Part shown: positions 1 to 64,000 of the stretch, piece by piece
Layout of the letters: every line of letters begins with the position of its first letter
Position numbering within the stretch: the first letter of the stretch is position 1
From: Octopus vulgaris
Taxonomy: Eukaryota
Length of the DNA stretch: 64,000 nt
Assembly: GCA_951406725.2 (NCBI GenBank)
Contig: OX597816.1
Span: 42,966,001 to 43,030,000, forward strand
Direction of reading: 5' to 3'
Program-made: the position numbers and the translations under genes
Notes under the pieces: generated by a model
The model's database searches: none
Seen by the model: the letters and a program-made list of their open reading frames with translations, nothing else
Told to the model about the DNA's origin: nothing

Positions 1-199
1 GGAGAAAGTGGGAGTATGTCTGGGTGTATATGCTGTTGCTTCTGCTTACTTGGTAAATTATTTCTGCGTTTACTGTGTAAATTAATATCTTGTAAAGAAA
101 ATGAGATTTGTTTTAATGATTTTAAGAAAAGAAGCCACAAGTGTGAAGAAATTATTCATTAAAACGAAGATAAAATATGATAATCGCTTTATCCGTCTC

Positions 200-262
<63 letters not shown>

Positions 263-961
263 AAAGTAGTGTTTTCCACAAAATCATTATCACTGGTCCA
301 TTACGCAAAATTGCTTGTACCTTTCCAAAGTTATCGTCTTAAAGTGAAAACTGAAGTTGCTAAGAAGACTGGGCAGAAGATGAAGATGTCTGCTTCTACT
401 CCTTTCAATCTTTCCCCGCGTACAATCTCTTTTCATGAAATCATCTGTCATAGGGAAGTTGACTGACATTCTTCATCAAAGGAAGACATCAAGTTGGTAA
501 TGACGTCCGACACAGCTGACAGCAGAAATCATATTATACTCGGTAGCAGCTGTCATACATTTTCACAAGAGAGCAATACTTGTTCATAAAACGAGTGCAG
601 AAAGGTATCATTATTATATATTTACGTACATCAGTGTTGCAGAGTATGAACGCGATACAAAGTTAAATATACGATATACGTATATGAAGAAACATTGGAA
701 GCATCGATTGTGTTCATATTTTACGGGCACGAAAATAAATTTTAAACGCAGTATAGCTGTGAATACAGCAGAGAAGAATTGGCAGCTTACCGTTATAAGA
801 CGGTAAAAGGAAAAAGTTTATAAGCATGGAGCTATGTGAATCGAACGTTGTGCTTCTCATCTACGAGAATCGAACGGTGTACGCCTCACTTAGTAAGTTG
901 TGTGCTCGACCAATAACCTAAACGGACCATTATAACACAGCATTGCCAATTTTAATACTAA

Positions 962-1099
<138 letters not shown>

Positions 1100-1689
1100 T
1101 AAGACGTAAACCCAGTGCCACCTGCTGAATGGTTGGGTCATCAGCGACTAAACTGGCAACCCTATCAACCTTGCTTCATGAGAACATTAACAGTTGGACA
1201 CCCAGCAGAACGAAAAATAACACCTGTAAAATAGCGGAAGAGCGCATGAGGAGTGAGCGGCTATCCAACAATATGTGTGCGTGAGGACGTGGAAATACCT
1301 GGGTTGGTAACCAGGGTCGCGGTGGGCCCACTGGGAATTTTGTCAGTGAACAGGTCGCGGTCTCAAAACGACGAAAATATTTTGGCAATTTAAATTTAAA
1401 TGTTGAAGTGAATCTAACGGTTTTTGTGTGTTTCTTAGATGCCTTATAAACACTTTCCACGCTGCAATTGTTTTCGTTCCAGCACACAATCTCAGTTCAG
1501 CTCAGCTCACTTGCTTTGCAAGCACATCTCCGTAATACATACATACATACATACATACATACATACATACATACATACATACATACATACATACATACAT
1601 ACGTACATACGTACATACATACATATATACATACATACATATATATGTATGTATGTATGTATGTATATGTATGTATGTATATGTATAAA

Positions 1690-2300
1690 AATACAAACTG
1701 GGACAAAAACGGAAAACATTTAGGAGACGATACCAAAACACGGACGGGACATTCGAAGTCTTCAATCTTCAGTCAAGAACCGGATCATCCTCGCAATTTC
1801 GGCTGATTAATCTTGAGATTGCTCCAATCTGGCCAGCCCCAAGGATAAACTATTAGATTCCTTGGAAAAAACTTCGAATATACACAAACCAAGGACGGAA
1901 AAACGGACGATGTTACACGAATATGAATACAAAAATGATATGTAAAAACAATAATAATAATACGTAGAAACAATAATAATAATAAAATAACAATAACAGG
2001 ACATCACAAACAGGTGTCTTTCGACTAGACGGATTAAACTCAGCTGGCGTGTTAGGAATGTGCCTTGGGGCAGAGAGAAAAAAATGTAGATGTTACCGCT
2101 ACGGCTGCTAGAACCCGAAAGGCCAGCAATCGGTCAGTCAGTCACGCGAGAAGGGCAGAGAGAGGAAAAGAGAGACAAAATAATTAATGAGGGGGAGTAG
2201 AGACAGAGAGCGAGAAAAAGAGACAGGGGCAAAGTGAAGTGCAAAGTAAGAAGGCGAAGAAAATTAGGAGAGCGGGGAGAGAGATAGAGTCGTTTGTATT
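1690..2300 (-). mobile_element. Non-coding Penelope-pLTR/retrozyme-like element related to the 56323-57459 element
   Basis: 1690-1880 aligns by eye with 56335-56570 (shared tcttcagtcaagaaccggatcatc and aatttcggctgattaatcttgagatt). It is followed by a GA-rich tract as in the 56 kb element and sits between microsatellites. Confidence 0.65.
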
Positions 2301-2303
2301 TTT

Positions 2304-2334
<31 letters not shown>

Positions 2335-2352
2335 GCGGCGTACTTCCCCTCT

Positions 2353-2437
<85 letters not shown>

Positions 2438-2674
2438 ATTTATATATATATAAATATATATATAGATAGATAGATAGATATAGATATATCTATATATAAT
2501 TGAGATTCAGTTGAATTAGTTACTTAGGTTGAAGTACCAAGTCAGTGCGGTATTGTCCGTACAACGGACAAAGTAAGACGTGAATAAAATCAAAATACAT
2601 ACATACATACTTTAATACATACACACATACATACATACACACATACATAAATACATACATTCATACATACATGC

Positions 2675-2709
<35 letters not shown>

Positions 2710-3203
2710 CATACGTACATACATACATGCATACATACATATATACATACATACATACATACATACATACATACATACATACATACATACATACATACAT
2801 ACATACATACATACATACATACAAGCATATGTATATGCTTTGATGAGTTTCCATCCGTTTGCAAGTTTAATTACATATAACTCTCCGATATTTATGGGCC
2901 ATACGCCTCTATTTCTGTAGATAAATATATCTATTCATTATTGGCATCTATGCTTCCGGAATTCTCCGCTTTCACTGCTGACAAACAACATTTTTCAGAG
3001 ATAGCATATTACAGATGTAGCTTTTGATTGCTCCCAGTTCCGCTACATAATGGCTATTCTTTCTGATATGAGACAAATCTGAAACACTCTCCATCCTTTG
3101 ATTGGTCCTCAATTCTATCTAAGCATTGTTAGATAGACAGACAGACAGCCTGGTAGATAGATAGACAGATAGATAGATAGACAGACAGATAGATAGATAG
3201 ATG

Positions 3204-3295
<92 letters not shown>

Positions 3296-3471
3296 TAGAG
3301 AAACAGACAGACAGATAGATGGAAATATAGACATATTAGTAGACCCTAAATAGACGGTCGCAAGGATGAAATTAAATAGAGATATGAAAAAAGAGAAAAC
3401 AGAGACAGAGGTAGGAGTTGTTATGAAATAGAATTAAGGAAAGACAACTAATACCCGTCTAATATGGAAAG

Positions 3472-3511
<40 letters not shown>

Positions 3512-3515
<4 letters not shown>

Positions 3516-3778
3516 AATAAATCTTAGAGCGAGTTATAAACAGTAGCTGCAACACATCGTGACTTATATTTGCCATTTAAATATGGCTAACCACTAAGGG
3601 GTCAATACCCAGAAACTCGAGTCCGTGTGTATCATAAGTCGGAGACGGGAAGGATGGCATCCCTTTGCAAATACTGATAGGGCACAGAAAGTGTGTCTAT
3701 AGCCAGCTGGAGGAGGTGTCCTCCCGGGGCTACAAACTACAGTAGCATCCACACTTATATTTAAATGGCAAATATACG

Positions 3779-3782
<4 letters not shown>
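3512..3782. mobile_element. Penelope-like pLTR fragment with inversion, inserted in (TA)n
   Basis: 26-bp inverted repeat 3559-3584/3757-3782 (1 mismatch). The 3' half of a hammerhead, GAAACTCGAGTC, lies at 3612-3623. (TA)n on both sides. Confidence 0.55.
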
Positions 3783-3809
<27 letters not shown>

Positions 3810-3823
3810 TCGTATATAATGAT

Positions 3824-4051
3824 AATGGTAAAAATTTCAATTCCTTGGATGACGCAAAATATACCTTGCTGAATTCTTTGCCATGAAACCACCTCAATTA
3901 TGGAAAGAGGGTATTTTCAAGTTAAAGGAAAGACGGAGACGCATTGTGCAACAAAATGTTTCATATTTGGTTGATTAAAAATGTAATGGCATGCATTTAT
4001 CGACCTTTTTCTTTCCTTTAAAAATCGGCACGAACTTTCCGGACACCCCAA
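3824..4051 (+). mobile_element. mariner transposon 3' end (transposase C-terminus and TIR)
   Basis: Translates to FFAMKPPQLWKEGIFKLKERRRRIVQQNVSYLVD* (mariner F..GI..L..RW..IV..NG.Y motif). Ends in TIR-like aaaatcggcacgaactttccggacaccccaa followed by TA. Confidence 0.85.
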
Positions 4052-4477
4052 TATATAGAGAATGTGCAGAATCCCCTCTGGTATACATGTGTGTCTATGT
4101 GTGTTTTGACGGACGGGTGCTACGTGTTGACTGTGTATGCATGAGTGGGTGTGTATTTATTTAGATACAAAAATCTGTGCATTAGACGAATATACAAACA
4201 AACCATTCTGGTGTGGTGTTTTGGTGCTCAATCCTCTTTCAGTTCCCTCATATTGGAAGGTCGATAAATAATAATCAATTAAACTATTGGGTTAGCAATT
4301 ATCTGTTATATATTTATATATTTGGAGATCTTGCGGCATCATGACTGCAGTTTGTTGACTCATACCAAAATAAGTTAATCTAATTTAATTGACACATAGA
4401 TGTGTACATGCATACATAATGCATACTTACATGCTTGTACCTACACACACAGACACACACTCACATACATATATTTG

Positions 4478-4781
4478 TTATTGGCAACGGAAGCAAAGTT
4501 AGTTCAAAATAGTGTTCTGTGTATTAAACTAAAGAAATCTATACCATTGAAAGCCTGGAGACTGCTGTATTCGTCTCGAAAAAGTGTCTCATATAGACAA
4601 ACATGATGTTGCAGACGAAAGTTTTCGAGATACATGATTGGTTACTATAATGTCTATAAGCATATAAGAGTTGCTTTCTCGAAAAGAATACCGCAGTTTA
4701 GAAGGCTTTTTGACTATGTATATATCTTTAGTATGTATATAAATAATTTGTTTTGATTAATTCTACTTCCGTTGCCAATAA
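4478..4781. mobile_element. Palindromic MITE-like element
   Basis: Perfect 16-bp TIR ttattggcaacggaag (4478-4493) / cttccgttgccaataa (4766-4781), plus an inner imperfect inverted arm (about 4550-4584 vs 4675-4710). A partial extra arm copy lies at about 5024-5060. Confidence 0.75.
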
Positions 4782-5185
4782 TGAAATTTCAATACAGTCT
4801 GTTGCTAAATGCGACGTTAGTGATCCTTCCATCAACGTTTAACTTTATCAACTATCGTCAGATGTTTGCTTCCTACATGGTGACAGTGGATATTTGATAA
4901 TGATGAAACTAAAAGTTGCAGAAATCCGTAACTAGCAATGTCACTATAACTGTTGATGTGGTTACCTCCTCTTGCTGCCAAAATTGTCTATTTTATTGAC
5001 ACTATACATTTATTAGAGATGCTTCCTCGAGATGAATACCACAGTTTAGATGGCTTTCAAAGGTACGCAGATTTGCCTATGAGTGTATGTGAGTGTGTGT
5101 ATATATTATCATTATTATTATAAATACCATTATTATTACATGTATAGATGTGCGTACATATATACTTATATGTATATATATATAT

Positions 5186-5260
<75 letters not shown>

Positions 5261-5312
5261 TAGATATATATCTGTAAATGGTATGAATTTTAGCCTCCTA
5301 GCAGTTTTCCGA

Positions 5313-5386
5313 TGGCCGGATAACTGAAGAGATGGCGGCGTGGATTTCCACCTCGGCATCCGAAACTCGGAGTTTTATCATGGCTA
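5313..5386 (+). ncRNA. Type I hammerhead ribozyme motif in a pLTR-like cassette
   Basis: Stem I GAUAA/UUAUC (extendable), core CUGAAGA 5324-5330, stem II GAUG..GUGGA/UCCAC..CAUC, GAAA 5362-5365, near-palindromic stem III ACUCGGAGU, cleavage triplet GUU 5372-5374. Confidence 0.85.
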
Positions 5387-5489
5387 CAGAATAATTGTCA
5401 CATATTACATTTACAGATAAATTCCTCTATTTACATGATATCAAGGTCCTTTCTTTCTTTTGTTGTCTTACCATTTATATCAATATATA

Positions 5490-5532
<43 letters not shown>

Positions 5533-5869
5533 TCTACAAATTACACAGCCCAAGTGAAATCGAGAGGAAAATCAGAGAAAAGAATTTTATTGATAAATTC
5601 GAACCCAAGCTAAATAAGCAATAATAATAATACTTAGAGGTATTATACTGCTACGACCATGACCACTAACAACAACAACAATACTAAAGGTGATCAAGAC
5701 GAAGATAGCAGGAAAATTATCTTATTTAGGGTTAAAAGTTCTATTGCCACCACCATCACCACTAGCAACAATAATTAAGGTGCTGACAATGATGATGATG
5801 ACAATTGAAATATAAAAATATAAAAATCTCTGACAAAGGATATTTATAAAAATAACCCAACAATTGCTG

Positions 5870-6275
5870 CTTCGGCCAGGGTCAAGATACAGGACTCTTG
5901 ACCTGTCCAACAAAGCGTGATGCCTAAACCAATCAGCTCAACCAACCAATCAGCTTAAGTAATTGAGTGATACTACACACTGATTGGTCAGAATACAGTT
6001 TGCAAAACCTAGCACTCTGAGCCTACCCAGCTGTATTTATAGCACAGAATCACTCATCTTGCTACAGTCAAAAATTGTGAAGCATGACTGTCAACACTAC
6101 TACATGAACCCGAAGATTGCAGAATTCAATGCATGAAAGTACTAGTTCAATCAGAATGAATATTTAACATTCTATATTTCATTTTATTTTACTCAATTAT
6201 AATATATTATCTTATAATATATCATTATAAGATTGTAAATAAAACGTGAAAATCAGACAAGGTTGGAATTCTTTT
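5870..6275 (+). mobile_element. Penelope-like pLTR (promoter-like boxes, HHR, AATAAA) ending in (TA)n
   Basis: CCAAT at 5929 and 5946, ATTGG at 5983, TATTTATA 6034-6041, HHR motif 6105-6149, AATAAA 6238-6243. Confidence 0.6.
6105..6149 (+). ncRNA. Minimal type I hammerhead motif (U4C substitution)
   Basis: Stem I UGAAC/GUUCA, core CCGAAGA 6110-6116, stem II UGCA/UGCA, GAAA 6135-6138, palindromic stem III AGUACU, triplet CUA. Confidence 0.8.
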
Positions 6276-6332
<57 letters not shown>

Positions 6333-6624
6333 TATATATGTATATATATATATGCTTAAGTGTTTTTGTATGCGGGTGGGTTTGTGTATGTGAATGTGCG
6401 CGTGTCTTCATGTTTGTTACTCCACCACCACCAACAAGCAGCCGGTATTGGACTGTTTACTTCCTCTTAGCTGAGCAGTCTGGTAAAAGTGTTAAAAAAT
6501 AAGTACTTTTGAAAAGATTTCGCCGCATTCCAATGACTAAAACAAGCAGAAGTTAAAAAATATTTATAAATGAAAGTGGTTCGTTGTATTATTATTATTA
6601 TTAATATTAATATTATTATTATTA

Positions 6625-6952
6625 TTCAGTAGTTTTATTTTTATAGCGTGCTTTCACTTCACTACCGAGCGCAGCTCTGTGTGCCTTTGGGTATGTGCTG
6701 TGATTTGTTGTGATGCTCTGATGGTTATTGTGTGGAAAGTGTTCTGCGTGGGATGTGTGCAGTGCCTAGTAGTGCAATTTTCTGTATGTTATATGTGTTT
6801 GTAAGTCCTGGTGTTTTTGTTATGTATTTGTCTGAATATTTTTTTATCATGCCTAATGCACCTACTATGATAGGAATTGTTTCTGTTTTCAGATTCCACA
6901 TTCTAGTTACCTCTATTTCCAGGTCTTTGTATTTTGAGAGTTTCTCCATTTC

Positions 6953-6957
<5 letters not shown>
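6625..6957 (-). mobile_element. R4/Dong-like non-LTR retrotransposon 3' end (restriction-like endonuclease C-terminus)
   Basis: ORF 6725-6949 reads EKLSKYKDLEIEVTRMW...IPIIVGALG...IQKIALLGTAHI, typical of the R4/Dong clade. Embedded in (TAA)n on both sides, the known Dong target. Confidence 0.85.
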
Positions 6958-7016
<59 letters not shown>

Positions 7017-7129
7017 TATCATTGTTGTTGTTGTTGTTATCGTTGTTTTGTTGTTATTAGATATGTATGTTTGTATACACAGATAGAAAGACAAATATGT
7101 TATAGTTGATGAAGAAGTATGAAACACAA

Positions 7130-7298
7130 GGCGCAGGAGTGGCTGTGTGGTAAGTAGATTGCTTACCAACCACATGGCTCCGGGTTCAATTCCACTGCAT
7201 GGTACTTTGGGCAAGTGCCTTCAACTATAGCCTCGGGCCGACCAAGGCCTTGTGAGTGGATTTGGTAGATGGAAACTGAAAGAAGCCCGTCGTATATG

Positions 7299-7330
<32 letters not shown>

Positions 7331-7571
7331 AGTGTGTGTGTGTGTGTGTGTGTGTATGTTTGTGTGTCTGTGTTTGTCCCCCCAACATCGCTTGACAACC
7401 GATACTGTTGTGTTTATGTCCCCCGTCACTTAGTAATTCGGCAAAAGAGACCGTGAGAATAAGTACTGGGCTTACAAAGAATATGTCCTGGGGGGTCGAT
7501 TTGCTCGACAAAAGGCGGTGCTCCAGCATGGCCGCAGTCAAATGACTGAAACAAGTAAAAGAGTAAAAGAG
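7130..7571 (+). mobile_element. tRNA-derived SINE family A, full length
   Basis: A-box tggctgtgtggtaag, B-box gggttcaattcc, internal (TA)n(TG)n, 3' end gactgaaacaagtaaaagag. More than 10 near-identical copies in the window. Confidence 0.9.
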
Positions 7572-7750
7572 CAAGAGAGCCCGCACCAGCGTATATGACT
7601 GAACTTTGACGTGGACTATGCAAATTAAACAAGCTTTCATTATTTCTTTTACAAATAATTACATATTTCTAAGTATATCTAATTCGCTTTCTGTAATCTT
7701 GTTTTATTTATATATCATATTGTCCATAATATGTGAATATAAATATATGA

Positions 7751-7781
<31 letters not shown>

Positions 7782-8996
7782 TATACGTGAGTGTGTGTGT
7801 GTGTGTGTGTTGTTTGTATTGAACATGTTTTATATCAATCTTTCCTTTCCTCGTTTAATCTTTGCTGATATTTTTGCTCACCAATCACAACTAGGAATCG
7901 ATTTTCGATGCGATATATGTTATGCCGTTTGGTCAGAGGCCAGTATATAAGTGACCTGTCGAGACGTAAGGAAATCGAAATTCTATTAACCGATTACCTG
8001 TCTGGAGGTGAAATAGATTTATTTCGAGAGTTCGCGAGGAAAATAGATTTCTCGAGCTGTCAAGCCTGGCATTTGAACGATTAACGAAACAAACGACTTC
8101 CTGTGTTTGATCAAAATGTTCCTTATCCCATTTGCTTCTAAAGTGAATAGTGTTCCTGCTTACATGTGCAGACAATAACGTTCGCCTATATTCCTGTACG
8201 TGTTTCTGTGTGCGCGCGAATGTGTGTGCGTGGGTGTGGTACATATGTTGAGGAACTGAAATGCAGAGAGCAAAAGAAAGAGTAAATGAGTAAGTGTGAG
8301 TGGGTGTGATGTTATGGGCTTGCATGTATCTGTGTATGCGTATATGCGTGCGTGTGTGAGACAGAGAGAGACAGAGACAGAGAACTCATGAGTTCCAAAT
8401 GAGAACTTTTGTACTCACACTCGGTTACACACAAGCACAAACACATACACGAAAACACACACACACGAAAACATACACACACACATACAATCATTACACA
8501 CCCACACACATACAGGCACCACTCACTCATACACACATGGTCGTATACACACTCACACACATATACAAAAATCTATGTGTGTATATATATATGTATATGT
8601 ATATAAATATATGGACATATATACATTTGTGTAAATGCAAATTTATTTATATATATTCATGTGCATGTAAGTATATATACAGATATATATGCATACATAT
8701 ATATACATATATATATATATATGTAAGTATATATGTAGATATATGTATACATATATAAATATATATATACATCTATATATATATATATATATATATATAT
8801 GCATACATATATAAATAAATATATTTCATATAAATATATATATATATACATATATGTATTGATATATGCATATATATATATGTATGTATATATATGTAAT
8901 TATGTATATATGTGTAGATAGATATAGATATATACATATATATTTATATATACAGGTATATGTCCTTGTATATATATATATATATGTGTGTGTATT

Positions 8997-9028
<32 letters not shown>

Positions 9029-9398
9029 TTCTATAAACAGGCACAATAGATGAGACCGTTGGTAGCAGACGCAAAATATTATAGCATTATCAAGTTTCCC
9101 AATTCTCAATGGATGCTAAAGGCGAGTTTCACTGATACTTGTATTTGATAACCCAATCTTAGGCACAACCATGTACAATGTGCAGAAAACGCCCACACAG
9201 TTTAACACTCACAATTATAATAATCAAATCATTCACTAATAATAATCTATTGTGTTTTCTGCAATTCAGTACGTTTAAAAATATTTGCTGGGCCCCTGGT
9301 AAACATCACCTATATTCATTCATATATATATATATATATATATGGTGGTGCTCCAGCATGACCATAGCTGAAACGAGTAAAAGAGTAAAAGAGTAATA

Positions 9399-9482
<84 letters not shown>

Positions 9483-9980
9483 CGTACATATATACGTATA
9501 AATATTTAGGTAAACAAACAGACAGAAAGATACATAAGACACATACATATATATATGTATATATATATATACTTATATATATATAAATAGTTGTAATGAA
9601 CATATTTATGTATAAGCATATATACTATATATATCCTTTATGTCTGCATGCATATATGTATGTATGTATCCATATATGTAAGTATCCATGTATTGACGCA
9701 TGAGAATATCTATTCATTTCTTTGTGTCAGTACATATATATGATTACTGGATATTCATAAATGTGTAACTGTATGCATATGTCATGTACATGTAGTAGTA
9801 AATGTGACTGAGCTTCATGCATATCCGATAATACTTGTGTGTATATGCGTATTTTATGCATGATTATGAGACAGATAAAAACATTGCCTAAACACACTAA
9901 TATGAATATACGTAAATAGAAATGTATATGCATATATATGTGTGTATAGTTAGATGTCAATCATTAGATAGATCTGTATG

Positions 9981-10155
9981 AAGCTTCCTTCTCAATCACA
10001 TGGTTCCAGGTTCAGTCCCACTAATTTTAACCTTGAGGAAGTGTCTTCAGCTAAAACATCGGGTCGACCAAAGACATTTGAGTGGATTTTGTTAGACAGA
10101 AACTGAAAGAAACCCATCGTGTATATATGTGTATATAAATGTGTATGTATGTACG

Positions 10156-10241
<86 letters not shown>

Positions 10242-10363
10242 TGTGTGTATAGTGGTTGTATCCTGTCAACTGAAAGTGACAGTCCCGTAAAGGGAATTAC
10301 ACTACCGCTATTTAGCCCTAGGAAGCATCGACGCTTCCTGTCGGCCTTGACACATTTCTTGTG

Positions 10364-10436
<73 letters not shown>

Positions 10437-10695
10437 ATGTACGTATGTATCTATGGATGTATATGTCTGTATGTTTGTTTATATCTATGTGTATGCGTCT
10501 TTGTGTCTGTGTTGCTCCATCACCGCTTGATAATCAGTGTTGGTGTGATTACGTCCTTGTAACTAAGAGGTTCGACAAAGAGACGGACAATGTAAGCGCT
10601 AGGCTTGAGAAAGAAGTCCTTGGTTCGATTTGTTGGACTGAAGCCCATGAAGTCGGTGCCCCTGCATGGCCACAGCCAAATGTCTAAGAGTAAAA
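9981..10695 (+). mobile_element. SINE family A, diverged, with a foreign insert at about 10250-10345
   Basis: Head and tail match family A. The central microsatellite is interrupted by about 95 bp resembling the reverse complement of 3690-3760. Confidence 0.8.
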
Positions 10696-10736
10696 TAATA
10701 CTTATGTTGATCATTAGTTTATTATTCTTTAAGAAG

Positions 10737-10955
10737 AAGGCGGCGAGCTGGCGGAATCGTGAGCACACCGGGCAAAACGCTTAGCGATATTTCGTCTGCT
10801 TTTACGTTCCGAGTTCAAATTCCATTGAGATCGACATTGCCATACATCCTTTCGGGATGGATAAATTAAGTACCAGTTGCGTACAGGGTTCGATCTAATC
10901 GACTCGCCCTATCCCTCATAATTTCACGCCCTGTGCATATAACAGACAAGATTAT
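10737..10955 (+). mobile_element. tRNA-derived SINE family B (Meta/Sauria-like core)
   Basis: Head aaggcggcgagctggc, B-box gagttcaaattcc, core catcctttcggg..taagtaccag resembling the MetaSINE central domain. Confidence 0.8.
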
Positions 10956-10990
10956 TCTTTAGCAAGAATAATTACTATAACATTAATACA

Positions 10991-11018
<28 letters not shown>

Positions 11019-11028
<10 letters not shown>

Positions 11029-11092
11029 AATTAAGGACTGAACACGAAAAGGTGTCCACCTTTTCGTGTTCAGTCCTTAATTGGTATATATA
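11019..11092. repeat. Perfect 36-bp-arm palindrome with a 2-nt loop
   Basis: ccaattaaggactgaacacgaaaaggtg TC caccttttcgtgttcagtccttaattgg (28-bp unique arms) plus 8 bp of (TA)n on each side. Confidence 0.95.
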
Positions 11093-11184
11093 AATATTTT
11101 AATCTTCGGATTCTTTTTAATTTGCTAGACCACTGGTTTTAATTGACTAACATCTTAATTTTTAAATATATATATATTATTTAA

Positions 11185-11228
<44 letters not shown>

Positions 11229-11229
11229 C

Positions 11230-11319
<90 letters not shown>

Positions 11320-11348
11320 CCGACAGACAGACAGACATACAGACAGAC

Positions 11349-11418
<70 letters not shown>

Positions 11419-11431
11419 TTATACATATGCA

Positions 11432-11878
11432 TATAAGGGTAGAGGACTTCACCAACAGTAAACAACATGAAATACAAAAGCATGTGTTCAATATGCAAAC
11501 AACGAGAGAAACAATGGAAAACAGGACAAGTAACACAAAGAACGACCCTTCAGCAGGTGTCTACTGTCTGTCTACTTCTCAGTTCGATCATTGAACGACA
11601 ATATGAGAAGGCAGTTGTTCCTATAGGTACCAAAATAAATTTTTGGATTTATGGAGGGTCAAATTTGGGAAGAAAAACAGAACAGTGGAAACATACAAGG
11701 AAATCGAACGGAAACAAACATAGAGGATCTTTGGACCAGAACGAGGGTAAAATAGCGAACGCTGGAGAAATATTTCCTTTGACAAGACAAAAAGATAGAA
11801 GAGAGTGATAAGATAAGTCCAGTCCTTATGACAGTCCTGAAAGAAAAGAAAGACGATTACGTGAGGAAAACAAAGATA
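11432..11878 (-). mobile_element. Degenerate pLTR-like non-coding element
   Basis: The minus strand reads ..cgaact...ctgctgaagggtcgttctttgtgttacttgtcctgt, resembling the motif block of the 62667-64000 element. Strong purine/pyrimidine strand skew. Confidence 0.45.
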
Positions 11879-12080
11879 GACGGGAAAAATATCAATTCTG
11901 TAGACGAGGTCAGAACAGTACTGCGAGAGTATTTTTCGTCACGGTCAAGTGTTTTTTGGACGAGGGGCCTTGCAAGTCTACCAGATAGATGGAAGAGCAT
12001 TGTAGAAAACGAAGGAGAGTATATTTCAGGTTATAATAAAAGAAGTATAAAAAAAAACATATTATTATGGGATGACCTAA
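11879..12080 (+). mobile_element. mariner transposon 3' end
   Basis: DGKNINSVDEVRTVLREYFSSRSSVFWTRGLASLPDRWKSIVENEGEYI (mariner C-terminus), then TIR-like attattatgggatgacctaa followed by TA. Confidence 0.85.
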
Positions 12081-12282
12081 TATATATTTATATATGTGTG
12101 TATGTCTGGGTTTGTGTTTGTGTATCTATGTGTATACATATATTTATTACTATATGTGCTCGTATTCTGTCTAAAAATGTGTTATTAGTGATATGTAGTG
12201 TTTGTGTATCAAAGGATCAGTGACTGTATTACTAAGAGAGAGAGAGAGAGAGAGAGAGAGAAATTCGAGAGAAAAAGATTTG

Positions 12283-12323
<41 letters not shown>

Positions 12324-12426
12324 TGATTGATAAAGACTGATAACATTCGTGAAAGAGAAAGTGATTGATTTTATATGTATCATGTTTACATCTAAGTGCA
12401 TGAACATGTATGTGGTAATGTATGTT

Positions 12427-12497
<71 letters not shown>

Positions 12498-12962
12498 GCA
12501 TAGTATGTCTGCATGCAGTGTATGTATCTTCACTTTAATGTGTTCTATACAATCTGATACACTGATGTGTATGTGAATGTGTAGACCGCATTCTCGGTCC
12601 TCACATTGATTGATCTTCCTCCGTTAATTTGAAGATATATTGATCACGATAACACTATCAATCGTTTATCAATGTTTAACACAGTCAATATTGAAAGGTC
12701 AATGTTAGTTGTTACCGATTTCGTTGCTTTATGGCTCCCCGAAGCATTTTTCTCTTTTGCGAAACTTCATCGTAACTGCAATCGTGAAACAATATCATAG
12801 CTTTCGCAATATCCATCGATCTTATAACCTATTTTCCTTCCTCGTCATCCAACCCCTTTCTCTCTCCCACTTTACTATCTCATTTTCCGCTCTTCCTTTT
12901 TTCTCTCCGTCTCTCTCTCCCTCCCTCTTCCTTTCTCGGTCTCTCCGAATATGTGCGCGTGA

Positions 12963-13000
<38 letters not shown>

Positions 13001-13098
13001 GCGTATATATAAACGCATATATATGTGTCTGTGTATATATAGATGTATATATGCGCAGATATATATATATACATTTAAATATGCATGTGTATATATAA

Positions 13099-13141
<43 letters not shown>

Positions 13142-13289
13142 TTTATACATGTATATATATATATATTTCATATACATATATATGTGTGGGGGTACATACA
13201 GACATACATACGCACACACTTTTATATACACACACAAATACATATATATTATTAGTGAAAATATTATTTTTAGCATTTCATCATCATCA

Positions 13290-13348
<59 letters not shown>

Positions 13349-13363
13349 GTTATTTTTATTATT

Positions 13364-13394
<31 letters not shown>

Positions 13395-14010
13395 GGCACA
13401 CATATATTTAGACCTTCTCTGACAATCTACTTTCTATTAACTCCGGCGTAAATCATGCTTCGTTTTCATATCATGCATTCCCGCCCATACATACACTTTT
13501 TACAGATAAGTACGCACATGCGCTTGCGTATACATACACATATGAAAACACACGCAAGCAGATAACTTACACACACACACACACAAATTGGCACACACAC
13601 TCTAGCATGCGCCCGCATACACATACTCACTCACGCATGCGTTCGCATACACTCGCACATTTGGTTTTGTGAAAAGCAAGATTCTCACTATGTCTAAATA
13701 CGAGCATTTCTATTCGTGTGATATCTGTTTTTTCCCTTATTAACATCTATGATGCTTCATACATATACAATTCCTATATATCTTTCTTTACATATATTAC
13801 ACTTTCGTATGTAGCAGTTTAGAAAGCAAATTATAATGAGAGCCGAAGCCCTATGTATTTAAACATGTACATGTAGCACGAATCAATCACTATATGTAAC
13901 ATAATGCAAGGTAACTCATATGTTAGACTACAAAATTTATGCCACAGTTTATTCTCATGAACATTACATAGTTTAAAGCTTTACAAACTGAATAAGTATC
14001 ATATATCTTT

Positions 14011-14239
14011 AAGGCGGCGAGCAGGCAGAATCGTTAGCACGCCGGGCGAAATGCTTAGCAGTATTTCGACTGCCATTACGTTCTGAGTTCAAATTCCGCC
14101 AAGGTCGACTTTGTCCTTCATCCTTTCGGAGTCGATTAAATAAGTACCAGTTACGCACTGGGGTCCATATAATCAACTTAATCCGTTTGTCTGTCCTTGT
14201 TAGTCTTCTCTCTGTGTATCTCCTTGTGGGCAGTAAAGA
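14011..14239 (+). mobile_element. SINE family B, full length with 20-bp TSD
   Basis: Full consensus match. aataagtatcatatatcttt is duplicated at 13991-14010 and 14240-14259. Confidence 0.92.
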
Positions 14240-14317
14240 AATAAGTATCATATATCTTTGTCACTTATCATCTTCCTTGGCCACTGTAAGGAAACTATCA
14301 TGGCAAATACGGGCAAA

Positions 14318-15570
14318 TACGAAGTGAAGTCAGTCACTCTCACCAAAATATTTTTTTGCTGGCCGCATTGCCTTCAGTATTCATGTGATAATTGTATTGC
14401 TCTTCAAGTTATATAACCTAGGTTGGACTTTAATCGTTCCTGTTTTCTTTCTTCTGTTACAGAGTAAACATGGTCGCTCTGGTCACAGTGTGCACCAAGG
14501 ATGAACAGATGCCAGTGCTCCAATTTCTCTAGTCTCAACATGTGTCAGGCGTTGAAACTCATTGCAGGCTTCAGTACAACATAAAGGAACAGCGCTCTGT
14601 CGTGTAGAAGTTTTATAATGGCTGGACAAGCATGAATCAAGAAGAGAGAGAGCAGGACACCCATTAATCTCTACCACTGATATGAAGATTCAACAAGTTC
14701 GAAAATGGTTCTGGCGAACCTACAACTGACCGTCACTGAGGTGACATGTTCTTTGTAAATTTGTCGTGGGTCTGCATACGAAATCATCCTCGAGCCTGTG
14801 CTAGTTGTGTGCCAAGAGAGCTTACCGAAGTGCATAAGGGCAATCGTGTGGTAATATCTATCAAAGTGTGCACGGCCGCTACAACGATAAAGGCAAAGTT
14901 TTTGTGGGGAGAATAGTCATAGGAAATACCTGGATCCATCACTTTGAACCAGCATCCATAAGGCAGACAATGAAGCAGAAGCATCCCGGAAAATCAACCT
15001 TCCACAGAAAGCTTGATGCTAAGTGGGTTTTTTTGAGGGGGGGGCAAAAGTGTCCATTACTGGAACATTACCCGAAAAAGGGATCCACAGTTACCAGTGT
15101 ATGCTGCAGTGAAATGCTAGCCAACAATCTGAGACCAGCAATTTGCACCAAACGCCGAGGTCTAATGTCAGAGCAAGTCCTATAGGTGCACGATACTGCA
15201 CGCCTACATACAGTCGCCTACACCGTCGGAACCATTGAAGAATTGGGTTTCGTGTTACTGGAGCATCCTGCATACATTTCAGATCTTTTCCCTTCTGGCT
15301 ACCACCTCTTTGGATCGCTCAAACATTCTTTACGACGTCGTCGATTCACTACGTCCCAAAAAGTGCAGGAATCGGTGCATAAATAGCTGCTCGCCCTGCA
15401 GCAAACCTTCTTCTGTGATGGAATAGCGAGCAAGTGGACCGCTGGAAGACATGCAGAGAAAAAGCAAGGTGACTATATCGAGAAATGATGTAATTCTTCA
15501 ACCGCTGCTTTTGTTTGAATAAATTATAGAAATGAGATTGCGAATAATTTCTTTTCGATCTACTTGACGA
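14318..15570 (+). mobile_element. Decayed near-full-length mariner (DD34D) transposon, frameshifted
   Basis: Motif remnants: RIVIGN-TWIHHFEP (GDETW), HDTARLH (HDNARPH), LEHPAYISDLFPSGYHLFG (HPPYSPDLAPSDYHLF), RWKTCREKQGDYIEK*. Confidence 0.92.
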
Positions 15571-17183
15571 CTTAATTACACATCAAAAGCATAAGCAGCA
15601 TTGAGCCAAGTACAATAACTTAATGGGGCCGAGTGAATGGGTAAATATAGTAACCACATCTCTCGAACAATGCATCCAGCCTCTGGTGAAAAAAAAGGTC
15701 ACATGGAGTAATATCTTCCTTGATATGCAATTTCCGAGAAAGTGAGCGAACATTTACTTGTCTTCTGAGCCAGAATTGGCCAGTTGTTGATCAATAATAA
15801 ATATATCAAAAACAAAAACCTGAAATTATGGCTCAAAGAGATTCAGCTATCCTTTTTAAATGCTGACGAGTGACTATATCTTCAGACCGCAGATGTTACT
15901 CACACTGTAAAATGACGCTCATATGCTAAAGAATATTCTTTTTTTATTGGTACGCAAAATAAAACGTAGCCTACCATTTTTGTCATGATTTAACTGGTGC
16001 AAGTTGTGTTGACTTACATATCAGAAACGCCACTTTTTTTTTTAGTTGTTCTTAAATATGCTTATAAGTTTTTATATATTCCTTTTTGGTTACTGTTAAA
16101 TTCTATTTTCCATAAATATTTCTACATAAATAAATTCATTTATTTCACCTGAGCCACAGAGTAATCAGCGTGTAAAGATAATGACAAACGTGTAAAACCA
16201 ATTCTGTCTCAATTCCCAGTTGAAGCATTTTCATCTGACAGCCACCATTATATTCTTCGAGAAGGCAAAGTCCTCATAAAAGCCAATGTATTCCTCACCT
16301 CGTTCAATAAATTCATATTTTCCAGCAAAAAACATGAGTGGGTTTCTTCGAGTTCCTTCGATTAAGCAGAAACAGGAGTCACAACTTCAAATCATATTTT
16401 AACGACTCAAATAATGCGGTTTGCGTTGAATTTAGTAGACGACTGAAATATAAAGCAACAACAAAATAAAGAATACTAGGAGATGGTCGAAGTCGGAAAG
16501 CTTTCGATAATAGATCTACATCTTCAGAACAGACAACGACAACAATAACAGTAAGACATAGCTTGCATCTAATCAAATATAACCAATAAATTATTTGGTA
16601 TTTCTCTGTCTGATTGCAATATCATGCCACCTGATATTTCCTCTACGTGGTTGTCTTTCCCCCGTCGTCCATTTTACGAATGGCTTCTGTTTACATTTAG
16701 TGTCTTCAGTGTTTATACTTCTGTATTTATTTACGTATTTATTTATTTTATTTGTCATAGAGACAAATGTTCCACGAGACAAATGCTGGCTATTATTTAA
16801 TGTCGATTACTGTAATAAATTTGATAGTTAAAGCAAACCAATATAAGACACACTATTAAGTCTCTCAAAATGCTTAAAATAGCATCCAGATCTGCTTCAG
16901 AGAACAAGCAATCGTCTTAAAGAGTAGATGTTATATTAAACAGTATAGACCTAAGTACATCATTTGTAAAGCGAGTTTGGTGCGGCAGGAACACATGTGA
17001 AACGCATGTTCATTGAATGCCAATTAAAGATTAACAAGCAAAACGATAGCTACAATTAAATAATCAAATAACAAGTATGGAGGAGTGTGTTTATTTAACC
17101 TCCCAAAAAATAGCAATCAGATATCCCCAAACACGAAATATACTATCTCCAAAAAAGATTACTTCTGTCCTTGCGTAGCAATT

Positions 17184-17604
17184 GTTATTTCTTCTTTGTT
17201 TACCCCTAGAAAATATGAAAAAATTGCTAATATTTCCTTCAGACTTTGCTTTGATCACATTTATTCAAATTCCAAACAATCCCTCTCAACACATGGCTAT
17301 GATATTCTCACACTACTGCTCATGATCAGAGATATACACATTGTCAACCACTAAGGGAAGTGCTCAACTGGTTAAATTCAAGAGTCAAGCAACTAACAAT
17401 CGAATCTGTGGTATTGAGTAGACTATTTGCTATAACGATATTTCTGCTTCAGCAACTCAGCACTGAATGTGTTTGAAATGTAATGGAAAATAGCTCTAGC
17501 TCAGTTTCAAAGAAATTGATGTCCAGGTCACAACAGGAAAGTTTGAAGGGAATGGTAGTAATTTTATAACATTTTTTTTCTGATAGAAACAAAAAAGAAA
17601 TAAC
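17184..17604. mobile_element. MITE-like element with long imperfect TIRs
   Basis: Left arm gttatttcttctttgttt..atttccttcagactttgc. The reverse complement of the right arm reads gttatttcttttttgttt..attcccttcaaactttcc. Arms are about 70 bp. Confidence 0.6.
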
Positions 17605-18029
17605 ACATTGGCCAAAGATAAAAAATATATAAAAATTATGCAACAGTGTTTTAAGCCATGTCTTATGAGGCCCACTTCTTGACAAAGGTTGCTTAAGCAT
17701 ATGTTTAACAGTAGCGTCTCATGTTTAACCTGGGGCCTAAAGTACTATAACACAAAGCCATTGCTTGTAAATTGCTGATATTTGTTTTAGTCATCAGGTT
17801 TCGCCATTGTACTCCACCCTCGTTCATATAATTCTCTTGTACGTCATTTTATGGGTGGATGACGTATATTTATTTAATTATATTGATATCTTCATGCTTA
17901 TTTCTCCATCTTGTTTTTATTATATATTTTTATGCTGTCTTCTTAATGCAATTCTATCATCGTCGACGTCACCGCTGTTCACATTTTGCTCTTATTAATT
18001 TTTTTTTTTTGATGGAGTGGTAACAATAA

Positions 18030-18525
18030 TCATGATGATGACAATTTTGTTGTTGTTGTTGGTGGTGGTGGTGGTGGTGGTGGTGACGATGATGCTGATG
18101 ATGATGTGGTCTTGTTGTGGTTGTTGTTGGTGGTGATGTTGATGATGGAGGTGGTGCTGCTGGTCATCGTCATCGTGCTATAAGTAGTTGTTTTTGTTGT
18201 TTTGTACAGGTGGTGATGGTGGTGGTGGTGGTGGTCGTCATCGTCGTCGTGAAATAATTAGGAAAAGTTGGAGGAGGAGGAGGAGGAAGAAGAGGAAAGG
18301 AGGAGAAGGAGGGGAGGGAGAGGTGGTGGAGGAGAACAAGAAGAAAGCGATGTATGTGTAGGCTGCTTTCAGAGATGATAATATTAATAATGAGTGGGTT
18401 TTCGTTCTAATTATCGTTACACATGTCTCTGCGCTACTGTGTTCCACCGACCGCGAATAAATGACAAGTATAATATAATAGAATTTATGATAATCATAAT
18501 AACAAGCACCATATAATGATGATCG

Positions 18526-18583
<58 letters not shown>

Positions 18584-19100
18584 TATAATATATAATAAAT
18601 AATGAATCCGAAGATGTTGACTTAAGATAACTGTTCTGGTAAATTAATAAGTTCCTTCTCTCTATGTATGTGGCATCGTCTATAATGCATCAAGAAGAAG
18701 AAGAAGAAGAAGAAGAAGAAGAAGAAGAAGAAGAAGAAAAAGAAGAAGAAGAAGAAGAAGAAGAAGAAAAAGAAGAAGAAGAAGAAGAAGAAGAAGAAGA
18801 AGAAGAAGAAGAAGAAGAAGAAGAAGAAGAAAAGAAGAAGAAGAAGAAGAAGAAGAAGAAGAAGAAGAAGAAGAAGAAGAAGAAGAAGAAGAAAAGAAGA
18901 AGAAGAAGAAGAAGAGCACAGGAGAAGAAGAAGAAGAAGAAGAAGAAGAAGAAGAAGAAGAAGAAGAAGAAGAAGAAGAAGAAGAATTTCCGCTATATGC
19001 CTTATAATGATAATAATGATAATGATAACGATGATGATGATGTTGATGACGAAGATGACGACGACGACGACGACGACAATGACGACGACTATGATGATGT
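18030..19100. repeat. Trinucleotide low-complexity block: (GGT/GAT)n, (GAT)n, about 290 bp of (GAA)n, (GAC)n
   Basis: Directly visible. It produces the spurious poly-E/K/D ORF 18664-19155. Confidence 0.95.
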
Positions 19101-19489
19101 CCTTTCCAACTGCTCTTCCCCTATTTACAGGAGCATTTTACTCTTTTTTTCCTGATTTCAACTGGTTTCTGACGTATTTACACCATTTGTCTTCAGTGAG
19201 AAATTTTCTCCATGGCAAACACAGTGAATGGTTTTCTTGTAGGTTCAAATATGATCCAAGCATATTTGATCTGGTAAATAACCTTGTATTCTTAGAATTG
19301 GTTCATTCACCCTAACCAGTTTTGTCACAATCATCCACCTTTTGGGAATTTCGCTGGTAAAGAGCTCTTCCGTTTCCACCTTCAATTTCCTTATCAAGGA
19401 GAACACAAAAGAAAGTCGATGAGGGATTGACTGCAGAAGAAGGTCTCTTTTCTTCAATTTTTTCAGCCTCGACAACCACATTTGCGATA

Positions 19490-19772
19490 TTCTATCAGTT
19501 ACGACGACAAATTTTCGAGTTGATCCGATCTACGGAACAGCCTGCTCGTGAAATTAACATGCAAGTAATTGAGCACTCCACGGGCACGCATACCTTTAAT
19601 CTGGCCCTTATAAATACAGATACAACTTATTTTCGCCAGCTTAGTGTACAGGGGCAACGCGAAATAAAGTATCTTGCTCAAGAACACAAAGGTCTCCACC
19701 GGGAATCGAACTCACCACCGTACGATCGTGAACAATATACTAAAAGCCCTAAGTCACACGACTCTCCTTCAC
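19490..19772 (-). mobile_element. Diverged tRNA-derived SINE with a family C-type head
   Basis: cttgctcaagaacac, gggaatcgaactc (B-box) and acgatcgtga match the head of the 47165 element in reverse orientation. Confidence 0.7.
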
Positions 19773-20589
19773 CAGCGACCTTTTCTCCAGAGCTCTCATA
19801 GGAAAGCCACGTGCTCCGTTTTGTTAAGGGTGAGTGATGGTTTGACCTTTACGATGGTCTCTCGGCCGATAATTTTTTTTGTTTTCCTACACGCTGCTCG
19901 ACATAACTCCACGAGTCAGCAATGCTCGGACACTGAGTACGCGCAATAAAGTTTTGCCCCACCACGCGCAGGTTCTTGCAATCCTAGCTGGTGGCACATC
20001 CATGCCTGTACAGTTTACCTAGAACTAACAGTGCACTGCGGTAGCACAGGTATCTCAGGGATTTCTAGAAGTTATCTATGGTACTTCATGGCCTGAAAGT
20101 CCTCTGAAATAGAGCAGCTAATTCACCGATGTCGGCGCCTAAAGTTTCCCTTAGATCGTCATTGAATTTATCCACTATAAGTTTTCTATATATTGCCAGC
20201 GTAAAACTTCTACCGACGACATTCCAAAAAGATAAATAAAAGTTGTGTTAATCATGGCGTGTGTTTCTTTTTTCTTCTCAGAATGTAAAGATTCGTAACA
20301 AACACAGCAAGGAACATTGTCTCACAGTCTATGGATTTTGCCAAGCCTCCAACTTTAATAGTAATTTGGTTAAGAATAGTTACGAGGAACTTAATTTTGG
20401 AGAAGGGTCCTAGTTGAAAATACTGAAACAAGTAATACACAGGCACCATATATAATCGACCCTGGAGGAGTGAAACGCACTGATGACCTAACTGAGATTG
20501 GAACTGAAGATGAAAAGAATTGGATGAAATAACTATCTATCTATTTATCTATGTGTCTCTCTATCTGCTTGTCTATCTATCTATCTATC

Positions 20590-20620
<31 letters not shown>

Positions 20621-21616
20621 TCTGTCTGTCTGTCTGCTTGTCTGTCTATCTCTCTATCTATCTATCTATTTATCTCGCTATCTGACTTTCTGTCTGTTTG
20701 TATGTCTATCTATCTAGCTATCTATCTATCTATATGTCTGTCTGTCTGTCTGTTTAGCTGTTTGTCTGTTTGTTTGTCTACGTACCAATCTATCTAACTT
20801 TCCATCTTTTATTTATCTCTCTCGCTCCTTCTCTTTATGCGTGTGTGTATATGCGCATGTATGTATATGCGTATATATGTATGTATTACGTATACACACA
20901 TATTCATATGTGTGTGTGTGTAAATGTATCTATGCATATATCTATATACATACTTTTATGGAATATCTATCAGCTTGAATATATGTATTATTCCCTTGAG
21001 CCGTCAAAGTAAATGATGGAAGGCACACGTGTAAGATACCACACAGAAATGTGAGTAAAGGACGCTTAGGGAAATCGTACACAAAAATAAAATAAGCAAG
21101 CAACATTGAAGGGGGAAAGAAAAAAGGAAAAGAATAAAGAAATGAAAAGAAAAACAGGAAGTGTCTCTGAATGCATGAATGAAAGAATGATAGAAGGATT
21201 GAATATTAAGTGTTAGATTAAATGCTAGACTGCAAAAAAACAGAAGGAACATTTAGCTACGACAGTGCAACGAACAAAGCGTGTATTTAAAAGGGAGCTG
21301 TTTGAAAGCGAATAAGAACGTTTGAGATTTATGATAAGTTAAATGGCTAACCAAATAAAAGTGGGGGGAAAGCGGGAACACGGAAGAGCTGAATGTTTTA
21401 GAGAATACGTGCAAATTGTTTTGAAGAAGGGTAGAAGTTACGATGAAACTATGGAATTATACGTAATAGGAAAGAAAATGAGATACGAAATCAGAGGGTT
21501 ATATGTAAACACATATATATATATATGATAATATGAAATAACATAATATAACACATATAATATAATATAATATAATATAATATAATATTAGATATAAAGA
21601 CAAGACAGATATATAT

Positions 21617-21685
<69 letters not shown>

Positions 21686-23520
21686 CATACATACATATAC
21701 ACATACATACATACATATATGCATACATGCATGCATCATACATACATACATACATACATACATACATACATACATACATACATACATACATACATAGGAC
21801 CAGATCGGTAGAATAATACAAAGAAGATAGAAGATAGAAGATAGAAGGAAAAGACAACTGACAAAATACACAAATTCAAGTGTTTTTCGAAATATTGAAA
21901 AAGGGAGGTTAGATTCCTTTGTCGGATCCATCTTTTATAAGGGTCTCCCAGTCTCATATAAAATGATATTCGTAAAACATGTCACTGCACTAGCGATTTT
22001 GCCATGGGTTTGAAAATGTTCATACGCCGACGATAGTCGGATTATGAGAATCTTCCATAAGGAGACAACATATTTTATCAACACTGCAAAAAATATTTTA
22101 AAAATAATACGCCTCTAGATATATATTCAATCTGTCGTTGGACAAAATAACTTCCGCCGTTTCAGGAATTAAACCAAACGCCATTATCGCGAGACTACGT
22201 TCCTTACGCTATATATATTTATGTATATACGTAGAGAGAGAGAGGGGAGGGACAGGGAGGAAGAGAAAAAGAAAGAGAGATCTAACACGAATAAAGAATG
22301 GAAATATATTAATACAAACTATGAATGAAGTTTAATAAAGTACGTTCACCAACAACCACTCAGGCGCAAATACATTCTATTACTTGTCATGCTGAACATA
22401 CACAGCCGACAACCTTAACTTTGAGAGAGCATTCAAGATTTTCTTTTCTCCTTTGATTCTAACGCACGAATCTAATGGAGAAAAAATGTTTTGCCTACGT
22501 ACATACAATTCGTATCCGTTCTGCCATTGGGTATATCAAATTTACAAAGTCTCAATGCATTGAAACATGAACGCTTTAACTTTTGAATTACTCTTCTTGC
22601 CTAGACTTATGTGTAACAAATAAGTTCCTAAAATTTCAAGTCTCCCCACTTTATCTTTATTCAAACAATAGCACTATTCAGAAACGAATAAAGAACATAT
22701 ATAGACGCAAAAATACAAACCACGACTGAAATAAAATCAACAAGCCACGCAAACCCTAAGCCACAGACAAAAGAAATAAAAAAAAAATTTAATGACTACT
22801 GACAAACAATCCTTGTCCACTCTACCACTTCACAGATTAAATGTAGGGAGCTCTGATTATTTCAGACTGTCACTAGATACGTTCTATGAACAGCATCAGC
22901 CTTAACTTTCGGCGCAAAAATTATTGTCACCTGACATTAATGTACGGATGTAGCATGGTACTTACAAAAATTTCTAAGCTTAATCATGTGATCATCTTCT
23001 GCCAATGAAATTGTTTCCTAAACGGATAGAAATGTTGAGCCATGATCAAGAGAATTTTCGAACTCCAATCAGAGGCAATAGAGTTGCGGTTTAGCTCCTT
23101 GTCTATATCTCACTTAACTCGCAGATGCAGCCATGTGTGATATTATGATCATAATCCTCTCGGATAGAGAAACGGAGAGCATATGTTACAACCTTTGCTG
23201 TCACAACAACATTGCTTGTATCTGCCGTTATCCCTTGGACTCATAAGACCAGGAATTAATCTGGATTGCATCACTGTAAGTGACTGATATTATGATATTC
23301 CCTCACAAACAAGCTTTACCTCCCAGTTACAGATGGAAAACATTTATTGTTAGGTGAACTAGAGCAACGTCAACTGAAGTGCTTTTCTTAAGAACAACAA
23401 GTGCCAACCTATCAGGGAAACGAAACCGTGATCTTACAATCATGAACGCAACACAATAAGCACTAGCTTCCGCACTTGCACTACCACCAATACTACCACT
23501 AACAATATATTCACAATATC

Positions 23521-23910
23521 AAGGCGGCGAGTTGGCAGAAACGTTAGCGCGCCGGGTGAAATGCTTAGCGGTATATCGTCTGCCTCTACGTTCTGAGTTC
23601 AAATTCCGTGAGGTCGACTTTGCCCTTCATCCTTTCGGGGTCGATTAAATAAGTACCAGTTACGCACTGGGGTCGATGTAATCGAATTAATCCGTTTGTC
23701 TGTCCTTGTTTGTCCCCTCTGTGTGTAGCCCCTTGTGGTAGTAAAGAAATAAGTATATCGTCTGTCTTTACGTTCTAAGCTCAAAATTCCGTCGAGATTG
23801 ACTTTACCTTTCATCTTACGAGGTTGATAAAATAAGTACAAATTTGGCGCTGAGGGTGATGTCATCGACTTTCTCCCATCTCCAAAGATGTTTGCCTTCT
23901 GCCAATGTTT
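23521..23910 (+). mobile_element. SINE family B, full copy joined to an older partial B copy
   Basis: Full copy 23521-23755, followed immediately by gtatatcgtctg..acgttct.. restarting inside the B consensus. Confidence 0.88.
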
Positions 23911-24199
23911 AGTTTTTTTTTTCATATTTCTTTTAAATTGAATGTTCATGTAAAAGCAGTGTTAAAATATGTATTGATCTTATTTACTTGAACGATTCAT
24001 TTGAAGATATCCCTCAGTGTTGTATATTTCCCTTGAAGAAATCTTAAGAAAACAACAGTTTCAAATTTCCGCTGGGATCGACTTCACTTTTCATTCTTTT
24101 GAGGTCGATCAATTAAGTACCAGTCAAGTAATAAGATCAATGTAATCAGCTTACCTGCTTCCACGAAATATTAGCCTTGTGCCAAAAAATGAAACCAGT

Positions 24200-24920
24200 A
24201 TATTCACACAACCATCATTATGAATACATCCATCATTTTGCCATAACCAAATCGTAACTACCGTAACAACTCATATTATACGAACGTTAACACTACGATA
24301 TTACACGTCTGCATATTTCCACAACTACATCCTCACCACTATATCTCCAGCAGCAAAAGAGTAGCAACACTTTTAATGTATCACACCCTCACTGACTCGA
24401 CTCTACCATTATCTCTACTGTATCACCTCTCATATCCTGCCCTACAAATCACTGTTAACATATCTTCACTACCATAGCATTATCACGGTCACGACGACTG
24501 TCACCCCGACCATATAAACACAGCCAACACTCCCATCTTAACAACACACTACCAGCATCGTCCTCATATCGCCACTACCAACATCACCACCATCTTATCA
24601 TAAGCAACAATCCTATCATAAAACCTCTATATCACTAGAGCCATCGCCCTCAATATATCAGCAGCACCACCATCATATCTCCAGTCCGAACATCGCTAGC
24701 AATAACATCAGCATTACATTACTCTAATAATCATTACTACAACAGTGGCAACGCCACCGCTACTGCCATGGCATCACCGACACCACCACAATATACCGAT
24801 AACCATCATTACTGTAAAAGCCACCAGCCACATCCCTCCCATTACACCATTATCCTTACCACCAACCACTACCACCACAATATCAATACTAATACCATTC
24901 TACCAGTATTACTACCATTA
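24200..24920. repeat. Cryptic degenerate (ACC/ATC)n low-complexity tract
   Basis: C/A-rich with recurrent accacc, atcacc and actacc. No long ORF. Confidence 0.7.
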
Positions 24921-25540
24921 AAAACATTGTGTTAAAGTCTTACAACCTACCAATCTGATTAGGATTCTAATCATTGCGGTCGATCAAATGTCTTTCATCT
25001 TGTTTTTCAGTAGGTTTCAGCAATCATTCCACCACCCCTCCTTTCTATATTCTTTTGTTCTCCCTCAGTTCCCTTCCCATATATACTCTCCATCTCTTTT
25101 CTATTCTTATTTCTCGCCCCCTCTACCGTATCTTACTCCTTCTTACTTGTTATGTATTTCTCCCCGCACCGCCCTCACCCCTCTTTAATTCTGTCACTGA
25201 TTGCTATCTAATATTTTCTGAAGATTTTCTAATCATCTAAACAGAAATGATTTCTGTATTAGCTCCGATAACAAAACTAGCTATTTTCTCTCTCTCTGTC
25301 TCTCTGTCTCTCCCTCTCTCCCTCTCCCTCTCTCCCTCTCTCCCTCTTCCTCTCTCCCTCTCCCTCTCTCCCTCCCTCTCTCTCTCTCTTCCTTATATAT
25401 TCTATTAACATAGATATATTTTTTAGAATGTATCTTTCTATGAATGTATTTATGCAGATACACAAACCTACATACACACGTAAATAATATATATGCATAT
25501 ATATGTGTGTGGGTGTCTATTATGTATATATATGTATGTG

Positions 25541-25588
<48 letters not shown>

Positions 25589-26016
25589 CATTTATGCATG
25601 CATGTATGTGTGCATACATACCACACACACGCACACAAACACAGATAGATAGATAGATAGATTAACGATCTATTTTATACTAGAGCTTCCATGGCGTGTA
25701 GCCCCTCTATCAGACAAGTTACACGGGCATGGGCCTGACTTGTTTGATTTATTGAGAATACGGTCACATGCTGTAGACCTTCTTCAGTAACAAGCTACTG
25801 GACCGACTTAAGTCAACTTAAGCACACACACTCGCACACACACACACACGCGTACACACACACACATACAAACACCCATACACACAGACGGAAACACATA
25901 AGTGTATATATGCATGTATGTATGTGTTAGTATGTATGTATGCACGCGAGCGGTGTGTGTTTATACATGTATTAATATTATTAGTATTAACCGACAGAGA
26001 ATCGTAAATATTTATA

Positions 26017-26505
26017 GGCGCAGGCCAGGCTGTGTAGTTAGAAGATGGCTTCCCAACCACTTGACCCAAGGTTTAGTCCCGCTGCATGGCACCTTTAGCA
26101 GGTATCTCGTATAGCCTTGAACCGACCAAAGTCTTGTAAGTGAATTTCGTAGACAGAGACTGAATGAAGGTTGTCTTCAGGTGATTGAAATATTTATCTT
26201 AGCGAGATAAATAAATCACCTGAAGATTTACTGTAACCATAACTCGAATTTTTACGAATTGGACAGCCATGAAACGATCGTAGTGTTTTACTCATTATCT
26301 TTTATTAAACTTTTAATAATTTTGATATATATTTAAAATAATATAAATTAATTAATTTTATGTATTGGCTTAAGTTTTTCATTGTTTGATTTGCCTAATA
26401 GTGGTTTTATCTCTAATTTAATATAATATAATATTTTACTATAAAATTGGATTCAATCCTAAATCTGATTTTTCCCTGTAAGTTTGGATTTATTCCCTAA
26501 TATTT

Positions 26506-26551
<46 letters not shown>

Positions 26552-26807
26552 GTATATGTATATGTACATGTGTGTCTGTGTCTGTGTGTATGTGTGTTTT
26601 TGTGTCTATGTTTGTCTCACTACCACCGGGCTCGCCAAATTATGTTCGTGTATTTACGTTCCCGTAACCTAGCGGATCAGCAAAATAATCTGATAGAATA
26701 AGTACGAGACTTAAAAAAATATACCAAATTGATTCATTCGGCTAGAAATTCTTCAAGGCTGCGTCCCAGCATAGCTGCTGTTTAATGACTGAAAATGTTA
26801 AAAGATA
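26017..26807 (+). mobile_element. Diverged SINE family A interrupted by a pLTR-like insert
   Basis: Head 26017-26173, insert about 26174-26510, microsatellite and tail 26511-26807. Confidence 0.8.
26217..26285 (+). ncRNA. Minimal type I hammerhead motif
   Basis: Stem I CAC/GUG, core CUGAAGA 26220-26226, partly decayed stem II (CUGU..ACAG), GAAA 26271-26274, palindromic stem III ACGAUCGU, triplet GUA. Confidence 0.8.
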
Positions 26808-27653
26808 CAACAACGTTTCACATCACCGATTATTCCAACGATTGAAGTAAAGATACATCATTCCAATATATAAGTAACAATATCTGCAGACGTATAGTAA
26901 TACCATGAATCAGCAATGTATAGAAATTTGGATGCTCTCCGGCAAATCATTCCAGAATGCTCTGGGCGTTCATATATTCAATTGTCAAAACGAAAGATTT
27001 TGTCTTCTATTCAAGACACAAAATAGGTGATGAGTTTATGTTACAGACATCGCCTATTTATAATACATATATGGAAGAAAAATGACTCACTGTAAATTAA
27101 ATGTACATGTTAGTGAATAGATTTTACAGTGTTCTTAATCAATGAACTAACCAGTTGCTAGATCAAAATTCCTCAATGAACAGTACTGTAGGTATTTACA
27201 CGAATTAATCGATTTCCTTCTACCAAATTGTGACAAGCTGTAGTTCAACCGTGTATCATTCTGTGTGACAGAGCCCTCATCGTTTTCAGCCTTTTATCCA
27301 TATATATGTAGACGTGTGATCTGAAAAGAATCGAGGATTCAGAGCATTTCAATAGTGACGCTGTAAGTCGTTTTGTATGTTACAGAATGTATAAATATGA
27401 GGTAACATTCTAATTGCAATGGGTTTACGTGTAGCCTATGAACTTAAAGACATGCTTCTAAGAGATTACACGTTACGTTTGTTACAATTATATGCAGCGA
27501 AGAAATATTATAGTACTTCAACAAGAAAATTTCCTATTGCTTATAATTTCTAAAACATGAAGTAATATTTTTGATGCAGCTGTAGAAAGAAATTTCTTTG
27601 GGGTAATGTTCCTTTATAAGGTTTAGGAATATCCAGGTAATATTAAACGATTA

Positions 27654-27963
27654 TTCTGTTGCGTCTGGGGAGAGTCATTCTCTTTTAGTGCCTTATTATT
27701 TAACACACTCACCACTAAAATTTCCACTTATTTCTTATTTTTATTTTCTAAAATTTTCGTTGCGTCTTGCAACCATTTCAATAGTCTTGCAAGACGCAAC
27801 GAAAATTTTAGAAAATAAAAATAAGAAATAAGTGGAAATTTTACCGGTGAGTGTGTTAAATAATAAGGCACTAAAAGAGAATGACTCTCCCCAGACACAA
27901 CAGAATATGCTTCAACACACGAACTCATATAAAAGAATCTTGCAAGCCAAATCCAAAAATGAA
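27654..27963. mobile_element. Fold-back Penelope-like insertion with a 12-bp TSD
   Basis: 121-bp inverted arms 27652-27772/27787-27907 (3 mismatches) and a 14-nt spacer. attaaacgatta is duplicated at 27642-27653 and 27964-27975. Confidence 0.85.
27748..27784 (-). ncRNA. Minimal hammerhead-like motif with a U3:A8 core
   Basis: Minus strand reads CUA UUGAAAU G GUUGC AAGAC GCAAC GAA AAUU U UAG. Stem I CUA/UAG, stem II 5 bp, palindromic AAUU stem III. Position 9 is U rather than A. Confidence 0.6.
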
Positions 27964-28891
27964 ATTAAACGATTACTTATCCTGGAAAGAAGATTCTGCG
28001 ATGTAATGTTTCGTTGAATATTTTTCCTCTATGGATATTTTTTATTGTTCTGCATGTAAAGTATCCTTCCCCTCAGTTTTCTGACCTTTAAAGCGACATA
28101 GTTAACGTTGATAACTGATATAAGATACTTAGCGATTCTTTGCTTTGTTTGCTACAACAAAATTATTCCTAATAGTTTAGATTCGGTTCTTGCGTGACCC
28201 TTAAATCTAACGATTTCAATATTTTGACGAAACCCTTCAAGCACCATTTATTAAATCGCGATACTCCTTTCAGAAAATGAACAAACCACCATCACGTTGA
28301 AAATCGGAAACGCGCGGATCGAGATCTGCACTAAAGTTAGTCTAAGACATAAATTTAACCATTTCAAAAACCTCAGTACTATCGTATGGACCTATGGCTG
28401 GTTCAAACAATTCATAGTCACATTTCGTAAATAAATTGTCATAATACAGCAAAGATTGTTTTCGTGCAATGATATTAAGTCCCTTATCTCTAATTGGAAC
28501 ATAAATGGAACGGAACAACTATTTAATTCTAAAAGTTCTTTGAAGATGGTGTTTAGTTGTACACTAAGAGAACTGTACTATATTGAACTGCATAATTTAC
28601 TGACGGTATTTATTATCCTTATTTCTGAAAGATCTGATAAGAGTATAAACAATTCTTCTGTACTTAGTGTTGTAAATGAAGGAATCTAAATTATTGGTTA
28701 TGTATGATATAAAATATTTAAATCTCTACGTATTATAATATAAGTGTGCGCGTGTGTGTTTAATATATGACAATATATTCATATAGAATACATTTCTATA
28801 CATAGACATATGTATACATATATATGTACATAAATATATACAAACACGCATATATATAAACCTAAATATATATGTACGCATATGTGTATAT

Positions 28892-28944
<53 letters not shown>

Positions 28945-28947
<3 letters not shown>

Positions 28948-30045
28948 TGGAGAACATAACACAATATGTTGTGATCTCGATAGAATCCACTGAAGCCCAG
29001 CTGAAGTCACCATCTGTTTCCTTCAGGGAACTGTGTTGGGTCCGCTTCATTTTATAGTCTATAGAAACGACCTTTCGAGCGTCAGAAAACACAGCAAAGC
29101 AAAAATATTCGTTGATGACTCCTAGCTCCAGAAAATTATCAATGAAGAAAACCGAACTCAACTCGCATTGCGAATGTTGCTCCAGTCTGATCTACTTGCT
29201 ATAAGTCAATGGGTAGATGAAATGAAAATGCAACTAAACTAAGGAAAATTTGAGCTGATGCATTTTGGAAGAAATACTATGCTGAAACACCCATAGTCTC
29301 TTCTTTCAGAGGAACCACTCACAGCATCTAATAATATCAGAGGCCTAGAAGTATTTGTTAATAACAATCTCAGCTGGAGTACCCACATCAACAGTAAGGT
29401 CGTTGACATCCTGGATCCTAAGTACATTCCGGTCCAAGAAACAAGCTGTCTCATTCCTCATTTCTTCTCCTTTCTACGGTCATACCTCGAATACTACTAC
29501 CCCTAGTATTGTCCCCATACAAAACAAAACATTTCGAAAATTGAATCACCCTTGAAGTCATTCACTAAAAGAATTAAGGAAATGACTGATCTTGATTACT
29601 GGGACCGCCTTAAAACATTGAAATGCTATTCCCTCCAGCGCTGCAGTGAGCGATACATCATTTGCACGATGCGGGGAATAAACCACCAGCATTTTCAAAA
29701 CGACCTCAACATTAGCTTCAAAATTCATGCAAGGAGAGGATCACGGGCTACACGTTCCCTACACAATACATAAATACACTGCAACAAAAATTATTTTAAA
29801 TTGTCCCGAAATAGACCAAGGAGGAAAAGGTTCCCGTCCCTTTTAAACGGAATCCGGACAAATCTCTTCAAGTAATACCAGACAAGTGACTCATACCTGG
29901 ATGCAAATCCCTCAACAAGTACTCCCTACTCGAAAGGACCATGATACCACAAAACTTGACTATTTAGCTAAATATTTAGCTAACCTTACCAGGCGGTGCT
30001 ATTAAGTTGGACGTGGTCGAAACATATCAAAGTTATCTAAGTTAT
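28945..30045 (+). mobile_element. CR1-clade LINE 3' fragment (decayed reverse transcriptase)
   Basis: QGTVLGPLHFIVYRND (PQGSVLGP motif), IFVDDS (FADD), LQSDL..ISQW, LSWSTHI, and SFTKRIKEMTDLDYWDRLKTLKCYSLQR. Contains stops and frameshifts. Confidence 0.9.
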
Positions 30046-30504
30046 ATATATATATATATATATATCATAATTTTCGTTTACGAGGTCGCTTCCGTTCCTT
30101 CATTCTTTAGTATCGTTTGCACGTGTTCATTCATTCCTTCGACTGCTTTGTAAATGTTCGATTACTTTTAGCGTAGTTGTCTCTGTCTCAGTCATAAATA
30201 CCAGGGGTTCACTTTCAGCATAAATTTGCATTGTGATGTTGCTTCCCATTCCGAGCATATAAGAAGCATTCTTTCTTCTTCCATCAACGGCTCTGTCATA
30301 GAGGTCATGCAAAGCTCTTGTTAGCCACTCTTGCCTCTCTGATCAATCTATTAAAACACACAAACACACACACACACTCACACACACACACATATACACA
30401 CACTCACACAAACACACACACAGACTCTTGCATTTCTGACCAGCCTATCAAAACACACAAACGCCCACATAATCATATAGACAGATAGATTAATAGATAG
30501 AAAC

Positions 30505-30598
<94 letters not shown>

Positions 30599-32078
30599 GG
30601 ATGGATAGTACAGACAACTGACTCAACACTACAGTAAACTAACGTACACATGTATGGTCTCCCTAAGATTCCCAATGATGGTATTCCATTAAGACCTATA
30701 GTGAGCTCTAGAGGGTCAGCATGTCATCCACTGAAGTGCTTCCTTGTGGATATAATCAGTCCATTAGCAAGAAAGTCAACATTGTACATGAGGAATTCCA
30801 CCCACTTCGCAGAATTAATCAAGGATAACGCCATTGAACCCTACCCAATGGTGAGTCTAGATGTGATAAGACTGTTCACCAAAAGTCCTAACTGGTGAAC
30901 ACTATAGGTGATTCAAGAAAAAACTTGTGAAAGACACCTATCTAGGAGAACATACTAGTATACCAATAAGAAATTTGATGGAAATGTTGACTTTCTGTGT
31001 AGAAACTACCTGGACACTGATATATATCGACAAGAAGAGGGTTTAGCTATGGGTTCGCCATTATCACCGATAATAGCTAATATATACATGGAATATATTA
31101 GAGAATTTGACTTTATGATCAACACCACTAAAAACAACCCTATGGCTGCTATATGTTGCTGCAAACTTTATACTCTGGCGCCACCAAGAATATGGCCAAG
31201 TTCTGTTAGATCATGTGAACTCAATAGAGCCATCCATACAGTTCACAATGAAAAAGGAAAGAAAAGAAAAAGGCAATCAGCTAGCATTTCTGGACGTATC
31301 AGTAACAAGCACCAAGTATGGATTCAGAACATCCAGATATCGCAAGCCGACCTTAACTGGACGATACTTCAACTTCAATTCCCACCATCCATACAGTGTA
31401 AAAAGAGGGATTGCCCAGTACCTAAAACATCGAGCAAAGAATATAAGTAGCGAACGTGATACCTACCACTAAGAAATGATCAAGCTACGTAACAATCTAT
31501 TAAGCAACAACTAACCCCCAAACATACAATCCACTCCAATTATGAAGAAAAGAGAGGATGAAACCAATAAACTGTCCACAGTCTCTCTACCCTATGTGGA
31601 AGGTCTCTCCGAAAAGATACAAAAGATATGCGGTCCATATGACATCAGGACATTATTCAAGTGTAATACAACACCTTGCAATTATCTCCTTCCAGTAAAA
31701 CCACCAATAGAAGAGAATATGACCAAGAACTGCGAGTACTCCATACCAGGTTATACAATGGTGAAACATGCCGCCCCTAAAAATAAGGACAGATGAACAT
31801 CGCAAAGCTGTGACACGAGGAGATATTGATAAATCGGGTATTGCTGATTATGTATTGAAAATGGAGACTAACTCCACCTGTGAGATGAAGTTAAAATAGT
31901 AGACAGAGAACACCACTGGAAAATACGAAACGTAAAAGAAGCAGCACATACGCTAGGGCACAACAACCTCCTAAGCAGTACGAGTGCAGATATGAATAGC
32001 ATATGGGAACCCGTTTTAAGGAAGGATAGGAGAAAATTATATTTATAAGCCCTCGTATTCAATCCATAATTGCCCATA

Positions 32079-32131
32079 GGCATAAGGCGTAGTGGTTAAG
32101 AGTGCCGGCTATTAAACCCAAGTTTCCGAGT
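32079..32131 (+). other. tRNA-like 5' segment in the 3' UTR/pLTR of the Penelope element
   Basis: ggcgtagtggttaagagtgccggct is an A-box/D-arm-like sequence that breaks off at ..ccgagt. A B-box-like ggtttgaaatttccc lies at 32194-32208. Confidence 0.55.
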
Positions 32132-32211
32132 AATAATATAATAATAATGATAACAGCAGGAACATCGAAAAATACCTTAGTAATGAGAACCCAGGTTTGA
32201 AATTTCCCTAA

Positions 32212-32257
32212 GACACCTGATGAACGCTGAAGGGTACAGCAACCGAAATGATGCGTT
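32212..32257 (+). ncRNA. Decayed type I hammerhead in the Penelope pLTR
   Basis: GACAC CUGAUGA ..GCUG/CAGC.. GAAA UGAU GCGUU. The core is intact, while stems I and III carry substitutions. Confidence 0.7.
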
Positions 32258-32574
32258 AACAACAAAAATGAGGACAAATATCAGCCAAATGTAAATCATG
32301 TACATAATTCCTCATCTCTTAAATATAGAAGTGTATTATATAGATGGAGAGATCTTTTATCTCATTGACTATTCACCAATAGTCATCATTCATTTACCTA
32401 TTGTTACACCCCTCCAAAGCGTTCGCTTATTAATATATTTTTGTAATTTTTATATAACTATCTGATTTCTCATTCAAATTCAAAGATTTCGCTTGCATCG
32501 CTTCCCTCTCATAACTTACAAATATAAGCATATATATTTCCGCACATGCGCGTTGTTACATATAAGAATATTCT

Positions 32575-33085
32575 GTGGCTGTGTGGTAAGTAGCTTACTT
32601 ACCAAATGCATGGTTTATGTGTCTGCCTCTGTCCCCACCATCATCGTTTTGACAACCGGTGTTGGTGTGTTTACGTCCCCTCAACTTAGCGGTTCGGCAA
32701 AAGAGACCGATAGAAAAAGTTCTAAGCTTACAAAGAATAAGTCCTAGGGTCAATTTGTTCGACTAAAAGCGGTGCTCCAGCATGACCGCAGTGAAATGAC
32801 TAAAGCAAGTAAAAGAAAAAATAGAAGGTGTAGGATTGGCACCTTGGGTAAGTGTCTTCTTCTATAGCCTCGGGCCGACCAAGGCCTTGTGAGTGGATTT
32901 GGTAGACGGAAACTGAAAGACGCCCGTCGTATATGTGTGTATTTATATATGTATGTGTGTGTATATGTTTGTGTGTCTGTGTTTGTCCCCCCAACATCGC
33001 TTGACAATCGATGCTGGTGTGTTTACGTCCCCGTAACATAGCGGTTCAGCAAAAGACTGAAACTAGTAAAAGAGAGAGTAAAGAT
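32575..33085 (+). mobile_element. Two rearranged or deleted SINE family A copies in tandem
   Basis: Head fragment fused to a 3' half (32575-32825), then a 5'-truncated copy starting at ggcaccttggg (32838-33085). Confidence 0.8.
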
Positions 33086-33677
33086 TAAGAGCATATTAAA
33101 AAAAATAAAAAAACAAGTTTCGAAATTTAAAATTGATGGTATCAACTGTAGTAACATAGGTAGTTCGCAGGCGAAATGCATTATTTAACTATAAATTACA
33201 AATTAGCACGAAGCGTAGACAACCTAGTGACGTCTTATTTCAAATCTTAGTGTTTGAAAGTTTAGTTTATAAATATTTCTGCACCATGTGCTGTGTTTTT
33301 AGAGCAAAATAAAACCAGTACTCTAACGGAATATAACGTGACGGTCTTTTAATACTAGGTGGTCAACGCTGAAGAAGCTCAAGGATTAAATTTTCAAAAG
33401 CCGAAACCTGGGTATGTGGGTGTCCTAAATTGCATAATCTTTCCTAGTTGAGATTTTGAATGTATTAATTCTTTCTATTTCCTCGCCTACTGTTATTTCT
33501 CTGTTATCATGGTGTCTTTGTGCTTTACGGTGATTTAATTAAGACTTTAGCTCTTATTTCTAGCAGTTTGATTCTTATTCTGCCTCCTGACACTTCGTAC
33601 TAATTTGTAATTTATATATGCATACATACATACAAGCATACATACATATATATGTGTGAGTGTGTGTGTGTGTGTGT

Positions 33678-33726
<49 letters not shown>

Positions 33727-33740
33727 TGTGCGTGTGTATG

Positions 33741-34002
33741 CGGTGGCGGACTGGGTTTTAAAATACTGGTTACCAGAAACCTAAGAGGACGCACCTGCAA
33801 GTACAAGAGTGCCCACCCGAAACTACAAGGGGGCTCACCCACTACTACAACGCTATTATTTATTATTCTTTCAGGAGTGAATACAAAATTCTCAAACTTG
33901 AGGGGATGGGCCCCTTAGATAATAACATGGGCCCCTATATATGTACTATAATGGTGCAGGGGCCCACTTGCCATCAGGCAAGCTGGCAACCTGGCCAGTC
34001 CG

Positions 34003-34008
<6 letters not shown>
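33741..34008. mobile_element. hAT-like MITE
   Basis: Ends cggtggcggactgg / ccagtccggcattg (11 of 14 complementary) with repeated subterminal gggccc motifs. Lies within a (TG)/(TA) tract. Confidence 0.65.
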
Positions 34009-34040
<32 letters not shown>

Positions 34041-34311
34041 AAGTGAGATAATTTTTAACTGCATATTACCTCAATACATCTGACTAATATAGGCACAATG
34101 AGATACATTTATCTACAGGCTGAAACAGCTGTAAGATCCATTTTATATGTATTATTTTTATGGTATTATCTTATTTATTGATGTATATTGTTTTATTTTG
34201 TTTTATTCTATTGGATTTGGATGTTCCTATTTAAGTAGTTAATAAATAATATGAATTGGTATTATCTGTAAGTCGATGATTGAAAGGAATCTGTTCCTCC
34301 ATTTTCTTATT

Positions 34312-34359
<48 letters not shown>

Positions 34360-35871
34360 TTGGCAACAATTGTTTTTGGCAATTGTTGCCAGGTATCTTT
34401 AATTGCCCTATACCTTTTCAGCAGAAAAAAGTTACTCATTCCTAGTTTTTCTCAGTGTTACTCAGCAATGACAAAGGTCTCTGAGGACATCTTTTTACTA
34501 TTCAGAAAGAAAACCAAAACAATTATCTCTTGCGAATCGAACATGTAATGTAATATTTCTTCGCAGCGTGCTTGCCAACACAGCAAATAGCTCATACTTT
34601 AGCTGATATGCGCACTCTTAAATATTTATTTTCACGCTAATAATCTAATTTGCGAATGGCTAGCTGTATTAAAACAAAAATGAAGTTGTTACAAATTACT
34701 TGAACTCCTCGGAACTTTTGCATATTTTGCCTGACACATTAACAGATTGTTGTAGAGAAAGCTAATCAGCTGACGTTCTTTGGGGACATAATTTTTCTTA
34801 ATTGCTGTTCAGTTATTCAGAATATAACCCAGCATCTTAACAACTTTAAGACGTGGGTTAATACATAACATATAGGTTTCACGTTTCTCATCATTACACA
34901 TACGTTCACTTTCTGATTAATTTTTAATGTGAAGTTTATGACTTCTAGAAAATTATACTTTCAGTTCTGTTTTCTTCAGTTTTGATTCCATGTCAGTCCC
35001 CAGAGTAATATCCGATCAATTCTGTATTCTCCTTAATTGATATTTTAATTAAGGCATCCGGCAATTATTCTTCATTAAGAAGAAATCCGAGACAATATAT
35101 TCTTTTGTGATTTTGCTGTGTTTTTAATATCAACACATCAGAGCAGAATCATACACACACACACGCAAACACACACACACCACACACACACATACTCACA
35201 CACTCACATACACACACACACACACACTCAACCATAATCACACTCGTGCAAAAACCTACATGCACAGTTTCTGCAATAAACAGACCTTAGCTAATATGTA
35301 TTCTTATAGGCCCCAACTGACACATCTCTAGAATCCGTTTCCTATTAGAGACTATAATTGCAGTGTTTGCTGTGGGAGTCACTCTCTCTCTCTCTCACTC
35401 CCTCTCCCCTCTCTCTCTCCCTTTCTCTCCTCTCTGTCTCTCTTCCTCTCTCTATGCAATCTACTATTTATTACCTGTTGTTTGTTGTATATGCAAATGT
35501 TTCACATCCACACACACACACTTGCACACAGACACACACACACAGACACACACACACATCCTTCTCTCTACTGATTGCCTACTGACTGCCAATGCTAAGA
35601 GCACAGCCTCGTTTCAACATTTTCCTTACACTTATGCATTTCAAAAAACAAAAAAAAAAAGAAACTTACTCAAACATATGATCAATAAGGTAGAAAAGAC
35701 AATCTTTAATGGAAGCATTACATCCACATCCTTTTCCCGAGCATAAAAGCGCATTATCAACCATTCACGAATAGGCATATAAAAGAACACGTACTTAAAA
35801 TAGTTGCTACAAAAGCTTAAAACAGCTGCTAAGCCCCTAAATCTGTTAAGGTTACCTTTTAATCTTTTATA

Positions 35872-36005
35872 TTTTACTTGTTTCGGTTATTGAACTGCTC
35901 TCATAGTGGGCCATCGCCTTTTTAAATCTGGTGCATATTTTATCAGTCTTTTTTGTCGAACAGCTAAGGTACAGGGACGTAAGCAGACCAGAAATGCTTG
36001 CCAAA
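35872..36005 (-). mobile_element. Degenerate SINE family A 3' half
   Basis: ttttacttgtttc.. and ..cttttttgtcgaacagctaaggtacagggacgtaa match the reverse of the family A tail. Confidence 0.6.
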
Positions 36006-36058
36006 TTATAGAGAAGAAACACAAATACAAACACACACGTGTGTGAAAGAGAGAAAAT

Positions 36059-36095
<37 letters not shown>

Positions 36096-36308
36096 AAGAC
36101 AGAGAGACAGGCAGATAGACAGAAATACGGGCAGACAGACAGACAGTTCGGAAAAAGATATCGATAGAATAAATACAAGAAGTTTATAAAATGATAAGCC
36201 CTGGGGCAGATTTGTATGACGAAGCATGTCATAGCTGCTGTAGCATGGCCGAAGTCCAAGGACTGGACCAATTAATTCATAAGACACACACATACACACA
36301 TGTGTATG

Positions 36309-36345
<37 letters not shown>

Positions 36346-36512
36346 GGGTTTAGCAACAAGTTGCTTCACCATATACCGAAAATTTAGAGATAGCAGCCAA
36401 ATTGACAGCTAATTATTTTCACTACAGATATGACGCCACAGACAACAATATTTGTAACTCACATAGGCAAAAAAAAAAATAAAAAATAACGAAATCAAAC
36501 AGTCTTCGATTA

Positions 36513-36570
36513 ATTATGGACGCGTTTCTGAATTAGAATTATACAAATTAATTTCCTTCTTCAATATAAT
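36513..36570 (-). ncRNA. Minimal type I hammerhead motif in a (TA)n-flanked cassette (36341-36592)
   Basis: Minus strand reads AUUAUA UUGAAGA ..aauua/uaauu.. GAAA CGCG UC CAUAAU. Palindromic stem III ACGCGU, triplet GUC, C3U substitution. Confidence 0.75.
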
Positions 36571-36588
36571 ATTTAGAGAATTATAAAT

Positions 36589-36639
<51 letters not shown>

Positions 36640-37052
36640 CATAAGTATGAATGTGCTTATCATAGGTGACTGTCAACCCAGTCTTCTATTGATATAGCTC
36701 GTGGTAAAATTTATGTAACACCTGCTTAAAACAACCATAAACTTAAAGTAGATGTGATGACAGAATTTTAATATTATTACTCAACAGAATTCATTTATAT
36801 CACCCTCTCAGATACTTTCGCCTGTATTTATTCTACTTTTCTTTATCCTAATACCCCTCCCTCGCTTTAACCTTAATGTAATTTTCCTCTAATATGGCCA
36901 CTCTATAACTTTCAGTTTCCCTTTTACCTTCTTCTTTTACTTACTTTCTTGTCTACAGTTTATATATTTTATTTTATTTCATTTATTTCACTATACATAT
37001 TTTATTCTATTCTATTTCTTATGGATATTTAAAAATTGAAAATATCATAACA

Positions 37053-37217
37053 GGCGCAGGAGTGGCTGTGTGGTAAGTAGCTTGCTAACCAACCACATGG
37101 TTCCGGGTTCAGTCCCACTTCGTGGCATCTTGAGCAAGTGTCGTCTACTATAGCCCCGGGCCGACCAATGCCTTGTGAGTGGATTTGGTAGACGGAAACT
37201 GAAAGAAGCCTGTCGTA

Positions 37218-37268
<51 letters not shown>

Positions 37269-37487
37269 ATGTGTTTGTGTGTCTTTGATTGTTCCCCTAG
37301 CATTGCTTGACAACCGATGCTGGTGTGTTTACGTCCCCGTCACTTAGCGGTTCGGCAAAAGAGACCGATAGAATAAGTACTGGGCTTACAAAGAATAAGT
37401 CCCGGGGTCGATTTGCTCGACTAAAAGGCGGTGCTCCAGCATGGCCGCAGTCAAATGACTGAAACAAGTAAAAGAGTAGAAGAGAAT
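37053..37487 (+). mobile_element. SINE family A, full length
   Basis: Near-consensus copy. Confidence 0.92.
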
Positions 37488-37837
37488 ACCTCATTCCCTA
37501 AATGAAGCGCGTAAATAACATGACTGTCCAAACTTTATATCTTTCGCGACACACCACTTTATGTGTGAATGTACCTGATGTGAACCAGACTGCAACATTG
37601 ATGTAACATAGTATGATGCACAGCATCCCACCTATAATGGACAGTTGCAGAATAAGCTGAAATGATCGTTGTACAAAATAAAGATCTATACTAATTCCAT
37701 TACCTGTTCACGTAATCGATTATTACGTCCCTGCTGTATTCTTGGGTTATACTTATGTTTGAAAATTACGCTTCATCTGTTCATTGCGTTTTTTTTTTTA
37801 ATGGAGTAATGTTCTTATTCTTTTATTAAAAATATAA

Positions 37838-38068
37838 ATATTTCTTTACTCCCCACGAGGGGCTAAACATAGAGGGGACAAACAAGGACAGACAAAGGGA
37901 TTAAGTCGATTACATCAACCCCAGTGCGTAACTGGTACTTAATTTATCGACCCCGAAAGGATGAAAGGCAAAGTCGACCTCGGCGGAATTTGAACCCAGA
38001 ACATAACGACAGACGAAATGCCGCTAAGCATTTCGCCCAGAGCGCTAACGCTTCTGCCAGCTCGCCAG
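37838..38068 (-). mobile_element. SINE family B
   Basis: Reverse complement of the B consensus. Confidence 0.9.
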
Positions 38069-38407
38069 CTCGAGCGAGATGAATCTATATAGTTTATTAT
38101 TCACTCCGATCACTTAAAATTTGCCGCGGCATTATAAACAGTTATTTGTTGAGATTGGCATGTTCTATGACCGTTGTCATAGTTCGAAATTGTGACGATA
38201 CGGGTATACCTGTTTTTTCAAATTATGATTCTTTTCGTTATTGGTAGTGGGGCTGAGAATATTTCCTCATTCCTCCGACTTCAATTAAAGTGTTCAATGA
38301 AAATTTGTGGTTGTAGTTCTTTCCTGACTGCTATTTTTAGCGTGCCAGTGCTACCTATGATACCCTTGATTATTAATTGAATATATGTGTATGTGTGTCT
38401 GGATATC

Positions 38408-38451
<44 letters not shown>

Positions 38452-39297
38452 TGCATATGTGGTTTGTGTGTATATATATATGTGTGTGTGCGTGTGTGTG
38501 TGTGTGTGTTATACATCATTCCACAGCAATATTAAAAATGACAAGAGAAAATTTATTGCTGGAGAGAATCCACGCTAGATGTAGACTAATATATTATAAT
38601 ATTCCATTCGACACGTTGAACATGATGTGAGGCGAAATTTGAAATCCAGAAGTCCAAGACTTCGGGAAATTTTGGCAAAAATGCTTCAATCAATCAATAT
38701 TATTGTTATCTAAATGTCTGTGTGTGTATGTATGTGTGTGTGTGTATGCATAAGTGTACGGTGTGTGCGCGGGTGCGTTTGTATGTAGGCGTGTGTTGGT
38801 GTGGGTGTGCTCTAATATATTTTAGGATGGTCACTCTACCACAGAGAAGCACGCTTACTCGCTGTGGTTCACTTAATATCTGTTTATATTGTCAGAAATA
38901 TTTCATCACACATCACATATAACCATAACCGTTTCAACTGTTTCAAATCCACCAGCCTAGGTTATGTTTTATATCTTTTATCTATATGTTGTCTCTGTCT
39001 GTCTGTCGGTCTCTCCCCGTCTCTCTCTCTCTCTCTCACACTTTTTTTCTTATTTTGGCAGTATGGCTCCTAAAATATAACACTACTTTCCACACATGGT
39101 TTCAACTCAAAATTTTTTCAAAGGAAATGCAAAAAATAATATATATTTATATGTGTGTGTGTGTGTGTGTGTATACATAATATATATACGTGTGTATATA
39201 TATATGTATGTGTGTGTGTGTGAGTATATATATACATATATATATATGCATATATATATGCATATACCTATGTGTGTATATATATGTAAATATATGT

Positions 39298-39378
<81 letters not shown>

Positions 39379-39473
39379 TAGATGAGTTGTGTGTGAATGT
39401 GCCACATTCACTCCATCGTTCTGTGAGCGTATGTGTTTGTGTTTGTGTATGAGTGTGTGTGTGTGTGTGTCTG

Positions 39474-39520
<47 letters not shown>

Positions 39521-39704
39521 TTGTGTGTGTGTGTGAGAGAGAGAGAGCGAGAGTATATCAATACGTAGATAAGTTAAAAAAATATTTACGACATCGTTCT
39601 CAGAGGACATATCCTAGTCGCTCATTTAATTTTATGTCCTTGTATATCTGTCTCTATCGACCTCACTCTATCACACAGATACATATATTGATAATGACTG
39701 CTGT

Positions 39705-40050
39705 TTAACTTGCTTCCCAAATATATGGTTCTGGGTTCAATTCCACAGCGTGGAATTCTAATTTAGCCCCAGCCTCAATAAAATTTTGTGAGTGGATGCG
39801 GGAGACAGAATGTATGTATAGAATACATAGGTATGTATGATATATACAGGCGTGTATGTAACCATGTGTGAGCGTCTTTCTGTCTCCAACCATTAACTGC
39901 TCTTAGTTTTCTCATCTCCCCATAACCTGGTGGTTCGGCAACAGGGACCAAAAAATTAAATACAAGATTTTACATATAAAAAAGTACAGAGGTCGATTCA
40001 TTTGCCTAAAACCCTTGAAGGTGTTCCAGCATGGCCGCATTCCGATTATG
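39705..40050 (+). mobile_element. Degenerate SINE family A
   Basis: tggttctgggttcaattccac, ttgtgagtggat, ggttcggcaa and gtgttccagcatggccgca occur in the expected order. Confidence 0.7.
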
Positions 40051-40266
40051 AAGACAACTTCTTACATAAAACATATTTATATCTGTATATGTGCATGTCT
40101 CTATATATGTTTACCTATCAATTTTATATATGTGCATATATGTGTGTGTATGTTAGTGCTAGTGTATGTGTCTGTGTGTGTGTGTGTGCGTGTGGTGTGT
40201 TGGTAGGTACGTAGGTAGTAAGATAGGCAGGTAGGTTGGTATCTATACACACACATGCTTACATAT

Positions 40267-40315
<49 letters not shown>

Positions 40316-40744
40316 TGTAATGTGCATGACGTTACTCATCTTTGCTTTGTGTAGCGCAATATTATATTTATAGAAAAATTATGTTGTTAAAGCATTTGGC
40401 AGATAGAATACTGTGGTTTTATAGCTTTTGGTGAAATGAGATAGAACACAAAATATAACAAACTGTTTGCGAAACTAACTTTGCAATATAACATACATAA
40501 CAAGTGGTTGTTTATACGTTGGACAGTGACGTTAAATACAAGCTGAATTGCCTGCATGGCAATAAGTATGTAATACGTATGTACGGGTGAGTGCGTTTTT
40601 GTGTGTCTGGATGTATACATTCCTGCACACATATATAGAGACACACATATATAGAGACACACATACAAAAATAGATATATTTACCACACAACTACGCCTG
40701 CGCCTCTCTATCTCTCTCTCTATATATATATATATACATATATA

Positions 40745-40925
40745 GGCGCATGCGAGGCTGTGTGGTAAGAAGCTTCTTTCCCAATCACATAGTTCTGGGT
40801 TCAGTCCCACTGTATGTCACCTTCGGCAAGTGTCTCGTCTACTATAGCCTTGGGGTGACCAAAGACTTGAGAGTGAACCCGGTAGACGTAAACGGAAAGA
40901 ATCCCGTCGTATATATGTATATATG

Positions 40926-40956
<31 letters not shown>

Positions 40957-41160
40957 ATGTTTTTGTGTCTGTGTCTGTCCCCCTCTCTAACATTGCTTAA
41001 CAACCGATGCTGGTGTGTTTACGTCCCTATCACCTAGCGGTTCGGCAAGAGAGACCCATAGAATAAGTACTAGGCTTACAAAGAATAAGTCCTGGGGTCG
41101 ATATGCTCGAATAAAGACGGTGCTCCAGCATAGCCACAGTCAAATGACTGAAACGATAGA
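40745..41160 (+). mobile_element. SINE family A
   Basis: Full-length, moderately diverged copy. A partial further tail lies at about 41265-41360. Confidence 0.88.
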
Positions 41161-42252
41161 ATGTAAGTATATGTTTGAGTTAGTGTGTGTATTTGTGCGT
41201 GCGGGTTGGTGTGTGTGTGCGTGTGTGTGTGTGTGTGTTTGTGTATATGTATGTGTGTATTTTTCCCAATCACTGCTTGACAACAAGCGATGATTTTTGC
41301 GTCACTGTTACCTAGCGGTTCGGCAAAAGGGGGATATTATGATCAGTACCATGCTTAGAAACTTTGAATACTAGGGTAGATTCATTAAAAGATTAACGAT
41401 AAAAGAAACATAAAGAATATACATATGTGTAAGAGAGAGGGGGGAGAGTGATGGAGACAGAGACAGACAGACAGGCAAGCAGACAAAGAAAGAATGAAGG
41501 ATGTATGTACGGTTTATTTGTGAATGTCTATTTTGTGTACATTCTGTTCGATCTCTATGTATGGTATATTTTAACATTTGTATGAATGCGTTTTTTTTTT
41601 TTTTGTGTGTGTGAACTTCCTACTGTCACATGAAGCCAGCAATTCCAGAAATGGTGGACATATTTTTTTCACACTCTTGTTAATGGAAGTGGCCAATTAT
41701 TCATAAGAGATACATTCTTAGAAATCGTACTACCATCACTTGAACACAATTTATGTTGTGTTTTGTTTTTCTGTCACTGATTTATTTATGCCACTCCAGT
41801 TCATCTTATGCAATCTCTTAGCTTCCGTTAGGTCATATATTTGTATATGTATGTTTAGATAATCAAGTGATTATTTGTGTGTGTGTCTGTGTGTGTGTGA
41901 GTATATATGTGTCCATGCATGTGTGAGCGTGTATGTACATGTGTGACTATATGTATGTGCATATGTGTATGTGTATTTGTGTGCGTGAAGATTATATTAA
42001 GTGGTGCACAAATTTTATATATCAAGAAAAGGAAGAGTTTTGAATAATTATTTATTTAGCGCTTTCATTTCGTTCCAGAGAATCATCTTGAATGCTTTTT
42101 TTTACAGAAAATGTATGCCTTTTATATATATGCGAGTTATTTGAAAAAAAAAATCGAGAGTTGAGTTAGGAAAAGAATATTCTTTGTTATTGTGAATCTA
42201 TAGAGGTGTGTATATTTATTTAGACATACACATACATACATACATACATACA

Positions 42253-42286
<34 letters not shown>

Positions 42287-42474
42287 CATATTTATACTGA
42301 TTTAAGGTAACAAAGTTCAATTTCTTCTCAATTCAATCCCAATGACATTCAACTAACCCGTTTATAAAAGACATAAATTTTCTGTTAAAAACTAATTAAT
42401 GAGGAATCTTTCAAAAGATGAAAACACTAAATAAATACTTATCATGACAACTTTCTTTATATACATACATACAC

Positions 42475-42512
<38 letters not shown>

Positions 42513-42515
42513 AAA

Positions 42516-42591
<76 letters not shown>

Positions 42592-43799
42592 TCTCTATCT
42601 ATCTATATACACACTATTTATGCCGTGCCCGACGATCTTGCTAGGACACCACAGGTGTTAGAGAGTACTGTATTGCATGCTCTCAACACATGAAACTAAC
42701 ATTATTCCATAGAATTATATATTATATTTATTAAATAATGTTTAACTCTCACCAGCTGAACTACGTTTTTGTTGATTTTACCATCACGGAATAGTACACT
42801 GCGTATATATGTGTGCGTGTGTGAGAGAGATAGTATACATATATTTGCATATATATTTAAGTGTGTATGTCATCATGTATATATGCATTATTTTGTGTCA
42901 TACAACTTTATTCGTTTGAAAAACAATTTCGAACTCCCTATTACATTTTTAATGAATTTTCATTATATGAAATGTGAAAACAATGGGGCAAGCAATAAAT
43001 AGGTTAGTTGCATAGCTGATAGATTATAAAGAAATAGTATTAAATTTCTTTCTAAAAATATGAAAATATGCATCAGGACGGAACAGAAAAAAACCTACTA
43101 CGAACTTTAAACAATAGATTTAATGTCAAACTTAACAGGCTAACTTTTTTCCGCGACAGTTCTCTTAGCAAGAGACAATCGGTGCTTTATAAATATATGA
43201 AAAGAGTGCGTGTAACCGTAAACAATAAAAAAATTTGTAGGAACATTCACGAAATGTTTGTAAATATTATATCATCCTCACATATAAGTAGTGATATTGT
43301 CTTGCTTTGTTTTCGTATCTTGTTAAACAGCGTGTGAAATATTTTATTGAATATTGTGGAATATATATTGTGAAATATTGTGTTAAATATTTTGTTAATT
43401 ATTTTACTTTTCAGATATTTTAATGAAAATAACTTCTAGAAGCCATATTTTTTCAAAGACACATTCAGTAAGAGTTTCGAAACCTACTAAACATGCGTTT
43501 TCATGAAAAACAAAAAGTTATATTTAACTTTTTTTTTTTATTTTTCCATATATTTCTAAGAAGAAATAAACTTACTGTTGATGTAAATTTAAAATTGATT
43601 TATGAAAACCATCTTCAGAAATATATACAGCTTACGTAAACATATCTGCAGACATCTAGATACATTATAATACGAATTTATAGGGAACCAAATAAACATA
43701 CAGAAATTTCAATTTTATTGTTGCGGTACTTTCCTCGTACCAAACTCGTCAAGTTGTTTGCATATAACATGTAACATTGATAGAAGTTATTAAAATGCA

Positions 43800-43871
43800 A
43801 TAATAATAATAATAATAATAATATAATAATAATAATGATGATGATGATGATGAAGATGATGATGATGATGT

Positions 43872-43941
<70 letters not shown>

Positions 43942-43957
43942 AATAATAATGATGATG

Positions 43958-44022
<65 letters not shown>
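43800..44022. repeat. (TAA)n-(TGA)n-(TAA)n compound microsatellite
   Basis: Directly visible. Confidence 0.95.
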
Positions 44023-44023
<1 letters not shown>

Positions 44024-44061
44024 TTTTTCCGCAAATAAAGAAACAAATGAGTATTAATATT

Positions 44062-44680
44062 AGTTTCATATTTTGATACAAGGCCAGCAATTTTGAGAGA
44101 GGGAGCTCGTCGATTACGTCGACCACAGTAACCAACTGGTACCTAATTTATCGACCCCGAAACGATGAAAGGCAAAGTCAACCTCGGCGGAATTTGAACT
44201 CAGAACGTAAAGATAGACGAAATACCGCTAAACATTTAGCCCGGCATGCAAACGATTCTTCTTTCTTTATTGCCCACAAGGGGCTAAACATAGATGAGAC
44301 AAACAAGGACAGACAAACGGCTTAAGTCGATCACATCGACCCCAGTACGTAACTGGTACTTAATTTATCGACCGAGAAAGGATGACAGGCGAAGTCGACC
44401 TCGGCGGAATTTGAACTCAGAACGTAGCGGCGGCAGACGAAATACCCATTTCTTTACAACCCACAAGGGGCTAAACATAGAGGAGACAAACAAGGACAGA
44501 CAAACGGATTAAGTCGATCACATCGACCCCAGTGCGTAACTGGTACTTAATTTATCGACCGAGAAAGGATGACAGGCAAAGTCAACCTCGGCAGAATTCG
44601 AACTCAGAACGCAGCGGCGGACGAGATACCACAAAATATTTCTCCTGACATCCAAACGATTCTACCAGCTCATCACCTTA
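44062..44680 (-). mobile_element. Nested or tandem array of three SINE family B copies
   Basis: The B core aactggtac.taatttatcgacc occurs three times (about 44135, 44352, 44539). Junctions are at about 44258 and 44447. Confidence 0.9.
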
Positions 44681-44710
44681 GAATGTTTACTAATAATTAA
44701 GTTCGTTTTT

Positions 44711-44890
44711 AAGGCAGTGAACTGGCAGAGTCGTTTCTACGTCCGACAAAATGCTTAGCGGCATTCCGTGTGTCTTTACGTTCTCGGTTTCAATGCCGCC
44801 GTGATCGACTTTGCTTTTCATCCTCTCTGGATCGATAAAATAAGTACCCAAAATTCACTGGCCTTGTGCCAAACCGTGAAACTAAAATTT
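44711..44890 (+). mobile_element. SINE family B (older subfamily)
   Basis: aaggcagtgaactggcaga..atgcttagcgg..tcgactttgcttttcatcc..aataagtacc. Confidence 0.8.
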
Positions 44891-44920
44891 AAGTTCGTTT
44901 TGCAATCTACTTACTGAAAG

Positions 44921-45126
44921 GTTGAGTGTCCATAAATTACTTCTACAATTTCAAAAGTTCAGCAGAACTAATGAAAAATAAGGATGCTTTGTTGTAAAAC
45001 ATAGACGAACAAGTAAATTGTTATTTATAATATCAGAACAATTTTATATGGGCCCCATTTCTTTAAAGTCACACGTCTAGTCGATAAACTGTGGAAGTTG
45101 TAAAGATAATTTGTGAATACACTGTA
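44921..45126. mobile_element. Tc1/mariner-like MITE
   Basis: Left end gagtgtccataaattacttctacaatttc. The reverse complement of the right end reads tacagtgtattcacaaattatctttacaacttc. Confidence 0.5.
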
Positions 45127-47164
45127 ATTCCTACATCTAGTTGGTGAGTAATATCTTGGTACTTTCAGAGCAGTGTAATGGTGGTTACAGTATTCAATTA
45201 TTTGTTACTACGTTGCCACTTGAAATTACATCAAGGACAACTTTCTTTTTACACTTTGGTTTATTAAAATTAAGAAATAGATAAATATAGGATTCTATAT
45301 AGTCGACTATATTCTATCTGAAATGTAAGGCTTTATACCAATGTCAGAAATGCATTTTCGTATTGTAAAGCTGAGGCTCTGCAGAATCGATAAAGCGTCT
45401 AACGAAAGACCCTTGCAGTAAATCTTTATTGCAGAACTGTCGGAAATGTTAGTCTTGTAGTCTTAACTGATTTATCCTATGATGTCTCGTCCTTTTATCT
45501 TAAGAGCTCTAATGCCACAGGGTCAACTTCAGTTTATATATATTTCATAGACGTTCAAATAAGTGGTAGAAAGATATGGAGATTCGGAAATCAATCTATT
45601 TAACTACACCTGACTCCCATAAATACAGTGACGAAATAAGAAAGCTGCTTTTCGACATGTAAATTACTCTGGTTAAGAGAAGTAAATGTGTGCTGGCCTG
45701 AATTATTTGCAATTTGGGACTCCTATATATATCATTTCAAATCCTTCATAGTCAGCATATACATTGCCTTCGAAGCTTGTTGATAACATAGAGTGTATTT
45801 TCAAAGTTCATTTTACATTTATATGAAATATTTTTCTTACGATTCGTTCTTACATATCTTTAGTATCTTTGGTATTTTGTAATAAATATCTGTGTATATT
45901 AAGATGCTCAACTGATCTGAAGCGACCTCGGCTGCTCTACTAAAGTTTTACAACAAAGCAATCTATAAGCCAACATCATAGCAGGTTCGTTGCTAACCAC
46001 ACTAAAATATTAATATCCATTTTTATGTTGTGGGGACCAAAGTTAGTTTGTTGATTATAATTCCATTTATACTAGACAAGTATCGTTTCTGAACAATTTG
46101 ACAAGTCTGCAAAGCAAAAATAAACCTAACAATAACATCGACTATGTTTTCGATTATTCTGTTAGTTTTTGTTTACGTAAATGCCGCGAGGACATTTGAA
46201 TTACCATGTATATTTTAATGATATAATATTAATATACGACTTCAACAACAAAATTGGGTTCTGTCACAGAATTTCATTTTAATGACTACTTTAATACGAT
46301 ACAATTATTCTACCTATAATTATTATCTTAAGAATAGAATGTGGTTTTATGTGAGTTTGACGTTTAGCATTATGTTAGAGTAGTCAGTGTTTTATCAGCA
46401 GACATTTACGTAGTACAGAGACGATATTTGATATATTGATATTCCCAAGATTGAAAGTCTGCAAAGGTTTTCACGTTTTCCTGTGACAAATTATTGAATA
46501 TCAATGAAATCCAATTTCCTAGTGTAGCTCTATTATCAACCAACTTATTGCAAATATCAATGGAGATGGGGGAGATTACTTGTAGATTACTTCGAAATTA
46601 ATTGGAGATTGATTAGTTACTGGAATAAATCTTAAACCGGTTATAGAACAATCCAACTACAAACAGCAGGTCACCATAGAATTTACTCAATGAGGATGCA
46701 ACATTAGTTTAAAATGGAGGCGTTGGGTGAAGAGATAGAAGAAGTGGCATAGTGTTGCACAAAATATCTTGTGATACAAAACGGTATTTCAATATGTTCT
46801 GTGTTCACTTTTCAACGAGTTTAGTTTTACTTTCGATTTCCTCTGATATGTAGTATTAGGCCAAGCTGATAAAATCACTTACGAGTCGGCATATCTTTCA
46901 GTTCCTTACGCTCTAAGTTAGAACTCCGCAAAAGCATCTTTCTCTTTTGTCCTTTTTAGATCGAATAAAATACCAGTCGCGTACTGAATGCCATGTAATT
47001 GATTGATTAATCCTCGCTTCCAAAAAATTTCTGGCCTTCTCCAAAAATTTGTAACAATTATTAGCATTCTGATTATTCAACTATAAATTTAAATCACTTT
47101 TGAATCTACTTTGTCTTTCATTCTCCCAGGGTTTAATATAAAAAGAGAAACTTATATACCTTAT

Positions 47165-47522
47165 TGTGAAGGCGCATGGCTCAGTGGTTAGAGCGTCGAG
47201 CTTACGATCGTGAGGCTGTGAGCTCGAATCCCGGACCGGGCTGCGTGTTGTGTTCTTGAGCAAGGCACTTTATATCACGTTGCTCCAGTTCACTCAGCTG
47301 TAGAAATGAGTTGCGACGTCACTGGTGCCAAGCTGGATTGGCCTTTGCCTTTCCCTTGGATAACACTGGTGGCGTGGAGAGGGGAGGCTGGTATGCATGG
47401 GCGACTGCTGGTCTTCCATAAACAACCTTGCCCGGACTTGTGTCTAGGAGGGTAACTTTCTAGGTGCAATCCCATGGTCTGTGTCGTGACCGAAGGGGGT
47501 CTTTACCCTTTACCTTTACCCT
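47165..47522 (+). mobile_element. tRNA-derived SINE family C, full length with 13-bp TSD
   Basis: A-box tggctcagtggttaga, B-box gagctcgaatccc, (TTTACC)n tail. ttatataccttat is duplicated at 47152-47164 and 47523-47535. Confidence 0.92.
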
Positions 47523-48218
47523 TTATATACCTTATATGTTATGCTGGTATAAAAATGTCTGATATTGCGACGCATTTTGTTACTTTCTTCCTGGTTTGGT
47601 ATCTTCATGTGTTGCTTAAGTTGAGTTCATTCCATTGACGCTTTCCCTACAAGTAATTCTTTCTACGTACTTGAAAATAACAACAGCTTACACACTCTCA
47701 TATGCTCTCTCCCGTTTTCTACCACCCTCATCTCTCGTTAAAAAGTTGCCTGTCATTTTTATGACAGCATAAAGAAATTGGGAAAATTAATTGCAAATAG
47801 TTGCTTCAGTTTGTTTTTCAAGTTGTATGTATTCCACAGTAATCTTTCTCGAATCATTTCTATACGACATACATGAGAGTTGAATGATGGAGATGAAGAC
47901 AATGATTTATTTACAAGTTTATCGCTCATTCTCATTTATAAGGCTGCTTCTGACTAGTTTTGAATGTCTTCAGAAATTCAACTTCACAGTTGTTAGTGCT
48001 TCAATTGCTATTCGTGACAGCTATGTTTCAAACAAATGTTGAAATCTTTGAACATGTTAGTTTGTAAATGATCTATTGTTGAGTAAAAATTCATTCCACT
48101 TATATTTTACCGTTCATTGTCATTGACAGAAAGATTTTCACGGTTTTTTAATGCAAAGACTCAGTGGAGTAAGGAGAATACTTCTTTTTAAATGTTTCAC
48201 AAGTTTAGATATGTATAG

Positions 48219-48960
<742 letters not shown>

Positions 48961-49639
48961 GAGATAAGGAGAGCAAATGAGGGAGGCAGGTGTTACCGCG
49001 TATATACGTGGATAGCTAGATGCATAAATATATACACGTATCGGATATGTATGTGAGGATATAGGTAGATGCGTACATGCGTATGTAAGTTGGTATCTAA
49101 TTGGGCTAATAGGAATATTGTTGTGAGGGTGGGACGTTTCGTAAACAGATATGTAAATAGGTAGAATGATCGGTGTACGTGTAGTATTTGAGATGATAAA
49201 TGTAAGTCAGTGTAAAATTTTAACGTAATACAATTGAACCATTCTAATTCCCAACTATTGTTGAAGACTTGCCAAACATCTCAATTAAAGATGCTGGTTA
49301 ATACTACATACTGAGAATTTTTACAATCATTATTTGAATCCATTGCAAAAATAAATAGACTCACCAGTCGCTGACACGCTTGTTTATATGAGTCATGAAT
49401 TACGCTAAGTGTTGAATATGTCAAAAACCAATGATTCTAGAATTAGATTTGTTTTTTTTTTGTTTTGTTTTTTACTCACTGAGTATTTTTTTGATATTTC
49501 CGGGAACAACGTTTTAACAAGTTATTTGAGAGACGAATTGGCATCTGAGATAATATTTTATATACGATATTTGTCACATGAATGTAGCCTGTGTAAAAGT
49601 GATAAATATTAAATATAGCTTAATATTTTGAAGCTAGAG

Positions 49640-49855
49640 AAGGCGTTGAGTTGGCAGAATGGTTTTCATGTCGGAAAAAATTCTTAGCAGCGCTTATTCC
49701 GGTATTACTGTTCTGAGTTGAAATGCCAGCAGGGTCGACTTTGGCTTTTATCCTTGCGAGGTCGTCAAAATAAATACTAGTCAAACACTGGAGTCGATGT
49801 AAACATACCCTCTCCCGAAAATTGTTGGCATTTTGCCAAAATTTGAAACCAATAT
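49640..49855 (+). mobile_element. SINE family B, diverged
   Basis: aaggcgttgagttggcagaat..gttctgagtt..ggtcgacttt..atcc..aggtcg. Confidence 0.75.
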
Positions 49856-49872
49856 TTCGAAGCTAGATACAA

Positions 49873-50308
49873 TGCGTAGGAGTAGCTGTGTGGTAAGTAG
49901 CTTGCTTACCAACTACATGTTTCCGGGTTCAGTCCCACTACGTGGCACCTTGGGCAAGTGTCTTCTACTATAGCCTCGAGCCGACCAAAGCCTAGTGAGT
50001 GGATTTCGTAGACGGAAACTGAAAGAAGCCCGTCGTATATATGTATATATATATAAGTGTGTGTGTATATGTTTGTGTGCATGTGTTTGTGTGTCTGTGT
50101 TTGTCCCCCCAACATCACTTGACAACCGATGCTGGTGTGTTTACGTCCCCGTAACTTGGTGGTTCGGCAAAAGAGACCGATAGAATAAGTACTAGGCTTA
50201 CAAAGAATAAGTCCTGGGACCGATTTGCTCGACTAAAAGGTGGTGCTCCAGCATGGCCACAGTCTAATGACTGAAACAAGTAAAAGAGTAAAAGAGATAG
50301 TAAAGAGT
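49873..50308 (+). mobile_element. SINE family A, full length
   Basis: Near-consensus copy. Confidence 0.92.
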
Positions 50309-50318
50309 TATGCATATA

Positions 50319-50464
50319 TAGTAATGCCTTGATATACGAGTTGATTCGTTTCCGGAGAACACTTGTAAAACAAAAACTCGTTGACGGAAAATAAAACTCG
50401 TAAACCTGGTGTCTCGTAAATCGGATCCTCGTATAACAAGCCCTCGTTAAGTGAGGTATTACTG
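50319..50464. mobile_element. Tigger/pogo-like MITE
   Basis: Ends tagtaatgccttgatatacgag / ctcgttaagtgaggtattactg (reverse complement cagtaatacctcacttaacgag), with repeated internal ctcgt motifs. Confidence 0.75.
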
Positions 50465-50718
50465 CATATTTCTTTGGAGTCTGCTTGATCATATGTGTGT
50501 GTACGTGCACGTATCTTTGTCCTTATATCCCAATGCCTGACAAATTGTGCCTGGATTGTTTATGCGACGTAACACAGCAGTTCGGCATTAGAAACCGATA
50601 AAATGAATACCCGACTATAAATATTACTGGAGAACATTTTGATCAAATAAACACGCAAGGGTTATACCTCACCAGGGTCGCAGTTTAATGGATAAAAAAG
50701 GAAAATAATTAATCAATA

Positions 50719-50897
50719 GGCGTAGGAGTGGCTGTGTGGTAAGTAGCTTGCTTACCAACCACATGGTTCCGGGTTCAGTCTCGCTACGTGGCACCTTGGG
50801 CACTTGGGCATGTGTCTTCTAGTATAGCCTCGGGTCGACAAAATCCCTGTGAGCGGATTTGGTAGTCGGAAACTGAAAGAAGCATGTCGTATATATG

Positions 50898-50949
<52 letters not shown>

Positions 50950-51009
50950 TAAATATATGGCACAACGGGCTATTCTTTACTGGAAAGCAATACTTTCGTA
51001 TTGCATTAC

Positions 51010-51052
<43 letters not shown>

Positions 51053-51100
51053 ATGTATGTATGTGTGTATATGTTTGTGTGTCTGTGTTTGTCCCCACCA

Positions 51101-51149
<49 letters not shown>

Positions 51150-51360
51150 TTATGTGTCTGTGTTTGTCCCCCTAGCATTGCTTGACAACCGATGCTGGTG
51201 TGTTTACGTCCGCGTAACTTAGTGGTTCGGCAAATCAGACCGATAGAATAAGTACTAGGCTTACAAAGAAATAAGTCCTGGGGTCGATTTGCTCGACTTA
51301 AAGGCGGTGCTCCAGCATGGCCACAGTCAAATGACTGAAACAAGTAACAGAGTAAAGAGT
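50719..51360 (+). mobile_element. SINE family A with an insert in its microsatellite
   Basis: Consensus head and tail. About 65 bp of foreign sequence at 50948-51013, plus a duplicated tgtgtctgtgtttgtcccc block. Confidence 0.9.
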
Positions 51361-51447
51361 CGAGTAATAGCTGAATAGCGTATTGTGGTGGAGGCATACA
51401 CTGGTTTGAAAGATGAAACATAAGACAAACTAGAAATTTTTAAAAAC

Positions 51448-51606
51448 TGGCCGTGCGGTAAGAAGATTCTTCAGAACTAAATGATTCGAGTTCAGTCCCG
51501 ATGCATGACACCTTGCAGAAATGTCTGTAGCTAAAGCCTCGGGCTGACGAAAGCATTGTGGGTGCATTTAGTTGACTGAAACTGAAAGGAGCTCATCATG
51601 AACATA

Positions 51607-51650
<44 letters not shown>

Positions 51651-51910
51651 GTCTATGCGCGTGTTGTGTATGCGTGTGTGTGTGTATGTGTGTGTATATT
51701 TATGTGTATGTGTTCTTTTCTGATTTTGTCCTCCACCGCCGCTAGACATCTGATATTCCTGTGTTTAGGTCACCGCAACGTAGCAGTTCGGCAAAAGATA
51801 CTAATAGAATAACTACCAGACTTTAAGCAAAATATAGTACTGGCTCTATAAACACTCTTCAACGCGGTGCCCTAGTAAGGCCGCAGCCTAATCACTGACA
51901 CGAGTATAAA
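51448..51910 (+). mobile_element. Degenerate SINE family A
   Basis: tggccgtgcggtaag, agttcagtccc, aaactgaaag and gttcggcaaaaga occur in the expected order. Confidence 0.75.
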
Positions 51911-52451
51911 AAAAAAATTGACACCTAAACACCTTAAGACCAAAAGGTTGTTCAGTGTTAGTTGTATTCTTCCTCTAATATTTTCTTTTTCATTTTCAGT
52001 GTACCGAAAGACATTTTTCCCCTTAGGATTTCATTTTGGTACCAGTTTCAGTTTGATTCGATTTACTTACATTACTAATATCTGTCGCAAAAAGCGAAAG
52101 TCGTGACACCTTCTCGATTTCCAGTTAACTTTAATGACTAGGTGGCGTTTCGTTCATATTTTTCGCAACGAATGTATTTACAAGCTAAACTCCAATATCA
52201 TAAGAGGTGGCATTTATAATTACAGCTAGAGGGAGAAGATAATTAGATCGTGTGTATATAGAACGAAAGTTAAGTTCAAATGGAACAAATATTCAGGGAA
52301 TATAAATGTATGTATACGTATGTGATATATGTGCGTGTGTGTATTATGTATTGTATATAGTTATATATCTATACATAGAAAGAGAATGAGAGAAAGAGAC
52401 ACAGATAGAGAATGAGGGAAATACATGATGCACATTTACACGTATGTGTTC

Positions 52452-52507
<56 letters not shown>

Positions 52508-52660
52508 CTGTGTGTGTGTGTGTGTGTCTGCATGTATGTATGCAAGCATATATGTATATATAATAAACATCGTGTAAAAGCTGCTTTCATAAGATAAAAG
52601 TACATGGACATATATATACAGCAATAAACATATACATATGTGTGTATGTATGTATGTATG

Positions 52661-52704
<44 letters not shown>

Positions 52705-52868
52705 ATGCAAAAATGGGACAAGAACGCAAAGCATCCAGACAGATACGTGATACAAAAAAAGGACAACAAAACATCAAGACAGAAAATACAATGAAAACAA
52801 GGACGGGTCACGCGGAGTTTTTTTCCTCAGTCGAGTTCCAGATTACCTTTGCAATTTCTGCTGGTTAT
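52705..52868 (-). mobile_element. Fragment of the non-coding pLTR/retrozyme-like family
   Basis: gggacaagaacg..ggacggg..ctcagtcgag..gcaatttc.gctg parallels 1700-1805 and 56349-56455. Confidence 0.6.
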
Positions 52869-52869
52869 A

Positions 52870-53145
52870 AACATAATTTATGTCATAAAATGGTCGGGCT
52901 GCCACCAAGACTACGTGGGTTCCACGGGACTTTCACTCAGACGTAGATGCACACTGCATCGACAACAGATTGCATTCCCAGAATATAGAATGATACCTTT
53001 TAGTGAGCACATTGAGAAATGCGCAAAGCAACTACTACCACAATTTTAATCTTTCCATTTTACCAATGTGCTTTCGGATCATCAACACAAATTAGACTAA
53101 ACAAGGAAACATTCTTCATTGAAAAGTACAAGCCCAGACTCAACC
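52870..53145 (+). mobile_element. Penelope-like GIY-YIG endonuclease fragment (one frameshift)
   Basis: NIIYVIKWSGCHQDYVGSTGLSLRRRCTLHRQQI..PFSEHIEKC, then IFPFYQC..IRLNKETFFIEKYKPRLN (GIY, YIG, R, H, E and N residues). Confidence 0.9.
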
Positions 53146-53310
53146 ATCCGAACATACTGATACAGAGAAATTCACACCAAGGGTGAGGAAAACATTTTTA
53201 AGCGATTATCTCCCTTACACCGGAATAAATCACTCACTACCTCCCCTTATTTAGAACTCTCCTGAAAATAAACACAACGATAACTCTATTCAACATAAAC
53301 ATAACGTCAC

Positions 53311-53349
53311 AAGAAATTTGAAAAGCTACACGCGAAACCGGTCTTTCTT
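53311..53349 (+). ncRNA. Minimal type I hammerhead with a U3:A8 core, downstream of the GIY-YIG fragment
   Basis: AAGAAA u UUGAAAA GC uacac GC GAAA CCGG UC UUUCUU. Stem I 6 bp, palindromic stem III ACCGGU, triplet GUC. Confidence 0.75.
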
Positions 53350-53482
53350 TTAAATTATGTCATTATAACAGAAAAAAATTTTTTAAAAAAGTTTTCTAAT
53401 ATTCTTCAGACATAATGACGCAAATATATATATATATATTTTAACATTTAAGCCTTCTGTCGTTTTTTCACTCTTTACTACT

Positions 53483-53657
<175 letters not shown>

Positions 53658-54074
53658 ATCTATATATGGCAACCAAGAAACACATACTTTTCAGTATAAC
53701 TGTTTTACAAGAATTGAAATCAGAAGAAAAGTATTTGCCAAAACATGAATCGATTTGAAGAATTCATTTGGATAAAGACATTCCTCTACGTTTCCAGAAT
53801 CTGTTCCACAATTGTTACATTCTTCACGGAGAATATGAATGTCTCGAAATCCACCCTGATTCACCACTTTGTTAATCAGTCGTTTCTATTGATAAACTTA
53901 TGCAATCGCGTTTTCCAAGAAGGTCCAGTATTAACATTGTTATTTCGCCTTGAAAAAGCACCACTCAACAATTTTAGGAATGAGTATAGTGATGTGTACA
54001 TCTTGCAGAATGGTTAACCTAACCACCTCTTCTACTAATGTATGCGAATGACAAAATGAAGCAGAAGGTCTTGT

Positions 54075-54280
54075 TACTAAGGGCATAAGGCCTGAAATTT
54101 GTGGAGAGGTGAGTGGTTGATTACATCGACCCCAGTACTCCACTCGTACTTAATTCATCGACCCCAAAAGCATGAATGGCAAAGTCGACCTCAGCGGAAT
54201 TTGAACTCAGAACGTAAGGACGGGCGAAATGCCGCTAAGCATTCTACTTGGCGGTCTAACTATTCTGCCAGCACGCCGTA
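54075..54280 (-). mobile_element. SINE family B (older subfamily)
   Basis: tcgaccccagt..atcgacccc..ggcaaagtcgacctc..gaatttgaactcagaacgtaa. Confidence 0.85.
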
Positions 54281-54562
54281 TTCACAATAATCTTGTTGCA
54301 ACATCAGTGATTGTCACTTGGCCTTCTATATATTGCGAGCTGGAGCGACTTACTACTATTTCTAGCGGGTATGTGTGGACCACCGATGATGGACACAGAT
54401 AGCCCGAAACTGTCTTCTGCTGAAAGATGGTAGGGGTTCGTTCCCCAGTTTGCAATATATGTTGGGTGCAGACTGCATCGATATCCAGCTAGAGAGAGAT
54501 CCTCCTGGGGTTAAAATCGGCAGTACTTATATCTAAATATTTATGTATAAACATACATATCT

Positions 54563-54648
<86 letters not shown>

Positions 54649-54786
54649 TGATAGATACACACATACACATTGAAATATTGAAATTCATTAGTCGTCATTA
54701 ACCCTCCGACAAACAGGCACGTGAAACTCTGAGTAACAGTCCAGTGACTATTATGCAGCTTTTATAATAAAGCAATTATATATATA

Positions 54787-54826
<40 letters not shown>

Positions 54827-54927
54827 CAAAAGAGGGTGTGGTGTTTCCACACAGGAATAAAAATATAGGAAAATGTGTTGTTGAAAATGCGCTTAAATTT
54901 CAAAAACTCGTAAATGTTTAAAATACA

Positions 54928-54971
54928 TACCAAACTAGTTTCAACAATATTTTTTTTGTTTATCAACGGTA
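54928..54971 (-). ncRNA. Minimal type I hammerhead with a U3:A8 core in a (TA)n-flanked cassette (54825-55153)
   Basis: Minus strand reads UACCG UUGAUAA ACAA..UUGU U GAAA CUAG UU UGGUA. Palindromic stem III ACUAGU, triplet GUU. Confidence 0.8.
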
Positions 54972-55000
54972 AAATTATAAAATTAGAAAAACATCGTTAT

Positions 55001-55105
55001 AAGTTTCAATGTTGACAAATCAAAATGTTTCGATGTTGACAAACTGAAATGTTTCAAAGCTGTTAAATTAAAATGTTTCAATGTTGATAAATTATCATGT
55101 TCAAA
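55001..55105. repeat. 24-bp minisatellite, about 4 copies
   Basis: Recurrent aatgtttcaatgttgacaaa(n4). Confidence 0.8.
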
Positions 55106-55152
55106 ACAGGTGTAAGTTTGAAATTAAAAATAAGGATAACCAATACCTTCCC

Positions 55153-55234
<82 letters not shown>

Positions 55235-55236
<2 letters not shown>

Positions 55237-55416
55237 CTGACCGCTAAATCCACAAATTTTTTTATTCTCTCTTTGTTTATTTCCTGATGTTCCTTTCTAT
55301 TAAAGACTGTAGACACGAAAAGTAAAAGACTTTATCACCTTCTCGGGCGTCAAACTGATACACCTGTTTGTTGTTCATACACCTGTCTTCGTCTTTTGTT
55401 TTTCTTTAAAATTCAG

Positions 55417-55420
<4 letters not shown>
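55235..55420 (+). mobile_element. Degenerate pLTR-like cassette in (TA)n with an HHR remnant
   Basis: CUUU cuauuaa ..GAAA AGUA AAAG at 55293-55328. Stem I and GAAA are retained and the core is decayed. Confidence 0.45.
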
Positions 55421-55466
<46 letters not shown>

Positions 55467-55515
55467 GTGTTTGTGTGAGTGTGCGTCTGTTTAATGTGCG
55501 TATGTATATATATTC

Positions 55516-55564
<49 letters not shown>

Positions 55565-56322
55565 CATACATATATGTCTATGAATAGACACTTAGACATA
55601 TATATGTGTGTGAGCCGTTCTTTCTCTTCTTCTGCATCTGCATAAATATTTACACGCACAAGCACGTGCACACGCACACACACACACACACACACACCTA
55701 TATTATTTATGTTTCCTTCTTTTGGTTTTTCATTTTCTTTCCATTCATTTACATATTTGTGAGGAAAGTGAATTGGCCGAATAAATATGGTGTGAATACT
55801 TCGGCTCATATATCTTCTTGTCTTTGCATAGACGGTCCTGATTCCGGATAGTAGCGTAAAGTGACGAACCTGACGCTCGGACGATGTAGCTTACAGAGCG
55901 GAAATTAAATAGCAAGCTCGTAGTTCGGTAATTTAGCACCAAATCAAGCTGTCAAAATGCCTAACGGCTATTTGGTTTAGAGGATTGTGTTCGAATTCAT
56001 TGCTGTGTATGTCATCTTATTTCCTATTGGTCTTATTTATATGACTAATGCAAAACTCGATCATTTATGCGACTATATGTTTGAGTGAATGCAATTTTTG
56101 TAAAAGTCTGCTTGTTTAATTATAGCTATCTACAAGAATTTTGTTAGGTTTTTGTTTCGATTTTATTTATTTATTTATTTTGGCACAAAATGGAATATGT
56201 ATGTGCAACAGATAGACAAAAAGATACAGACGTGCATATATATACATGTGTGTGTGTGTATATATATATGTATGTGCGTGTATGTGCGCCTGTGTATGTA
56301 TATATATATATATATATATATA

Positions 56323-57459
56323 TTAAGGTATGTAGAAAAATACAACATGGACAAGAACGTATAACTCTTAGAAGACGATACAATAAACACGGACAGGAAA
56401 TTCGAAACCCTCAGTCTTCAGTCAAGAACCGGATCATCGTAGTAATTTCGGCTGATTAATCTTGAGATTACGAGATCACGGCCAGCCCTCCAAGAAAAAC
56501 TAAGCAACGAGCATTAGAAAAACTAAGCTGGAAGCGTAGATTTCCTGGAAGAAGGATCGAATGCATACGAACACCAGGACAGCAAAAGGGACAGATATAA
56601 AAAAACAAAAAACAATAATGGAATACAGAAACATGAAATACAGAAGCATTAACGGTGAAAACAACAGTGTCTTACGACTGATAACAAGCAAACAAATTTT
56701 TTCTCTGGCGCAATGGAAAAAGCCTTTATAGCGGCGGACGAAAACAGCGATGTTAACACGACGAGGGTCAGAAGCTGAAAGGCAGATTTCGGCCAACAGT
56801 CACGTGACAGAGAAGAGGGAAAAGAAAAGAAAGAGAAGCAAAGGAAGAGAGAGAGAGAGAGAGAGAGAGAGGAGGGACAAACGCAACAAAGAGAGAGAAG
56901 AGAGAGAAAGAAGGAATCAGAGAGGAGAAGGGATGGGTGTCGAAGAATGACCTGTGAGTGCAGAGCGAGACAAAGAAATAGGAGGGTAGTGGAAGACTAG
57001 ACCAAAGAATCAGAGGAAAGAGAAGAGAAAAAGAGGATGAGTAGAGAGAAAAGAGAGAGAGGGGGACAGATCAAGTAAAAATGAGAGAGAGAGAGAGAGA
57101 CAAACAGAGAGTCGTACCAATTATTAAGAATATGTGCTCACATTAATGTTAAGGGGGGTACGGGGCGCCTGGAATATATGTTAAGGTATGTAGAAAAATA
57201 CAACATGGACAAGAACGTATAACTCTTAGAAGACGATACAATAAACACGGACAGGACATTCGAAACCCTCAGTCTTCAGTCAAGAACCGGATCATCGTAG
57301 TAATTTCGGCTGATTAATCTTGAGATTACGAGATCACGGCCAGCCCTCCAAGAAAAACTAAGCAACGAGCATTAGAAAAACTAAGCTGGAAGCGTAGATT
57401 TCCTGGAAGAAGGATCGAATGCATACGAACACCAGGACAGCAAAAGGGACAGATATAAA
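56323..57459 (-). mobile_element. Non-coding element with 279-bp direct terminal repeats (858-bp period), retrozyme/pLTR-like
   Basis: 56323-56601 equals 57181-57459 with one mismatch. GA-rich interior, no meaningful ORF, flanked by (TA)n. Confidence 0.85.
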
Positions 57460-57473
57460 CACACACATATATA

Positions 57474-57504
<31 letters not shown>

Positions 57505-57760
57505 CGTATATTTGAACATTTAATGTGGTTTTAGGCTATTTTCAGCGTGGTGGTATCTCCTAGATACTCTAAATTATGATTTTAAATAATTATTACCTGT
57601 TAAAGGTTTTTATCCGCATGCTGGCCACCCGATAAGGTTGGTATTTAAATATCGATCTTATCCTTATATATATATATATAGTTATATGCATGTATACGAG
57701 AGATATATGCATACATTTGTATATATGTTGATATGTATATGTATACGTATAAAATATACA

Positions 57761-57814
<54 letters not shown>

Positions 57815-58334
57815 AGCATATATATACACACACACATATATATATATATATATATGCATACAAACTTACGTACATATATACTATATATGCAGAGGTAGAC
57901 ATAAATAAGAGACAGGATGAGAAAGAATGTACGTTCCTAAGAGATATCACTCAGGAGGGGAAGACATTATCTGGAGATGTAGTATGCATAGAGAATTGTA
58001 GGTGTTTGGTGTCATATACTGGAGAATTGAAATATTATTTCAAACAACCTCAAATTTCCTTCGTCATTCTTACTGAGCCATAATACTTTTTCTACATATG
58101 TCTGCTTTCCGCTTTCCTAGTCTTTATGTATGTTCGTAGCGTTCCTCTAACGTTTTATTTTTTTGCTTAGACATGCCGGCTATATCTTATTTTTTCTTTC
58201 TACTTTTGTATTCCCATTGGACTCCTTAGAAGAAGCATTATACAGCTATCGTTTCATGATTCGTCGAAAACAATATTGAGGATTATGACGGTTGGATGTA
58301 AACGGTGCAGAACTTCTGTCTTGGAAGTAAATTA

Positions 58335-58711
58335 GGCGCAGGAGTGGCTGTGTGGTAAGTAGCTTGCTTACCAACCACATGGTTCCGGGTTCAGTCCAAC
58401 TGCATGCCATCTTGGGAAAGTGTCTTCTACTATAGCCTCGGGCCGACCAAACCCTTGTGAGTGGATTTGGAAGACGGAAACTGAAAGAAGCCCATCGTAT
58501 ATATGTATATATATATGTGTGTGTCTGTGTTTGTCCCTCTAGCATTGCTTGACAACCGATGCTGGTGTGTTTATGTCCCCGTAACTTAGCGGTTCGGCAA
58601 AAGAGACCGATAGAATAAGTACTAGGCTTACAAAGAATAAGTCCCGGGGTCGATTTGCTCGACTAAAGGCGGTACTTCAGCATGGCCGCAGTCAATTGAC
58701 TGAAACAAGTA
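58335..58711 (+). mobile_element. SINE family A
   Basis: Near-consensus copy with a short microsatellite. Confidence 0.92.
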
Positions 58712-59019
58712 CGTAAGTAATGACGAATATATTATTATAATGCCGCACAAATATGATTAAAACAGCACGATATACATATACAAATGTAAAGTTATCTGTC
58801 GGGCTTATAAGATACTTGGCCTAAACGTCACAAATTTTCATTGGCACAAATACAGCTTTGTTTTCATTGGCGGAAGCAAGCTCATTTTCCAATCACGTAG
58901 TTTAGGTTTCAGACATTTTGAATAGCATCTTGTTGAAGTGTATTCTAAAACAGTCCAAGACTGATTAAGTGAATTCCGTTATCGGAAAATCTATAGAAGC
59001 CTATCGTAAATATATACAT

Positions 59020-59404
59020 ACTCTTTTACTTGTTTCAGTCATTTGACTGCGGCCATGCTGGAGCACCGCCTCTAGTCGATCAAATCGACCCCGGGACTTA
59101 TTCTTTGTAAACCCAGTACTTATTCTACCGGTCTCTTTTGCCGAACCGCTAAGTGACGGGGACGTAAACACACAAGCATCGGTTGTCAAGCAATGCTAGG
59201 GGGACAAACACAGACACACAAACACACACACACACACATATATATATATACATATATACGACAGGCTTCTACCAAATCCACTCACAAGGCATTGGTCAGC
59301 CCGGGGCTATAGCAGAAGACACTTGCCCAAGATGCCACGCAGTGGGACTGAACCCGCAACCATGTGGTTGGTTAGCAAGCTACTTACCACACAGCCACTC
59401 ATGC

Positions 59405-59408
<4 letters not shown>
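59020..59408 (-). mobile_element. SINE family A
   Basis: Reverse-complement copy with a small internal deletion. Confidence 0.92.
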
Positions 59409-59466
<58 letters not shown>

Positions 59467-59532
59467 GTGTGTGCGTGTTTAATGTGCGTATGTATATATA
59501 TTCGTACATATTTATATATGTATACACATATC

Positions 59533-59566
<34 letters not shown>

Positions 59567-59571
<5 letters not shown>

Positions 59572-60612
59572 GTTTGGGGTAACGACGCTAAAGAGCGCAG
59601 AGTGAATCCTCTTGGCACAGATTGACCTTATACACTGTTGTGCGTGCGCACTAAATTTTAACACTCTACCTCACTTCCGTTGTTTACAGCAGTGCCAGGG
59701 AGGAAGGTGTGTAGCGTGTGATCGTTGCATTTACCACGTGAGACCAATTTATCATGTCGGTACCTGCCCAGAGGCCAACAAAAACATGCAGAAATTTTAT
59801 GGAAAGTAGCGTATAAGCCGCACATAAATGTACGAGAGGTTCAGACATTTCCAAGATGGCCGCAAAAATGTTGACATTGAAGAAAGTGTGTAGCGTGTGA
59901 TCGTCGCATTGACCATGGCAGAGAAAGTTGACCAGAGAATCTCCATCCAATTTTGTCAAAAGCTTGGTGATACTTGCTCGGAAGCCTACGCAAAGTTTTA
60001 AAAAGGACTTCATCGTTCTCGACATAATCAAGATCTTGTGCAACTGACATCCGAATGTCCTTTTGGCCAGCTGGAAGCAGTTTTGTCTCAAAGTTGGCAG
60101 ACACACGCCTCATCCCTAAATCTTCAGTGATAATTGACTGAACTGAACCGTAACTAACATTCACATTCACTGATAACGCACAGATGGTGATTCGACGAGC
60201 CCCCCCACAGCTGCACGCAGATCTGCGATGTTTCTCTATGTTCGGCAGGTTGCGGGTCTCCCAGAACGTTCGTCAATAGCCACCTTTTTTCGGCGATCTT
60301 GGAAACGTCTGAACCACTTGTAACAGTTGTGCGAGACTCATACACTCCTCTCCATACACTTTCTGCAACTTTGTGTCGGCCTCTGAGCAGGTATCACCAT
60401 GAAAACTTTCTCTGTCGTGGTCAGATCGAGGATCATACGCAAGGCACCTTCCTCCCAAGCAGTGCTGGAAACATCGAAAGTGAGCTAGAGCGTTAAAACC
60501 TAGAGCACCCACACAACAGAGTTTAAGGTCAATCTGTGCCAAGCGCCTTTACTTTGTGTACTTTAGCTTCGCTACTATAGAAACAGTCCCGATACTTATT
60601 GATCGGACCGCA
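59567..60612. mobile_element. mariner-derived fold-back element built from two inverted 5' ends
   Basis: 59567-59880 (+) mirrors about 60280-60612 (-), both containing cttggcacagattgacctta. N-terminal transposase remnants: MAEKVDQRISIQFCQKLGDTCSEAYAK, LQKVYGEECMS, VSYGSVQSIITEDLGMRRVSANF..KLL. Confidence 0.85.
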
Positions 60613-60639
60613 TATATATACATGCATACAAACATACGT

Positions 60640-60766
<127 letters not shown>

Positions 60767-60829
60767 GAGACAGAAATAAATAGATGGACAGATATATAGA
60801 TAAATAGGTATGTATGCGTCCATATATAC

Positions 60830-60898
<69 letters not shown>

Positions 60899-60929
60899 TA
60901 CTTATATATGCATACACACTTATATATAT

Positions 60930-60977
<48 letters not shown>

Positions 60978-61479
60978 TTATATAAATGCATATATGTGTA
61001 CATATATAAGGGTGTGTCTACTTTTATTTTGAGCGTGTAGCTGATGACTACAGTATTGACTCAGCTACCCACCACCAACTCCACCACAATATCCAATAGT
61101 AACCACCTTCTCACAAACACATTAGGGCCAAAAATCAATAGATTTCATCTGAGGTTATTGCATGACGATGTCCCATGTGATCATATTAACGACACAGCTA
61201 TGTAGGTGAAATTATATTTATTGATTATAATAATATAATGCGGAAGGCATCCGTAACAAATTTGATCACACTAATGGCCGGATTCAGTGGGGTTTTGTCT
61301 CTCGTAATAATAATATCATAATAATAATAACGTAATTAATTGCCATTGATCCGACTCGCCACGAGATCATTGTGTAACGTTGATGTCAAAAAGCAAACAC
61401 AACGCCATTTGTGGCATCGGTATATTTTGCTTGCTTCCGGATTCTGGAAATTTTTCGTTTATTGAAAAGTCATGCCAAG

Positions 61480-61760
61480 TGTTTTGGGTGTGTGTACGCT
61501 CATTCGTAACGTTTATTTTCTTGAGATCTCGAAATCTGCTTTCACTACTTCATGCAATGTCTTCGGTCATTTTCTTCCACGGGATATTTTCACTTTTACC
61601 GTTTCGCACATCTATATACTCTCAGGTTCCACGCATATCAGATATTATGGTATACGTCCTCTACTCTATAGCAAGAAGTAATAGATTTCTCTTCTCCTGA
61701 ACCTTTTTGCTACCACAAATATCACATCAGAGAACAGGAAATGTTGTCTTTCTCCAGAGC
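61480..61760 (-). mobile_element. Possible highly decayed RTE-clade LINE 3' end
   Basis: The minus strand gives VQEKR.. and RGRK*PKTLHEVVKADF, resembling the RTE C-terminal GRPKKTW.EVV..DL. Confidence 0.45.
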
Positions 61761-62221
61761 CCTTCAATTATAAAACATATTTCTGTTAGAATTTCACCGT
61801 ATTTTACTTATTCCATAATAATTCATGATTAATATATATAAAGTATAAAGACAGATTTTCTAAAGAAACAGCATACAGATGATCAATAAACAGTCTTAAA
61901 AGCTTTTCCTGTAAGAAAAGATTTTTCAAAGCATTCGTCACGAATTATAAATCGAAATTATTAGAGATAATATGCTAATATAATTACATGCAGGAATTAG
62001 CAACCAAATAATTCACCAGAAAGCTATTTCTACATATTCGGCACCCGGGCAGCATTGGTTGACTAGTTTAGGTTCATATATTACTACATACACACAACCA
62101 AACACATACGCTATATTACATGTGTATAAGTTGATAGGTATACATATAAACATATATATATATATATGCGCGCGCACACACACAGACACACACATATTCT
62201 ATTACTATTTACTATTTACTA

Positions 62222-62642
62222 TTTTACTTGTTTCAGTCATTTGACTGTGGCCATGCTGGAGCACCGCCTTTAGTCGAACAAATCGACCCCAGGACTTATT
62301 CTTTGTAAGCCTAGTACTTATTCTATCGGTCGCTTTTGCCGAACCACTAAGTTACGGTGACGTAAACACACCAGCATCGGTTGTCAAGCGATGTTCGGGA
62401 GGACAAACACAGACACACAAACATATACACACACATACACATATATACATATATACGACGGGCTTCTTTCAGTTTCCGTCTACCAAATCCACTCACAAGG
62501 CCTTGGTCGACCCGAGGCTATAGTAGAAGTCACTTGCCCAAGGAGGATCCATGTGGTTCGTAAACAAGATCCATGTGGTTCGTGAACCTGGATCCATGTG
62601 GTTCGTAAACAAGCTACTTACCACACAGCCACTCCGACGCCT
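62222..62642 (-). mobile_element. SINE family A with an internal triplication
   Basis: Reverse copy in which gatccatgtggttcgt occurs three times in 62546-62606. Confidence 0.9.
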
Positions 62643-62666
62643 ATATATATATATATATATATATAC

Positions 62667-64000
62667 CTGCTTTCCTGTCTTTCCTCACCTGCCTTCTAAG
62701 GCCACTGGTCGACATCTTCCTCTCTCGTCGTCCACTATAATCCAGCGTTTGCAATACTTTTTTCGTCTGGCCTTAACAGCCCTTCTTATCTTGTTCTCCT
62801 TGTCCTGTCTCTCACTGTTATATATTTATTTTTCCACTGTTTATATATATATTTTTTACTGTTTATATGTTTGTACTGTCGTTACCGTCTTGCCTTTTTT
62901 TACCCCTCCGCGACAAGATCTCAGAATTTTAATTGATTTGCTTGTCTCGGGAAGGAATTTTTCATTCGAAGTATACGTCTCGCTTTTATCCTTCGAAACG
63001 TTTAGTAGATGAAACTTTAGCGACTGAAGAAGGGGATTTTTCGTTGTGCTTATTGTCCTGTATCTCCTTTTTTTGCTTGTCTTGTTCCTTGGTTGTGTCT
63101 ATGTTTTTCGTCTCTCTATGTGTTCGACGTCCTTTTGGTGTCCTGTACACATATATGCGTGTATATGTACATGTAGAGGTAGGTACGTACATACATGTTT
63201 ATATATATGCATATATTTTATTAACATATTATACGACTAAACGCACGCACCCTATTAAGTAAGATTGTTCTGTTTATCAAGTTCGCCTTGATATTAACTC
63301 TCACGCGACTCTGCCTCTTTCTTTCTTTCTCTCCCATTCCCTTTTTCGTCCTTTTTCCCTCACTTAACTTGTCTCTTCCTCTCTCTCTCCCCCTCACTGT
63401 TCTTCATGGTCTCCTCGCACCATTCCCCTTCTTCTCTCTCTTCCTCTTGCTCCTCCTCCCCCATTCCCGTCGTCCATCTGCGACGTACTTCCGTCGTAAC
63501 TGCTTTCCTGTCTTTCCTCACCTGCCTTCTAAGGCCACTGGTCGACATCTTCCTCTCTCGTCGTCCACTATAATCCAGCGTTTGCAATACTTTTTTCGTC
63601 TGGCCTTAACAGCCCTTCTTATCTTGTTCTCCTTGTCCTGTCTCTCACTGTTATATATTTATTTTTCCACTGTTTATATATATATTTTTTACTGTTTATA
63701 TGTTTGTACTGTCGTTACCATCTTGCCTTTTTTTACCCCTCCGCGACAAGATCTCAGAATTTTAATTGATTTGCTTGTCTCGGGAAGGAATTTTTCATTC
63801 GAAGTATACGTCTCGCTTTTATCCTTCGAAACGTTTAGTAGATGAAACTTTAGCGACTGAAGAAGGGGATTTTTCGTTGTGCTTATTGTCCTGTATCTCC
63901 TTTTTTTGCTTGTCTTGTTCCTTGGTTGTGTCTATGTTTTTCGTCTCTCTATGTGTTCGACGTCCTTTTGGTGTCCTGTACACATATATGCGTGTATATG
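62667..64000 (+). mobile_element. Non-coding partial-tandem element (833-bp period, at least 501-bp direct repeat), retrozyme/pLTR-like
   Basis: 62667-63167 equals 63500-64000 with one visible mismatch. CT-rich interior. Begins directly after (TA)n and runs off the window end. Confidence 0.85.

Follow-up and report, generated by a model that had tools for sequence, protein, structure and literature searches.

A young non-coding mobile element of Octopus vulgaris with a candidate split hammerhead motif in each of its direct repeats

The Element and Its Neighbors

The stretch of DNA analyzed here, hereafter the window, comprises 64,000 nucleotides of the Octopus vulgaris genome (assembly GCA_951406725.2, contig OX597816.1, positions 42,966,001 to 43,030,000 of the forward strand). 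It holds a repeat element of greater than unit length, an older copy belonging to a sister subfamily, and a second element of the same design and unrelated sequence:

56295-56322, no strand: (TA)n flank at the fixed end (the tract is also given as 56295-56323)
56323-57459, minus strand (sense): the element, a greater-than-unit-length copy of about 1.3 units of 858 nt
56323-56601, minus strand: R1, the 3' direct repeat, pseudo-LTR-like, with the family's fixed end on its low-coordinate side
56602-57180, minus strand: unique non-coding body of the 858-nt unit, covered by contigs in all four mapped runs except at masked repeats, and alignable to the older copy
56806-57113, minus strand: pyrimidine-rich (TC) low-complexity tract, with similar tracts in the older copy and the 833-nt element
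57114-57180, minus strand: junction, consisting of the CATATAT fixed end (57180-57174) and then a 59-nt spacer to CGACTCT at 57114
57181-57459, minus strand: R2, the 5' direct repeat, a 5'-truncated upstream copy
57460-57504, no strand: CA/TA microsatellite flank at the truncated end
1680-2310, minus strand: older sister-subfamily copy of one unit, with the same motif at 1766-1838 and a compensatory pair in helix III
62664-64000, plus strand: second, sequence-unrelated element of the same design, running past the window end
62951-63030 and 63784-63863, plus strand: split motif of the 833-nt element (descriptor matches), with the predicted cut of the first after 62979

The direct repeats of the 858-nt element are 279 bp each, stand at an offset of 858, and differ at a single position (56399 versus 57257). 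Alternatively, given that six of the seven additional bases at 56316-56322 and 57174-57180 are identical, they can be read as 286-bp repeats with two mismatches. The GC content of the element is 42%, its termini are TT...AA rather than TG...CA, and a target-site duplication is not discernible at the ends of 56323-57459, where both flanks are microsatellite. On the closed monomer the longest ATG-initiated frames encode 66 amino acids (plus strand) and 49 amino acids (minus strand); three longer stop-to-stop frames, two from this element and one from the 833-nt element, gave no match in Pfam, and the GIY-YIG endonuclease and reverse transcriptase frame of autonomous Naiad Penelope-like elements (PLEs) is absent from the 858-nt element by both frame and Pfam checks. 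A sequence-only reading of the window had described single-mismatch 279-bp repeats, a lack of coding capacity and of TG...CA ends, and repetitive flanks, and each of these descriptions stands, the left flank being (TA)n and the right flank CA/TA. As in a retrozyme, a non-coding head-to-tail unit carries a ribozyme motif in at least two repeats; the element spans 1.3 units but has two whole motifs, as R2, though 5'-truncated, retains the entire motif together with 114 nt upstream of it.

The older copy is 81% alike over its first 175 nt and can be aligned along the unit. At its 5' end, 19 nt of its 3' end are repeated in inverted orientation (1680-1698 versus 2292-2310), and its forward part breaks off at CGACTCT, not at the cut described below. 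A helitron-type or MITE reading of this inverted end was rejected, the young copy being without it and forming a partial tandem instead. CGACTCT, at which the older copy inverts, stands before the TC-rich tract of each of the three elements, at 57114 (minus), 2292 (minus) and 63306 (plus), and may represent a transcript start. The second element, which lies about 5 kb away, is likewise non-coding and consists of 504-bp repeats (two mismatches) with an 833-nt period and a (TA)n flank.

The window contains further repeats. A dispersed SINE-like family of about 430 bp, whose copies are 80-89% alike, is found at 7129-7571, 37052-37485, 40732-41154 and 49874-50297, with further copies at 58333-58711, 59019-59408 and 62202-62640; two of its copies face each other at 58333-59409. 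A near-perfect palindrome of 256 bp with 94.6% self-match occupies 27652-27907. A decayed coding element of Penelope type lies at 30650-32300 (plus), with a reverse transcriptase fragment at 30959-31447 that matches RVT_1 weakly, and a hammerhead core of conventional order with broken helices follows downstream of it at 32217. Conventional-order CUGAAGA...CGAAAC cores are also present at 5324 and 33369 (plus), and are probably decayed Penelope ends.

Family-Wide Occurrence and a Fixed End

Among the sequencing-run matches listed, 20 of the 24 runs, from 10 studies and under five organism labels, contain the stretch or part of it. Four of the 24 runs were mapped onto one unit (56602-57459). Two DNA-type runs gave 2,248 and 2,233 contigs, a run guessed to be RNA gave 60 and a recorded RNA run 2; summed depth is taken as neither copy number nor expression, and contigs cannot reveal RNA ends. 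Two runs were excluded as evidence: X19, with zero cover at 57182-57459, and X20, with a small share only. The 59-nt junction spacer is a family-wide feature, as seen in the depth bins at 57124-57181 and in contig pieces: at the head-to-tail junction its depth equals that of the body, and contigs in runs X3 and X5 cross it. The natural continuation from 57459 to 56602 appears as a joint in X1, X5 and X3, and the joined form is present in DNA runs too. A conserved 24-mer gave no match in metagenome, viral and prokaryote collections.

Loose contig ends, 18 of 261 of which were listed, identify one terminus of the family. Ends set against (TA)n before 57174 were found in at least 16 contigs in X5 and at least two in X3, while the sister subfamily shows such ends before 57207 in at least eight contigs in X1 and at least 20 in X5. 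The older copy at 1680 terminates within a few bases of the same place. Since one end is fixed, copies are not free circular permutations, a possibility that the sequence-only reading had raised for checking, and the minus strand reads as sense.

It is very improbable that the arrangement arose by tandem duplication at this locus alone, by an error of assembly, or as an inner part of a long coding element. No mapped contig covers the entire unit, as such an origin would have it, but unit and junction recur in 10 studies, with about 2,240 contigs mapped from either DNA-type run, and the shared terminus of many copies against (TA)n argues against local duplication; the repeats differ by one mismatch, a similarly designed element is situated 5 kb from this one, and neither an open frame nor a Pfam match was found. 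The 858-nt element is a non-coding mobile repeat that is abundant and family-wide rather than locus-specific, and the earlier proposal of a mobile element of greater than unit length is upheld in this respect.

A Candidate Split Hammerhead in Each Repeat

The clue to the motif was the published 3' end of Naiad_Obim, in which a helix closed by G-C precedes GAAA and is followed, after 23-25 nt, by CUGAnGA. The corresponding parts of the 858-nt element are as follows:

57273-57345, minus strand: split hammerhead motif in R2, a descriptor match with the cut-site triplet AUC
57345-57341, minus strand: helix II, 5' strand (GGCUG)
57329-57325, minus strand: helix III, 3' strand (GUAAU)
57324, minus strand: C17 (H17), after which the predicted cut falls
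57323-57318, minus strand: helix I, 3' strand (UCAAGA)
57312-57308, minus strand: helix II, 3' strand (CAGCC)
57307-57305, minus strand: core GAA
57304-57300, minus strand: helix III, 5' strand (AUUAC)
57285-57280, minus strand: helix I, 5' strand (UCUUGA)
57279-57273, minus strand: core CUGAAGA
56415-56487, minus strand: split hammerhead motif in R1, identical to that of R2, with the predicted cut after 56466
56466-57323, minus strand: predicted 858-nt monomer, as cleavage at both AUC triplets would release it

Each repeat holds the motif once, on the minus strand, GAAA preceding CTGAAGA by 24 nt. Its letters follow the usual hammerhead numbering, as also used in published hammerhead papers. 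In both repeats the core is complete, comprising C3-A9 (C3 U4 G5 A6 N7 G8 A9), G12-A14, A15.1-U16.1, C17 and G10.1-C11.1, and helices I, II and III measure 6, 5 (6 with a G-U pair) and 5 bp, respectively, if the upstream strand forms helix II. That strand precedes the cut site, where in known hammerheads it would come after CUGAAGA; the three helices cross one another in a pseudoknotted arrangement with the block order S-G-C. The sequence-only reading had seen a permuted hammerhead-like motif once per repeat; the full core and three helices found here are more than it could see.

The spacing of GAAA and CTGAAGA occurs at five sites in the window, compared with a mean of 0.17 (maximum of two) over 200 shuffled windows, and the full three-helix descriptor likewise finds five sites, compared with none in 300 locally shuffled windows. 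Two of these sites belong to the present element, one to the older copy and two to the unrelated 833-nt element; as the descriptor was composed after this element had been viewed, matches here and in the older copy arise by construction, and the shuffled windows measure specificity rather than independent discovery. As a separate observation, one site resembling type GCS matched a descriptor at 43618 (43527-43710, minus; GUU triplet), and one such site occurs in 300 shuffled windows too.

Several more conventional interpretations were considered. Descriptors found no nested three-way junction (CGS, GSC or SCG; types I, II and III) in the element, and their one relaxed match, in the 833-nt element, is a portion of the split motif; the types I-III descriptor, which also missed three conventional-looking control cores in the window, is a weak test when taken alone. 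Pairing for helix II directly after CUGAnGA amounts to 0 bp with zero or one bulged base and, by eye, to 1 bp with two. In the 833-nt element 4 bp are possible after this box, two of them G-U, and in the older copy 0 bp. Because the bases that follow CUGAAGA form no pairs adjacent to GAAA, type II and plain type SGC were set aside. The leader before G10.1 and the tail after A9 form only a weak helix, whose register is not constant. A plus-strand hammerhead (GAAA at 57262-57265, GTC at 57272-57274, and CTGATTA) was also discarded: positions 57265 and 57272 are variable among family members, and in the older copy GAAG and ATC stand in place of GAAA and GTC. A search of Rfam across the window gave no match at the gathering score and, at E values up to 10, only microsatellite-driven matches in the flanks, a blank that says little, since the conventional core at 32217 likewise went unrecognized.

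Eckert et al. (2023; PMC10085705) divide the hammerhead into blocks C, G and S that are assumed to be uninterruptible, from which six orders follow; types SGC and CSG were cleaved in vitro, CSG being known from two sequences, and the examples come from metagenomes, metatranscriptomes and RefSeq. The text of the supplement gave no match for octopus, mollusca or metazoa. The split motif resembles types SGC and CSG in its full core, in its three mutually crossing helices, in the position of the cut-site block before the GAAA block, in a linker of 4-5 nt between helix I and helix II strands, and in a candidate helix between the distal ends of helices I and II. It differs in that CUGAnGA is not followed by the 5' strand of helix II, which is found instead ahead of the cut, and this order falls outside the six thought possible in that paper, according to which known natural hammerheads have at most 1-2 nt separating CUGAnGA from helix II. 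The motif can be read as type CSG with an opening between A9 and G10.1. Within the literature searched, which covered few subscription papers, no report of the split form or of permuted hammerheads in Naiads was found; the strand order appears to be new, while the element type is known. Engineered hammerheads keep their activity when helix II is shortened to a single pair or exchanged for a linker, and the AUC triplet is cleaved; by analogy, a break at the A9/G10.1 junction is plausible. Cleavage after AUC at 57324 and 56466 is probable.

Variation, Folding, and the Question of Cleavage

Comparison of this copy with the older copy reveals differences at two of 42 constrained places and at nine of 31 free places (Fisher p=0.007). 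Both constrained differences belong to one compensatory pair in helix III, U-A to C-G, and a single compensatory pair in two sequences is not significant, being reached by 243 of 500 shuffles. Five variable places are listed in 57273-57345, three of them free and two in helix III with pairing kept, in a listing that starts at 10% and covers contigs close enough to be mapped. In the sister subfamily (loose ends before 57276) the box reads CUGAGGA, N7 alone being changed, and the bases after the CUGAnGA box vary freely across the family. MAFFT left the 833-nt element out of register, and the pair counts therefore stay with each element separately.

In X5, one loose end (behind 57296) has CUGCC for CAGCC and, where its consensus is poorly supported at the far end, CA rather than UH at the cut; this loose end counts against a working motif. 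By eye, a contig of run X1 shows between 57296 and 57396, relative to the older copy, seven T-to-C changes among nine changes in 24 bases; on the minus strand these are A-to-G changes, such as A-to-I-edited RNA copied into DNA would leave, and they come from a single contig.

A candidate fourth helix (57340-57332 with 57293-57286), joining the strand after the 5' strand of helix II to the strand before the 5' strand of helix I in the manner of the I-II interaction of published permuted forms, has 8 bp here and is equaled by 41 of 2000 shuffles; it is weaker in the older copy and the second element, where 267 and 431 of 2000 shuffles, respectively, do as well. Nested folding, which cannot score pseudoknots, keeps helix II and predicts competing pairings inside it. 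Folding of the whole repeat was no better than shuffles, and neither was that of the closed monomer (-125 compared with -121 +/- 6 kcal/mol over 12 shuffles).

These data bear on the possibility that the motif is a non-cutting fold derived from a hammerhead, or a relic, serving for example as a binding site for a partner protein in an ordinary non-autonomous Penelope-like partial tandem. The competing folds, the break at A9/G10.1, which is without precedent in the literature examined, and the lack of an Rfam ribozyme match would fit such a fold, as would the absence of canonical hammerheads from Naiads reported by Craig et al. (2021; PMC8557442). Against it, every catalytic letter and a cleavable triplet (AUC or GUC) are kept across the two window families, which share the strand order and have entirely different helix sequences; the conventional core at 32217 escaped Rfam as well, and engineered hammerheads tolerate the loss or reduction of helix II. 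With the retention of the core among Naiads, described next, we consider a non-cutting motif unlikely.

The Motif at the 3' Ends of Naiad Elements

According to Craig et al. (2021; PMC8557442), Naiads and other PLEs form partial tandems and 5' inversions at (TA)n targets, Naiads have hammerhead motifs listed as core or half-core only, and cephalopod Naiads are long-dead remnants. The last 300-500 nt of 28 of the 54 consensuses in the supplement were read by eye, families with core or half-core motifs being favored and most names being assigned from the order of the supplement file. The split order with full core and three helices was recognized in five of the 28 ends (Naiad_Obim, Naiad_Ovul, Naiad-4_Dst, Naiad-3_Chem and Naiad-2_Movir), those of Naiad_Obim and Naiad_Ovul being near-identical. 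One further end (Naiad Lpol) shows a related split in which the cut site comes first, one (Naiad Bfor) a partial motif, and four (Nbra-1, Nbra-3, Hpol and Smim) type CSG; in the remaining 17 of the 28 neither the split nor the CSG form was recognized. The type-CSG ends, which derive from nematodes and a spider, also show by eye a long interaction helix between helices I and II. Retention of the same core with differing helices among these Naiads argues against a non-cutting fold in the present element.

Three motifs of 11-13 nt from the element gave no match in the supplement of PMC8557442, and the link between element and Naiads is therefore one of design and not of primary sequence. The traits expected of a Naiad partner are present, namely a partial tandem, a fixed 3' end, 5' truncation or inversion, and a (TA)n target; these traits are also common to the Hydra and Neptune clades. 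As in Naiads, there are pseudo-LTR partial tandems, an inverted 5' copy (in the older copy), (TA)n targets and no canonical hammerhead; in contrast to Naiads, which measure 3.4-4.4 kb, the element is 858 nt long, lacks the endonuclease-reverse transcriptase frame and is young. Taken together, the element is likely to be a non-autonomous passenger of Naiad-type PLEs. The remnant status of cephalopod Naiads sits badly with an insertion diverged by 0.4%, unless a family outside those sampled is active.

Relation to Described Retrozymes

The element shares features with several described systems. Firstly, like metazoan non-LTR retrozymes (PMC7229834; 10.64898/2026.07.22.740005), it is a non-coding head-to-tail unit with a hammerhead motif per unit and a GC content of 42%, is likely moved by Penelope-like elements, and at 858 nt falls within the 51-972 bp range of the preprint (10.64898/2026.07.22.740005). 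Those retrozymes carry type I hammerheads, range from dimers to long arrays and have had their circles shown (Cervera and de la Pena, 2020; PMC7229834), whereas here a split, pseudoknotted motif accompanies 1.3 units, a fixed end, a microsatellite target and a circle that is only predicted. The preprint of Li et al. (2026; 10.64898/2026.07.22.740005) ties type I retrozymes to PLE pseudo-LTRs. Secondly, as in the pseudo-LTR hammerheads of Penelope/Poseidon, Neptune and Hydra (PMC4209133), the motif lies in both repeats upstream of a fixed 3' end; the latter are of conventional order with a minimal helix III that needs dimers, while the present motif has a 5-bp helix III and a rearranged order. 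Thirdly, the direct repeats of about 280 bp with a hammerhead, around a non-coding unit of 600-1000 nt, recall plant LTR retrozymes (PMC4918200), which have LTRs with type III hammerheads, TG...CA ends, a 4-bp target duplication and a GC content of over 55%. Neither a type III hammerhead nor TG...CA ends nor a target duplication was seen here, and GC is lower. The retrozyme family proposed by the sequence-only reading therefore stands in part: a non-coding unit with one motif per repeat is present, but the type I or type III hammerheads of the described classes are absent. Judged by its sequence, the element would work like a retrozyme and a Penelope-type passenger, yet is not in the described retrozyme classes.

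A Proposed Route of Propagation

The account that we tentatively prefer, at a likelihood that we would place just short of even, is that a non-autonomous passenger of Naiad-type PLEs is transcribed from the minus strand, that this RNA cuts itself at both motifs and yields an 858-nt circle, and that the circle is recopied into (TA)n. A transcript would begin ahead of the first motif. Cuts following the AUC triplets at 57324 and 56466 would then free exactly 858 nt, in agreement with the monomer that the sequence-only reading had deduced from the two motifs, and the resulting 5'-OH and cyclic-phosphate ends would be joined by a host ligase or by the ribozyme. Reverse transcription would start inside the RNA at CAUAUAU, 143-150 nt past the cut and primed by nicked (TA)n, with the borrowed reverse transcriptase running 1.3 times round and stopping at 57459.

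The fixed genomic end is situated 143-150 nt downstream of the predicted cut. From such an internal start a cut linear monomer would yield only about 150 nt of cDNA, so that copies of unit length and longer would require a circle, an uncut transcript or a template jump. That circles serve as PLE templates for more-than-unit copying was proposed by Cervera and de la Pena (2014; PMC4209133). The two repeats also share a G at 57330 and 56472, where T makes up over 99.8% of the summed depth in runs X1 and X5; a rare base common to both repeats fits one template copied more than once round, and a tandem source or gene conversion would explain it too. By eye, this rare base of the present copy favors a competing pairing register.

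A possible, though more doubtful, alternative is that the split hammerhead works but that copies arise from uncut linear transcripts, by tandem read-through or template jump, the ribozyme serving to trim, limit or regulate the RNA with no circular intermediate. In the Poseidon element of the anole, reverse transcription initiates internally, downstream of the hammerhead, on unprocessed RNA, and hammerhead cleavage was dispensable for insertion in vitro, with no reads ending at the cut; initiation also needed no homology to the target, on which account priming by (TA)n on CAUAUAU is put forward conditionally here. Further in favor of linear templates, and against a circle, the older copy ends at CGACTCT, as a transcript 5' end would, the same motif opening the TC tract in both other elements; long arrays are not seen; and the closed unit is not specially structured. 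Speaking against linear templates is that a conserved active core would sever the initiation site from the body of a linear RNA, that two whole motifs are kept in both young elements of the window, and that the rare variant is common to both repeats, with the reservation given above.

Implications

A broader reading, which we regard as possible but as leaning slightly toward doubt, is that the split hammerhead represents a seventh natural topology and is active, that it is the standard ribozyme of many animal Naiads and their passengers, rearranged rather than lost, and that it makes 858-nt circles here. Under this broader reading the split form would be distributed over cnidarian, ostracod and octopus families, and CSG over nematode and spider families.

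Hammerheads are the best-studied small ribozymes, and the catalog of their strand orders assumes that CUGAnGA is inseparable from helix II. If the reading is true, a natural exception in high copy number extends that catalog, a class of animal ribozymes escapes both Rfam and standard descriptors, and the statement that Naiads lack hammerheads is overturned. Four Naiad ends appear to add animal examples to type CSG. Moreover, the exact predicted junction makes the long-open proposal of circular PLE templates testable in a young, non-coding family.

Follow-up and report, generated by a model that had tools for sequence, protein, structure and literature searches.

In the portions of the literature available to us, hammerhead ribozymes with a non-circular order of their core blocks had been reported from environmental sequence only, and type CSG from just two metagenome sequences. 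The accessible sections of Eckert et al. (2023, PMC10085705) report type SGC only in metatranscriptomes and assume that block C is uninterruptible. The other background is provided by mobile elements. As far as the excerpts of Craig et al. (2021, PMC8557442) go, the Naiads, a clade of Penelope-like elements, are without canonical hammerheads and had only "HHR_core/half_core" strings flagged in them ("HHR_half_core" in the octopus Naiad, for which a preference for (TA)n is given). The same excerpts describe 5'-truncated partial tandems of Naiads, a (TA)n preference of cephalopod Naiads in general, and cephalopod Naiads as long-inactive remnants. In the available part of the preprint by Li et al. 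(2026, 10.64898/2026.07.22.740005), the search was limited to type I hammerheads. The wiring discussed below is not described in the accessible parts of PMC13282606, PMC6765202, PMC7229834, PMC3088659, and PMC6155905, and a literature search, with most subscription papers outside its reach, returned no report of permuted hammerheads in Naiads or in animal genomes.

Here we analyse a repeat of an 833-nt unit at the end of a 64,000-nt stretch of octopus DNA (the window). Taken as a whole, the repeat is reasonably likely to be a partial tandem, recent and 5'-truncated, of a non-coding element that exists in many copies and is likely mobilised by a Naiad; each unit carries a predicted self-cleaving hammerhead of new wiring. 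The repeat, its (TA)n junction, the family of copies, and a perfect core surrounded by five helices with complementary strands are direct observations.

The 833-nt repeat and its family of copies

The repeat has the following parts.

62642..62665 (no strand): (TA)12, the microsatellite target, flanking the insertion on its 5'-truncated side, read from the sequence
62667..63499 (+): full 833-nt unit, non-coding
63500..64000 (+): second unit, ended by the window edge, matching the first at 500 of 501 bases
63222..63229 (+): TA-rich stretch where the family likely has a fixed 3' end, from a depth drop and loose ends in public runs (weak)

The sequence at 62667-63167 recurs at 63500-64000, over 501 bp and with a period of 833, and the two copies differ by a single mismatch (62887 G, 63720 A), so that 1.60 units fit before the window ends at 64000. 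The first unit begins one base past the (TA)12, an insertion into a microsatellite of the kind that marks Penelope-like elements. The two-block motif GAAA...CUGAAGA occurs once per unit, at 62995-63030 and 63828-63863, on a strand (+) that is 69% pyrimidine; the corresponding figure for the unit of a second element, near 56 kb of the window, is 71%. No blastn match at E<=0.05 was found between the 833-nt monomer and the 858-nt monomer of this 56-kb element. An earlier note on this DNA had claimed a monomer of 833 nt in at least 1.6 copies, a repeat of at least 501 bp with one mismatch that starts at (TA)n, one motif per unit, a pyrimidine-rich motif strand as in the 56-kb element, and a sequence that does not align to that element; all of these observations hold.

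With the unit joined head to tail, the longest open reading frame from an ATG measures 55 aa on the (+) strand and 68 aa on the (-) strand, and the frame of an autonomous Naiad (N-terminal GIY-YIG, CxC, C-terminal RT) is absent. Because no frame from an ATG exceeds 68 aa, the unit can be a dependent element at most. Folded as a whole, the unit has a z of -4.67 (20 shuffles), due largely to a TA-rich hairpin. A TA/CA-rich near-palindrome lies at 63151-63216, just before the likely 3' end, and could aid priming on (TA)n targets. SINE copies, which we take to be of octopus type, are abundant in the window, as are microsatellites; the SINE beside the element, at 62216-62641 (-), contains a short internal triplication at 62545-62612.

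The unit is not a one-off but a multi-copy family. More than half of its sampled words are present in 20 of the 24 public runs listed, from eight studies; among the listed runs that contain these words, none is on record as RNA. The comparison of runs used contigs only, and contig depth does not equal copy number. In four runs, 3247, 340, 47, and 39 contigs match 62667-63499, most of them less than 99% alike, and many in the run with 3247 contigs are 82-95% alike. Head-to-tail joints of the unit occur in three of the four runs. Depth along the unit is uneven, with a sharp drop after 63226 in all four, and loose ends lead into TA-rich letters behind 63229 (run X5, one contig) and behind 63222 (run X2, two contigs). 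This pattern fits a fixed 3' end of the family near 63225 combined with variable 5' truncation. If the 3' end is fixed at 63222..63229, the present insertion should therefore end near 64055-64062, just past the window. The partial tandem and its 5' junction are seen directly; the likely 3' end, beyond the window, is placed from the runs. The insertion looks young, whereas the cephalopod Naiads have been described as old remnants.

A predicted hammerhead with a split core

A descriptor that permits all six orders of the core blocks revealed a GUC site upstream of GAAA, and with it the arrangement below. All features lie on the (+) strand.

62903..63035 (+): predicted split-core permuted hammerhead, copy 1, from descriptor, folding, and pair count
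62903-62907/63031-63035 (+): P0, copy 1, 5 of 5 pairs
62909-62917/62941-62949 (+): hairpin P4, copy 1, 8 of 9 pairs
62951-62956/62989-62994 (+): stem II, copy 1, 6 of 6 pairs
62975-62978/62998-63001 (+): stem III, copy 1, 4 of 4 pairs
62980-62984/63019-63023 (+): stem I, copy 1, 5 of 5 pairs
62977..62979 (+): GUC triplet, predicted cut 3' of 62979, by analogy
62995-62998 (+): GAAA core block, copy 1
63024-63030 (+): CUGAAGA core block, copy 1
63736..63868 (+): predicted ribozyme, copy 2, with identical helices and a predicted cut 3' of 63812

The core of the hammerhead class is complete, with CUGANGA present as CUGAAGA, GAAA unchanged, and the N-U-H triplet as GUC. Stems I, II, and III flank it with 5, 6, and 4 Watson-Crick pairs, which include A15.1-U16.1 and G10.1-C11.1, provided that stem II is formed with an upstream strand: the strand that precedes GAAA (62989-62994) pairs fully, from G10.1-C11.1 onward, with 62951-62956, which lies upstream of the cut site. 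Within the unit the cleavage site is followed by GAAA and then by CUGAAGA, which is the non-circular order S-G-C. The GUA triplet between GAAA and CUGAAGA that had been envisaged for this locus was thus wrong both in its letters and in its place. The wider proposal of a permuted hammerhead survives in part, since the core order is permuted and the geometry is that of the 56-kb family; the permutation is not circular but non-circular and pseudoknotted, with the cut site upstream.

From 5' to 3', the strands follow one another as P0a, hairpin P4, the stem II strand (10.x), the cleavage block (16.x-GUC-1.x), the GAAA block (11.x-GAAA-15.x), the second stem I strand with CUGAAGA, and P0b. The strand after CUGANGA pairs with a strand still further upstream, forming P0, and the P4 hairpin fills the gap between this strand and stem II. 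Topologically, this amounts to the ring of types SGC and CSG broken open at A9/G10.1, where P0 and P4 span the gap. We found no tested precedent for a core opened at this point.

Unconstrained folding of the motif recovers P0, P4, and stem III. When folding is restricted to nested pairs, the upstream stem II and stem I reach a probability of about 1%, and the z of the region is -0.04. P0 of this family is not significant singly (the best helix returned by the script is another one, p 0.09). Variation in the public runs bears on the same region: none of the six listed variant places in 62951-63030 falls within the 41 core or stem positions (chance 0.013). The window has C-G as the closing pair of P4, 62909/62949, where 98-100% of the run depth has U-A, and a change of C to A at 62914, present in about 80% of the depth in three of the four runs, would break one P4 pair. 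Rfam gave no match at the gathering score in the 64-kb window, and no ribozyme family among 99 weak matches in 55800-64000.

It is highly probable that a conserved, hammerhead-derived fold in S-G-C order is present. That stem II of the 833-nt family uses the upstream strand is likely, and self-cleavage, judged by analogy, is predicted with the same degree of assurance.

The same predicted fold in other families and in Naiads

Outside the 833-nt element, the full fold occurs within the 64 kb only in the 56-kb family (two motifs) and in one relative of it.

56316..57465 (-): 1.3 units of the second family (858-nt unit), in which the fold occurs twice, with the triplet AUC and cores at 56487-56415 and 57345-57273, from sequence, descriptor, and folding
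1680..2302 (-): element related to the 56-kb family but diverged and truncated, flanked by microsatellites; its motif at 1838-1766 folds alike, and stem III shows a compensatory change

These insertions end in microsatellites after about 1.3 and 0.7 units. The 56-kb and 1.8-kb copies have 85% identity in the motif against 69% in the 300 nt upstream, and the change in stem III is the one compensatory change. The window contains five S-G-C motifs, all in the 833-nt and 56-kb families (the 1.8-kb relative included), and all five have a 6-bp upstream stem II that starts with G10.1-C11.1. The four-block descriptor found nothing in 200 block-wise dinucleotide shuffles of the window, and a plain SGC descriptor found 0.025 matches per shuffled window (40 shuffles). 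Unconstrained folding of the 56-kb motif returns P0, P4, and the upstream stem II (z -2.68). A decayed element at 52705-52985 (-), which ends in (TA)n, is 73% identical to the 1.8-kb motif over 75 nt; its GAAA and CUGAGGA blocks are present and the cleavage block is absent. Head to head with it, a stretch at about 53000-53480 (+) resembles, by eye, the end of a GIY-YIG Penelope element.

A pattern scan of about a third of a metagenome collection yielded 120 loci, of which 28 fit the four-block descriptor. The metagenome support comes mostly from one family in two samples: 27 of the 28 loci belong to a single family with two sub-types, mostly in two samples. The remaining one, L212, is a fourth, unrelated family, with the split-core fold at 536-660 (+) of a 1.1-kb AT-rich contig. 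Rfam gave no matches in three metagenome loci. As a control, none of 141 viral loci with the core pattern fits the four-block fold, and the same code found type II hammerheads in six viral loci (L018, L021, L049, L098, L138, and L140, all well formed and in phage contigs). One weak viral match in SGC order, L120, looks like chance in coding DNA.

Since stem II is part of the descriptor, its fair test is a set chosen without it. Forty motifs (five from the window, 35 from the metagenome) were therefore picked by their stems I and III alone. In 31 of them (5/5 in the window, 26/35 in the metagenome), stem II has an upstream partner that gives at least 5 bp, and the nine metagenome motifs that lack it are all point-mutated copies of the large family. 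A contiguous downstream stem II of at least 4 bp is found in two of the 40, namely the two copies of the 833-nt element (4 bp, two of them G-U). A direct joint of 0-2 nt between A9 and stem II, expected of the hammerhead class, is missing from the predicted fold; the 833-nt family has a weaker downstream option. For the four unrelated sequence families, the shuffle p of the upstream stem II is about 0.01, 0.06, 0.02, and 0.08. In an alignment of 18 metagenome copies (L156 and 17 of the 28 loci that fit, which are related and so count as two events, not sixteen), the five helices are paired in 94.9% of 720 cells, against 25-54% in slid controls, with two-sided changes in P0 and stem I. P0 of at least 5 bp occurs in 27 of the 29 motifs tested and is often not significant singly. 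The unrelated families could not be aligned with MAFFT, and cross-family pairing was tabulated by descriptor, in which the stem II rows are paired by construction. Between families the stem letters differ, and the core letters and a valid N-U-H triplet are kept.

A link to Naiads appeared at the metagenome locus L156, where the split-core motif lies about 300 nt behind the end of an open reading frame, an RT end of Naiad type. A full-length relative of this frame, P0031 (65% identity), encodes a 953-aa protein with an N-terminal GIY-YIG and a C-terminal RT, which is the Naiad layout; the Pfam match to GIY-YIG, at E 7e-4, is below the cut-off. A recognisable RT end of this kind was seen in one of the screened metagenome loci, most of which are short or truncated, and no viral relative of the L156 peptide was found. 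In the 64-kb window, a pattern search found no Naiad-like peptide motif.

File S5 of PMC8557442 contains 54 Naiad consensi; for 53 of them we then read the last ~420 nt by eye, with no program. In these parts of the consensi, the same four-block fold is visible in 10 of 53 (Bfor, 3_Chem, Amil, Aacu, Anas, 2_Movir, Plae, EuTe, Obim, and Ovul), which by eye represent seven independent families with different stem letters. P0 and P4 are clear in Bfor, 3_Chem, Amil, 2_Movir, and EuTe; among the weak points are a stem I of only 2 bp in Bfor and two mismatches in Aacu. By the same reading, six nematode Naiads (1-, 2-, and 3_Nbra, Hcon, Hpol, and Asuum) have a clean type CSG near the 3' end, three others (Ptep, Smim, and Esco) have the S-G-C order with an unclear stem II, and the other 34 of the 53 have neither fold within the last ~420 nt. 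Many bivalve and hemichordate and some cnidarian Naiads have, by eye, other conserved structured motifs in the hammerhead's place.

These last motifs look twister-like, which would suggest swapping of ribozymes within the Naiad clade. In sequence features, the 833-nt unit shares only the fold with the Naiads, and no autonomous partner for it was found. The window also holds remains of other Penelope-like elements. A broken element of canonical Penelope type at 30630-32320 (+), with an RVT_1 match of E 8e-4, contains a decayed type I hammerhead at 32217-32249. At 5320-5378 (+) a type I hammerhead with a GUU site, and at 33369-33407 (+) a type-I-like core, are each followed by a pyrimidine tail that runs into a microsatellite; both are short Penelope 3' ends.

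Explanations and comparison with known systems

That the 833-nt element is a mobile, non-autonomous element of Penelope type is very probable. An alternative to this view would be a satellite array or a local segmental duplication unrelated to retrotransposition, for which one may cite the head-to-tail joints in three of the four runs and the window ending inside the second unit, which leaves the true length beyond view. We consider this very unlikely, as the repeat starts sharply at (TA)12, the run depth is uneven and drops after 63226 with TA-rich loose ends, and the two similarly built insertions of the window stop in microsatellites after little more, or less, than one unit. The nature of the helper is less clear-cut. 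A Naiad is probable; a canonical Penelope-like element (Neptune, Poseidon, or Hydra), with the element and fold as described, is unlikely. For the latter, one can point to the (TA)n targeting seen in the Hydra clade too, to the decayed canonical element at 30.6-32.3 kb of the window, and to the excerpts of PMC8557442, in which the cephalopod Naiads are called remnants. Against it, the Neptune, Poseidon, and Hydra clades carry type I hammerheads, and in the metagenome loci and Naiad consensi screened, the fold stood behind Naiad ORFs only.

As to the ribozyme itself, one reading is a hammerhead of type II, circularly permuted, with GUA or GUU as the site enclosed by GAAA and CUGAAGA. This would explain the order of these two blocks, and a flanking stem II can be drawn for it. 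It is extremely improbable: none of the six candidate U-H sites between the blocks allows a stem I of more than 1 bp, and no Rfam hammerhead match was obtained, although the same descriptor found true phage type II motifs at once. A more serious competitor is a plain type-SGC hammerhead active in the 833-nt family, with stem II formed by the strand right after CUGAAGA, a helix joining stems I and II, and the upstream strand as an alternative or regulatory one. The 5-bp stem I, a 3-nt linker to stem II, and a 7-bp helix at 63008-63014/63039-63045 match the published description of this type, and no run variant is listed in 63031-63037. An intact block C with a stem I-II helix can be drawn in the 833-nt family and is absent in the other three families compared. 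Against this reading, the downstream pairing 63031-63037/62988-62994 does not start cleanly with G10.1-C11.1. It can be drawn with 4 bp, or with 6 bp that include two G-U pairs and tolerate an A-C mismatch at the core, and its duplex energy is -5.5 kcal/mol versus -7.3 kcal/mol upstream. None of the 35 metagenome motifs has such a pairing, its register does not fit in the 56-kb family, and in the folded model the strand after CUGAAGA forms P0. We therefore hold plain SGC to be improbable. Slightly less probable again is a conserved fold that does not cut by itself, being a slow or protein-dependent ribozyme or a hammerhead-derived signal for RT binding or priming. Multi-pseudoknot folds may misfold, the insertion reads through two intact sites, and the available part of PMC4209133 reports that minimal Penelope hammerheads cut poorly in vitro. 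On the other side, unrelated families whose stem letters differ retain all letters of the catalytic core together with a valid N-U-H triplet, and SGC and CSG forms cut in vitro according to the accessible sections of PMC10085705.

Returning to a Naiad-dependent element with a self-cleaving split-core hammerhead, the following cycle can be proposed. A transcript across a tandem locus would be cut after 62979 and 63812, which would free an 833-nt unit, and the RNA downstream of the cut would retain the catalytic strands. In the freed unit, P0 and stems II and III would keep the 3' end close to the 5' part of the same molecule and so promote circularisation by ligation; for type I retrozymes, the available part of PMC7229834 shows such ligation. 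A circular intermediate of the 833-nt element is plausible, with the balance tipped slightly against it. The Naiad RT/GIY-YIG protein might then nick (TA)n, prime there, and begin the copy close to the likely fixed 3' end, which lies ~195 nt past the core; a Poseidon element starts inside the RNA in vitro (PMC11167929, in the part available). The copy would extend beyond one full turn of the template and break off at 62667. Because the insertion spans two intact cut sites, the template must have been a circle or an uncut multimer, or copying must have jumped. The earlier note had supposed a replication mechanism shared by the 833-nt and 56-kb families; with the same motif geometry in an unrelated family, this is still the best reading, without the circular permutation that was ascribed to the shared motif.

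A bolder reading, on which we are evenly divided, is that the opening at A9/G10.1, re-closed by two helices into a multi-pseudoknot five-helix junction, may be a seventh natural hammerhead wiring beyond the six block orders considered possible. It would be active, would be the missing ribozyme of many Naiads in hosts ranging from ctenophores to cephalopods (those of nematodes having type CSG), and would drive abundant Naiad satellites with circular RNAs of 0.8-0.9 kb, the 833-nt element among them. The more conservative view, that the split-core hammerhead is a variant within a known ribozyme class, is well supported by good comparative evidence from sequences, its activity being predicted. 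Because current descriptors and Rfam miss the fold, counts of ribozymes in invertebrate genomes may be far too low.

Among known systems, as far as the accessible parts of the papers describe them, the pseudo-LTRs of canonical Penelope elements (Cervera and de la Pena 2014, PMC4209133) carry minimal type I hammerheads that need dimers, whereas the split-core fold has a full stem III within one unit; its opening at A9/G10.1 is the site of the conserved extra nucleotide in those hammerheads. The non-LTR retrozymes of animals (Cervera and de la Pena 2020, PMC7229834; preprint 10.64898/2026.07.22.740005) are likewise non-coding tandem units with one hammerhead each and tied to Penelope-like elements, but they carry type I hammerheads in units of ~170-400 bp, often in long multimers, whereas the 833-nt element has a knotted hammerhead and fewer than two units. 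The description of the locus as retrozyme-like is thus apt for a non-coding, multi-copy mobile unit with one motif each, and fails against the published definition (type I, ~300 bp): the element works like a retrozyme and is not a member as defined. With the Naiad clade, in the available part of PMC8557442, it shares 5'-truncated partial tandems, (TA)n targets, and the fold seen by eye in the ten consensi; it differs in having no ORF and a unit of 833 nt. With the SGC/CSG hammerheads, in the available part of PMC10085705, it shares all core nucleotides, a short linker leading from the cleavage block to the GAAA block, and pseudoknotted stems I-III in the same cyclic strand order; it differs in that the 5' strand of stem II lies upstream and is not joined to CUGANGA, in two added helices, and in its occurrence in an animal genome. 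The 833-nt element is thus best described as a Penelope-like element that is non-autonomous, likely depends on a Naiad, and carries a predicted split-core hammerhead of non-circular permutation.
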